From positions 21,328,001 to 21,392,000 of the forward strand of contig NC_091991.1 of NCBI RefSeq assembly GCF_044704955.1: a stretch of DNA of 64,000 nucleotides. The letters run 5' to 3'. The position numbers and the translations under genes were made by a program. Below, one piece after another: positions 1-64,000 of this stretch. Origin of the DNA: Pristiophorus japonicus. Its lineage: Eukaryota. The notes under the pieces are model-generated. The model ran no database searches, was not told where the DNA came from, and saw only the letters and a list, made by a program, of their open reading frames with translations. Positions within the stretch are counted from its first letter, which is position 1, and each line of letters begins with the position of its first letter.

Positions 1-925
1 ATCTCCAAGTTTGCAGATGACATTAAGCTGGGTGGCAGTGCGATCTGTGAGGAGGATGCTAAGAGGCAGGGGGACTTGGACAGGTTAGGTGAATGGGAAA
101 ATACAGGGCAGATGCAGTATAATGTGGCTAAGTGTGAGGTTATCCATTTTGGTTGCAAACAGGAAGGCAGATTATCTGAATGGTGACAGATTAATAAAAG
201 GGAAGGTGCAACGAGACCTGGGTGTCATGGTACATCGGTCATTGAAGGTAGGCATGCAGGTACAGCAGGCAGTAAAGGCGGCTAATGGCATGCTGGCTTT
301 CATAGCAAGGGGATTTGAGTACAGCAGCAGGGAGGTCTTACTGCAGTTGTACAGGGCCTTGATGAGACCCCACCTTGAGTACTGTGTACAGTTTTGGTCT
401 CCTAATTTGAGGAAGGACATTCTTGCTATAGAGGGAGTGCAGCGAAGGTTCACCAGACTGATTCCCGGGATGGCAGGACTGACATATGAAGAAAGACTGG
501 ATCGACTAGGCTTATATTCACTGGAATTTTTTTAGAAGAATGAGAGGGGATCTCATAGAAACATAACATTCTGACAGGATTGGACAGGTTAAATGCAGGA
601 AAAATGTTCCCGATGTTGGGGAAGTCCAGAACCAGGGGTCACAGTCTAAGGATAAGGGATAAGCCATTTAGGACCGAGATGAGGAGAAACTTCTTCACTC
701 AGAGAATTGTGAACCTGTGGAATTCTCTACCACATAAAGTTGTTGAGGCCAGTTCGTTAGATATATTCAAAAGGGATTTAGATGTAGCCCTTACGGCTAA
801 AAGGATCAAGGGGTATGGAGAGAAAGCAGGACTGGGGTACTGAAGTTGCATGATCAGCCATGATCATATTGAATGGTGGTGCAGGCTTGAATGGCCTGCT
901 CCTGCACCTACTTTCTATGTTTCTA
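1..925 (+). mobile_element. CR1-clade LINE, 3' part (RT C-terminus + 3' UTR)
   Basis: [34 protein letters not shown] motifs; tail TTCTATGTTTCTA; frameshifted. Confidence 0.92.
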
Positions 926-1362
926 ACGGATGGTTCGGAAAAGTGGGCCAGATGGACCAATAGTCTTCTGCCTAAATAAAATATTGTATGAAAAAGTAAA
1001 AAGAGTTTGCTACAGAATGCAAATAAGTTTTCTGCTTTAATGGAGGCATTTCCTAAAGGAATGTTAATATGAATCTCAAACAATATCTATTGAAATAAAA
1101 AGCACAGTTTACTGAGAAGTAATGTATGATTAGGACTAAGCTTTTTGCATGAAGAAACCAAGTAACGTGTCCAAAGGAGCAATAATTAAATCTTTTAAAA
1201 TACTATCCTGAGGAAGACACATTTTTCACTTCAAAGTTGAATTGTTTTTGAAGTATTTGAGTGCATTTTCATTTTAATTCTGTCATCTATTTCTGTTAGT
1301 GCAATAGTCATACACAGTATTTTATGCTGACAAATGATCAGGATACTCCGTCATTTGTTTTA

Positions 1363-1533
<171 letters not shown>

Positions 1534-2138
1534 TTAAAGGACACAAGAATTGTAAACATTCATTAGAACCAAGATTATGTTACAATTATGTGCAAAACAA
1601 CTACCTGAATTGCTGTTCTGAACTCCTGTTTTGTACAATTGACTTTCAATAAGCAAGTTGCGCACTTAGTATTTAAACCTGGAGCTCTGTTACAGTTTTA
1701 AATTACGAACAAAAGTATGTTTTGTATTTCAATAGCTCCAATTGTTAAGCACTGTGTTTTTGAGCAGACAATTGGAATATTTAGTTAGCGGAGTGCCTGT
1801 AAACTTGCCACCTTGGTTGGAACATTTCATCAATTTGTCAGCCTGTTGAATGAGGCAGAGCATTCCAAAGCACCCCATTGCTGCAATTTATTAACACACA
1901 TGTAGTGGTAAGGTACAAGTTCATTGCTGCAATTGCCTCATTGCTAGGGAATGGTGCAGTCAAGGAAGAGGGAATTCAGCACCACCTCACTCAAGTTGCA
2001 CCATTAATTGGTCAATTTTAAAACTTCTTTCAGTCAGTGGATGCAAGGGAACAAAAATACTGCTATATATACTGCTGTCAATCATTTTCTTCATCTTTCC
2101 AACTACAATCAGAAAGTAGTATAGAAATAAAACATTTA

Positions 2139-2405
<267 letters not shown>

Positions 2406-4044
2406 TCATATTTTTCTTATTTCCCTTGGGCATTTACATCCATTTAGTGTTAGCGTTTCTACCTACCAACCTAAAAAAACTAGCAGAAATCAACTAATGG
2501 CTTCAAAATAGTTCACAACTATAAATTCACTATGAATATAGGCTCATTAATAAGCCATCTGAAAGCAAACAATTGCACTGAAATGTCAAGGGACACAGAC
2601 TCATAACTTAAGCATCATCAATTGTAGGATAAAATACAATAGGATTTTGCAGCAGTGGTAGGTTTAGAAATTTCTGAAAGGGAATGTGATAATTGAAGAT
2701 GTGGGATTTATTTACTAAGAAAATGTTGTTTTTTGACTTTTTGTGCATTTGCCAGCATTCGAGTCTAATGTAATTCTGTCTTTCAAACCAAGAATAATTT
2801 ATCCTGGGATACAGATATTTTAAATGTGGAAAAGTAATTACACAGACTTCAAAACATCAGTTCCTTCTACTAAAAATGTAACCCCAAATAAACTATGCTG
2901 AAATATTTCACTACAGGCAACTACTAATAAATCCAACTGACTTAAGGTTCCCAACAGACCCGAATATGAACAATGCCAGGACCAAGCAATCCCGAGTCCC
3001 ACTTGGGAAACTGAAAGACTCACATGTAATAAATAGTAAGGTACCCAGAGAGAGCGGAGGAGAGCCAGCAGTATGAATGAATTTATGAAGCTGCCATTTT
3101 AGACCAGAGTATTGTCATTGCCATGCTGCCCAATAGAATTTCAAAACATTACACAAAGAACAGTTAAAACTAATTAAAACAGTTAGAGCAATGTTAACCA
3201 ATAGAAATTGCTGAGTAGCAATAGATATGGCTAAGGTGGCACCATATTAGCCACATGCACTACTTTTAGTAAAAAAAAAATGCCTTGCATTCACTCACAC
3301 AATACAGGTAAATGCACTTTGCATGTGTATATTTATGTAACACATTTCTGAGCTGTAGATTCCATGTAATTCAATGTAATCAGGAAATATAGTAAAGGAC
3401 ACAAAAAAGAGGGCTTGACAATATTGATCAAAGATACTGTTAGAAAGGGATGTTGTACTTGAGGGTTCAAAGACAGAATCTATTTGGTTAGAATTAATGA
3501 ACAGTAGAGGAGCTATTACACTGCTGGGTGTATGCTATAGGACACCAAATAGTGGAAAGGAGATAGAGGAGCAAATTTTAAGGCAAATTGCAGAAAGATG
3601 CAAGAACTATAGAGTAGTAATAATAATAGGGAATTTCAATGACCCTAATATCGACTGGGAAGATATAGGGCAAAAAGGGAGAGGATTCCTGAAATGTGCA
3701 CAAGAGAACTTTCTTGATCAGTGTGTTTCCTGCCCAAGAAAAGCAGTGCTAGATCTAGTTCTGGGGAATGAAGTGGGTCAATTGGAGCATGTTTCAGTGG
3801 GGAGCATTTGGGAAACAATGATCACAATATCATGAGGGAGAAAGGACAAACATCCAAAGCAAGAGCTCCCTGGATGACTAAAAGTAGAGAGATTAAAATA
3901 AAACAGAAAAAGGAGGCATATGATCAATGTCAGGTTTATAATTCAGTAGAGCAGGGGTTCTCAACCAGGGGCTCGCAAGAAGGTTTCAAGGGGTCCACCA
4001 AAGAAAGGATTACACAAACTAAAGCTGGTGCTTAATATCAGTAA

Positions 4045-7000
4045 TCATCAATGGCAGTCCTTTGGAATTGAGGAAGACTTGCTACCACTCCTAAGCATGA
4101 GTTATTTGGTTCTCGTATTGGACTGCACAGCCACCCAAGTCTCTGTCACGGGTGGGACAGACAGTGTTTGAGGGGAAGGGGTGGGCAGGGAGCCTGGTTT
4201 GCCGCACGCTCTTTCCGCTGCCTGCGCTTGATTTCTGAATGCTCTCGGCGACGATACTCGTGCAGCTCAGCACCCTCCCGGATGCACTTCCTCCACTTAG
4301 GGCGGTCTTTGGTCAGGGACTCCCAGGTGTCAGTGGGGATGTCGCACTTTATCAGGGAGGCTTTGAAGGTGTCCTTGTAACGTTTCCTCTTTTGCTCATT
4401 TGCTATGGACGAGTTCTGGGTAGAGCACTTGCTTTGGGAGTCTCGTGTCTGGCATGCGAACTATGTGGCCTGCCCAGTGGAGCTGATTAAGTGTGGTCAG
4501 TGCTTCAATGCTGGGGATGTTGGCCTGGATGAGGACGCTAATGTTGGTGCGTCCGTCCTCCCAGGGGATTTGTATGATCTTGGAGACATCGCTGGTGGTA
4601 TTTCTCCAGCGACTTGGTGTCTGCTGTACATGGTCCACACCTCAGCCATACAGGAGGGCAGGTATTACTACAGCCCTGTAAACCATGAGCTTGGTGACAG
4701 TTTCGAGGGCCTGGTCTTCAAACAGTCTTTTCCTCAGGCGGCTGAAGACTGCATTGGCGCACTGGAGGCGGTGTTGGATCTCATCGTCAATGCCTGTTCT
4801 TGCTGATAGAAGGCTCCCGAGATATGGGAAATGGTCCATGTTGTCCAGGACTGCGCTGTGGATCATGATGTCTGGGGGGCAATGCTGTGCGGCAAGGACA
4901 GGCTGATGGAGGACCTTTGTCTTACTGATGTTTAGCGTAAGACCCATGCTTTCATACGCCTCAGTAAATACATCGACTATGTCCTGGAGTTCAGCCTCTG
5001 TATGTGCGCAGACGCAGGCGCCATCCGTGTACTGTAGCTCGACGACAGAGGTTCGGGTGGTCTTGGACCTGGCCTGGAGACGGCGAAGGTTGAACAGCTT
5101 CCCACTGGTTCTGTAGTTTAGTTCCATTCCAGCTTGTCAACTGTGAGGTGAAGCATGGCAGCGAGGAAGATTGAGACGAGGGTTGGGGCAATGACGCAGC
5201 CCTGCTTGACCCCGGTTTGGACGTGGATTGGGTCAGTGATGGATCCGTTGGCAAGGATCACAACCTGCATGTCGTCGTGGAGCAGGCGGAGGATAGTGAC
5301 GTACTTTTGGGGGCATCCGAAACAGAGGAGGACGCTCCATAAACCCTCATAGTTAACAGTGTCAAAGAACTTTGTAAGGTCGAAGTCGGCCATGTAGAAG
5401 GGCTGGCACTATTCCCTGCAGCTGTCGCGCTGCAAAAATCATGTCCGTTGTACCCCGGAGGGGAAAAAATCCGCACTGCGACTCCGGGAGGAGCTCCTCG
5501 GCCACGGGGAGAAGACGGTTGAGGAGGACTCTAGCGACGACTTTCCCAGTGGCTGATAACAAGGAGATTCCTCTGTAGTTGCCGCAGTCGGACTTGGCCC
5601 CTTTTTTAAAGATGGTCATCTTTTAAAGATGATGTATCTTTGAGATCTTCCGGCATGCTCTCCTCCCTCGAGGGATGAGGTTGTGTATTCGCGCCAGCAG
5701 TGCCTTTCCGCCATACTTCAGTGCCTCAGCAGGGATTCCATCCGCTCCCGTAGCCTTGTTGTTTCTTTAGCTGTCTTATGGCTTTTTCTACCTTATGCAG
5801 TGTTAGGGTCTCACTGAGGTGGTGGCAGGTAGCATGCTGTGAAATAGAGTCGCGAACACTCGAGTCAAAGGCAGAGTCTCAATTGAGGAGATCTTCAAAG
5901 TGCTCCTTCCAGCGGGCCCTTACTGCCTCGGTGTCCTTGATGAGTGTTTCCCCACTCTTGGACAGCAGTGGGGTGGGGCCTTGGGAGTTTGGACCGTAGG
6001 TAGCCTTGACTGCGATGAAGACTCCTCGCACATAATGGCTGCCAGCCAGCTGCTGTATCTCCTGTGCTTTCTCCATCCACCACCTGTTCTTTAGGTCCCG
6101 GGTTCTTTTGATGGACCCTAGCCTTCAACCGTCTGTAATGCTGCTTTGCTGCTCCAGAGTTGGGTTGCTGTTTAAGGCTCAGAAATGCCCTGCGCTTGCA
6201 ATCTATTAGCTCTTGAATCTCCTGATCATTCTCACCAAACCAGTCCTGGTGTTTCCTGGTTGAGTGACCGAGCATCTCTTTGCAGGCACTGGTTATGGAG
6301 GCCTGGAGGGCAGACCAAGCTCTGTGGGCATTCTGCATCTCAGGGTCATCAAGGCACGCCAGGTTAGCTGTGAGGCGCTGACTGTATAGGGCTCTCTTAG
6401 CTGGGTCATTAAGTGCCCCGGCATTGACTTTTTTGCGACACTGCTTCTGCTGTCCCCTCCGCTTTGGGGCTTTGTTGATGTCAATGATGGATCGGATTAG
6501 GCGGTGGTCTTTCCAGCAGTCGTCAGCTCCTGTCATGGCACGGGTGATGCGCACATCCTTGCGATCCCTGGCTTGGACAGTGACATAGTCGAACAGGTGC
6601 CAGTGTTTGGAGCAAGGGTGTTGCCATGATGTCTTGTATTTGTCCCTCTGGCGGAACAAGATGTTGATGACAAGTTCATGCTCTAGACATTTTGTCAGAA
6701 GAAGGGTACCCCTGGAATTGACTTTCCCTACCCCCTCTATGCCAATCATGCCTCCCCAGAGGTCTGTGCCCTTGCCGACCCTGGCATTGAAGTTGCTGAG
6801 GAGGATCAGTTTGTCGTCCGCGGGGACACAGGTCAGGGATTTTGAGATTGGAGTAAAAACCCTCTTTGGCCTCATCTGTTGCATCGAGTGTTGGGGCGTA
6901 AGCACTGATGACTGTCGCGCACTGGCTCCGGGATAGGGTGAGTCGAAGCATCATGAGGTATTCAATAGCTCCGCAGGGGGAGTCTTTGAGGCGGTCGACC

Positions 7001-7085
7001 AGCTTGTTTTTGAAGGCGAAGCAGACTCCATGGAGGCGGTGTTCTGCCTCTGGTTTCCCTTTCCAGAAGATGGTATAATCTCCAC
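4045..7085 (-). mobile_element. RTE (BovB-like) LINE, degenerate APE+RT
   Basis: ISAYAPTL, SWQHP.SKHWHLFDY, NYRGISLLS, GVKQGCVIAPTL, FPYLGS motifs. 14-bp TSD CTTAATATCAGTAA at 4031-4044 and 7086-7099. Confidence 0.93.
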
Positions 7086-8153
7086 CTTAATATCAGTAAC
7101 CAAACCAAGAATGGTGCTGCTGCCTAGTGGCTTCGCTTGGAACTGCAACTGTAAAGATTTCAAATGGAGTAGAGTTTCAGTCTCTGGTTTATTCACTTCA
7201 ACAGAGTTCTCGAGTGTTCCTCACACTGAACTACACAGGGGTAGAGAATCGATGCACGGACAATTCCCCTTCAGTTGCCGGCCTATATAATTGGATCTGG
7301 TGAACATGAAGCAGATTAAACTGTTGCTCAGGTTCATCCATTTATTTTGTGTTTTTCAATGTCCCAGCTGATACTTTCTGCCTCTACTGCAAAATGTCTG
7401 CAACAGAACATCGGGATTTGCAGATGAAAATCCCTTTCACTTAACTGTTCAATCTCCAATAGCCTCCAACCCCAGTAGCCCCTTAGAATCAATAATAAAC
7501 ATAATGTGATACTTGGGGCAGCACCATACAAAAGAAAGGGAACATATTGAGGGAGAGTAAAGCAAGAATTTGAACTCCTCAGATCCTTTTAGGAACTGTG
7601 ACAGTTAAACACAACAACAGACTCATTTAGAGCTGGGCACTGCAGTGAACAGAACGGGGGAGGGCCAACTGAGAGATCAATGTAGAATCCATTCCTCCCC
7701 CAACAGTAAAAACTGGACTATTAAATATAAAAATTCCAAACTACATTACAGCCCGCAAAAAGAGCTGGGCAGGAAAAGGTTAATTCAAACATTGCAGACA
7801 AACCATCAGACATCATGAGACACAATGATACAGGCTATCTGCCATCAATCTAAATCACCAGACAATGGCATCAAGAGAGAGACATTCATTATCAGAGCAC
7901 CAGAAGAGAGACAACCACATTTCCAATGGTGTTCTGTCTGTACCAAGGAGTGGAATCCACACAGACAATGGCATCAAAAGAGGGACATTCACACATTCGA
8001 TGGTCCCTGCCATTGCAGCGAAACTATGACTCATCGAGAGATTGGACATCATCAGAGCACCAGAAAAGACATTCACACCTTCAATGGTTTTCTGTCTGAC
8101 ATTCACACATTCCTCAACCATAGATACGAAGGAAGGCTTTGCATTGTGTTGCA

Positions 8154-9014
8154 TCATCATCATAGGCAGTCCCTTGGAATCAATAAAGACTTGGTTCCAC
8201 TCTTAAAAATGAGTCTTTAGGTGGCTGAACAGTCCAATACGAGAACCACAGTCCCTATCACAGGTGGGACAGATTGTCGTTGAGAGAAAGGGTGGGTGGG
8301 ACTGGTTTGCCGCACGCTCTTTCCGCTGCCTGCGCTTGATTTCTGCATGCTCTCGGCGATGAGACTAGAGATACTCAGCGCCCTCCCGGATGCACTTCCT
8401 CCACTTAGGGCGGTCTTGGCCAAGGACTCCCAGGTGTCGGTGGGGATGTTGCACTTTAGGGAGACTTTGAGGGTGTCCTTGTAACTTTCCTCTGCCCACA
8501 TTTAGCTCGATTGCCTTGAAGGAGTTCAGAATAGAGCGCTTGCTTTGGGAGTCTTGTGCCTGGCATGCGAACAATGTGGCCTGCCCAGCGGAGCTGATCA
8601 AGTGTGGTCAGTGCTTCAATGCTGGTGATGTTGGCCTGGTCAAGGATGCAAACGTTGGTGCGTCTGTCCTTCCAGGGTATTTGCAGGATCTTGCAGAGAC
8701 ATAGTTGGTGGTATTTTGCCAGTGACTTGAGGTGTCTACTGTACATGGTCCATGTCTGAGCCGTACAGGAGGGCAAGTATTACAACAGCCCTGTAGACCA
8801 TGAGCTTTGTGGCAGATTTGAGGGCCTGGTCTTCAAACACTCTTGCACATCATCATAGGCAGTTCCTTGAAATCGAAGATTGCTTCCACTCTATAAGTGA
8901 GTTCTCAGGTGACTGTACAGTCCAATACGGGAATTACAGTCTGTCACAGGTGGGGCAGACAGTCGTTGAAGGTGGTCGGTACTTCGATACTGGGAATGTT
9001 GGCCAGGTTGACCC
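8154..9014 (-). mobile_element. Two tandem RTE LINE 3' fragments
   Basis: LRWAGHIVRMP..RLPKQALYSEL; two (CAT)n tails at ~8152 and ~8848; outer TSD GTGTTGCA (8146-8153, 9015-9022). Confidence 0.85.
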
Positions 9015-10751
9015 GTGTTGCACAGCAGGAGAGCTGATATCACAGGAGGGAACAGAAAATCAGTTTTGAGATCACAAGCTGGTTTTTGGTATAAAGACCC
9101 ATTTTTCGAAGGCAAGGAAGCAGTACAGGAACAGAATCGAATCAGCAACAGAAGCCAGCACTGCAACCAAGAGCCCACAGTCAACCTCAGAAGACAGCCA
9201 AGGAATTGGTGATTGTATGTTTGTTCCAGCCAAATCATACAAGGATTTTGTGATTGGGTCTCGGTAACTTTATGTGTAGCAGTCAAATCGCGAACGGCTT
9301 TAACGGTGTCGAGTTGTGCCAATGCAAATGACCCTTTCGTAGGGATTTGTATTCTGGGGTTTGTAAGTCCCATTTAAATCCTGAAGTATTTATACAGGGG
9401 AGGTAATTGAGTGCATGTTCAGTAAACAAACAAATCTCGGTTTAGCCAAAACCCTGTGCTTTGTGTATTTTGTTCTTAGAAGTCCTGACGTCAAAGAACT
9501 GTGTAACGGGGAACTAGGTATTTAGAAACCCTTACACAGTAAACCAGTACAGGGTCCAGATATGGATTCCAAACTCGATCCCCGACAGGCAGACTCTATT
9601 GACCTGACTGCAGAGTGTTTATGTGCATGTTGATAGAACCAAGGGTTACGGACACCCATATGTGTCCAAGTGTCCCACTGAAGTTTACCCATTTACCAGG
9701 CTGTTTCCCAGTACAGAGCACTGGGATGGTTCTTGCTGGTCGTCTCCAGGTAATGCCTCCTGCGGTTGTCCTCCCAAGTTTCAGAGTTTCCACGATAGCC
9801 ATAAGATGGGGTAACTGCCTTTAGCGCGGTGGGTGAGGTTACACAGGGCCAATGGCAGGACGTCAGTAGCCTTAATATTCTCGATGTTTAAATCTAGTTC
9901 CATTTACCAGGTTCACTCACCAACAACGATGACGACGTCCACGTCCAGGGGTCCATGTCAGAGAATTTAACAGAGGTATCCTCACCTTGAAATTGATGCT
10001 CCCTCACAGTTACTCAATCACAGTTTGGGTTTGCCCAGAGTCTTCCCTCCGTGAAACAAGTTCCCTTCTTTTGCCTGAAAGCTACCTCATAACTAGGGTT
10101 GTGGATCCGGTAAATGGAGCAGAAAGAGTCCTTCTACTACATATCTAGGAGTTCAGATCTTCACAACTTAACAAAATTGTTGCTCAGCACCAGCAACAAG
10201 TTTCACATTAAGTAAAACAAAGATAATATACATGTTTAATTGTTAAGCTAATTAAAAAAAAAAGTGTGTGTGTTACAGGGACCCATGGATTTTTCATAAC
10301 ATGGGAGGGGTCCTCAGAAACGAAAAGTTTAAGAACCCCTGCAGTAGAGAACCAAGCTTAATACAGAAAGTACAGAGGAGAACTGAAAAAGGAATTAAGA
10401 GGAACAAAGAATATATGAGTATAGGTTAACAGGTAACATAAAAGGGAACCCAAAAGTCTTTTATGAACATATAAATAACAAAAAGGGTCATCAAAGGATG
10501 GGGCCAATTAGGGCCCAAAATGGAGATCTTCTTTTGGAGATAGAGGGCATGGCTGAGGTACTAAATGAGTACTTTGTATCTGCCTTCACTAAAGAGGATG
10601 CTGCCAATGTCACAGTAAAGGAGGAGGTAGTAGAGAAAGTAGATAGATTAAAAAAATAGATAAAGAGGAGGTCCTTCAAAGGTTAGCAGCACTTACAAAG
10701 TAGAAAAATCTCTCGGTACCAATGGGATGCATCCTAGGCTGCTGAGGGAAG

Positions 10752-11140
10752 CACTGTCTTCCTTTGTCCCTCATGGGAATGTGTCTAGTTTGTACCTGAA
10801 CTATTTCCTCTTTGAAGGCCTCCAATTGCTCATTTACTGTTTTACCTGACAATCTTTGATTCCAATCCACCTGGGTCAGATTTCTTTCCAAGTCATTGAA
10901 ACGAGCTCTCCTCCAGTTGAGTATTTTTACATTAGATTTTTTTTACCTGTCCTTTTCCATAACTACTCTAAACCTCATGATATTGCGATCACTTTTTCCC
11001 CCAAATGTTCTTCCACTAAAGCATGTTCCACTTGACCCACTGAATTCCCCAGAACTAGATCCAGCACTGCTTCCTTCCTCGTTGGGCTAGAAACACACTG
11101 ATCAAAAAAGTTCCCATGTACACATTTCAGGAATTCCTCC
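10752..11140 (-). mobile_element. CR1 endonuclease-region fragment, inverted relative to the adjoining CR1
   Basis: EFLKCV..FFDQCVS.PTR..LDLVLG and LTQVDWNQRLSGK..EAFKEEI on the minus strand. Confidence 0.75.
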
Positions 11141-11231
11141 ACAAAAGCAAAATACTGTGGATTCTGGAATCTGGAATAAAATCAGAAAATGCTGGAAATC
11201 TCAGCAGGTCAGGCAGCATCTGTGGAGAGAA

Positions 11232-11274
11232 ACAGAGTTAACGTTTCGGGTCGATGACCCTTCATCAGAACTGG
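11232..11274 (-). ncRNA. Minimal hammerhead ribozyme-like motif in the Penelope terminal region
   Basis: CTGATGA-a-GGGTC-atc-GACCC-GAAAC-GTTA: conserved core, 5-bp stem II, palindromic AACGTT stem III as in PLE minimal hammerheads; stem I pairing is weak. Confidence 0.6.
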
Positions 11275-12139
11275 AGAGTGTTCGGAAAGAACAGGTTCTT
11301 AACAAGCACTGAAAGAGGGAGAGGAAGTAAGAACAAAAGGGAAGGTCTGTGATAGGTTGGAAGACAAGAGAGATTAGAGAGACAAAAGGGATGATGGCCC
11401 AAATTCAAATGCTAATGCCAGGAGTTAGAAACACATTAGTCAAGATAGGGTGTGAATGATGGGATAATGACCAACTGCCATTAGAGACAAGGAGAAGAAA
11501 AGAAAGAAACAGGCTCTGGGGGGGGGGGCAGTGGGGGGAAGGAGCCAAAGATTGGCAGCGGTTACATTCTGAAATTGTTGAACTCGATGTTGAGTCCAGA
11601 AGGCTGTAAAGTGCCTAAACGAAAGATGAGGTGCTGTTCTTCGAGCTTGCGTTGAGCTTCGTTGGAACAGTGTAGGCGACCAAGGACAGAGGTCGGAGTG
11701 GGAGTGGAGCGGGGAATTAAAAAGTGACAGGTGACCGGAAGCTCAGTGTCACACTTGCAGACTGAAAGAGGTGCTCTGCAAAGCGGTCACCCAATCTACG
11801 CTTGATCTCCCCAATGTAGAGGAGACCACATCGTGAGCAGCGAATACAGTATACTAAATTGAAAGAAGTACAAGTAAATCGCTGCGTCACCTGGAAGATG
11901 TATTTGGGGCTCTGAATAGTGGGAAGGGAGGAGGTAAAAGGGCAGGTGTGGCATCTCCTGCGCTTGCACACAAAGGTGCCGTGGGAAGGGAAGGGGTGCT
12001 GGGGGTGACTGTGGAATGGACCAGTGTGTCGCGGAGGGAGAGGTCCCTTCGGAATGCTGAGAGGGGAGGGGAAGATGTGATTGGTGGTGGGATCACGCTG
12101 GCAGAGGATGATCCATTGAACGTGGAGGCTGGTGGGTGA

Positions 12140-12735
12140 AACATAAGAACGTAAGAAATAAGAGCAGGAGTAGACCATTCGGCCCCTCGAGCCTGCTCGG
12201 CCATTTAATAAGATCATGGCTGATCCAATCATGGACTCAGCTCCACTTCCCCGCCCGCTCCCCATAACCCCTTACCGTTTAAGAAACTGTCTATTTCTGC
12301 TTAAATTTATTCAATGACCCAGCTTCCACAGCTCTCTGAGGCAGCGAATTCCACAGATTTACAACCCTCAGAAGAAATTTCTCCTCATCGCAGTTTTAAA
12401 TGGGCGGCCCTTTATTCTAAGATCATGCCCTCTAGTTCTAGTCTCCCCCATCAGTGGAAACATCCTCTCTGCATCCACCTTGTCAAGCCCCCTCATAATC
12501 TTATATGTTTCGATAAGATCACCTCTCAATCTTCTGAATTCCAATGAGTAGAGGCCCAACTTACTCAACCTTTCCTTATAGGTCAACCCCCTCATCTCTG
12601 GATCAACCTAGTGAACCTTCTCTGAACTGTCTCCAAAGCAAGTATATCCTTTTGTAAATATGGAAACCAAAACTGCACGCAGTATTCCAGGTGTAACCTC
12701 ACCAATATCTTGTATAGCTGTAGCAAGACTTCCCT
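12140..12735 (-). mobile_element. CR1 3' fragment inserted in the Penelope-like element
   Basis: [26 protein letters not shown]; (CTTATGTT)-type tail at 12140-12160. Confidence 0.9.
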
Positions 12736-13780
12736 GGTGAGGACAAAGGGAACCCTGTCGTGGTTCTGAGAGGGAGAGGGCGAGAGCAGAGGTGGGGAAA
12801 TAGCACGGATACGGTCGAGAGTCATGTTAACCATGGCAGAGGGGAATCCACTGTTAAGGAAAAAGGAAGACATATCAGAGGCACTAGTGAGAAAGGTGGC
12901 GTCGTCAGAGCAGATGTGACAGAGACGAAGAAATTAGGAGAATGGAATGGAGTCCTTACAGGATGTGGGGTGGGAGGAAGTGTAGTCCAGGTAGCTGTGG
13001 GAGTCAGTGGGCTATAGTGGATACTGGTCAAAAGCCTATCCCCAGAGATGGAGACGGAGAAGTCGAGGAAGGGAAGGAAAGAGTCGAAGATGGACCAGGT
13101 GAAGGTGAGGGAAGGGAGGAAATTGGATGCAAAATGAATGAAATTTTCAAGTTCAGGGCGAGAGCAGGAAACGGCACTGATACAGTCGTCAATGTACTGG
13201 GAAAAAAGGTGAGGGAGGGGATCTGAGTAGGACTGGAACAAAGAATGTTCCACATATCCCATGAAAAGGCAGGCATAGCTAGGACCTATGTGGGTTCCCA
13301 TAGCAACACCTTTAATTTGGAGAAAGTGAGTGGAGTTAAGGAGAAGTTGTTCAATGTGAGAACAAGTTCAGCCAGGCGGAGGAGGGTGATGGATGGGGAC
13401 TGGTTGGGCCTCTGCTCGAGGAAGAAGCAGAGCACCCTCAGGCCATCCTGGTGGGGGATGGAAGTGTAGAGGGATTGCACGTCCATGGTGAAAAGGAGAC
13501 AGTTGGGGCCGGGAAACTGGAAACTGTTAAGGTGACGGAGGGCGTCGGAGGCGTCGCAAGTAGTATGAGTAGGTGGCAAGAGAGTGGACAACGGGAGAAA
13601 AAAAAAAAAAAGAGTCGAGATAGGAAGAAATAGATTCTAGCTATGGGGCAAGAGCAGGGGCGTGGAACTGATTGGAGAGCTCTTTCAAAGAACCAACATT
13701 GGCACAGTGGGCCGAATGACCTCCTTCTGTGCTGTGTCATTCTGTGAGTCTACCTAACATCTACCACTATTCAGTAACCA

Positions 13781-16700
13781 ACAACTTTTATTTATATAGA
13801 TCCTTTAACGTAGTAAAATGTCCTAAGGTGCTTCACAGCAGTGTTACAGGGCAAAAAAAGTTATTAACACCGAGCCACATCAGAAAAAATTAAGGCTGAT
13901 AACCAAAAGCTTGGTTAAAGAAGTAGGTTTTCAGGAACATCTTAAAAGGAGGAAGGAGAGGCGGGGAGGTTTAGGGTGGGAGTTCCAGAGCTTAGGACCC
14001 AAACAGCTGAAGGCATCATCATCATAGGCAGTCCCTTGAAACGAGGGTGATTTGCTTCCAAGCCAAAAAAGGATAAGTTCACAGGTGTTCCAATGAAGGA
14101 CCTAGTATTCCAGATCCTGAACTACATCCGGAAGGGTAGAAGATGCCTGTGTGTGGATTTTTTCAATGTGTGGTGGCCGTTGTACACCAGCCATCACACG
14201 GGCTTGACAGAGCTAGGTCTTGGTCCAGTGGCAAGGGTTATCCAAGATGACTGAAGACCTGCTGTGCTGCACGGACCTAGTGCGCACACATATCGCAGTG
14301 TGGGCTGGCCCATGCTGCCCCTGGGCCCCTGGCCTGAACTCACACCCAGCTGAAGGCACGGTGGAGCAGTTATAACGAGACATATTCAAGAGGGCAGAAT
14401 TTGAGGAGCGCAGACATCTTGTGGGGTTGAGAGGCTGAAAAAGATTACAGAGATAGGGAGGGGCAAGGCCATGGAGTGATTTTTAAACAAGGATGAGAAT
14501 TTTGAAATCAAGGCGTTGTTTAACCGGGAGCCAATGTAGGTCAGAAAGCACAGGGGTGATGGGTGATCTGACTTGGTATGAGTTAGGACATAGGCTGCCG
14601 AGTGTTGGATGACCTCAAGTTTACGTAGTGTGGAATGCGGGAGGCCAACCAGGAGTTGGAGTCGTCAAGTCTATAGGTAACAAATGCACGGATGAGGGTT
14701 TCAGCAGCAGAAGAACTGAGACAGAGGCGAAGGCGGGCAATGTTAGAGGTGAAAAGAGGTAGTTTTAGTTATGCCAAGGATATGTGGTCGGAAATTCATT
14801 TCAGGGTCAAATATGATACCAAGGTTACGAACAGTCTGGTTCACCCTCAGGTTGATGCTAGGTAGGGAGATGGAGTCAGTTAGGGAATGCAGTTTGTGCC
14901 GGGGACCAAAGATAATGGCTTCGGTCTTCCCAATATTTAATTGGAGAAAATTTCTGCTCATCCAGTACTCAATGTCGGACAAGCAATCTGACAATTTAGA
15001 TACCAAGCAGCGGTCGAGAGAAGTGGTGGAGAGGTAGAGCTGGGTATCGTCAGCGTACATGTGGAAACTGACTCCACATTTTCAGATGATATGATGGATG
15101 AGAAATAGGAGGGGGGCAAGGATAGATCCTTGGGGGACACCAGAGGTAACGATGTGGGAGTAGGAAGAGAAGCCATTGCAGGAGATTTTCTGGCTACGAT
15201 TACATAGATAAGAATGGAACCAGGCGAGTGCATTCCCACCTAGCTGGACGATGGTTGAGAAGCGTCGGAGGAGGATGGAATGGTCAACTGTGTCAAAGGC
15301 TGCAGAGAGGTCCAGAAGGACGAGGAGAGATCGTTTACCTTTGTCACACTCACAAAGGATATCATTTGTGACTTTGATGAGTTGTTTCGGTAATGTGGTA
15401 GGGGCGAAAACCAGATTGAAGTGATTCAAACACTGAATTCGTGGAAAGATGGTCCCGGATTTGGGAGGCGAAAACACATTCAAATAACATAGAAACATAG
15501 AAAATAGGTGCAGGAGTAGGCCATTCGGCCCTTCGAGCCTGCACCACCATTACTTAGGGAGGGAAAGGGAGGTTGGAGATGGGGCGATAGCTAGCAAGCA
15601 AAGTGGGGTCAAGGGTTAGTTTTTTTTGAAGCAAGGGATGATGACAGCAGATTTGAAGGGGAGCGGAACAGTACCTGAGGATAGAGAGCAGTTAACAGTG
15701 TCGACTAACATGGGAGCCAAAAAAGGAAGTTGGGTGGTCAGCAGTCTAGTGGGAATAGGGTCAGGGGAGCAGGAAGAGGGTCTTATGGACAAGATGAGCT
15801 TGGAGAGATCAAGAGGGGTGATCAAAGAGAAACTAGAGAAAGATGTGAGTTTAGGGTTAGGGCAGGTGTGAGACACAGATGAAGTTTGGCCGGTGAGCTA
15901 GTTGAAGGAAGGGAACTCGCAGAGGCAGCTGATCGGATGGTCTTAATCTTTGAGACAAAGAAGTCCATGAGCTCCTCACACTTCTTGTTGGAGGTGAGTG
16001 TGGTGGAGACAGGGGAGAGGGGTTTAAGGAGACGGTTAGCAGTAGAAATAGTAGCCAGGGGTTATTTTTGCATTCCAGAATGATCCTTGAACAGTGAGCA
16101 ATTTTTGTAGACAAGAGTAGGAACTGACAATATTTTGTGTTTTCAAGCCAGATCTGGCAGTGAATGGCTAAACCAGTTGTCCGCCACATCTGTTCAAGTC
16201 TGCGCCCTTTTGACTAGAAGGAGTGAAGATAAGGGCTGTCCCAGGGGAAATGGCCAGCGTGGGAGAGAGTCATCATTTTAATAGGGGCTAGGGCATCAAA
16301 AGTGGTGGTGAGGATGTGGTTGAGCAGATTGGTGGCTGCAGAAATGTCATTTTAAAAGAGGGCCAAAGATCGGATAGTTATGAGTTGATATGTGCAGTTG
16401 TAAGAGAGCTGGGAGAGTTTTTTTTCCAGGGGCGGATGCAGAAGGAAGTGGGTTTGGATTGGGGAAGAGGGAATGTGGGTCGAGAGCGATACAAGGAAAT
16501 GGTCAGAGATGGCCTTATCTTTAAATGACACGGTTGGAATAACAAGGCCACGCGAGATTGCAAGGTCAAGGGGGTGGCCGTGAATATGGGTTGAGGAATT
16601 TACATGGAGGGAGAGATTAAGGGAGGACAGGAGGGTAGTGAACTCAGAGGAGGGAGAGCAGGATGAATTGAGATGGAGGTTGAAGCCACCGAGGATGAGA

Positions 16701-16860
16701 AGTCACTAGGTGCATAGGCTGAGGGAGGAAAGCAGTTAGGATATATCAGTGATAAAATTTTTATAATATTTGGGTGGGCAGTTGAGAACGAGAATTTTGA
16801 ATGAGAGGTGAGAGGGGTGGAATAAGGCGAGATGTTCCAAAGGAGTAGGGGGACAGACCA
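13781..16860 (-). mobile_element. L2-clade LINE (degenerate ORF2 and 3' end)
   Basis: LLDLSAAFDTVDH, GVPQGSIL, MYADDTQLYLS, NFLQLNIGKTE, DPIPT.LL motifs. Contains an RTE-SINE and a short CR1 tail (15487-15551). Confidence 0.88.
14016..14346 (-). mobile_element. RTE-related SINE/non-autonomous element
   Basis: Shares the (CAT)nAGGCAGTCCC..GAGG..GA.TTGCTTCCA 3' end with RTE LINEs here; 12-bp TSD CAGCTGAAGGCA. Confidence 0.8.
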
Positions 16861-17779
16861 AGGTATGATTTTCTGATGAGAGCTATACCGCCATGTACAA
16901 AAAGTTAAAGGATACATGCATTAGCTATGTGAGATTTGAGTATTGAGATCACATGCCAACAAAGCCTTACTCATATTTTTATATGCTACTCAGATTCCCA
17001 ATTAGCCTCACATGGCTATTGGCCAACACAGGGAAGAAGAACAAGCACGCACAGAAAAAAAATCTCGAGATCCCAGGCTGAGTTTAATCAAAAGCTGTGC
17101 ATAAAATATACAAAATATCTGTTTTTTTATGTTCAATGGATTTTTTTTTTTTTAAAAAGAAAGTTACATACCATTCTACTCTTCTGAAGAATGTTTGAAT
17201 TACTATTTCAAAATAAACTTGGGACCTAAACAGAATCATTCTCAAGCACATGTTTAAATAATGTAAAAGTAAAAGAAATAGAAGGTAACCTGATGATTTT
17301 TTTCTGATTGGTGACTGTTGGAGAGTATGGGGGGAGGGAAAGGGTGGGGAGGCGAGAAATCAGGCTGATAGAATTACATTAAGCGGTTATTGGTAACTGC
17401 TCTACATTTAACTGTATGTAAAGAGTTCAGTACACCTGTCTCTGGAATCCACTTACAAGAATCATTAATTCAACAGCCTTTGATTGTTCAAATTTTGGAA
17501 TATGCCATTATGTTAACAGTCACAAAAAATAACTCATTTGTAGACTTAACATTTTGAAAATTATTTCTGTGTAAAGCTCCTTGCATTTTTCTATAGCTAT
17601 GACCCATGTTTTGCACAACCCTATAAAATAAGTCACAACTCAAATGCTATTTGGATTTACATATTGACATGTAATGTTGTTTTTATACCTATATCTACAA
17701 CCAGCATATTTGTTGCAGCTTCTCTCCCTCAAGTCCCTCTCCACTACACCCACTTTTAGCCTGGCTGGAGTCATACCAA

Positions 17780-20330
17780 GCACAAAGATGGTTGTGGTTG
17801 TTGGAGGCCAATCATCACAGCCCCAGGACATCGCTGCAGGAGTTCCTCAGGGCAGTGTCCTCGGCCCAACCATCTTCAGCTGCTTCATCAATGACCTTCC
17901 CTCCATCATAAGGTCAGGAGTAAGGATGTTCGCTGATGACTGCACTGTGTTCAGTGCCATTTGCAACTCCTCAGATAATGATGCAGCAAGGCCTGGATGA
18001 CATTCAGGCTTGGGCTGATAAGTGGCAAGTAACATTAACATAAGAACGTAAGAAATAGGAGCAGGAGTAGGCTATACAGCCCCTCGAGCCTGCTCCGCCA
18101 TTTAATAAGATCATGGCTGATCCGATCATGGACTCAGGTCCACTTCCCTGCCCACTCCCCATAACTCCTTATTTCCTGATCGGTTAAGAAACTGTATCTC
18201 TGTCTTAAATTTATTCAATGATTCAGCTTCCACAGCTCTCAAAGACAGCAAATTCCACAGATTTACAACCCTCAGAGAAGAAATTCCTCCTCATCTCAGT
18301 TTTAAATGGGCGGCCCCTTATTCTAAGATTATGCCCCCTAGTTCTAGTCTCCCCCAACAGTGGAAACATCCTCTCTGCATCCACCTCGTCAAGCCCCCTC
18401 ATAATCTTATACGTTTCGATAAGATCACCTCTCATTCTTCTGAATTCCAATGAGTAGAGGCCCAACCTACTCAACCTTTCCTCATAAGACAACCCCCTCA
18501 TCTCCAGAATCAACCTGGTGAACCTTCTCTGAACTGCCTCCAAAGCAAATATATCCTTTCTTAAATATGGAAACCAAAACTGCACGCAGTATTCCAGGTG
18601 TGGCCTCATCAATACCTTGTATAACTGTAGCAAGACTTCCCTGCTTTTATACTCCAGCCCCTTTGCAATAAAGGCCAAGATTTCATCGGCCTTCCTGATC
18701 ACTTGCTGTACCTGAATACTAACCTGTTGTGTTTCATGCACAAGTACCCCCAGGTCCCGCTGTACTGCAGCACTTTGTAATTTTTCTCCATTTAAATAAT
18801 AACTTGCACTTCGATTTTTTCTGCCAAAGTGCATAACTTCACACTTTCTAACATTAAATTTCATCTGCCAAATTTTTGCCCACTCACTTAGCCTGTCTAT
18901 GTCCTTTTGCAGGTTTTTTGTGTCCTCCTCACACATTGCTTTTCCCCCCCATCTTTTATCATCAGCAAACTTGGCTACGTTACACTCGGTCCCTTCATCC
19001 AAGTCGTTGATATAGATTGTAAATAGTTGAGGTCCCAGCACTGATCCCTGCGGCACCCCACTAGTTACTGATTGCCAACCCGAGAATGAACCATTTATCC
19101 CATTCTGTTGACTGTTAGCTAGCCAATTCTCTATCCATGCTAATATATTACCCCCAACCCCAAGAACTTTTATCTTGTGCAGTAACCTTATGTGGCACCT
19201 TGTCAAATGCCTTCTGGAAGTCCAAATACACATCCATTGGTTCCCTTTTATCCACCCTGTTCTTTACATCTTCAAAGAATTCCAGCAAATTTGTCAAACA
19301 TGACTTCCCTTCATAAATCCATGCTGACTCTGACTGACTGAATTATGCTTTTCCAAATGTCCAGCTACTATTTCTTTAATAATGGACTCCAGCATTTTCC
19401 CAACCACAGAAGTTAGGCTAACTGGTCCATAGTTTGCTGCTTTTGATCTGCCTCCTTTTTAAAAAAAAATAGGGTCGTTACATTTGCAGTTTTTCAATCT
19501 GCTGGGACCACCCCAGAATCCAGGGAATCTTGGCAAATTACAACCAATGCATCTACTATCGCCGCGCCACACAAGTACCAGGCAATGACTATCTCCAACA
19601 AGTTGAGTATAACCATCTCCCATTGACAATCAACGGCATTACCATTGCCAAATATCCCATCAACATCCTGGGAGTCACCATTGACCAGAAACTTAACTGG
19701 ACCAGCCACATAAATACTGTGGCAACAAGAGCAGGTCAGATGTTGGGTATTCTGTGGAGAGTGTCTCATCTCCCGACTCCCCAAAGTGTTTCCACTAACT
19801 ACAAGGCACAAGTCAGGAGTGTGATGGAATACTCTACATTTGCCTGGATGAATGCAGCTCCAACAACACTCAAGAAGCTCAACATCATCCAGGACAAAGT
19901 AGACCGCTGGATTGGCACCCCAGTTACCACCTTAAACACTCCCTTCATCCCTGGCACACCGTGGCTGCAGTATGTACCATCTATGAGATGCACTGCAGCA
20001 ACTCGCCAAGGCTTCTTCGGCAGTACCTCCCAAACCCACGACCTATACCACCTAGAAAGACGAGGGCAGCAGGCGCATGGGAACACCACCATCTCCACGT
20101 TCCCCTCCAAGTCACATACTATCCTGACTTGGAAGTATATCGCCATTCCTTCATCGTCGCTGGGTCAAAATTCTGGAACTCCCTCCCCAACAGCACAGTG
20201 GGAGCATCTTCACCACACGGACTGCAGTGGTTCAAGAAGGCGGCTCACCACCACCTTCTCAAGGGCAATTAGGGATGGGCAATAAATGCTGGCCTTGCCA
20301 GCGATGCCCACATCCCCATGAACAAATACA
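17780..20330 (+). mobile_element. Second CR1-clade LINE lineage, 3' part, split by another CR1 (parts 17780-18036 and 19560-20330)
   Basis: [43 protein letters not shown]; tail GATGCCCACATCCCCATGAACAAATA. Confidence 0.85.
18037..19555 (-). mobile_element. CR1 LINE, 5'-truncated (RT and 3' UTR)
   Basis: 336-aa ORF with [25 protein letters not shown]; tail at 18037-18060. Confidence 0.92.
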
Positions 20331-21292
20331 AAAAATCCAACTGGCCACAAGAATCACGTGAAAACTGAATGAGACTGATTCATGGGTAGTTCTGTTGAGT
20401 ATGGAAACCGAAATTTGAATGGAGCTGACTTCATGCAGACTTTGACCTAAAAACACACAGGCTCCAAATGCTGACTGTCCAGATAAAACACATATGGTTA
20501 GCATGTACATTATGCATGAGAGGCTAACGGAGCAACATAGTACAGCAAATAGCAGATAGGATACAGTATCTTATCCATTCTGTTCCGAAAATACTTTGAA
20601 ATGATATTTTGTAAGCAAAATAATCATAGCTGGTCACTCAGCTCTATTGGTTCAATCGTCTGTGAATATTGTGTTAGTTAAGTGTGAACTTTGTACTGTG
20701 GTCTCTTTATCTCCAGGTTAATCATAGATTAAATATTAAATCAACAATATGTCTTCTCTAAGTAAAATCAAAACTGAAAATATTGAAAATCTAAAAATAA
20801 AGATGTAAAATACCAGATACGTAGCAGATTCGTTAGCATGTTGGTATTTTGAATCAAGACATTAGGCCAATTTCCTGATATGCCTGGCTGACACTGGAGG
20901 CTCCCTGCCAAAAATCTGAACCGAGAAAGCTGATCCTTTTTTCTGTGAACCAGTTTCGACAAATTGTATCTTTGTTGTTAGCTGTCTTAAGAAAACATTG
21001 ATAATGAACTCAGGGTTTTTTTATAAAAAGCAACCGGTTTCACTTTGTGCCAGCACCTAAACTTTCCTGCTAATTGCAGATAATTTTGATACAGATTAAC
21101 TGAGTTATTTTTACAGGTTTATTGCAAGAAATGTGAAGGATTGCAATTTGGTTTCACTGAAATGAAAACTTTATTTTCAGAATAAACCATCATGTTTCAT
21201 CCTACCAGCTGCTTTTGGATGTTACAAGATTTCTGCTGTTGACCAGCCCTTTAACAGTAGCAACAGTTTCTTAAATGACATAATTGCAACAT

Positions 21293-24200
21293 AGATAGGG
21301 AATAGATAGGCGTTTCTACGGCCGCAACCGAGACTCCAGGATGGTATGTTGCCTCCCTGGTGCAAGGGTCAAGGATGTCTTTCGGAGCGGGTGCAGGACA
21401 TTCTAAAAAGGGAGGGAGAACAGCCAGTTGTCGTGGTGCACATTGGTACCAATGACATAGGTAAAAAAAGGGATGAGGTCCTACGAAATGAATTTAAGGA
21501 GCTAGGAGCTAAATTAAAAAGTAGGACCTCAAAAGTAGTAATCTCGGGATTGCTACCAGTGCCACGTGCTAGTCAGAATAGGAAGCGCAGGATAGCTCAG
21601 ATGAATACGTGGCTTGAGCAATGGTGCAGCAGGGAGGGATTCAAATTCCTGGGGCAGTGAAACCGGTTCTGGGGGAGGTGGGACCAGTACAATCCGGACG
21701 GTCTGCACCTGGGCAGAATCGGAACCAATGTCCTCGGGGGAGTGTTTGCTAGTGCTGTTGGGGAGGAGTTAAACTAATATGGCAGGGGGATGGGAACCAA
21801 TGCAGGGAGATAGAGGGAAACAAAAAGGAGGCAAAAGCAAAAGACAGAAAGGAGATGAGGGCAGAGAAACCCAAGGCAAAGAACAAAAAGGACCATTGTA
21901 CAGCAAAATTCTAAAAGGACAGAGGGTGTTAAAAAAACAAGCCTAAAGGCTTTGTGTCTTAATGCAAGGAGTATCCGCAATAAGGTGGATGAATTAACTG
22001 TGCAAATAGATGTTAACAAATATGATGTGATTGGGATTACGGAGACATGGCTCCAGGATGATCAGGGCTGGGAACTCAACATCCAGGGGTATTCAACATT
22101 CAGGAAGGATAGAATAAAAGGAAAAGGAGGTGGGGTAGCATTGCTGGTTAAGGAGGAGATTAAGGCAATAGTTAGGAAGGACATTAGCTTGGATGATGTG
22201 GAATCTATATGGGTAGAGCTACAGAACACCAAAGGGCAAAAAACGTTAGTGGGAGTTGTGTACAGACCTCCAAACAGTAGTAGTGATGTTCGGGAGGGCA
22301 TCAAACAGGAAATTAGGGGTGCATGCAATAAAGGTGCAGCAGTTATAATGGGTGACTTTAATATGCACATAGATTGGGCTAACCAAACTGGAAGCAATAC
22401 GGTGGAGGAGGATTTCCTGGAGTGCATAAGGGATGGTTTTTTAGACCAATATGTCGAGGAACCAACTAGGGGGGAGGCCATCTTAGACTGGGTGTTATGT
22501 AAAGAGAAAGGATTAATTAGCAATCTCGTTGTGCGAGGCCCCTTGGGGAAGAGTGACCATAATATGGTGGAATTCTGCATTAGGATGGAGAATGAAACAG
22601 TTAATTCAGAGACCATGGTCCAGAACTTAAAGAAGGCTAACTTTGAAGGTATGAGGCGTGAATTGGCTGGGATGGATTGGCGAATGATACTTAAGGGGTT
22701 GACTGTGGATGGGCAATGGCAGACATTTAGAGACTGCATGGATGAACTACAACAATTGTACATTCCTGTCTGGCATAAAAATAAAAAAGGGAAGGTGGCT
22801 CAACCGTGGCTATCAAGGGAAATCAGTGATAGTATTAAAGCCAAGGAAGTGGCATACAAATTGGCCAGAAATAGCAGCGAACCTGGGGACTGGGATAAAT
22901 TTAGAACTCAGCAGAGGAGGACAAAGGGTTTGATTAGGGCAGGGAAAATGGAGTATGAGAAGAAGCTTGCAGGGAACATTAAGACGGATTGCAAAACTTT
23001 CTATAAATATGTAAAGAGAAAAAGGTTAGTAAAGACAAACGTAAGTCCCCTGCAGTCAGAATCAGGGGAAGTCATAACGGGGAACAAAGAAATGGCGGAC
23101 CAATTGAACAAGTACTTTGGTTCGGTATTCACGAAGGAGGACACAAACAACCTTCCGGTTATAAAAGGGATCGGGGGGTCTAGTAAGGAGGAGGAACTGA
23201 GGAAAATCCATTAGCCGGGAAATTGTGTTGGGGAAATTGATGGGATTGAAGGCCGATAAATCCCCAGGGCCTGATGGACTGCATCCCAGAGTACTTAAGG
23301 AGGTGGCCTTGGAAATAGCTGATGCATTGACAGTCATTTTCCAACATTCCATTGACTCTGGATCAGTTCCTATAGAGTGGAGGGTAGCCAATGTAACCCC
23401 ACTTTTTAAAAAAGGAGGGAGAGAGAAAACAGGGAATTATAGACCGGTCAGCCTGACATCGGTAGTGGGTAAAATGATGGAATCAATTATTAAGGATGTC
23501 ATAGCAGTGCATTTGGAAAGAGGTGACATGATAGGTCCAAGTCAGCATGGATTTGTGAAAGGGAAATCATGCTTGACAAATCTTCTGGAATTTTTTGAGG
23601 ATGTTTCCAGTAGAGTGGACAAGGGAGAACCAGTTGATGTGGTATATTTGGACTTTCAGAAGGCGTTCGACAAGGTCCCACACAAGAGATTGATGTGCAA
23701 AGTTAGAGCACATGGGATTGGGGGTAGTGTGCTGACATGGATTGAGAACTGGTTGTCAGACAGGAAGCAAAGAGTAGGAGTAAATGGGTACTTTTCAGAA
23801 TGGCAGGCAGTGACTAGTGGGGTACCGCAAGGTTCTGTGCTGGGGCCCCAGCTGTTTACACTGTACATTAATGATTTAGATGAGGGGATTAAATGTAGTA
23901 TCTCCAAATTTGCGGATGACACTAAGTTGGGTGGCAGTGTGAGCTGCGAGGAGGATGCTGTGAGGCTGCAGAGCGACTTGGATAGGTTAGGTGAGTGGGC
24001 AAATGCATGGCAGATGAAGTATAATGTGGATAAATGTGAGGTTATCCACTTTGGTGGTAAAAACAGAGAGACAGACTATTATCTGAATGGTGACAGATTA
24101 GGAAAAGGGGAGGTGCAAAGAGACCTGGGTGCCGTGGTACATCAGTCATTGAAGGTTGGCATGCAGGTGCAGCAGGCGGTTAAGAAAGCAAATGGCATGT

Positions 24201-24840
24201 TGGCCTTCATAGTAAGGGGATTTGAGTACAGGGGCAGGGATGTGTTGCTACAGTTGTACAGGGCATTGGTGAGGCCACACCTGGAGTATTGTGTACAGTT
24301 TTGGTCTCCTAACTTGAGGAAGGACATTCTTGCTATTGAGGGAGTGCAGCGAAGGTTCACCAAACTGATTCCCGGGATGGCGGGACTGACCTATCAAGAA
24401 ATACTGGATCAACTGGGCTTGTATTCACTGGAGTTCAGAAGAATGAGAGGGGACCTCATAGAAACATTTAAAATTCTGACGGGGTTAGACAGGTTAGATG
24501 CAGGAAGAATGTTCCCAATGTTGGGGAAGTCCAGAACCAGAGGTCACAGTCTAAGGATAAGGGGTAAGCCATTTAGGACCGAGATGCGGAGGAACTTCTT
24601 CACCCAGAGAGTGGTGAACCTGTGGAATTCTCTACCACAGAAAGTTGTTGAGGCCAATTCACTAAATATATTCAAAAAGGAGTTAGATGAGGTCCTTACT
24701 ACTCGGGGGATCAAGGGGTATGGCGAGAAAGCAGGAATGGGGTACTGAAGTTGAATGTTCAGCCATGAACTCATTGAATGGCGGTGCAGGCTAGAAGGGC
24801 CGAATGGCCTACTCCTGCACCTATTTTCTATGTTTCTATG
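21293..24840 (+). mobile_element. Young CR1 LINE: partial ORF1 (SGNH esterase) plus near-complete ORF2 (APE+RT) with one frameshift
   Basis: VVVHIGTND / DGLHL esterase motifs; ORF2 21952-23214 (ITETW, YRPP, GDFN, SDH) and 23225-24748 (RT); TCTATGTTTCTATG tail. Confidence 0.96.
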
Positions 24841-26724
24841 ACCATAGATCCACAATTCCTGATGCCTGCATGATCCCAAGATTTTGCAATTCATCTCACA
24901 AATTCCAAAGAGATTGGCATTATGGTTTACCAAATAAAGATATGGTGACTGGCTAAACCAACGGTCAAAAGATGAATACAATTTGTGAGCACATTCCTCA
25001 AAGCAGTTAAAACTATAACATGTCAAAAGGCTGTTGATTGTAGGTTAGTAGTTTGCTACCCTTATACATCAGCAGATAAGCAGTCTCTCATCGCTCCTTA
25101 CAAAAGCGAGAGGCCTAAATTGACTCGACACAAGGAGGAAATTCCTTCACTCTAAAGGCGGCAAGATCAGCTAGAAATCCCATTTTGTTCCCATTGTAGA
25201 AGCATTCGGCTATTATACCATATAGATTTATGGTAAACCCAGTCCTTGACAGTCAAGGTCTGTCCAAAAATGTTGAACTCTCAGCATTTCTAGGCTGCGA
25301 TTCCTGGGATTTTGGAGTCATTAAAATTTCCAGACCCCCTTACACAAAAGTAGATAGTAACACAAAGTAAAGTATTCACCTCAACAGCACTATTGTCCAA
25401 CTAAGACAATGGGCAAGCAACTTGCTCTCAGCCTCGACCTTATGTCAATCACTGTGCATTGCACGAGAATCAGGATGGCCTGCTCTCTGATTTTCTCACC
25501 ATCAAGAAAGCATCTCACATCCGGTCAATACCTCCAGCAGTGGCAGTTGAAATCAGGAACTTGCTGTGGGAAACGGCAGAGGAAAATCCTTATCATATAA
25601 CTCGGGTTCCCAGATCAACAGGGATTCATGTTTTGGACAGGTGCTCTATGCCAGCTAACAACAGCAGTAATTAAGGAAAAATATTCTCTTAAGACCAACC
25701 CAAATCAGAGAGGCAGACATGCCTGTGAAACTAGTAGGGCCAGAACTTTGGCTGAGAACATAAATATTTCTGTTATAGAAATGTCATAATACAAGCTAAC
25801 TGCAAATAAAAAATTAATTAGGAAGCACCTCATCATTAGCAAAATGCAACAAGATGCCACACACGTTTTGTCTACATCTTTCTTTTGTACAGCAAGATTA
25901 CATAGAAAAATATCTAAACCTAAATGCACCCAAGAAATTTTAGATAAGGGATACATCAGGATCGAAGAGACTTGTACCACTCTAGGACAGGGTGTGCTCC
26001 ACCACTGCTCCTTTGGCTGATGAGTAACTATGAAAGGACGTGTAAAAGGATCTCAAAACAAATACCTTTGGACTTAAGGCAGAGATATCCAAGTTTTTGT
26101 ATATTTATGGGCCATATAGGCATGCACCACAAAACCTTAAGGGTTACATATAAAGATAGAATCCATGTTCCCCATTAATTTGCTATATCTCAGGTTGCCG
26201 ACACAGATCTTAGTGTTTTTGATTTAGGACCAATGAGGCAGCAACACTAAGAACAGCCCTTTCCAACCTTCAAAGCCACAAAATTCTAAAGTACTGAAAA
26301 ATAACTATTATTTCAAATAGGACTAAATTGCGTGGGTTTGCAGGCTGGATTTGGCACATGTAACACAGTTTAGACACCCCTGATTTTGGTTCTAGAAATA
26401 TATGATTATGATGCACTGGTGAAAGAGTTTGGTACAAATTGTAGGAAGCCATCAAGTTTTAAAATTGCAGTCTTTTAAAAGTTGTACCAAATTACAAGTT
26501 AATATCACATTAAGTATTTAAATAATAATGTGTTATTTTAGAATCAATGACTCAAATGAGATTAGGTTACACAAATTTCTACAGAATTCCTAATTTATCA
26601 TTCCATGATATTTGGTGATGACATAATTTTTCTATTTTTGCAAAAAATAACATTTGCATAAAAGAATGTGTAATAGTTCCAAAAAATTATGCATTTGATA
26701 AGATTACACAAACTGGAAATATCA

Positions 26725-27105
<381 letters not shown>

Positions 27106-27989
27106 TCATAGATGAATTAGGTAGAAAGTAATTGGATGAAAATGCTCATCCAAATAGCTACTAACATGTGAAGGCATTGAATCTTGTTCAGAAATAACAT
27201 TCAGATTTATTTGCAGCCAAAATTATTATTAAGTGCAGTGTGACACTCTTAAACTTCCAAGACTGGATTTAATTAGGTAGATTTAGACTGCTGTAACGAC
27301 AGCCACACTTCACATTCATAATTTTTCTCTTCAAAATTAGATGAAATTCTACAAAGACTTAAATCTAAAGTGTGAGTTTTCTTCCATTTCATTGGTCCAC
27401 TCACTTCCCCTCCCCCAACTTAGTATTCATTCAACTCAATTGTGCTGCTCAAAAAATGGTAAGTAATAACAGTAATTAAAATAAACGGTTAATCACTAGA
27501 AACTCAAAACACCTTTTTTTCCCCCCTCAGAGTCTCCCAGGCCACATACATAGGCAATTCCTCAGCTGAGCTGATGGGCTTTTCCAAAGCTTCCACCAAC
27601 TGACAGCCAAATAATACCTCAATATATTGAATGTTGTAGTTCCAGGTCAGCTACAGTCACAATGGGGTCAGTTTAACCTCACCTAGCTGGTGGGAAACTG
27701 ATTGGATCAGGTTGGCTGCCCAATTTACACCCAGTCAAACTTTGCTTACCATTGAAGACCAGTTGTGGCGTATTCCTGCTCACCTAGCTCTTCAGCCAGC
27801 CTCCAACTCTGCTGCAAATACTATTAACTGCATTCCCAAACCAGAATCTACTGCAAATGCTATGGTAGACCATTGCATTCCTCTCCATTGCCAATCTACC
27901 ATTCTCCAACTCTCAGTCAGCATTCAATGGCCAACTAGAGACTCGAGGTCAAAATCAGTCAGTGCTACCCTATCCATACCATTCACCGT

Positions 27990-28650
27990 CTCACACTTTG
28001 AGCAGCTCGCGTTGGAGGCTGCAGTGGCATGCGACAGCTCTTTTTATAGCCCCGACCTAAGGTGGTGTTCTCTAGCAGGTCGGGGTGGCCCACGAGATGA
28101 TGTCATCAGGACCCAGGTCATCGTTTGGAGCATGGGTAGGAGCATCGGTTGGGCCCTGGAAAAGCAGAGGAGCGGGAAGGTCGTGGCGGACTTGCGATGA
28201 GTGATCGGGGCGGAGGAGTGATGAGGGATCATGGCTGAGGTTTGGTGGGTGATCGTAATGGAGGTTTGGCGAATATTTGGTGCGGAAGTGCAGTGGGAAA
28301 TCGTGGCGGAGGTGCGGCGAGTGTTTTTGTGGCGGAGGAGCTGCGAGAGATCATGGCGGAGGGCGGCGAATGAGGGTACGGGGTCCAAAAGAGCCGAGGG
28401 CCCAGGGGCAGCACGGGCCAGTCCACACTGCGCACTAGGTCCGTGCAGCAGAGTAGGTCTCCAGTCGTCCTGGTTAACCCTTGCCATCGAGCCCGTGTGA
28501 TGGCTGATGTGCAACGATCACCACAGGTTAAAAAAATCCACGCACAGGCAATTGGAGTTCAGGACTGGAACATCGGGTCCTTCATTTAAACAGCTCTGAA
28601 CTCATGTGGAAGCAAGTCATCCTCGTTCGAGGGACCGCCTTTGACTGACT
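27990..28650 (+). mobile_element. RTE-related non-autonomous element with GC-rich repetitive body
   Basis: 3' end GGAAGCAAGTCATCCTCG..GAGGGACCGCCT matches RTE-SINE ends at 14016 and 51787; repeated GTGGCGGAGG motifs. Confidence 0.65.
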
Positions 28651-29692
28651 GATACCATTCAATTCATCTGTTTGAAATTAGCATACTCTGACATGGGAAA
28701 CATTTGATCTGTGCTGCTCTTTAGTGGAGTTTTCAATTTTTGGTTCTCTCTCTCTGTAATTTGTGAGGGTTGAAAGAGCTCAAAGAATTGGCTGTTGACA
28801 GAAATGGAAATTGGCGTGGTGAATGAAAAGAAACTGCTTCTTTACTCATTCCTCCAAACATAAGCATCAAAATCAGTCCTCCTGCTTGAAATAACAGGAC
28901 TGAGTCATTGTGTGTGATTTAATGACACAAACCAAATGTGTGCCATTCTGATGAGGCACTTGTGTAATCAATACTGATGTCAATCAATTAGGAAGAACCA
29001 ATAACACTGGCAGAAACATTAAAATCATTAGTTCTCTGACTCCTGTGACCAGTTCGAAGCATCGTCAGCCTCAAGTGTGATGTAATCAGTATGCAGTACG
29101 GTTATATAAATGTCCTGAGAATCAAGATTTCTTCATCTTCACGGACTAAGTTTTTTTAATATATAAAAACTAAATTAAATTTTAAGCCAGTAAAGGTATG
29201 AAAGTTGAAGACGTATCTGAGAATGTAGTTGTCTGCAACAACTTATAGTAATACAATGCTTTTAAAAGTAGTAAAATGTTCCAGGGTAAAGCAGAGGTGA
29301 AGAACAGACACAGGAAGAGTTTGGGGAGGTGACCAAAAACCGAGTTCAAGAGATCGGTCTTGAGGCTTCTGAAGGCGACACCAGAGGTAGCAAGCTGGAC
29401 TGGTTTAGGGAAAGAGTTAGAACGTGGGGCCAAGACAGCTGAAGGCCGAACCGCTGAAGGTGAAGCAGAGGGAGGGGTGGGATAGAAGGGAGGCCAGATA
29501 AAAACTGTCACACATTTCACTTTTACTATGCTGCATTTCAGTGAATTGACTTCAGAAGTCAAGCAAATGGTACAGCAAGTGACCATTTGGGTTATAATTA
29601 TGGTAAAATGTTTAATCAATGAAAATATTTAAAGAGTTTACAGATAAAGTAATTGTAATATATACAGATAGAAAGTGCTTTCAGGTTTTCTA

Positions 29693-29977
<285 letters not shown>

Positions 29978-30572
29978 CTAAAAATAGAGAAGTCAGATAT
30001 TGATATACACATAAATACCAAGGATTATGGCTAAAAGAGATAAACTTGGCAAATAAGAGCCCTGTTGGAGAACTACTAACACATTATACTGCTGGAAACA
30101 AAAATTGCTCTTCTGAAAATGTCAGTTTCAATTTTCTAAATCACAAGCGATAGCAACAATTTGGACATTCCACAAATCATCTGAATTGCTTATGACTGTT
30201 CAACAACTTTCCTCCACATTCCTTCAGAGTTGTCTTTCATGTACATTATGAAGTTGGAGTTTATGAAAAAGATGCAATACAGGTTCACTAGGGCTGAGGG
30301 GACATAGTTATGATGAGTAACTTGAAAACCTTCACTGAAACAGAGAAGGTTAAGTGGAGATTCGCTAGAAGTGTTAAAAATTCTGACGGGGTTTGAGAGG
30401 GTAAATAATGAAAATGTATTTCCACTGGTTGCTGAACTGCAAGTCATAAATTTAGGATTAATATTGAAGAACAGAAAGGGTATTGGAAGACTTTTTTTCT
30501 CCACGCAAAAGTCCGATAGGTTATTAAAAAAGATGGAATCCCTTGCCACAAGAGTCTATTGAAACTGAGCGA

Positions 30573-31450
30573 AGCACACACAAGAACATAAGAAATAAGA
30601 ACACGAGTAGCCCATTCGGCCCCTCAAGCCTGCTCCGTCATTCAATAAGATCATGGCTGATCTGATCTTGGCCTCAATTCCACTCTGCCTATTCCCCATA
30701 ACCTTTGGCTCCCCTGTAGTTCAAAAATCTGTCTATCTCTGCCTTGAATATATTCAATGACCCAGCATTCACAGATGTCTGGGGTTGAGATTTCCAAAGA
30801 TTCACGACCCTCAGAGAAGAAATTCCTCATCTCCATCTTAAATGGGCGACCCCTTATTCTGAAACTATGCCCCCCCCAGATTCCCCAAGAGGGGAACATC
30901 CTCTCAACATCTATCCTGTCAAGCCCCCTCAGAATATTATATGTTTCAATAAGATCACCTCTCATTCTTCGAAACTCCAATGAGTATATAGGCCCAACCA
31001 GCTCAACCTCTCCTCACAAGACAACCCCTTCAACTCAGGAATCAATCCAGTGAACCTTCTCTGAACTGCTTCCAATGCAAGTATATCCCTCCTTAAATAA
31101 GGAGACCAAAACTGTACACAGTACTCTTGGTGTGGTCTCACCAACACCCTGTGTAGTTGTAGTAAGACGTCCTTACTTTTACACTCCATCCCCTTGCAAT
31201 AAAGGCCAACATTCAATTTGCCTTCCTAATTACTCTTGCTGTACCTGCATGCTAACTTTGTGTTTCATGTACAAGGACACCCAGATACATCTGTACCGCA
31301 GCATTCTGTAGTCTCTCTCCATTTAAATAATATTTTGCTTTTCTATTCTTCCTAGCAAAGTGGATAACCTCACATTTTCCCCCATTATACACCATCTGCC
31401 AAACTTTTGCCCGCTCACTTAACCTATCTATATCCCTTTGCAGACTCTTT
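30573..31450 (-). mobile_element. CR1 3' fragment
   Basis: EYCVQFWSPYLRRDILALE, EFRRMRGDLIETY; CATAAGAA tail. Confidence 0.88.
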
Positions 31451-31975
31451 AGGCTGAAATTGCCTTCCGCCCGAAATGGGGCGCATGCACCCCGTCACAA
31501 GCTTTAACTGATTAAACCAAGCTTAAGAAGTTAAAACATAAATGGAATGTAACTTGCGGCATCAAAATAAATTTATGAAAAAGACTTTTGTTTTATACTA
31601 ATCGAGAAGAACATGTACTGTATCCGTTTCTAGAAATCAAGGGTTGGATTATACGGCATTCATTGGAATGCAGTCAATGTGGTATAGTGTGAGCTTTAGT
31701 ATATTGCATTGTCTTCATTTACAGTTACATTTATATTCATGTGCACCCAAAACCATTTTAAAATGGGTGTAAAGTGATGGTATAAAATGAAGGTTAAGAC
31801 GTAGGTACAATTTCACTCCTAAATGCATTTGTCACTGTAATGTATTTGCTTCATGGGTTCTTTGTTTAAGAATTCATAGCAACACATGGCTATTAAGAAC
31901 TATTTGGTTTATTAACAAAGGTTTAACAATCACACACATTAACAGTTCATCCACTAGGCTTACAACCGCATACCT

Positions 31976-32233
31976 CATTGTGGAGTCTGTGAACCGACTT
32001 AAAAACCAATTGCACGGGACTGCCAAGTCCACAATAGATAAAGGGAGGACTCCCACATTAAAGGCCCTCCATTGGGGACCCTGCCTCCTCCAGCCAGTAA
32101 GATGGTGCAGCATTGAGGGTCCGGACGGCAGACGAGGATGGCAAAATGGAGGATGTGCAAGAGCAGCCCATACAGGAAACCCCTCCACGCAGAACTGAAA
32201 GGGAAGGGGATTTCCCGGAGGCGGCTAAAGTTG
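31976..32233 (-). mobile_element. Degenerate Tx1-like ORF2 C-terminal fragment, next to a probable LTR remnant (31838-31975)
   Basis: QWRAFNVGVLPLSIVDLAVPCNWFLSRFTDS parallels the Tx1 at 40200-40500. Confidence 0.7.
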
Positions 32234-32648
32234 TTAAAGGTATATTAAAATAGCTCTACAACTATTTTTATACCTTTAAGCCAAGTGCCTCCTTCTTTAA
32301 GAGCACAAAAATCCACAAATTAACTAATAAACATTAAAGGGAAGCTTGACAAATCAAATTAAATTAAAATCAAACTCTGCAAACCTGTGGAGCGTACTCA
32401 CAGGTGCATACATTACAGTCACCAAGAACTGTATTTATGGGATTGGTTAATAAGCCACATTATAGCCTTTAGTTGAAAAGAGAAATTGTTATTTGCAAAG
32501 CCCTAAAGCAAAGTTATATTTAAAAATGAAACTAAATACTTGCACTTACAAATATCGAATTAACACTTTAGAAATATTCTGGATATCTTTCAAAGATTCT
32601 GCAGTGGTTCTGAACAAAAATTCATAAATATTACAATCTATCCATTTT

Positions 32649-33659
32649 CTACAAACTTAATTACACCCTCACCCATGCTATCCTCCTTACTCAAACAGAA
32701 GACAGATATTTCAGAGGATGATACAAGTGGTAATGTAGTAGCAAAGGTACAAAGTTGATTGATTTGACAGGAAATAAAGGGTCAAGGTTAATGGACATTG
32801 CTCAGATTGAAAGAGGGTTGTAAATGGTGCAGTGGGTACATTTCAATTCTCAATACAAATGGATGATTTGTACTCAGTCAAAGAGAGTATAATATTGAAA
32901 TTTTATGATGACATGAAAGTAGAGAGTTTAACAAACAGGAGAACTGTTGGATATAGACAAGTTAGTCGAATAAACAGACAAGTGTCACAGAATCATACAG
33001 CCCAGTGTCTGTGCCAGCTCTTCGAAACAGCTATCCAATTAGTCCCACTCCCCTGCTCTTTCCCCGTAGCCCTGCAAATGTCTCCTTTTAAATATAATTT
33101 AATATGGAGAATGTGAGGCAATACATTGGAATAAGGAATAGAAATATAAATTCAATGGAAATATGTTGAAGCTTCCCCTAACAAAGCTATGATAGACACA
33201 ATGGGCTGAAAGGCCTCCTTCTATTGTGTGAACTTCTATGATTCTGTGGATAGGGTCAGTGTCACTCTGCCAAACACAGTGGAAGAGTAAGAATATCCAA
33301 ATGTGAGTTTGAGAGAGAGAGAAACTTGCATTTATATAGCACCTTTCATGATCACCGGACATCCCAAAGCACTTTAAAGCCAATGAAGTACTTTTTTAAG
33401 TGTAGTCACTGTACTTTTTTTGAAGTGTAGTCACTGTTGTAGTGTAGGAAATGTGGCAGCCAATTTACACACAGCAAGGTCCCACAAACAACATAATCTG
33501 TTTTAGTGATGTTGATTACCACTGATCCTTTATTTCCTGTCAATCAACCAACTTTCTACCTTTGCTGCTACATTACCACTTGTATCATTCACTGAAATAT
33601 CTACCATCTGTTTCTGAGTAAGGAGGACAGCACAGGAGACGGACTAATTAAGTTTGTAG
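32649..33659. repeat. ~135-bp inverted repeat pair (32649-32784 and 33523-33659)
   Basis: Arms align by eye at roughly 85% (CTACAAACTTAATTA...GATATTTCAG..GATACAAGTGGTAATGTAG.AGCAAAGGTA.AAAGTTG..TGACAGGAAATAAAGG.TCA). Confidence 0.85.
33321..33520 (-). mobile_element. SacSINE1/DeuSINE-like SINE 3' fragment
   Basis: AACTTGCATTTATATAGCACCTTTCA..GTAGTCACTGTTGT..GCAGCCAATTT shared with copies at 54320-54505 and 55262-55637. Confidence 0.7.
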
Positions 33660-33705
33660 TTTAATACCACTCCGTATATTAGATGGCATAACACAGAAAC
33701 ACCTA

Positions 33706-33936
<231 letters not shown>

Positions 33937-34269
33937 TTAAGTGTCACTGACTGCCTTATGAGATCCGAGATGTACAATGATCATGAATCAGGATTAGTTT
34001 CACTCATTTTACTCAAGTGTAGGTTTTCACCAAGTGTTGTGGTCTGTTATAAAGATATATTATTCAATCACCAAATTATTATTATATTTATCAGAATGGC
34101 AAGACACCAGCTTTCAATCGTTGTAAAACCTATTATTGCCAGAAGTTATTCTTCTTACCATCCAATGCCCCATTTTCATTACATCACAACAACCACAATA
34201 CATCACGAGTGTGGTGCATGCCAAGATAGAATGGTCAGGAAAGAGAGGGGTTCCAATGCTACACATTGA

Positions 34270-34620
34270 TTTTTTTTTTTAAATTCGTAGCCAATCGTTC
34301 CAATTCTTTGTCAAATCACAAACGCCAGAGGTCACCTTGCACACATCAAGGATCACTCTGCGCCAATGCTCTTAGCCAAAAGGCCTAGAGCCACTGCACG
34401 GTTCCTGGAAGTACTGCAATACCAGGTTCGTGCCATGGAGGTGGATGGGTCAGGTCCCCCACACACCTCCGTGGAGGTGGATGGGTCAAGCCACCCCACC
34501 CACCTCCTGTTTCCAAAAAAGCAAGCATATACCTTCCTGATCCAGGGAGAACCACCTTGGGGTTATGGTGGTTACTCCCCTGTCAGGTCAGTTACGCATG
34601 ATCTTAGCCAAAAGGCCGAG
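34270..34620 (-). mobile_element. U2/U1 snRNA-derived chimeric retroposon (SINEU-like) with poly(A) tail
   Basis: Minus strand order: CTCGGCCTTTTGGCTAAGATC (U2 5' stem-loop I), U1-like ACCTGACAGGGGAG..AAGGTGGTTCTCCC, U2-like Sm/SLIII (duplicated), ACCTGGTATTGCAGTACTTCCAGGAACCGTGCA (U2 SLIV), second GGCCTTTTGGCTAAGA, ~85 nt tail, A11. Confidence 0.8.
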
Positions 34621-35140
34621 GAATGACACAAGGTGGACATAGATGTACATTGCCAAGAGCAATATCTTCAGAACTCTAATCACAGCATAGCCACATTAAA
34701 TTAAGAGAGTGCATTGTCCTATATTAGAAAATGAGAAAAATAATTGAAAACAAATGACAAAGGTAAAGCAAAAATGCAGAAGGGGGGCAGTGGGGTGGAG
34801 GGTTAAATGTTTCCTGGTGTATGCTGACATCAACAGTGAGCTACACAGCATCACAGCCCCATTATTCATAACAAATCAATTCCTAGCTGACATGACCCTC
34901 TGTTGATTTTTGTTTTGGTGCTAAATTATTAAAAAGAATGTGACAATAGCAGTGTTCCTTGAACAGGAAATGAATTCTGCTGATAAAGAACACAAGTGTC
35001 ATTTATGGGGAAAAGTTGATTTGCAGAATATTAATAAGATAAAGGAGCAACAGAATAGAAGAAAAAGCAGTCTGTATTTCCAATATTAAACATCTTCTGT
35101 ATTTAATGTTTTAACTTCAAAACAAGCAGGAATGCTTGTT

Positions 35141-35830
35141 TTGAAGGTTGGCATGCAGGTACAGCAGGCGGTTAAGAAAGCAAATGGCATGTTGGCCTTC
35201 ATAGCGAGGGGATTTGAGTACGGGGCAGGGAGGTGTTGCTACAGTTGTACAGGTCCTTGGTGAGGCCACACCTGGAGAATTGTGTACAGTGTTTGTCTCC
35301 TAACTTAAGGAAGAACATTCTTGCTTTTGAGGGAGTGCAGCGAAGGTTCACCAGACTGATTCCCGGGATGGCGGGACTGACATATCAAGAAAGACTGGAT
35401 CAACTGGGCTTGTATTCACTGGAGTTCAGAAGAATGAGGGGGGATCTCATAGAAACGTTTAAAATTCTGACAGGTTTCGACAGGTTAGATGCAGGAAGAA
35501 TGTTCCCAATGTTGGGGAAATCCAGAACCAGGGGTTACAGTCTGAGGATAAGGGGTAAGCCATTTAGGACCGAGATGAGGAGAAACTTCTTCACCCAGAG
35601 AGTGGTGAACCTGTGGAATTCTTTACCACAGAAAGTTGTTGAGGCCAATTCACTAAATATATTCAAAAAGGAGTTAAATGTAGTCCTTACTACTAGGGGG
35701 ATCAGGGGGTATGGCGAGAAAGCAGGAATGGGGTACTGAGGTTGCATGTTCAGCCAGGAACTCATTGAATGGCGGTGCAGGCTCGAAGGGCCGAATGGCC
35801 TACTCCTGCACCTATTTTCTATGTTTTTAT
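35141..35830 (+). mobile_element. CR1 3' fragment, same subfamily as 21293-24840
   Basis: Near-identical RT C-terminus and 3' UTR. Confidence 0.92.
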
Positions 35831-36253
35831 GAATGACAAACTAGCTTAATTATGTAAATCTTTATTTTGTTACTCAATTAAACACAAGCATTAAATAGAT
35901 ATGGTTGCAATGTTGTCAGCAGGCTTAATGTATGAGTATTGATACCATGCCGGGGAAACATTCGCTTAAAAAGGAGATAATGTGTGTGCAACATTCCTAA
36001 TTCATCTCTTCAAACTGCTCTGACCACTACGATCACTTCATCTTGTGGTTACATTGCTCAAAATGCTCCCTCCATTCACATCCAAAGTTTAAAAGAACAG
36101 TTATAATGGTGCTGCAGTGCCTACTATTTTCAGTTTATTGAAATGTGAAAATCGAACATTCCAACAGTTACTCTTTACCAAAGCCATTAACACTCTTTAT
36201 ATTATTAATTGTACTAGATTCTAAAAGGTTGTTCCTTATAAAGGCAACTTAAA

Positions 36254-36272
36254 ATATATATATATATATATA
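36254..36272. repeat. (TA)n microsatellite
   Basis: Direct observation. Confidence 0.9.
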
Positions 36273-36504
36273 AATCTCTTTCAATCAAGTACACATTGTA
36301 CAGGTACAAGGTACTGGTAATGAAATGAGAGTACAGTTACAAGCAGAGTATAATCCGCAGCAAACTTGTGGTGTCAAATGCCTGCAAAGGTGAGCTGACC
36401 TTCGAGGTTAGTAAGTAAGCAGTTTTAAAGCAATTCACATGCTTAACATCCAACACTTTGTTTGGGTCGTCCATGTAATAAAAGGGAACCATCCACTTAC
36501 TTAC

Positions 36505-36592
36505 CAGAATAAGTACTTACAGTCATGGACACAATCCAGAATGACAACGATATGGCCACGATCAAACTCAGGGTGACAATATTTCCCATCAT
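36505..36592 (-). CDS. TMEM19: TMEM19 coding exon 1 (MMGNIVTLSLIVAISLSFWIVSMTVSTYS-G)
   Basis: Manual translation resembles the TMEM19 N-terminal TM helix (human ..[30 protein letters not shown]). Donor G|GTAAGT at 36504, phase 1. Start codon choice is inferred. Confidence 0.85.
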
Positions 36593-36649
36593 GTTTACTA
36601 ATTCTTTGTCTAACGAGTCCCGCCGAATGATGCGCGCATTCACAATCGT

Positions 36650-37100
36650 ACCTAAAGCCAGAGAATACAAACAGTATTTGTAGTAAGCAGCGGGAATGGA
36701 TAAAAGTAGGAGTATCTGCCCTTTGGGTAAAGGTTTGGGGTTTAAATGATGGTTTTAAACTGCTTGGGTGGCGCTGGCTCGGCGCTAGCTCTCGGCCTGT
36801 GCTCACAATACCTCTGCTACTACCAGTTTGGAGAAACATTATTACCGTTTTCCTCTCACTGTTTGTGGACAAACAGCCTGCGATGTGGAGAATATATACA
36901 CACACGGGACGTCCAGGCGTACATCACCCGCAGTTCAGGTCACACCCACAGCGCGCCTCTCACCACCATCACTTCGCTGCTCTCCACCGCCCACAACTGT
37001 CAGCACTGCCCCGGAACAAGCGCACTCACTTCCGCCAATTTCTGACCAATGAGGAGAGTGTAACTGACCGAGCGCCCTCCTCAGGCCCAGCACTGCATAG
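36650..37100 (-). promoter_or_regulatory. TMEM19 CpG-rich promoter / 5' UTR region
   Basis: Local CpG enrichment, ETS-like CCGGAA and CACTTCCG, two CCAAT motifs (~37010-37050), directly upstream of coding exon 1. Candidate 5'-UTR intron 36652-36845. Confidence 0.6.
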
Positions 37101-37139
37101 CATGAATCTCCCTTTTTTTTCATTTTAAATGACTATTTA

Positions 37140-37553
37140 CATACAAACATGCAAATTAGATGCAGGAGCAGGCCATTCGGCCCTTCGAACCTGCACCACC
37201 ATTCAATATGATCATGGCTGATCATTCAACCTCAGTACCCCTTTCCTGCTTTCTCTCCATACCCCTTGATCCCTTTAGCCGTAAGGGTCACACTCCCTTT
37301 TGAATATATCTAACGAACTGGCCTCAACAACTTTTTGCGGTAGAGAATTCCACAGGTTAACAACTCTCTGAATGAAGAAGTTTCTCCTCATCTCGGTCCT
37401 AAATGGCTTACCCCTTATCCTTAGACTGTGACCCCTGGTTCTGGACTTCCCCAGCATCGGGAACATTCTTCCTGCCTCTAACCTGTCCAATCCCATCAGA
37501 ATTTTATATGTTTCCATGAGATCCCCTCTCATTCTTCTAAACTCCAGTGAATA
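37140..37553 (-). mobile_element. CR1 3' fragment joined to the RPL27 retrocopy 3' end
   Basis: YSLEFRRMRGDL..RGHSLRIRG..WNSLP and 3' UTR; begins right after the RPL27 AATAAA. Confidence 0.9.
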
Positions 37554-37961
<408 letters not shown>

Positions 37962-39368
37962 TTCGGAAATTAAAGGGTAGGACCTCAAAGGTAGTAATCT
38001 CCGGGTTACTACCGGTGCCACGTGCTAATGAGTATAAGAATAGAAGGATAGAGAGGATGAACACCTGGCTGGAAAGTTGGTGTAGAAGGGAGGGCTTTAA
38101 ATTCTTGAGGCATAGGGACTGCTTCTGGGGAGATGGGACCTGTGCAAACAAGACGGGTTGCACCTCAACAGCACCGGGACCAATACCCTCGCAGGGAGTT
38201 TTGCTAGTGCTGTTGGGGAGAGTTTAAACTAGCTTGGCAGGGGGATGGGAACCCGAGAACGAATTCAAAAGGGAAGGAAATAAAGCAGAAATTGGATAGC
38301 AAGAATCTAGAAAGCAAATCTGTAAGACAGAGGAAACAGGGCTTAGTATGTAGTAAGCAAGGAGGTCTTCCTGTGCTGAAAGGTATATACTTTAATGCAA
38401 GGAGTATAGCGAATAAGTCGGATAAGCTAAGAGCACAGGTAGACACTTGGGAGTATGACATTATAGCCATTACAAATTCATGGCTGAAAGAGGGACAGGT
38501 TTGGCAGTTAAATATTCCTGGTTACAGGATTTTTGGACAAGATAGAGAGGGGGTAAAAAGGGGGGGGGGTGTGATTTGCGGTACTGATTAAAGAAACTAT
38601 TACAGCAGTGAGGAGGGATAATATGTTACAGGGATCATCAAATGAGGTCATATGGGTTGAATTGAAAAATAAAAAAGGGGTGATCACACTGCTGGGTGGG
38701 TATTATACACCCCCAAACAGTGGGAGGGAGATAGAGGAGCAAATATTTTGGCAAATTGCTGTGAAGTCTAAAAACCATAGGGTAGTAATAGTAGGGGATT
38801 TAAACGATTCAAATATTGATTGGGACAAATTTAGAGTGAAGGGTATAGAGGGTGCGGAATTCTTGAAATGCATTCAAGAGAACTTTTTTAGTCGGTATGT
38901 AGCAATCCCAACATGAAAGGGGGGCGGTCTTGGATTTAGTTTTGGGGGATGAAGCTGGGCAGGTAAGGGATATTAGTGGAAGAGCACTTGGGTGCCAGTG
39001 ACCATAATTCAGTCAAATTCAAGTTGGTTATAGATAAGGACTAGAATAGGCCTGGAATAAAAGTTCCAAATTGGGGAAAAGCTAATTTTGCTCAGTTAAG
39101 GAGTGATTTGGCCATAGTGGACTGGAAACAGCTACTTGTGGGTAAATCAGTGTTGGAACAGTGGGAGGCATTCAAGGAGGTGATCCGGAAGTCTCAGGCC
39201 AAACATGTGCCCTTAAAGAAAAAGGCCAGGAAAAATAATTCTAGAGCCCCCTAGATGTCTATGGACATACAGGGGAGGATTAAGAAAAAAAGGGAAGCTT
39301 ATGTCATATACCAACGGCTAAATACTTAAGAATCTTTAGAGGAATATAGAAAGTTAAGGGGTAAAATT

Positions 39369-42300
39369 TAGATAGGTTAAGCGAATAGGCTAAGGTTTGG
39401 CAGATGGAATACAATGTCGGAAAGTGTGAGGTCATCCACCTTTGAAAAAAATACAGTAAAAGGGAATATTATTTGAATGGGGAGAAATTACAACATGCTG
39501 CGGTGCAGAGGGACCTGAGGGTCCTTGTGCATGAAACTCTTTTTGGATCCTTGTGCATGAAACTCTTTTTGGAGTTCACCTGCAAAAACATAAAACATTA
39601 AACGGTGCCACCCGACCTGGGTGACACTCCAGACATTTACAAGGCCCTTTTTTTTCCCCCCTTTTTTTTTTTGTGTTTTTCTTTTTTTCGTTTTTTTTTT
39701 GGGCACTAAAATCACAATTTTCCCCAGTGCCCCCTATAAAAGGGAAGGGGGACACTAAAAGCACCGGCAATTAAAACAAATTAAACTTAAAAACGAAAAA
39801 ATCAAATTAAAATTTGGTTGCCGGGCGTGATGATGCACTCCAGTCCCTCCGGTGCCCACCTCTCGCGGAAGGCCGCGAGCGTACCGGTGGACACCGCGTG
39901 CTCCATCTCCAAGGATACCCTGGACCGGATGTAAGAGCGGAAGAGAGGCAGGCAGTCAGGTTGAACGACCCCCTCGACCGCCCGCTGCCTGGACCGGCTG
40001 ATGGCACCCTTGGCCGTGCCCAGGAGCAGTCCTACGAGGAGGCCTTCGGACCTACCCGCTCCCCTCCGCACAGGGTGCCCAAAGATCAGGAGAGTGGGAC
40101 TGAAGTGCAGCCAGAATTTCAGGGGCAGCCCCTTCAAATAGTGGAACAGGGGCTGCAACCTTGTGCATTCAATAAAAACATGGAACACGGACTCCTCCAG
40201 ACCGCAGAAATTGCAGGCGGCCTGGGAGTCCGTGAACCGGCTTAAAAATTTGTTGCACGGCACTGCTCCGTGCACCACCCTCCAGGCCAAGTCCCCGATG
40301 AATAGTGGGAGGACCCCTGCGTAGAGTGCCCTCCATCGGGGACCCCCGCCTCCTCCGGACGGCAAGATGGTACGCCATGGCGTGTCCGGACGGCCGGCGA
40401 GGATGGCAAAGTTGAGGGTGTGCAGGAGCAGCCCGTACAGGAAACCCCTCCGCACGGAACTGAAAGGCACGGAGGGGATTTCCCCGAGGCGGCTCAAGTT
40501 GTGAGGCGCCGGCCCCCGAGGGAGGTTCCGGGGTTTGGCGCCAATGAGGAATTCCGTCCGGAATCAGTTCGGACGGGATCTCCCCACGTGCTTGAGCCTC
40601 CTCGATGCACCTAACGGAGTCAGGGCCCAGAGCTGTTTTTAGCGACTCGATGGCATCGGCCGCGTGGCGGACGTTGGCAGAATTTAGGCGCCGCGCCAGC
40701 GTGTCTGGCGCCATCCAGCCCGCTCCTCCGCCATCGAGCAGGTCCCTGACCCTGGTCACCTCACCAGCCACAGCCCTCTCTTCCGACCGCCACATAAAAC
40801 CTCAGCCGTGGAGGTACGGATTCCCGAGCTGCGGTTCCTGCAGGACGGCCGCCACTCCAGCCGGCGGAGAGCTGCGCTTGGTGGAGACTTTGTTCCAGAC
40901 CCTGATGAGTTCCCTGTAAAAGACAGGCAGCTCCCGGAGGGCGGTCCTGGCACCCCCCAAGTTCACAAACAGGAGCTGCGTGTCATAATTGAGGTCGCGC
41001 TGCTGGCGGAAGAAATACCTCGCCAGAGCGCACCACCTAGGAGGGGGCTCGACGTAAAGGTATCTCTGCAGGGTCTGAAGACGGAAAGTCGCGAGCTGGG
41101 CGCTGACGCACACCAACGACTGACCGCCCTCCTCAAGCGGGAGACTCAAGACCGCGGCAGAGACCCAGTGCTTTCTGTTGTTCCAGAAGAAGTCCACCAG
41201 CTTCTTCTGTATCTTGGCGACAAACGCAGGGGGAGGGGTCAAAGTGACCAGCCGGTACCACAGCATTGCGGCCACCAGCTGGTTTATGACTAGCGCTCGA
41301 CCCCTGTAGGACAGCACTCGGAGCAGTCCTGTCCAGCGCCCTAGGCGAGCGGCGACCTTGGCCTCCAGCTCCTGCCAGTTCGCCGGCCAGGCTCCCTCGT
41401 CGGGGCTAAGGTAGACTCCCAGATAGAGGAGATGGGTCGTGCTCCAGGCAAAAGGCCTGAGCTCCTCCGGCAGGGAGTCCACCCGCCACTGACCCACCAG
41501 GAGTCCGGAACATTTCTCCCAGTTGATTCTGGCGGAGGACGCGGCCGAGTAAATCTCCTGGCACTCACGCATCCTCCGCAGGTCAGCGGGATCCTCTACC
41601 GCGAGGAGCACGTCATCGGCGTAAGCCGAGAGGACGACCTCCACGCCCGGCCCTTGCAGAGCCAGTCCCGTCAACCTCGTCCGCAAGAGGCGCAGGAAAG
41701 GCTCCACGCAAACGGCGTATAACTGGCCGGACATGGGGCATCCCTGGCGCACCCCTCTCCTAAAGCGAAGGGGCGCCGTCAAGGACCCGTTAACCTTAAT
41801 CAGACACTCCGCGGCGGCGTACAAAAGTCGGATCCGGGCGACGAAATGCGTCCCGAACCCGAAAGCGCGTAGAGTTCCGAGCAGATAGTCGTGATCCACC
41901 CTGTCGAACGCCTTCTCTTGGTCGAGGGATAGGAAGGCGACCGACAGACCAGCCTCCTGGGAACAATGGATGAGGTCCCGGACCAGATGGATGTTATCGT
42001 GGATTGTCCGGCCCTAAAGGAGTGTGATTATCAGCTGTGATAACCGAATTGTTAAACTGTTGTGTTTCAAGCTACATTGACGTTGCCTGTGTCCGTGTAC
42101 ATCCATATCGCAGCGCTCCTTGTGCATGAATCCCAAAAAAAGTTAGTTTGCAGGTGCAGCAGATAATCAGAAAGGCGAATGGAATGTTGGCCTTCATTGC
42201 GAGAGGGATGGAGTACAAAAGCAGGGAGGTCCTGCTGCAACTGTATAGGGTATTGGTAAGGCCGCACCTGGAGTACTGCGTGCAGTTTTGCTCACCTTAC

Positions 42301-42845
42301 TTAAGGAAGGATATACTGGCTTTGAAGGGGGTACAGAGACGATTCACTAGGCTGATTCCGGAGATGAGGGGGTTACCTTATGATGATAGATTGAGTAGAC
42401 TGGGTCTTTACTCGTTGGAGTTCAGAAGGATGAGGGGTGATCTTATAGAAACATTTAAAATCATGAAAGGGATAGACAAGATAGAGGCGGAGAGGTTGTT
42501 TCCACTGGTCGGGGAGACTAAAACTAGGGGGCACAGCCTCAAAATACGGGGGAGCCAATTTAAAACCGAGTTGAGAAGGAATTTCTTCTCCCAGAGGGTT
42601 GTGAATCTGTGGAATTCTCTGCCCAAGGAAGCAGTTGAGGCTAGCTCATTGAATGTATTCAAATCACAGATAGATAGATTTTTAACCAATAAGGGAATTA
42701 AGGGTTACGGGGAGCGGGCGGGTAAGTGGAGCTGAGTCCACGGCCAGATCAGCCATGATCTTGTTGAATGGCGGAGCAGGCTCGAGAGGCTAGATGGCCT
42801 ACTCCTGTTCCTAATTCTTATGTTCTTATGTTCTTATGTTCTTAT
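39369..42845 (+). mobile_element. Young CR1 3' fragment (39369-39535 and 42117-42845) interrupted by Tx1
   Basis: Same subfamily as 58516-60434; (CTTATGTT)4 tail. Confidence 0.9.
39536..42116 (-). mobile_element. Tx1-clade (L1 group) LINE, 5'-truncated, young
   Basis: GRTIHDNI, SLDQEKAFDRVDH, GVRQGCPMSG, AYADD, YLGVYL, and C-terminal CNFCGLEESVFHVFIEC zinc knuckle. CpG-rich; 14-bp TSD TCCTTGTGCATGAA. Confidence 0.93.
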
Positions 42846-44829
42846 GTAAAATTAAAAAGGATATTAGGAATGCTAAGAGAGAGCACAAGAAATTCTTGGC
42901 CAGTAAAATTAAGGAAAACCCTAAGATGTTCTATAAATATATTAAGAGTAAGAGGGTTACTAAAGAAAGGGTCGGGCCTATTAGGGACCATGAGGGTAAT
43001 CTTTGTATGGAGGCGGTAGATGTGGGTATGGTTCTTAATTAATACTTTGCGTCTTTTTTCACAAAGGAAAGGGGCAAAGATACTGCTATCGAGGAGGAAT
43101 GTGAAATTCTGGATGAAATAAACATAGTGAGAGAGAAGTATTAAGGAGTTTAGCAGCTTTGAATGTGGATAAGTCCCCAGGCCCAGATGGAATGCATCCC
43201 AGGCTGTTGACGAAGCAAAAGAGGAAATAGCAGAGGCCTTGACCATTATTTTCCAGTCCTCTTTGGATCTGGGCATGGTGCCGGAGGATTGGAGGACTGC
43301 TAATGTCGTACCCTTGTTTAAGAAGGGAGAAAAGAATAGGCTGAGTAATTACAGATCTGTCAGCCTAACCTCAGTGGTAGGAAAATTATTGGAAAAAATC
43401 CTGAAGAATAGGATAAATCTACATTTAAGAAGGCAAGGATCAATCAGGGACAGTCAGCACGGATCGTGTTTGACTAACCCGATTGAATTTTTTGAGGAGG
43501 TAACCAAGAGGGTCGATGAGGGTAGTGCGTACAATGTAGTATATATGGACTTTAGAAAGGCTTTTGATAAGGTCCCACATGATAGATTGGTCATGAAGGC
43601 TGGGGCCCATGGGATACAGGGCAAAGTGGCAAGTTGGATCCAAAATTGGCTTGGAGGTAGGAAGCAAAGGGTAATGATTGCTGGATGTTTTTGTGACTAG
43701 AAGAATATTTCCAGTGGGGTTCCGCAGGGCTCAGTACTGGATCCCTTGCTTTTTGTGGAATATATCAATGATTTAGATTTGAATATAAGGAGTATGATTA
43801 AGAAGTTTGCAGACGACACTAAAATTGTCTGTGTGATTGATAATGAAGAAGAAAGTCATGGGCTGCAGGAGGATATCAATCTACTGGTCAGGTGGGCAGA
43901 GCAGTGGCAAATGGAATTTAATTCAGAGAAGTGTGAGGTGATGCACTTTTGGAGGGCTAATAAAGAATGGGTATACACATTAAGCGGTAGGCCACTTAAT
44001 AGTGTAGATGAACAAAGGGATCTTGGAGTGCTTGTCCACAGATCCCTGAAAGTAGCAGGCCAGGTGGATAAGGTGGTTAAGAAGGCATACAGATTGCTTG
44101 CCTTTATTGGCCGAGGCATAGAATATAAGAGCAGGGAGGTTGTGCTTAAATTGTATAATACTTTGGTTAGGCCACAGCTGGAATACTGCGTGCAGTTCTG
44201 GTCATGATAGGAAGGACGTGATTGCACTAGAGAGGGTGCCGAGGAGATTTACTGGGATACTGCCTGAAATGGAGAATCTTCGTTATGAGGACAGATTGGA
44301 TAGGCTCCATTCCTCATTGGAACAGAGGAGGTTGAGAGGAAACCTCATTGATATGTATAAAATATTGAGGGGCCTGGTCATAGTGGATAGTAAGAGTCTA
44401 TTTCCATTGTTGGAAGGGTCTTTTACGAGGGGGCATAGTTTTAAGATGGTTTAGAGGGGACTTGAGGGGGGGGGGGGCTTCTTTATGCAGAGGGTTGTGG
44501 GAATCTGGAACTCGCTGCCTGGAAGAGTGGTGGATGCAGAAACCCTCATCACTTTTAAGAGATGGTTGGATGGGCACTTAAAGTGCAGTAACCTGTAGGG
44601 TTATGGACCTAGAGCTGGTAATTGGGATTAGACTGGATGACCTTTTGTTGGACTGCGCAGATATAATGGTAAGTACTGGAGGGAATAGAATACGGCCAGG
44701 GTGATCTCCTGGACTAGTTTCGATCGCTTGGATGGGTTGGAGAGGAATTTTCCCAGAATTTTTCTCCCTAAATTGGCCTGGATTTTTATCTGTTTTTTTG
44801 CCTCTCCCAGGAGATCATATGGCTCCGTT

Positions 44830-45415
44830 TGGGGTGGATCTGGCCTGGAGACATCGAAGGTTGAACAGGTTCCCACTGCTTCTGTAGTTTAGTTCCACTC
44901 CAGCGGGGAGCGTGTTGAGTGTGAGGTGGAGCATTGCAGCGAGGAAGATCGAAAAGAGGGTTGGCGCGATGACGCAGCCCTGCTTGACCCCGGTCTGGAT
45001 GTGGATTGGGTCTGTGATGATCCATTGGTCAGGATCACGGCTTGCATGTCATCGTGGAGCAGGCGGAGGAAGGTGACAAACTTTTGAGGGCAACTGAAAT
45101 GGAGGAGGACGCTCCATAGTCCTTCGTGGTTGACAGTGTCAAAGGCCTTTGTAAGGTCAAAGAAGGCCATGTACAAGGGTTGGTGCTGTTCCCTGCATTT
45201 GTCTTGCAGCTGTCGCGCCGTAAAAATCCTGTCCGTTGTACCCCGTAGTGGATGAAATCTGCACTGTGACTCCGGGAGGAGCTCCTCAGCCACAGAGAGA
45301 AGACAGTTGAGGAGGATTCTAGCGACGATTTTCCCAGTGGCTGATAACAGAGAGATTTCTCTGTAGTTGCTGCAGTCGGACCTGTCCCCTTTTTTAAAGC
45401 TGGTCACGATCACTG
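44830..45415 (-). mobile_element. RTE LINE internal RT fragment
   Basis: NYREISLLS, FFDLTKAFDTVN motifs. Confidence 0.85.
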
Positions 45416-45466
45416 CGGTCGATCGGTAAGGGATATAGGTACTTCCTATCTACTCTATTTAGGCCC

Positions 45467-48034
45467 TATTGTGTATGCAAGCACTCTCTTAATAACTCCA
45501 CAAGGCAGGGGTATGGAACTGTATTGACTGTAGTCCTTTATTGCAGCTCCGAGAGTGAGTACACCAAGAGGTGAGCTCCCTTTTATACTGGGTTACCTGC
45601 AGTGTACAGGTGACCCTTAGGTCTCCAGCAGCAGTACCCTCTGGTGTACAGGTATGGCATATATAGGGCGAAGGTGCATTCAGGTCTAGTGTTAAAGTAC
45701 AACATTAACATGCATACATAACAACAATCCCCCCAAGCCTTTCCTAAGTCCTTATTGCCATGACATTAACATTATACCTGTAGAACCCGGTATCATTTAT
45801 CATTCTATCTTTAGCATACATGACACATTGGCTCCAATCGCAATTAGTCGACTCGACATTGTTATCTCTCTTTACATTTTAACAGTTTGCATTTACAACG
45901 CTTTCTTGTGTATCGGTATCTCTGTACAGGGTTACATTTATCACATCAGCATTTCTGGCATCACTGTTCAATGGTACAAACTTGTTATTTACATCACTTT
46001 TTGAAGCATTTGTTACATTTCTCCCCTTAGCCTTGCCGGCATCACCATTTAACATTACATTTGTATACCTGCATTCATTTACTGTAATTTCATCTTTAAT
46101 ATCACGGGCATCGCTGTGCCTAGAGTGGAACTGTCCCTTTAATTGTTTTGGGTTGCCGGTCTCCTTTAAGAGGGCCTTGCAATATTTACCCCAGTCCGGT
46201 TCGCCACTCGGTAACACGTGTTGCTCCCTCAACGCTGCCCCTCGTGGTCTGGTCGCGGCCATCTTGATTCCAGGTGCTTCACCTTGTGGTGCGGGCACCA
46301 TCTTCTCTCTCCCCGCGCGAGGTAGGCTGTGGTGATCCTTTTCTCCCCAGGTTCTGCCATGGACGCCGGAAATCTACCTTCTGCGCTGACCTTCTTCCCA
46401 CAGAATCCTGCCATGGCCCGGAAGGTGAGGGCTGGTCGTTCAGGTAGATCATTGCGCCGCAGAGTTGTGCAGTCTGTGTTGTCGCCACGCAGCCGAGCTG
46501 GACGGTGGGATTTCCAGGTGCTGCGATGGATCCAAGTAGGGTGTCGATCGCCGGGGCCCGGAGGCCTTCATCGCTCCGACCGATTTGGACTTGCTTCATC
46601 CATCTTCTGCCCAGCACCGTTGGACCATCACCAGCAACGATCCACAGGGGAAGCTTGTGCATCGCGCCGCCATGGGACACCTGGACGTCCACGCTGCCAA
46701 TGACTGGGATGGTGCCTTTTGTGTAGGTGAGCAGCTTTGCCTGGATTGGGGACATTTTTGGTCATTCGGCGGGATTGTCCCAGAGTTTCTCAATGACTGG
46801 CTCGCCCCTGTGTAGATCTCCATCGAGACTGGAACCCTGTTGATTTCCACTTCCATTTTCCACGGGGTACTCTCGGTGGAGCAGGTATATATTCCGTACT
46901 CTTCTTCCAGGGTCTGAGCAGCTCCATCTTCATCAGTGTCGGAGCCCAGGTGATCGGCCAACTCTTCAGCGACTCGGTGAGTAAAACTTTTTCTACACAT
47001 TTGCTGAAAGTGAACTCTGGTGTTGCAGCCTTTGCAGGTATAGTCTTTGTATCGGCACTGGTGGGCCCTGTGGTTTCCTCCACAGTGCCAGCACGGGGCT
47101 AGCCGGTTGGCCCCATGTGGCGGACTCAGGGTTGCGGGTCTCGAGGCAGCATTCTTGCCTCTGAAAGTCGCCATTCTGTTCACTGTGCTTGTCGGCTTAG
47201 AGTCCTGGGTGTGGGTCATCATCCGAAATCATGAAAGCCTGGCTCACTTTGATTGCCTTCTGCAGGGTGACCGTAGTGCCTGCAGAGAGCAGTTTATGGA
47301 GGAGGCACTCATGGCCGATTCCAATAACGAAGATGTCCCTTAGTGCTTCGGTGAGATGGTCGCCAAAATCACATGGTGCAGCCAATCTTCTCAGGTCTGC
47401 AGCATATTTAGCAATTTCTTGGCCTTCGGGCCGCCAGTGAGTGTAAAACCGGTGCCTGGCTGTGAGGATGCTCTTTTTGGGTTTAAGTTGTTTGTATTAA
47501 CGTTATGAGCTCCGCATAGCTCTTGGTTGTCGTCTTCACTGGGGCTAGCAGGTCCCTGACGAGGCCGTGGATAGTGGGCCCACAACTGCTGAGCAGGATG
47601 GCCCTGCGCTTGTTCGCCAGTGAGATCGGTGAGTCCCCAGCCAGGTTGTTCGCAATGAAAAAGTGTTTTAACCTTTCCACAAAGGCATCCCAATCTTCTC
47701 CATCAGCGAATTGTTGGAAGTTGCTTAGATTAGACATGTTGTGCGTGGAAATTCGTAACCTCGTCGCCAGTTATTGTGTATGCAAGCACTCTCTTAATGA
47801 CTCCACAAGGCAGGGGTATGGCACTTGAACTGTACAGACTGTAGTCCTTTATTGCAGCTCCTAGGGTGAGTACACCAAGAGGTGAGCTCCCTTTTATACT
47901 GGGTTACCTGCAGTGTACAAGTGATCCTTAGGTCTCCAGCAGCAGCACCCTCTGGTGTACAGGTATGGCATATACAGGGTGAAGGTACATTCAGGTCTAG
48001 TGTTACAGTACAACATTAACATGCATACATAACA
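45467..48034 (-). mobile_element. Non-autonomous Gypsy LTR element (gag + protease only) with both LTRs
   Basis: LTRs 47772-48034 and 45467-45723; TSD GGCCC; PBS TGGCGACGAGG (tRNA-Ser(GCT)-like); G-rich PPT; gag EDWDAFVERL, CWHCGGNHRAHQC; protease MEIYTGAS and LGRRW; no RT/RNaseH/IN. Confidence 0.9.
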
Positions 48035-49420
48035 GGCCCCTCATAATTTTATACATCTCAATTAGATCTCCCGTCAGCCTCCTCGGTTCCAAAGAAAACA
48101 ACCCCAATCATTCCTCAGAGTTCAAATTTGCCAGTCCAGGAAACATCCTTATAAATCTCCTCTATACCCTCTCTAGTGCAATCACATCTTTCCTGTAATG
48201 TGGTGACCAGAACTGCACGTAGTACTCGAGTTGTGGCCTAACTAGTGTTTTATACATTTTAAGCATAACCTCCCTGCTCTTATATTCTATGCTTCGGCTA
48301 AAAAAGGCAAATATCCTGTATGCCTTCTTAACCACCTTATCTACCTGTCCTGCTACCTTCAGGGATCTCTGGACATATACTCCAAGGTTCCTTTGTTCCT
48401 TTACACTTCTCAGTGTCCTACCATTTATTGTGTATTCCCTTGTCTTACTAGCCCTCCCCAAATGCATTACATCACATTTCTCCAGATTGAATTCCATTTG
48501 CCACTGTTCTTCCCACCTGATCAGTCCATTCATACCTTCCTGCAGTCTACAGCTTTCTTCTTCATTATCAGCCACACGGCCAATTTTTGTATCATCTGCA
48601 AACTTCTTAATCATACCCCTTACATTCAAGTCTAAATCTCTGATATATACCACAAAAAGCAAGGGATCTTGTACTGAGCCCTGAGGAATCCCACTGGAAA
48701 CATCCTTCCAGTCACAAAAACATCCATCAACCAATACCCTTTGCTTTCTGCCACTGAGCCAGTTTTGGATCCAACTTTCCACTTTGCTCTGGATCCCATG
48801 GGATTTTACTTTCGTGACCAGTCTGCAATGTGGGACCTTATCAAAAGCTTTGCTAAAATCCATACACATGACATCAAATGTACTACCTTCATCGACCCTC
48901 CTTAGTTATCTCCTCAAAAAATTCAATCAACTTAGTCAGACATGACCTCTCCTGAACAACTCCATGCTGACTGTCCTTGATTAATCTGTGTCTTTCTAAA
49001 TTAAGATTTATCCTGACCCTCGGAATTTTTTCCAATAATTTTCCCACCACCGAGGCTGACTAGCCTGTAATTACTCGGTCTATCCCTTTCTCCCTTTTTA
49101 AATAAAGGTACAATATTAGTAGTCTTCCAGTCCTCCGGTACCACACCGGTAGCCAGAGAGGATTGGAAAATGATGGTCAGAGCCTCTGCTGTTTCCTCTC
49201 TTGCTTCTCTTAACAACCTGGGATACATTTCATCTGGACCTGGAGATTTATCCATTTTCAAAGATGCTAAACCCTTTAATACTTCCTCTTTCACTATGTT
49301 TATTTCATTGAATATTTCACACTCCTCCTCCCTGATTGCAGTGTCTGCATCGTCCCTCTCTTTTGTGAAAACAGATGCAAAGTATTCATTAAGAACCATA
49401 CCCATGGTCTTCCACCTCCA
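48035..49420 (-). mobile_element. CR1 RT fragment (continues at 45440-45466 across the LTR insertion)
   Basis: DFSKAFDKVPH, KFADD, RPQLEYYVQFWSP. Confidence 0.88.
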
Positions 49421-49779
49421 CACACAGGCTACCTTTATGGTAGCCGGCAGCCGATTTGCACACAGCAAGATCCCACAAACAGCAATGAGATAAATGAATA
49501 GACCATCTGTTTTTAGACGCTGTTTGAAGGATATATGTTGACAAGGACATCGGGTGAAGTTTCAATGAGCCATGTGCCGCAGAATAACCCACCAGAAAAC
49601 CACTGTACAGGGCAAATGTGCGAATCAACTCTGAACTCATTTTTCTGCTCCCATTTGGACCCCTGGTGAAGGGAAGCAGTATTTTTTCTGGAGAGAGGAA
49701 TCGTTAAAACTGAAACAATATAGATGGCCCTCCATAGTCCCAATGCGAATGGATTAATTTTGAAGCGTAGTCACTGTTG

Positions 49780-50180
49780 ATATCATCATAGCCAGTCCCT
49801 CGGAATCGAGGAAGACTTGCTTCTACTCTTAAAAATGAGTTCTTAGGTGACTGAACAGTCCACTACAAGAACTACAGTCCCTGTCACAGGTGGGGCAGAT
49901 AGTCGTTGAGGGAAAGGGTGGCTGGGACAGGTTTGCCGCATGCTCTTTCCGCTGCCTGCACTTGATTTCTGCATGCTCTCAGCGATGAGACTCGAGGTGC
50001 TCAGTGCCCTCCCGGATGCTCTTCCTCCACTTAGGGCAGTCTTTGGCCAGGGATTCCCAGGTGTCGGTGGGGATGTTGCACTTTATCAGGGAGGCTTTGA
50101 GGGTGTCCTTGAAATGTTTCCTCTGCCCACTTTTGGCTCGTTTGCCGCGAAGGAGTTCCGAGTAGAGCGCTTGCTTTGTA
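49780..50180 (-). mobile_element. RTE LINE 3' fragment
   Basis: KQALYSELL..FKDTLKASL; CATCATAG.CAGTCCCTCGGAATCGAGG tail. Confidence 0.85.
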
Positions 50181-50334
50181 TCTAACAATGGTGGCAACCA
50201 ATTTGTGCACTCTCGGGTCCAGCAATAAGAGAATGGACAGTTAATCTGTTCTTGGTGGTGTTGGTTGAAAGATATATGTTGGTCAAGACCCTGGGCAAAT
50301 TCTTGCTCTTCTTTAATTAGCACCATGAATTCGG

Positions 50335-50760
50335 GTGTCAGCCTGCGCTCAGTGGCAGTCTCTGAGTTTGTAAGTCATAGCTTCAAGCATCACTCCAGAG
50401 GCTTGAGCACATAATCTAGGCTGACGCTTCAGTGCAGTACTGAGGGAGTACTCCTTTACCAGAGATGCCATCTTTTGGTTGAGATGTTAAACCGATCTCT
50501 GCTCTCTCAAGTTGGCACAAAAGATCCTATGGCAATATGCAAAGCAGAGCACAGGAGTTCTCCTGGTCCTGGTGTCCTAGCCAATATTTATCCCTCAACC
50601 AACATCACTAAAACATATTACCCAGTCATTTATCTCTCTCATTGGCATTTGTGGGACTTAGAACAGTGACTACACTACAAAAGAAACTGTGTCATTAACT
50701 GTGAAGCACTTTTGGGATGTCATGAAACTCGCGATACTCAAATGCAAATTCTTTCTTTGT
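50335..50760 (+). mobile_element. tRNA-headed SacSINE1-like SINE
   Basis: GCTCAGTGG..TTCAAG head, TCTAGGCTGAC..CAGTGCAGTACTGAGGGAG body, GCAAATTCTTTCTTT tail. Confidence 0.7.
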
Positions 50761-51786
50761 TTAGGATGGGATCTATAACATCCTTTTGCACAGTCAGATG
50801 GGCTTCAGTTTAGCATCACAATGTTTCAAAAGATGAATTGTTGCATAATATTTGGAGACTCCTTCTCAGAGAACTGTCTTGTTTTTGTTCAGGGGCAGTC
50901 ATCAGAACTACAGGCCCAGCTTCCCCCCAGTGGCTGGAGGATAACACTAATAAAACTGCATATGCTGTTCAATTTTCTTTTATCACAGGAGTCTAATGTA
51001 AATGATAATTTGGATGTTGAAGTTAATGAAACAGTCAGAGCAGATAAGGAACTATGCAAGTTGAGGTTAGTGAGAGTTTAATTTCACTTGAGGCTGCAAG
51101 GCTGAACTCAGGATGATGAAATGTTCAACTTTCTTTAAGTGTGATTGTTAAGGTTACTTTTCAGATCAGAAGTTACAGGCATTCATATTTCTGTTTTAAG
51201 ATATTGACACAAAAATTGCTGTCAAAATAATGGCGCGAGTAATAATGCTTGACGTTATTTATGTGCAAATGCCACAGGAACTTTAGGCGAGGGCAGATGC
51301 ACGATTAAACGTGGAAATTGAAAAGTCACTGTTGGAGATGTGCCGCTCCACTGTTACCTTTGCAAAAATATCATTGCGTTGTCTGGCTCCCCATTCAAAT
51401 GCATTGAACAGTGTTTAGTTCCTATACTTGCGCAGTAAACACAAAGTAAACTCGCCACAGAAAGTTAAGTCAAGTCATTTCATTCTAAGTACCCTTTTAA
51501 CAAAGGTTAAGTGTTAATTACTGCCAGTCAAACTCGTTGGCACTGAAAAATAACTATTACAAGTGTGGAGTCTCATTGCTTCAGGTTTAATTGTTTTGGG
51601 AGATTTATTTTAAAAATGTTTTTAAATTATTTATTTTTTTACTTTTTCTTTCAGTCTCTTATTTCTCTCTCTATTTTTCCCATCTTTCTTATCCTGCGCT
51701 GTTAATTTCACAATGCTTCAATCTGATTGATTAAGAAGATACACAGTTGCTTACCTTGTTCACTCATAACCCAGATGCCCTGTAGA

Positions 51787-52032
51787 TGTATTGGCACATG
51801 CGGCGGAGCCTGGTCTCTAGTCGTCTTGGATCCCCTTGTCACTGGACCAAGACCTTGCTCCGTCAAGCCCGTGTGGTGGCTGGTGTGCAATGGCCATCCC
51901 ACATTAAAAGAATTCACGCACAGGCACCTTCCACCGTTAAAAATGTGTTCATCAGTCACCTGAGTACTCATTTTCAGTGTGGAAGCAAGTCATCCTCGAT
52001 CCCGAGGGACTGCCTATGATGATGACGATGAT
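51787..52032 (+). mobile_element. RTE-related SINE
   Basis: (GAT)n tail; 13-bp TSD GATGCCCTGTAGA at 51774 and 52033. Confidence 0.82.
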
Positions 52033-52143
52033 GATGCCCTGTAGAGAGTGCTGTGCCATTTCCATCATGCATTTCCATCAGCTTGCAGCGTAAAATATCA
52101 TCAACATTAAATGGGCAAGGACAAATCTAACTGACAGTGAGCC

Positions 52144-52234
52144 CAATGTTCCTGTTTAGCTGCACAGAAGTTTGAATGGGTTGTGCAGCCCCTTAAAGGG
52201 GTCATGCACCCAATAAAAATTATAAGGAACATTG
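52144..52234. mobile_element. 91-bp hAT-like MITE
   Basis: TIRs CAATGTTCCT / AGGAACATTG; imperfect 8-bp TSD AGTGAGCC / AGTGGGCA. Confidence 0.55.
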
Positions 52235-52739
52235 AGTGGGCACCAATTGTTGCCCTCCAATAGCAAATTTTGTGTCAATATCTATATTGAATTTTACAGC
52301 ACAGATATAGGCCATTTGGTCCAACAGGTTTATGCTCCACCCACCTGACTTCATCTCACCCTATCAACATATCCTTCTCTTTCTTTCTCCCTCATGCATT
52401 TATCTAGCTTCCCCTTAAATGCATCTCTGTATCTGTTGATGCAGGAGCACCATTAGGACTGTACAATTACACGGGGCTCTGAGTCAGTGACTTTTTCCAC
52501 CATGTTGCTGTGTTTCTGATCTCTGGTCAAATAAAAGAGCTTGTGACAAAAATGATGCATGTTTAGTTTATGATGTACGATATTAACTTCCTTCTTTCTG
52601 TCGTGGTAGATACAGGGTTAAAAAAAATCAGAATCACTCAAAGAAAATGGTCCAGTTCTTTTTGATACACAAGAGCACCAGAAGATAAATTAGGGTTGTT
52701 CAAGATATTCAGGGTAGGCTGCCAAGCCATTCAATTCAA

Positions 52740-52850
52740 ATCAACCTGGAACATTAACCTCACGTTCCTCTCTCCACAAATGCTGCCTGAGCGTTTCCAG
52801 CATTTTCTGTTTTTATTTCTGATTTTATATCTGCAGTATTTTGTATTTTA
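52740..52850 (+). mobile_element. Degenerate Penelope terminal-repeat fragment
   Basis: Similar to the reverse complement of 11150-11250 (CTCTCCACA.ATGCTGCCTGA..TTCCAGCATTTTCTG). Confidence 0.6.
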
Positions 52851-55261
52851 CAATCATCTTGTGGGTTTCCTTTGAATATATATGTTTAATTGGCAGCCCT
52901 TTTTGAGTGTTAGAGAGACTTCATGGATGGTCAGTAACCAATCACTAGGTAAGGAAGTTCAGGTGAGGGCATGTAACGTAACCAATAAGATGAAATGTAA
53001 TGATTCAGTGTTCAATCTCTGGGATTGTGACTAACTATCTAGGTATTGAGAGGTAAAGGCACACACTAGGTCACAGGGAGTGAACGCTTGCCTATAGGTG
53101 TGGTCTGAAACACTGAACCACTGAACCAAAAAATGAATTATTACAAAGTAGCACAGTTAGAGAGTAAGAACTTTGATTGTTGAATCCTACCTTTTCTGAT
53201 TTACAAAAATCTTGAACATATTCATTTTCATTGCTTGATTACACATAAAATCCATAGTTTATAGGCATAAATAATTTCAATACAACATCAATCTGTATTT
53301 ATATAATGCCCGTAAAGTAGAAAAGCTTTCCATGTTGCCACACAGAGGTGTAATCAAAAAAATGTACGCTCAGCCAAACAAAGAAATATTGGTCAAAAAG
53401 ATGCGATTTAAGGGAAAGGTCTTAAAGGAGGTGGGAGGTGGAGGGGTAGAAATGTTTAGGGACATGGCCACCAATGGTGAGGCGAAGGAGGGGGGGTGGC
53501 AGGGGGGAGCCAAAGTCAGAGGAAAAGAGAGTTTGGTCAGGGAGGTTTAGAGCTAGATGAGGTTACAGAGATATTGAAAGACATGGCCATATATTTAATG
53601 TGTTGGAGGCCCAGGAGCCAAAGTAGGTCAGTGAGGACAGTGGGTGACAGCTGAAGGGGATTTGGTGTGATAGTGTTATATTTCTCTTTCACCAAAAGTT
53701 TAATTGTACAGAACCAGCTGAAACTATTGCGTTGGCATTTATTAACTTTTATTTGACTCAGGAGCAGAGGGAATCAGGAACCAGTTATGTTTTATTTAAA
53801 AGTTGATGTCAGAGGTCCTGTGATGGGATGAACTTGACTTGTGGACAGGATGGGGTCAGTATGGAGCACGGGTAAACTAATGTCCAGATTCAGAGAAGGT
53901 TTTCATGTGGAAAGTGGAGGAGGTGTGGAGAATCGACCATGAGCCAGCCTTAGGTTGATCCAGGGGTCCAGCGGAGGTGAATCGTGGCCTTGGTGATGAG
54001 TAGTGCACACCAATAGATCGCGTATAACAGTGGAAAGCAGCAGAGCAAAGGTCATTCAGTAGCCGTGGAGCAGAATCTAGAGCAGGGTGGGAACCAGCAA
54101 AAACAGATCAGAGCTAACTCATGGTAGAGTGGAAAATTCCCAACAGAGAAGTAAAAAACTGAGAATCCAGTAGCAGATAAGATACTAGAATCGAGACGAC
54201 CCAGCAGAAAATAGCATCTCCATGGAAACAACGATGATGTTGGAGGTCCAGAAGCAGTGAAGAAATGGTCTACACCACACCTTGCCATTCTTTGTGTGTA
54301 AGTCATTGGCGGTCATAAAAAACTTTTCACGACCACCGGATATCTCAAAACACTTTACAGCCAATGAAGTAATTTTGAAGTGGAGTCACTGGTTGTAATG
54401 TGGGAATTTGTGCACAGCAGCCAATTTGTGCACAGCAAGCTCCCACAAACAGCAATGTGATAATGACCAGAAAATCTGTTTTGTTATGTTGGTTGAGGGA
54501 TTCAGGAGTTATTTATTCAACTTATTTTCCGATTGGAAATTGCACTGAGAAAAAAATCGCCGCACAGATGTAACTTCCTGCATATAGTGTAAAATGAGTC
54601 CGAAACCATGTTTAGCGAGCTGGCACAGGTAAGATGGGCCTAATGGCCTCCTTTTGCACTGTAACATTCTATGATTCTCTGATATACCTGCAATCTGTAA
54701 ACCTATTTGGAAAAGTTGATCGGTTGTATTTTCTTGTATAATATCATCCATTTGCATGGCACCTGCTACAGTTTGGGGTACATCAATTCAGCACAATACA
54801 AAGATAGTGGAAGCATGGAAAGAGGTCCAGATGCAAAGTGCAAGATTGTGGCGTCGAAGGAGTTTGACTGAAAATTTGATTTACGTTAAAAGTCCACTCC
54901 CGCCTCCATAATTTAATGGTCAAGTGGCCACCTGGTTGGCTATAAACCCTGCAGATCAGGTTTTATTTCTGCTCTGTGATGATTAAAGGCATTTCAATGG
55001 GTTGACACTTTGACATTTTTTTTCATTTTTAAAAAATTATGTGGTCATTCACACCTGTGAGTTTTATAATTGATTTGGAAATCTACTAATACTCTCTTTT
55101 TGAAGTTGTAATTGCATTATTCAGATTCCTTGTGCAAATTGGACCATACCACTCTTGCTTCAAACCTTTGGCTATTTGTATTTCCGATGTCATTTACTGC
55201 ATGCTGCATTTTAATGGCCATAAATCCATTATCACTTTTAAAATCTACTTCAACTATATTA

Positions 55262-55820
55262 AAGAAAGACTTGCGTTTATATAGCTTCTTTCACGACCAC
55301 TGGACATCTCAAAGCATTTTGCAGCCAATGAAGTACTTTTGGAATGTAGTCACTGTTGTAATTTAGGAAACACGGCAGCCAATTTGCGCACAGCAATCTC
55401 CCACAAACAGCAATGTGATAATGACCAGATAATCTGTTTTTATTATGTTGATTGAGGGATAAATATTTGCCAGGACACCGGGGATAATTCCCCACTCTTC
55501 TTCGAAATAAACTCCCTCAGCACTGCACTGGAGTGTCAGCCTAGATTTGTGTGCCTAAGTCCCTGGAGTGGAATTTGAACCCACAACCTTCTGACTCAGA
55601 GGTGATAAGTGCTAGGCACTGAGCCACAGCTGACACTCAAACAAAGTCTTGCATTTATAGCACCTTTCACAACCACAGGACATCCCAAAACGCTTTGCAG
55701 CCGTAATGTTCCTACATTACAACAGTGACTATACTCCAAAAGTACTTCATTGGATGTAAAGTGCTTTGGGAAGTCCTGAGGTCATGAAAGGTGCTGTAGA
55801 AATGCAAGTCTTTTCTTTTA
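55262..55820 (-). mobile_element. SacSINE1-like SINE (55262-55637) followed by two oppositely oriented SINE tail fragments
   Basis: tRNA-like head GTGGCTCAGTG..GGGTTCAAATTCC on the minus strand; shared L2-type 3' tail. Confidence 0.75.
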
Positions 55821-56089
55821 ATGATTATGGCATTGGGTGCCAGGTTGATCAGCGTTTACTGAGCGTGTTGCACGTTATATTCAAGTAATGCTCGATCAGC
55901 TCACTATTATTTCTTTATTTTGGATGGGGGATGGGGCCGGGAAGGAATGGCTTACAACGCTTTGAAGTTTTCAGTGCACTCAACAAAGGGGCTTGCCAGG
56001 ATCACACACAACCACAGCGAGCAGCGGGTGCATGCAGGTGCAAAACATGCAAAAAATAGCACAGATCCTGGCAAATAGGAATGATACAA

Positions 56090-57805
56090 AGAACAGCAAA
56101 GGTCACAAAACAGATAGTAAGAGCTCTAAAAAGGGAGTATGAAAGGAAACTTGCAAGGGATATCAAAATCAATACAAAGAATTTTTACAATTATATTAAG
56201 GAAAATAGGTAATCAGGAGCAACGTAAGCCCCTTAAAAACTGAAAGCGGTGATATTGTACTGTCAATGATAATAAGGAAATGGCAGACGTGTTGAATAAT
56301 TACTTTGCGCCAGTATTTACAGTAAAAGAACAGGATAGCATGCCGGAAATCCCAAGGAAACTAATACTGAATCGGGGCCAGGTACTCAATGAAATTAACC
56401 TAAGTAAAATAACAGTAATGAAGACAATAATGGCACTAAAGAGTAACAAATCCTCAGGACCAGATTGTTTCCATCCAAGGGTTTAAAGGAAGCAGGTGTG
56501 CACATTGCAGATGCCCTAACTATAATCTTGCAAACTCCTCTCAACTCAGGAACCGTTTCTTTAGATTGGAAAATTGCATATTTCACTCTGCTATTTAAGA
56601 ATGGCAAGAGAAAAAAAACAGGCAATTATGGACCAGTTAACCTAACATCTGTTGTCAGGAAATTGCTAGAGTGTATAATTAAGGAAAGGATGACTGATAG
56701 TGCTACGGACCAAGAGCTGGAAAGTAGGATTAGGCTGGATAGCTCTTGGTCGGTCGGCGCGGACACAATGGGCCGAAATGGCCTCCTTCCGTGCTGTAAA
56801 TTTCTATGATTCCATGAACTCCTTGAAAATTTTCAGTTGATCAGAGAGAGCCAGCATGGATTTATGAAAGGTAGGTCATGCCTGATAAACCTGATTGAAT
56901 TTTTTGAAGAGATGACCAAAATAGTGAATAAGGGAATGTCTATGGATGTTATTTATAAGGACTTCCAGAAGGCATTTGATAAAGTTCCACATAAGAGACT
57001 GTTAACTAAGGTAGAAGCCCATAGAATTGAGGGCAAATTATTAACCTGGTTAGGAAATTGGCTGAACAGCAGGAGACGAAGAGCAGGGATAATGGGTAGG
57101 TACTCAAATTGACAGGATGTGACTAGTGGTGTCCCGCAAGGATCTGTGTTGGGGCCTCAACTATTCACAGTATTTATTAATGACTTAAATGATGGCATAG
57201 AAAGTCTTATATCGAAATTTGCTGATGACACAAAGCTAGGGGGCATTATAAGCAGTGTAGATGAAACCTTAAAATTACAAAGGGATATTGATAAATTGAG
57301 TGAATGGGCAAAACTATGGCAAATGGATTTTAATGTAAGCAAATGGGAGGTCATTCACTTTGAACCTAAAATGGATAGAACAGGGTACAGTCTAAATGGT
57401 GAAAAGCTAAAAAGAGTGGAGGTCAAAAGAGACTTGGGGGTTCAGGTACATAGATCATTAAAATGTCATGAACGGGTACAGAAGATAATCAAAAAGGCTA
57501 ATGGAATGCTAACCTTTGTATCGAGAAGACAATTAGAATACAAGGGGGTACCAAGTTCTGCTGCAGCTCTACAAAACTCTGGTTAGACCACACCTGGAGT
57601 ACTGTGAGCAGTTCTGGGCACCACATCTTAGGAAGGATATATTGGCCTTGGAGGGAGTACAGCGTAGTTTTACCAGAATTATACCCGGACTTCAAGGGTT
57701 AAGTTATGAGACGAGATTACACAAATTAGAATTGTATTCCTTATTATTCAGAAGGGTAAGGGGTAGTCTGATCAAAGTTTTCAGGATATTAATGGGAACA
57801 GATAG
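56090..57805 (+). mobile_element. Degenerate CR1 ORF2 with a short HER1/HE1-type tail inserted (~56697-56815)
   Basis: NYFAPVFT, QHGFMKGRSCL, KFADD motifs. Confidence 0.85.
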
Positions 57806-58022
57806 GCTTTTTCAGCAGCACCTCCCAAACTCGTGACCTCTACCATCTCGAAGGAGCACCATTACCTGCAAATTACCCTCCAAGTTACACACCATCCTGA
57901 CTTGGAACTATATTGCTGTTCCTTCATCGTCGCTGGGTCAAAAGCCTGGAACTCCCTCCCTAACAACACTGTGGGAGTACCTTCATCACAAGGACTGCAG
58001 CAGTTCAAGAAGGTGGCTCACT

Positions 58023-58464
58023 CATCATCATCATAGGCAGTCCTTGACATCGAGGAAGACTAGCTTCCACTCTAAAAGTGAGTTCTCAGATGGCCATACA
58101 GTCCAATGCAGGAATTTCAGTCTCTGTCACAGGTGGGGCAGACAGTGGTTGAAGGAAAGGGTGGGTGGGGAGCTGGGTTTGCCGTACGCTCCTTCCGCTG
58201 CCTGCACTCAGCGCCCTCCCGGATGCTCCTCCTCCATTTTAGATGGTCTTGGGCCAGGGATTCCCGGGTGCCGGTGGGGATGTTGCACTTTATCAAGGAG
58301 GCTTTGAGGGTCTCTTTGAAATGTTTTCTCTGCCCACCTGGGGCTCGCTTGCCGTGTAGGAGTTCCGAGTAGAGCGCTAGCTTTGGGTGTCTCGTGTCAG
58401 GCATGCGGACAATGTGGCCTGCCCAACAGAGCTGGTTGAGCGTGCTTAGTGCTTCGATGCTGGT
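58023..58464 (-). mobile_element. RTE 3' fragment inserted in a CR1-lineage-2 fragment (57806-58479)
   Basis: TSD TGGCTCACT at 58014-58022 and 58465-58473; (CAT)n tail. Confidence 0.82.
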
Positions 58465-58479
58465 TGGCTCACTACCACC

Positions 58480-61400
58480 TGTCATGTTTGTAACTACAAT
58501 GTAACACCACTGTATAAGAACATAAGAACATAAGAATTAGGAACAGGAGTAGGCCATCTAGTCCCTCGAGCCTGCTCCACCATTCAACAAGATCATGGCT
58601 GATCTGGCCGTGGACTCAGCTCCACTTACCCGCCCGCTCCCCGTAACCCTTAATTCCCTTATTGGTTAAAAATCTATCTATCTGCGACTTGAATACATTC
58701 AATGAGCTAGCCTCAACTGTTTTCTTGGGCAGAGAATTTCACAGATTCACAACCCTCTGGGAGAAGAAATTCCTTCTCAACTCGGTTTTAAATTGGCTCC
58801 CCCGTATTTTGAGGCTGTGCCCCCTAGTTCTAGTCTCACCGACCAGTGGAAACAATCTCTCTGCCTCTATCTTGTCTATCCCTTTCATTATTTTAAATGT
58901 TTCTATAAGATCACCCCTCATCCTTCTGAACTCCAACGAGTAAAGACCCAGTCTACTCAATCTATCATCATAAGGTAACCCCCTCATCTCCGGAATCAGC
59001 CGAGTGAATCGTCTCTGTACCCCCTCCAAAACTAGTATATCCTTCCTTAAGTAAGGTGACCAAAACTGCACGCAGTACTCCAGGTGCGGCCTCACCAATA
59101 CCCTGTACAGTTGCAGCAGGACCTCCCTGCTTTTGTACTCCATCCCTCTTGCAATGAAGGCCAACATTCCATTCGCCTTCCTGATTACCTGCTGTACCTG
59201 CAAACTAACCTTTTGGGATTCATGCACAAGGACCCCCAGGTCCCTCTGCACCGCAGCATGTTATAATTTCTCCCCATTCAAATAATATTCCCTTTTACTG
59301 TTTTTTTTCCCAAGGTGGATGACCTCACATTTTCCAACATTGTATTCCATCTGCCAACCCTTAGCTCATTCGCTTAACCTATCTAAATCTCTTTGCAGCC
59401 TCTCTGTGTCCTCTACATAACCCGCTTCCCCATTAATCTTTGTGTCATCTGCAAATTTTGTTACACTACACTCTGCTCCCTCCTCCAGGTCATCTATGTA
59501 TATTGTAAACAGTTGTGGTCCCAGCACCGATCCCTGTGGCACACCACTAACCACCGATTTTCAACCCGAAAAGGACCCATTTATCCCAACTCTCTGCTTT
59601 CTGTTCGCCAGCCAATTCTCGATTCATGCTAATACATTTCCTCTGACGCCGCGTATCTTTATCTTCTGCAGTAACCTTTTGTGTGGCACCTTATCGAATG
59701 CCTTTTGGAAATCTAAATACACCACATCCATCGGTACACCTCTATCCACCATGCTCGTTATATCTTCAAAGAATTCCAGTAAATTAGTTAAACATGATTT
59801 CCCCTTCATGAATCCATGTTGCGTCTGCTTGATTGCACTATTCCTATCTAGTTGTCCCGCTATTTCTTCCTTAATGATATCTTCAAGCATTTTCCCCACT
59901 GCAGATGTTAAACTAACCGGCCTATAGTTACCTGCCTTTTGTCTACCCCCTTTTTTAAACAGAGGCGTTACATTAGCTGCTTTCCAATCCACTGGTACCT
60001 CCCCAGAGTCCAGAGAATTTTGATAGATTATAACCAATGCATCTGCTATAATTTCTGCCATCTCTTTTAATACCCTGGGATGCATTTCATCAGGACCAGG
60101 GGACTTGTCTACCTTGAGTCCCATTAGCCTGTCCAGCACTACCCCGCTCGTGATAGTGATTGTCTCAAGGTCCTCCCTTCCCACATTCCCGTGACCAGCA
60201 ATTTTTGGCATGGTTTTTGTGTCTTCCACTGTGAAGACCGAAGCAAAATAATTGTTTAAGGTCTCAGCCATTTCCACATTTCCCATTATTAAATCCCCCT
60301 TCTCATCTTCTGAAGGACCAACATTTACTTTAGTCACTCTTTTCCTTTTTATGTATCGGTAAAAGCTTTTACTATCTGTTTTTATGTTTTGCTATATCGG
60401 TAAAAGCTTTTACTATCTGTTTTTATGTTTTGCTGTATACACTCAACACAGATGCACACCTTGACCACAGGTGGTGAACTTGTGGGAGACACTCCTTACC
60501 TGATCACTCACGTATATAAAGGGAGGTCCCACACAGGGTCATCACTTCTGGAGTGCTGTAATAAAGAGTTAAGGTCACTGAGTGGCCTTGTCCCTGGAAT
60601 GTGCCTCGTGTGGTTTCATGCTGTAGAGTAAGGACTTTACATTGGCGACGAGAAACGGGAATTCACGACCCACGAGAATGGCCACCGGTAGCATAGATGA
60701 ACGGTATTGTGTTGGGGAAGACTGGGACGATTTTGTTGAGAGGCTTCAGCAGAGCTTTGTCACGAAAGACTGGCTGGCCGACAAGCGTCGGGCTCATCTT
60801 TTGACCAGCTGTGGGCCAAAGACTTGTGCGCTCATTAAGGACTTACTGGCACCCGAAAAGCCGTCGAACAAAAGCTTTGAAGAGCTTAGCAAGTTGATTG
60901 GGGAGCACCTCAAGCCAGCGAGCAGCATACACATGGCTCGACACAGATTCTACACCCACCGATGTCATGAAGGACAGAGCATACCGGACTTTGTAGCGGA
61001 CCTCAGGCGCTTGGCCAGCCTCTGTAAGTTCACAGATGCCTACAGGAGGAAAATGCTCAGGGACTTCTTTATCGAGGGTATCAGTCACGTGGGAATTTTT
61101 CACAAGTTAATTGAGACCAAGGGCTTGACCTTGGAAGCGGCGGCGTTGTTGACTCAGACTTTCATGGTGGGGGAGGAAGAGACGAAAATGATTTACGCAC
61201 ACAATTCTGCCTCCAATGCGGCGATGGATCAGGGAGTCAATGTCCTCAATGCTACTCAGAGCCCCGCGGGCAGGCAGGGGCAGTCCGACATTCATCAGGC
61301 AGTAATAGACCCGAGAGTAGGACCTCAACAGAGACAAAGGCAGGCTGAACGGACATTCACGCCATCACAGTGGACAATGCGGCCCAGGATAGGCCATTGA

Positions 61401-64000
61401 TACCTACTAATAGGGTACTTAGGAGCAGTCAGAGGGACAGTCAGCACGGAATTCCTGACCACAACCCTTTTGTCCCTAACAATGGAAACTTTAACTCGTG
61501 CTGGAGGTGTGGGGGAAAACACTCAGCCAGATCTTGCAGATTCCATCAGTTTGTCTGCAGAAACTGAAACCTCAGTGGCCATTTAGCTCGTATGTGCAGA
61601 AAAGCCTGCAACCAGACTTATATATGAGGCAGATGGACCAGAAGAGGGTTCTGTGAGGCAGGATGACTTTTGGGGCAAATTGATGGACGCCGAGGTTCAG
61701 CGGGTCCATGCGGCGACTATTCACAGTTCATACACCAAAACGCCACCAATGATGATGAGGGTTTTATTGAACGGTATCCCAGTACGCATGGAGCTGGACA
61801 CGGGGGCCAGCTAGTCACTCATGGGCGTTCAACAATTCGAGAAGCTATGGACACTTCAAGCCAGTAGACCCAAATTAGAACGTATCGAGACACAATTAAG
61901 GACTTACACCAAAGAAATCATTCCGGTGCTAGGCAGTACAATGTTGGCTGTCACGCACGATGGCTTAGTGAACCGGCTGCTGCTCTGGATTGTCCCGGGC
62001 AATGGTCCCGCACTGTTGGGGAGGAGCTGGTTAGCCGAGATGAACTGGAAATGGGGGGATGTTCACGCAATGTCCTCGGTGGAGCGAAGTTCGTGGTCAC
62101 AAGTCCTACAACAATTTGAGTCACTTTTCCAACCGGGGGTCGGGACTTTCAAAGACACTAAAGTAGTGATACTCATCACCCCGGATGCCAGGCCAGTGCA
62201 CCACAAAGCCAGAGCGGTGCCGTATGTGATTTGGGAGAAAATCGAGAGCGAATTGGACCGGCTATTTTGAGAGGGCATCATCTCGCCTGTTGAATTCAGC
62301 GACTGGGCGAGCCCCATCGTCCCCACCTTAAAGCGGATGGCTCTGTCAGGATCTGTGGCGACTACAAGGCCACCATCAATCGGGTGTCCTTACAAGACCA
62401 ATACCCGCTCCCAAGTGCGGAGGACCTCTTCACCACGCTGGCAGGCGGCAAGCTGTTCAACAAGTTGGACCTCACTTCAGCCTATATGACCCAGGAACTG
62501 GCCGACGAATCTAAACTACTGACCACCATCACCACGCACAAGGGACTGTTCGTTTATAACAGGTGCCCGTTTGGCATTCGATCAGCGGCCGTGATTTTTC
62601 AACGTAACATGGAAAGCCTACTTAAATCCATCCCTGGAACAATCGTATTCCAGGACGACATCCTCATCACGGGTCGAGACACCGAGGAACACCTCCACAA
62701 CCTGGAGGAGGTGCTACGCCGACTGGACCGGGTAGGCCTGCGACTCAAGAAGTCTAAATGCGTGTTCTTAGCTCTTGAGGTTGAGTTTCTGGGCGGGAGG
62801 GTTGCTGCAGATGGGATTCGGCCCACCGAATCCAAGACAAAGGCAATTCGACGAGCACCCAGGCCGTGCAACACATCGGAGCTGCGTTCATTCCTGGGAC
62901 CGTTGAACTATTTCGGGAACTTTCTGCTGAACTTGGAGCACGTTGTTGGAAACGCTACACGTGCTCCTGCGTAAGGGTTGCGATTGGTTTTGGGGAGACT
63001 GTCAGGAACGGGCTTTTCATCGGGCGCGAAACCGACTGTGTTCAAACAAGCTGTTGACCCTGTACGACCCTTGCAAAAGTTTAGTTCTGACATGTGATGC
63101 ATCGTCCTATGGGGTTGGGTGCGTGTTGCAGCAGGGTAATGCTGAGGGTCAAGCAGAACGGGGCTATGGGATGGTTGAGAAGGAAGCGCTTGCATGTGTC
63201 TATGGTGTAAAGAAAATGCATCCGTGCCTCTTTGTTCGGAAGTTTGAATTAGAGATGGACCATAAGCCACTCACATCCCTGTTGTCAGACAGCAAGGCTG
63301 TCAATGCCATCGCATCAGCCCGCATACACCGATGGACTCTTATGCTAGCGGCCTATGATTACTCCATCCGGCACTGCGCTGGCGCGCTCAGCAGGCTCCC
63401 ACTGGCCACCACCAAGGGGACAGCTGTGCAAAGTGCTGAGATGGTCATGGCTGTCGATGCTTTCGACAGTGGAGGCTCCCCTATCACAGCCCGCCAGATC
63501 AAAATCTGGACAAACAGGGATCCCCTCCTATCCCTGATTAAGAAATGTGTGCTGACTGGGGATTGGGCGCCCGCACACGGAGCATGCCCTGAGGAGGTCA
63601 GACCATTCCACAGATGGATGGATGAGCTCTCCATCCAAGCTGACTCTGGGGCAGCCGTGTAGTCATGCCCCAAAGGGCAGGGAGGCATTCATCAGGGAAC
63701 TCCACAGCGAGCACCCAGGCATTGTGATGATGAAGGCCATTGCCCGGTCACACAATGGCCCGGAAATGACTCAGACCTGGAACACTGTGTTTGCAGGTGC
63801 ACGACGTGTGCCCAGCTGGGTAATGCCCCCAGGGAGGCCCCGCTCAGCCCGTGGCCCTGGCCCACCAGGCCACGGTCAGGCATTCACGCTGACTACGCGG
63901 GCCCGTTCATGGGGAAGATGTTCCTTATCGTTGTAGATGCGTACTCGAAATGGATCGAGTGCATCATCCTGAATTCATGCACGTCATCCACCACCATGGA
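58480..64000 (+). mobile_element. Gypsy LTR retrotransposon (degenerate gag-pro-RT-RNaseH-IN), 5' LTR probably split by CR1; runs off the window
   Basis: LTR pieces 58480-58515 (TGTCATG..) and ~60431-60641 (..TTTACA); PBS TGGCGACGAG; gag EDWDDFVERL, CWRCGGKH..C; LDTGAS; FQDDIL; CDASSYGVG; IHADYAGP..VDAYSKW; several stops and frameshifts. Confidence 0.92.
58516..60434 (-). mobile_element. Young CR1 LINE (RT half), inserted in a Gypsy LTR
   Basis: ORFs 59624-60337, 59366-59554, 58739-59251; (CTTATGTT)n tail; 41-bp tandem duplication at its 5' end. Confidence 0.93.

What the first reader, a model, noticed from the sequence alone, without database searches (positions are those of the whole stretch)
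34270..34620. Mosaic U2-U1-U2-U2 snRNA retroposon (SINEU-like) in TMEM19 intron 1
Seen on the minus strand, in order: U2 5' stem-loop I (34600-34620, 21 nt matching the U2 sequence as I recall it); a U1 5'-like block (34531-34593, ACTGACCTGACAGGGGAG..AAGGTGGTTCTCCC vs U1 ACTTACCTGGCAGGGGAG..AAGGTGGTTTTCCC) in place of the U2 branch-recognition/SLII region; a U2-like Sm tract TTTTTTGG; a tandemly duplicated SLIII (GACCCATCCACCTCCA x2); U2 SLIV (34395-34430); a second U2 SLI copy (34368-34390); an ~85-nt unique tail; poly(A). Established: SINEU elements with U1 or U2 heads were described in crocodilians and proposed to be mobilised by L1/Tx1-group LINEs. Inference: this is an independent shark snRNA-derived SINE, or a retrocopy of a chimeric variant snRNA, combining both spliceosomal RNAs. 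It lies sense to the TMEM19 pre-mRNA ~380 nt upstream of exon 2, and its U1 splice-site recognition sequence is altered (ACUGACCUG).
Basis: partly seen in the sequence, partly recalled or inferred. Interest (0 to 1): 0.85.

Follow-up and report, generated by a model that had tools for sequence, protein, structure and literature searches.

The report
Shark U2/U1 snRNA mosaic retroposon
A 357-base piece of DNA in a shark intron is stitched together from two splicing RNAs (U2 and U1) and ends in a poly(A) tail, so it looks like a jumping element of a kind described in crocodilians, although only this one copy could be seen.

Summary
Window 34270-34627 (minus strand) scores above Rfam's U2 cut-off (52.5 vs 46 bits). 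The internal U1 block is the best of 4227 families but weak (15.6-18.1 bits, E 0.02-0.06). The doubled stem-loop III, stem-loop IV, second stem-loop I, 87-nt tail and A11 lie where stated, sense in TMEM19 intron 1 of a shark.

New here: the RNA keeps or tightens its hairpins (z -6.3). The sites used for splicing are altered: branch-site motif cut, U1 5' end changed and paired, U1-70K loop changed, Sm site without its A. Stem-loop IV is intact.

Best reading: a member of an snRNA-derived retroposon lineage that works like crocodilian SINEU, probably of independent origin. The defining test, copy number, could not be run: no genome was available and the window holds one copy. No target-site duplication was found. 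U1+U2 mosaics are already known in SINEU. Nine paper searches showed no shark case, but Repbase/Dfam could not be checked.

The parts
34270..34627 (-). Whole element: U2/U1 mosaic + second U2 head + tail + poly(A), about 357 nt; 52% G+C against 35-36% in both flanks
34593..34627 (-). U2 5' end, model positions 1-35: stem-loop I (22 nt identical to consensus, 34599-34620; one stem pair broken) and the first half of the branch-recognition motif
   Evidence: Rfam alignment; fold
34536..34592 (-). U1 5' block (about U1 positions 3-58) replacing U2 stem-loop II region: altered 5'-splice-site motif (8 of 9 of positions 3-11), full stem I hairpin (34545-34579), loop changed at U1-70K contacts G28, C31, G34 plus 2 extra bases
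   Evidence: contact positions from PMC4383343 passages
34513..34535 (-). U2-type spacer and Sm-like T6GG tract (34513-34520) lacking the leading A; 34522-34533 pairs back on 34590-34600 in the predicted fold
   Evidence: Sm nonamer
34473..34507 (-). U2 stem-loop III copy 1, uninterrupted 13-bp stem (the Rfam U2 model has a 4-nt bulge here)
34437..34470 (-). U2 stem-loop III copy 2 (tandem duplicate); stem differs from copy 1 at 1 of 26 positions, loop at 3 of 9
34396..34433 (-). U2 stem-loop IV with near-consensus loop (U2B''/U2A' site), best-kept functional module
   Evidence: binding role from PMC4371339
34368..34391 (-). Second U2 stem-loop I, joined a few bases after the U2 3' end; stem extended by two new G-C pairs
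34281..34367 (-). Tail of unknown origin, 87 nt; no Rfam hit, no match to LINE ends in the window, not more structured than shuffles
34270..34280 (-). A11 tract; no AATAAA or ATTAAA upstream; no TSD found
33891..36504 (-). Host: TMEM19 intron 1 (element sense, 380 nt before exon 2)

Best explanation
It is one copy of a shark retroposon lineage built from spliceosomal snRNAs and working like crocodilian SINEU. Inferred history: a short U2-headed, tailed, polyadenylated RNA (34270-34391) gained a near full-length U2 at its 5' end by template switching during LINE reverse transcription. That U2 had its positions about 36-80 swapped for the U1 5' end and its stem-loop III duplicated. The element has internal T-runs and no internal promoter, so master copies are probably read by RNA polymerase II from flanking promoters and copied in trans through the poly(A) by an L1/Tx1-group LINE. 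The RNA appears to have kept its hairpins and the U2B''/U2A' stem-loop, while the branch-site, 5'-splice-site, U1-70K and Sm signals decayed, so it should not act in splicing. Shown: modules, order, predicted folds, altered sites, poly(A), host. Inferred: copy number, order of events, polymerase, partner LINE, selection.
For: At least three rearrangements plus a tail and poly(A) in 357 nt. Such stepwise U1/U2 additions and partial duplications are what Kojima reports for SINEU-1 subfamilies. Fold z -6.28, 0 of 100 shuffles as stable; 2 of 89 other windows scored below -5 in a rougher scan, and one of them fell to -4.2 on re-run. The second stem-loop I differs from the Rfam consensus at 4 positions, breaks no pair and gains two G-C pairs; 0.18% of all 860,706 four-change variants do that (0.37% if G-U counts; post hoc). 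The flanks of the U1 hairpin, which come from different parent segments, pair with each other: 54 of 5000 shuffles and 72 of 4949 random native flanks do as well. T4, T6 and T4 runs, no B-box better than 2 mismatches, no PSE-like motif upstream, as described for SINEU. An L1-group LINE with a 14-bp TSD lies 5 kb away (97 bits to L1 ORF2 vs 53 to R2; CR1 control 59 vs 49), so such machinery existed in this genome.
Against: Only one copy in 64 kb, and no outside copy in any collection that could be searched, though none of these holds shark non-coding DNA. No TSD: best exact match 7 bp and not adjacent. The tail is not significantly folded (1313 of 3000 shuffles as stable) and is unrelated to the nearby L1-group LINE 3' end (159 of 1000 shuffles score as well). 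Part of the folding is simply inherited from U1 and U2. No shark U1/U2 sequence was available, so some 'compensatory' differences may be native shark sequence. Stem-loop IV alone is not unusually stable (z -0.9), and the 5' stem-loop I copy has a broken pair.
Confidence: 0.62

Rival explanations
1. One-off chimeric retropseudogene: a LINE reverse transcriptase jumped between U2, U1 and another RNA in a single insertion, and later local duplication and drift gave the rest. It never moved again.
For: Single copy in the window. U1/U2-LINE chimeras and snRNA retrocopies with poly(A) are common and usually do not propagate further (PMC13174262 passages; PMC4494074).
Against: Needs several switches and a duplication at one locus. 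Drift should erode stems, but the stems are kept or extended.
Confidence: 0.15
2. Two mobile modules fused at this locus only: a short U2-stem-loop-I + tail + poly(A) element (34270-34391, SINEU-1J-like) that picked up a separate U2/U1 mosaic RNA as a private 5' extension, or a tandem insertion.
For: The second head starts a few bases after the U2 3' end. Kojima found that 5' extensions are added to SINEU-2 copies independently many times and that tandem insertions occur.
Against: No A-tract or target remnant between the two modules. The two heads resemble each other a few bases beyond stem-loop I, which fits duplication inside one lineage.
Confidence: 0.13
3. Retrocopy of an expressed variant snRNA: sharks make a U2/U1 hybrid snRNA from a real snRNA gene elsewhere, and this is its processed copy.
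For: The 5' module spans U2 model 1-192 end to end. Divergent expressed human U2 variants keep structure by compensatory change (10.1101/2020.01.24.917260 passages). Stem-loop IV is intact.
Against: The Sm tract lacks the leading A of the Sm nonamer. The branch-site motif is halved, and the U1 5' end is changed and buried in a helix with pair probability 0.98-0.99. No PSE-like or 3'-box-like motif here, and snRNAs carry no such tail.
Confidence: 0.06
4. Footprint of a U2-targeting element (Keno or Utopia) or of a U1-targeting Dada inserted in a U2 gene and later mostly deleted.
For: The U2 break (after model position 35) is near the Keno/Utopia site between U2 nt 38 and 39 (PMC4640811 passages).
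Against: U2 does not resume at nt 39. The insert is U1-like with no coding remnant or A-tail. There is no U2 promoter upstream, and the poly(A) lies outside the U2 sequence.
Confidence: 0.04

Closest known systems
SINEU-1 (crocodilians; Kojima 2015, PMC4494074)
   Same: Short U2-derived head on a tail of unknown origin with poly(A) (SINEU-1J); later 5' additions of U1 or U2 pieces, including U2 on U1 (SINEU-1C/H); partial duplications; oligo-T inside; no LINE sharing the tail found.
   Different: Here the U1 piece sits inside a U2 that runs to its own 3' end, stem-loop III is doubled, and the host is a shark. The paper found no SINEU outside crocodilians. Tail homology could not be tested (consensus sequences are in figures and supplement that could not be read).
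SINEU-2 and SINEU-3 (crocodilians)
   Same: SINEU-2 is U1 5' + U2 3'; SINEU-3 is the U2 5' 32 nt joined to a later 83-nt U2 part, plus a short unrelated tail. The 5' module here looks like a SINEU-3-type deletion filled with a SINEU-2-type U1 head.
   Different: Extra second U2 head and 87-nt tail; no sign of a Mariner target (flanks are unique in the window, which is a weak test).
snRNA retropseudogenes and snRNA/LINE-1 chimeras (mammals; PMC13174262, PMC4494074)
   Same: snRNA joined head-to-tail to another RNA by reverse-transcriptase switching; poly(A) end.
   Different: Those are two-part, usually carry TSDs and a LINE or Alu 3' part, and do not propagate; this one has five or more parts and no recognisable LINE part.
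Keno and Utopia (U2-targeting LINEs; PMC4640811)
   Same: U2 sequence interrupted in the nt 30-40 region.
   Different: They insert between nt 38 and 39 of real U2 genes and encode proteins; neither is seen here.

Membership tests
SINEU (Kojima 2015) | 5' head derived from U1 or U2 snRNA | tested here: met
   U2 52.5 bits above cut-off 46; U1 block best of 4227 families, E 0.022
SINEU (Kojima 2015) | Short (under 500 bp), non-coding, 3' poly(A) | tested here: met
   357 nt, A11; no Pfam or credible protein hit for two open frames
SINEU (Kojima 2015) | Internal oligo-T and no recognisable internal promoter | tested here: met
   T4, T6, T4; no B-box with fewer than 2 mismatches; no tRNA (box motifs recalled)
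SINEU (Kojima 2015) | Many dispersed copies sharing one structure (a family, not independent retrocopies) | not testable with these tools
SINEU (Kojima 2015) | Target alteration of LINE type (TSD, truncation or none) | tested here: inconclusive
   No TSD; SINEU-2 shows all three outcomes; empty site unavailable
SINEU (Kojima 2015) | Target preference shared with a Tx1 LINE (Mariner-N4_AMi in crocodilians) | tested here: inconclusive
   Flanks match nothing else in the window; one copy cannot show preference
SINEU-1/2/3 proper (common descent) | Sequence homology of junctions and tail to crocodilian consensus sequences | not testable with these tools
   Figures not held, supplement unreadable; no Repbase or Dfam
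Functional U2 snRNA gene | Intact branch-recognition motif and stem-loop II, A-led Sm site, upstream PSE, 3' box | tested here: not met
   Motif cut after model position 35, region replaced; Sm tract without A; no PSE-like or 3'-box-like match outside the A-tract
Functional U1 snRNA gene | Full-length U1 with free 5' end, stem-loops I-IV and Sm site | tested here: not met
   Only about 55 nt of the 5' end; 15.6-18.1 bits vs cut-off 69.5
Keno/Utopia insertion | U2 resumes at nt 39 after a LINE 3' end | tested here: not met
   Alignment against site described

The most novel reading that the evidence does not exclude
Sharks express a U2/U1 hybrid small nuclear RNA from its own gene: a U2 scaffold carrying the U1 5' domain and a doubled stem-loop III. 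It binds U2B''/U2A' but has shed its splicing signals, and it both acts as a decoy or regulatory RNP and seeds a retroposon family, of which this is a decayed copy. (A milder version, an independent shark SINEU-like family that was selected to keep snRNP-protein hairpins while losing splicing signals, much as Alu keeps SRP binding, I put at about 0.3.)
Probability: 0.06. Interest if true: 0.85.

Novelty: new variant of a known kind. Interest (0 to 1): 0.5.

Why it matters
In the papers I could find, snRNA-headed SINEs are described from crocodilians only, and how they are transcribed without an internal promoter is stated as an open question. A second, probably independent origin in sharks would show that U1/U2 RNAs turn into mobile elements repeatedly. 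It would also give a new system for that question and for which snRNP proteins such an RNA keeps. The pattern of hairpins kept and splicing signals lost makes a direct prediction: across copies, stems and the stem-loop IV loop are conserved while the Sm, branch-site and 5'-splice-site motifs are not restored. If it proves single-copy, it is only an unusually elaborate pseudogene.

Tried and rejected
Other copies: self-BLAST of the window found only the element's internal duplications. Translating open frames to look for copies in protein sets failed: the 111-aa antisense frame gave 0 of 7 candidates and 2 weak hits among 1.84 billion representatives, both long repetitive proteins that I judged chance; a 69-aa sense frame gave no candidate. 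Plasmids and phages: no match. An exact 24-mer in GTDB genomes, looking for host contamination: 0; the second scan was not used. None of these sets holds shark non-coding DNA, so these blanks say little. Metagenome and viral contigs were closed and stayed unchecked.

TSD search up to about 880 nt upstream: nothing adjacent and above chance. Tail versus LINE ends in the window: no match. Tail versus Rfam: none. An accidental Pol III promoter (U2 giving an A-box, U1 a B-box): A-box-like matches are frequent, no B-box under 2 mismatches, T6 in the middle; rejected. The Rfam Prion_pknot hit (31.2 bits, cut-off 39) lies on the opposite strand over the doubled stem-loop III; rejected as an artefact. 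Tail structure is not above shuffles.

Shark genome supplements for an snRNA-SINE class: PMC10620051, 1 file, 0 hits; PMC8455134, 12 of 24 files, nothing relevant; PMC12361510, 11 of 12 files, only total SINE figures in the rows shown; PMC11979771 unreadable.

Full report
Observation. Rfam places U2 over 34389-34627 at 52.5 bits, above the curated cut-off of 46, the only such hit in the 64 kb. Model positions 8-29 match the consensus exactly for 22 nt (34599-34620). The match fades after position 35 and returns at the Sm region. The gap holds a U1-like block. U1 is the top family of 4227 when 34500-34600 is searched alone (15.6 bits, E 0.022) and scores 18.1 bits, E 0.058 in the wider search. 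These E-values cover all families, so for a family named in advance they are about 4000 times smaller, but the scores are far below the U1 cut-off of 69.5. By eye, 18 of 25 upper-case consensus positions in U1 1-48 match. Stem-loop III is doubled at 36-nt spacing. Stem-loop IV follows, then a second stem-loop I (21 of 23 nt identical to the first; Rfam U2 7-26), an 87-nt tail and A11. G+C is 52% against 35-36% in the flanks.

Host. The gene is TMEM19 (Pfam DUF92). Ten named proteins aligned to the window give six exons; full-length identity is highest to sharks (Heptranchias 85.7%, Mustelus 84.9%), lower to rays (81-82%), chimaera (75%) and reptiles (69%). The element is sense in intron 1 (about 33891-36504), 380 nt before exon 2.

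Structure. The 357-nt RNA folds as a string of hairpins, z -6.28, 0 of 100 shuffles as stable. In a rougher scan, 2 of 89 other windows scored below -5; one of these gave -4.2 on re-run. Some of this is inherited from U1 and U2, so I looked for pairs that the parents lack. (a) The second stem-loop I differs from the Rfam consensus at four positions, breaks no pair and gains two G-C pairs; 0.18% of 860,706 possible four-change variants do so (post hoc). (b) Around the U1 hairpin, the U2 remnant and U1 5' end pair with the downstream U1/U2 spacer in a rod of about 29 bp; its four main outer and inner helices have pair probabilities of 0.96-0.99, its two smallest pieces 0.53 and 0.76. 54 of 5000 shuffles of both flanks, and 72 of 4949 random window flanks, do as well. 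(c) Stem-loop III is an unbroken 13-bp stem where the Rfam model has a bulge; the two copies differ at 1 of 26 stem and 3 of 9 loop positions. Against: the tail is no more folded than shuffles (1313 of 3000), stem-loop IV alone has z -0.9, the 5' stem-loop I has one broken pair, and with no shark U1 or U2 sequence at hand some differences may be native. The evidence for selection on the mosaic is therefore suggestive (about the 1% level, post hoc), not proof.

Functional sites. The branch-recognition motif (model 33-38; role recalled) keeps only its first half. The U1 5'-splice-site motif has one change in positions 3-11 and is predicted to be paired. Of the U1-70K loop contacts named in PMC4383343, G28, C31 and G34 are changed and two bases inserted. 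The Sm tract lacks the leading adenines of the Sm nonamer given in that paper. The stem-loop IV loop, bound by U2B''/U2A' (PMC4371339), is near consensus. So the splicing signals are damaged while the scaffold is kept. One copy cannot tell whether this is the state of a master element or decay after insertion.

Mobility. The A11 end, unique tail and lack of a PSE-like motif upstream (motif recalled) point to retroposition. No TSD was found; SINEU-2 insertions show duplication, truncation or no change. The tail matches no LINE end in the window, as Kojima also found for SINEU-1 genome-wide. An L1-group LINE with a 14-bp TSD lies at about 39560-42116 (CR1 control). It shows that suitable machinery existed, not that it is the partner; calling it Tx1 is recalled, not tested. 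T4, T6 and T4 runs and the lack of a B-box argue against Pol III, so transcription from flanking Pol II promoters is inferred by analogy with SINEU. Copy number, the key test, could not be measured. The window has one copy and the searchable sets hold no shark non-coding DNA. At crocodilian SINEU densities (137-7700 per genome) a second copy in 64 kb is not expected.

Comparison with what is known. Kojima 2015 (PMC4494074; main text read, parts 1-4 of 5; figures and supplement not seen) describes U1+U2 (SINEU-2), U2-on-U1 (SINEU-1C/H), internally deleted U2 with a tail (SINEU-3), partial duplications and repeated 5' additions, and found none outside crocodilians. So mixing U1 and U2 is known. 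The arrangement here, with U1 inside an end-to-end U2, a doubled stem-loop III and a second head, and the shark host are not described there. Passages seen: PMC5381603, PMC4758252, PMC5786205, PMC7245038 and PMC13174262 cite only the crocodilian paper for U1/U2 heads; PMC5499810 on chimaera and shark SINEs has no 'SINEU' or 'snRNA' (30). Also passages of PMC4640811, PMC4383343 and 10.1101/2020.01.24.917260 (58), and the whole of PMC4371339. Nine searches (only the listed top rows seen, except 34, 46, 55 and 67 where nearly all were listed) showed no shark snRNA-SINE. The library lacks most subscription journals and Repbase Reports, and unread shark supplements may list such a class, so prior annotation in Repbase or Dfam is quite possible (my estimate about one in three).

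Verdict. A real, well-supported U2/U1 mosaic retro-element that works like SINEU. Membership by descent is untested, and the status of family is inferred (0.62; 0.75 with the two-module version). New variant of a known kind; interest 0.5, rising to about 0.7 if a shark family with covarying junction helices is shown.

Noticed in passing
window about 39560-42116 (minus): 5'-truncated L1-group LINE (RT and zf-RVT, three reading-frame pieces) with a 14-bp TSD, inserted in a CR1-like 3' region. Its A-tail and TSD are tandemly repeated once at the 3' end, and about 100 nt of unrelated-looking sequence sits at its 5' end (possible template switch). Possible Tx1-type targeting of CR1.
   Followed up: partly
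window 34326-34360 (minus): Tail hairpin with a symmetric 4x4 internal loop containing tandem G-A pairs (resembles a SECIS or kink-turn core, recalled); the tail as a whole is not more folded than shuffles.
   Followed up: partly
window 32174-32530 (minus): A+T-rich intronic stretch with several hairpins, z -4.2 against 100 shuffles; no Rfam gathering hit.
   Followed up: partly
window 34508-34530 (minus): The pyrimidine-rich spacer and T6 tract are followed by CAG, which looks like a possible cryptic 3' splice site in the TMEM19 pre-mRNA; not scored.
   Followed up: no
window 33318-33493, 49445-49554, 54322-54501, 55261-55818: Short dispersed repeat family with several copies in the window; resembles the shark Deu-SINE 3' part by recall only.
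   Followed up: no
window 1-64000: TMEM19 introns are filled with CR1-like, RTE-like and gypsy-like retroelement pieces; several CR1-like copies are 86-96% alike, and one has long open frames at 21859-24748 (clade names recalled).
   Followed up: no
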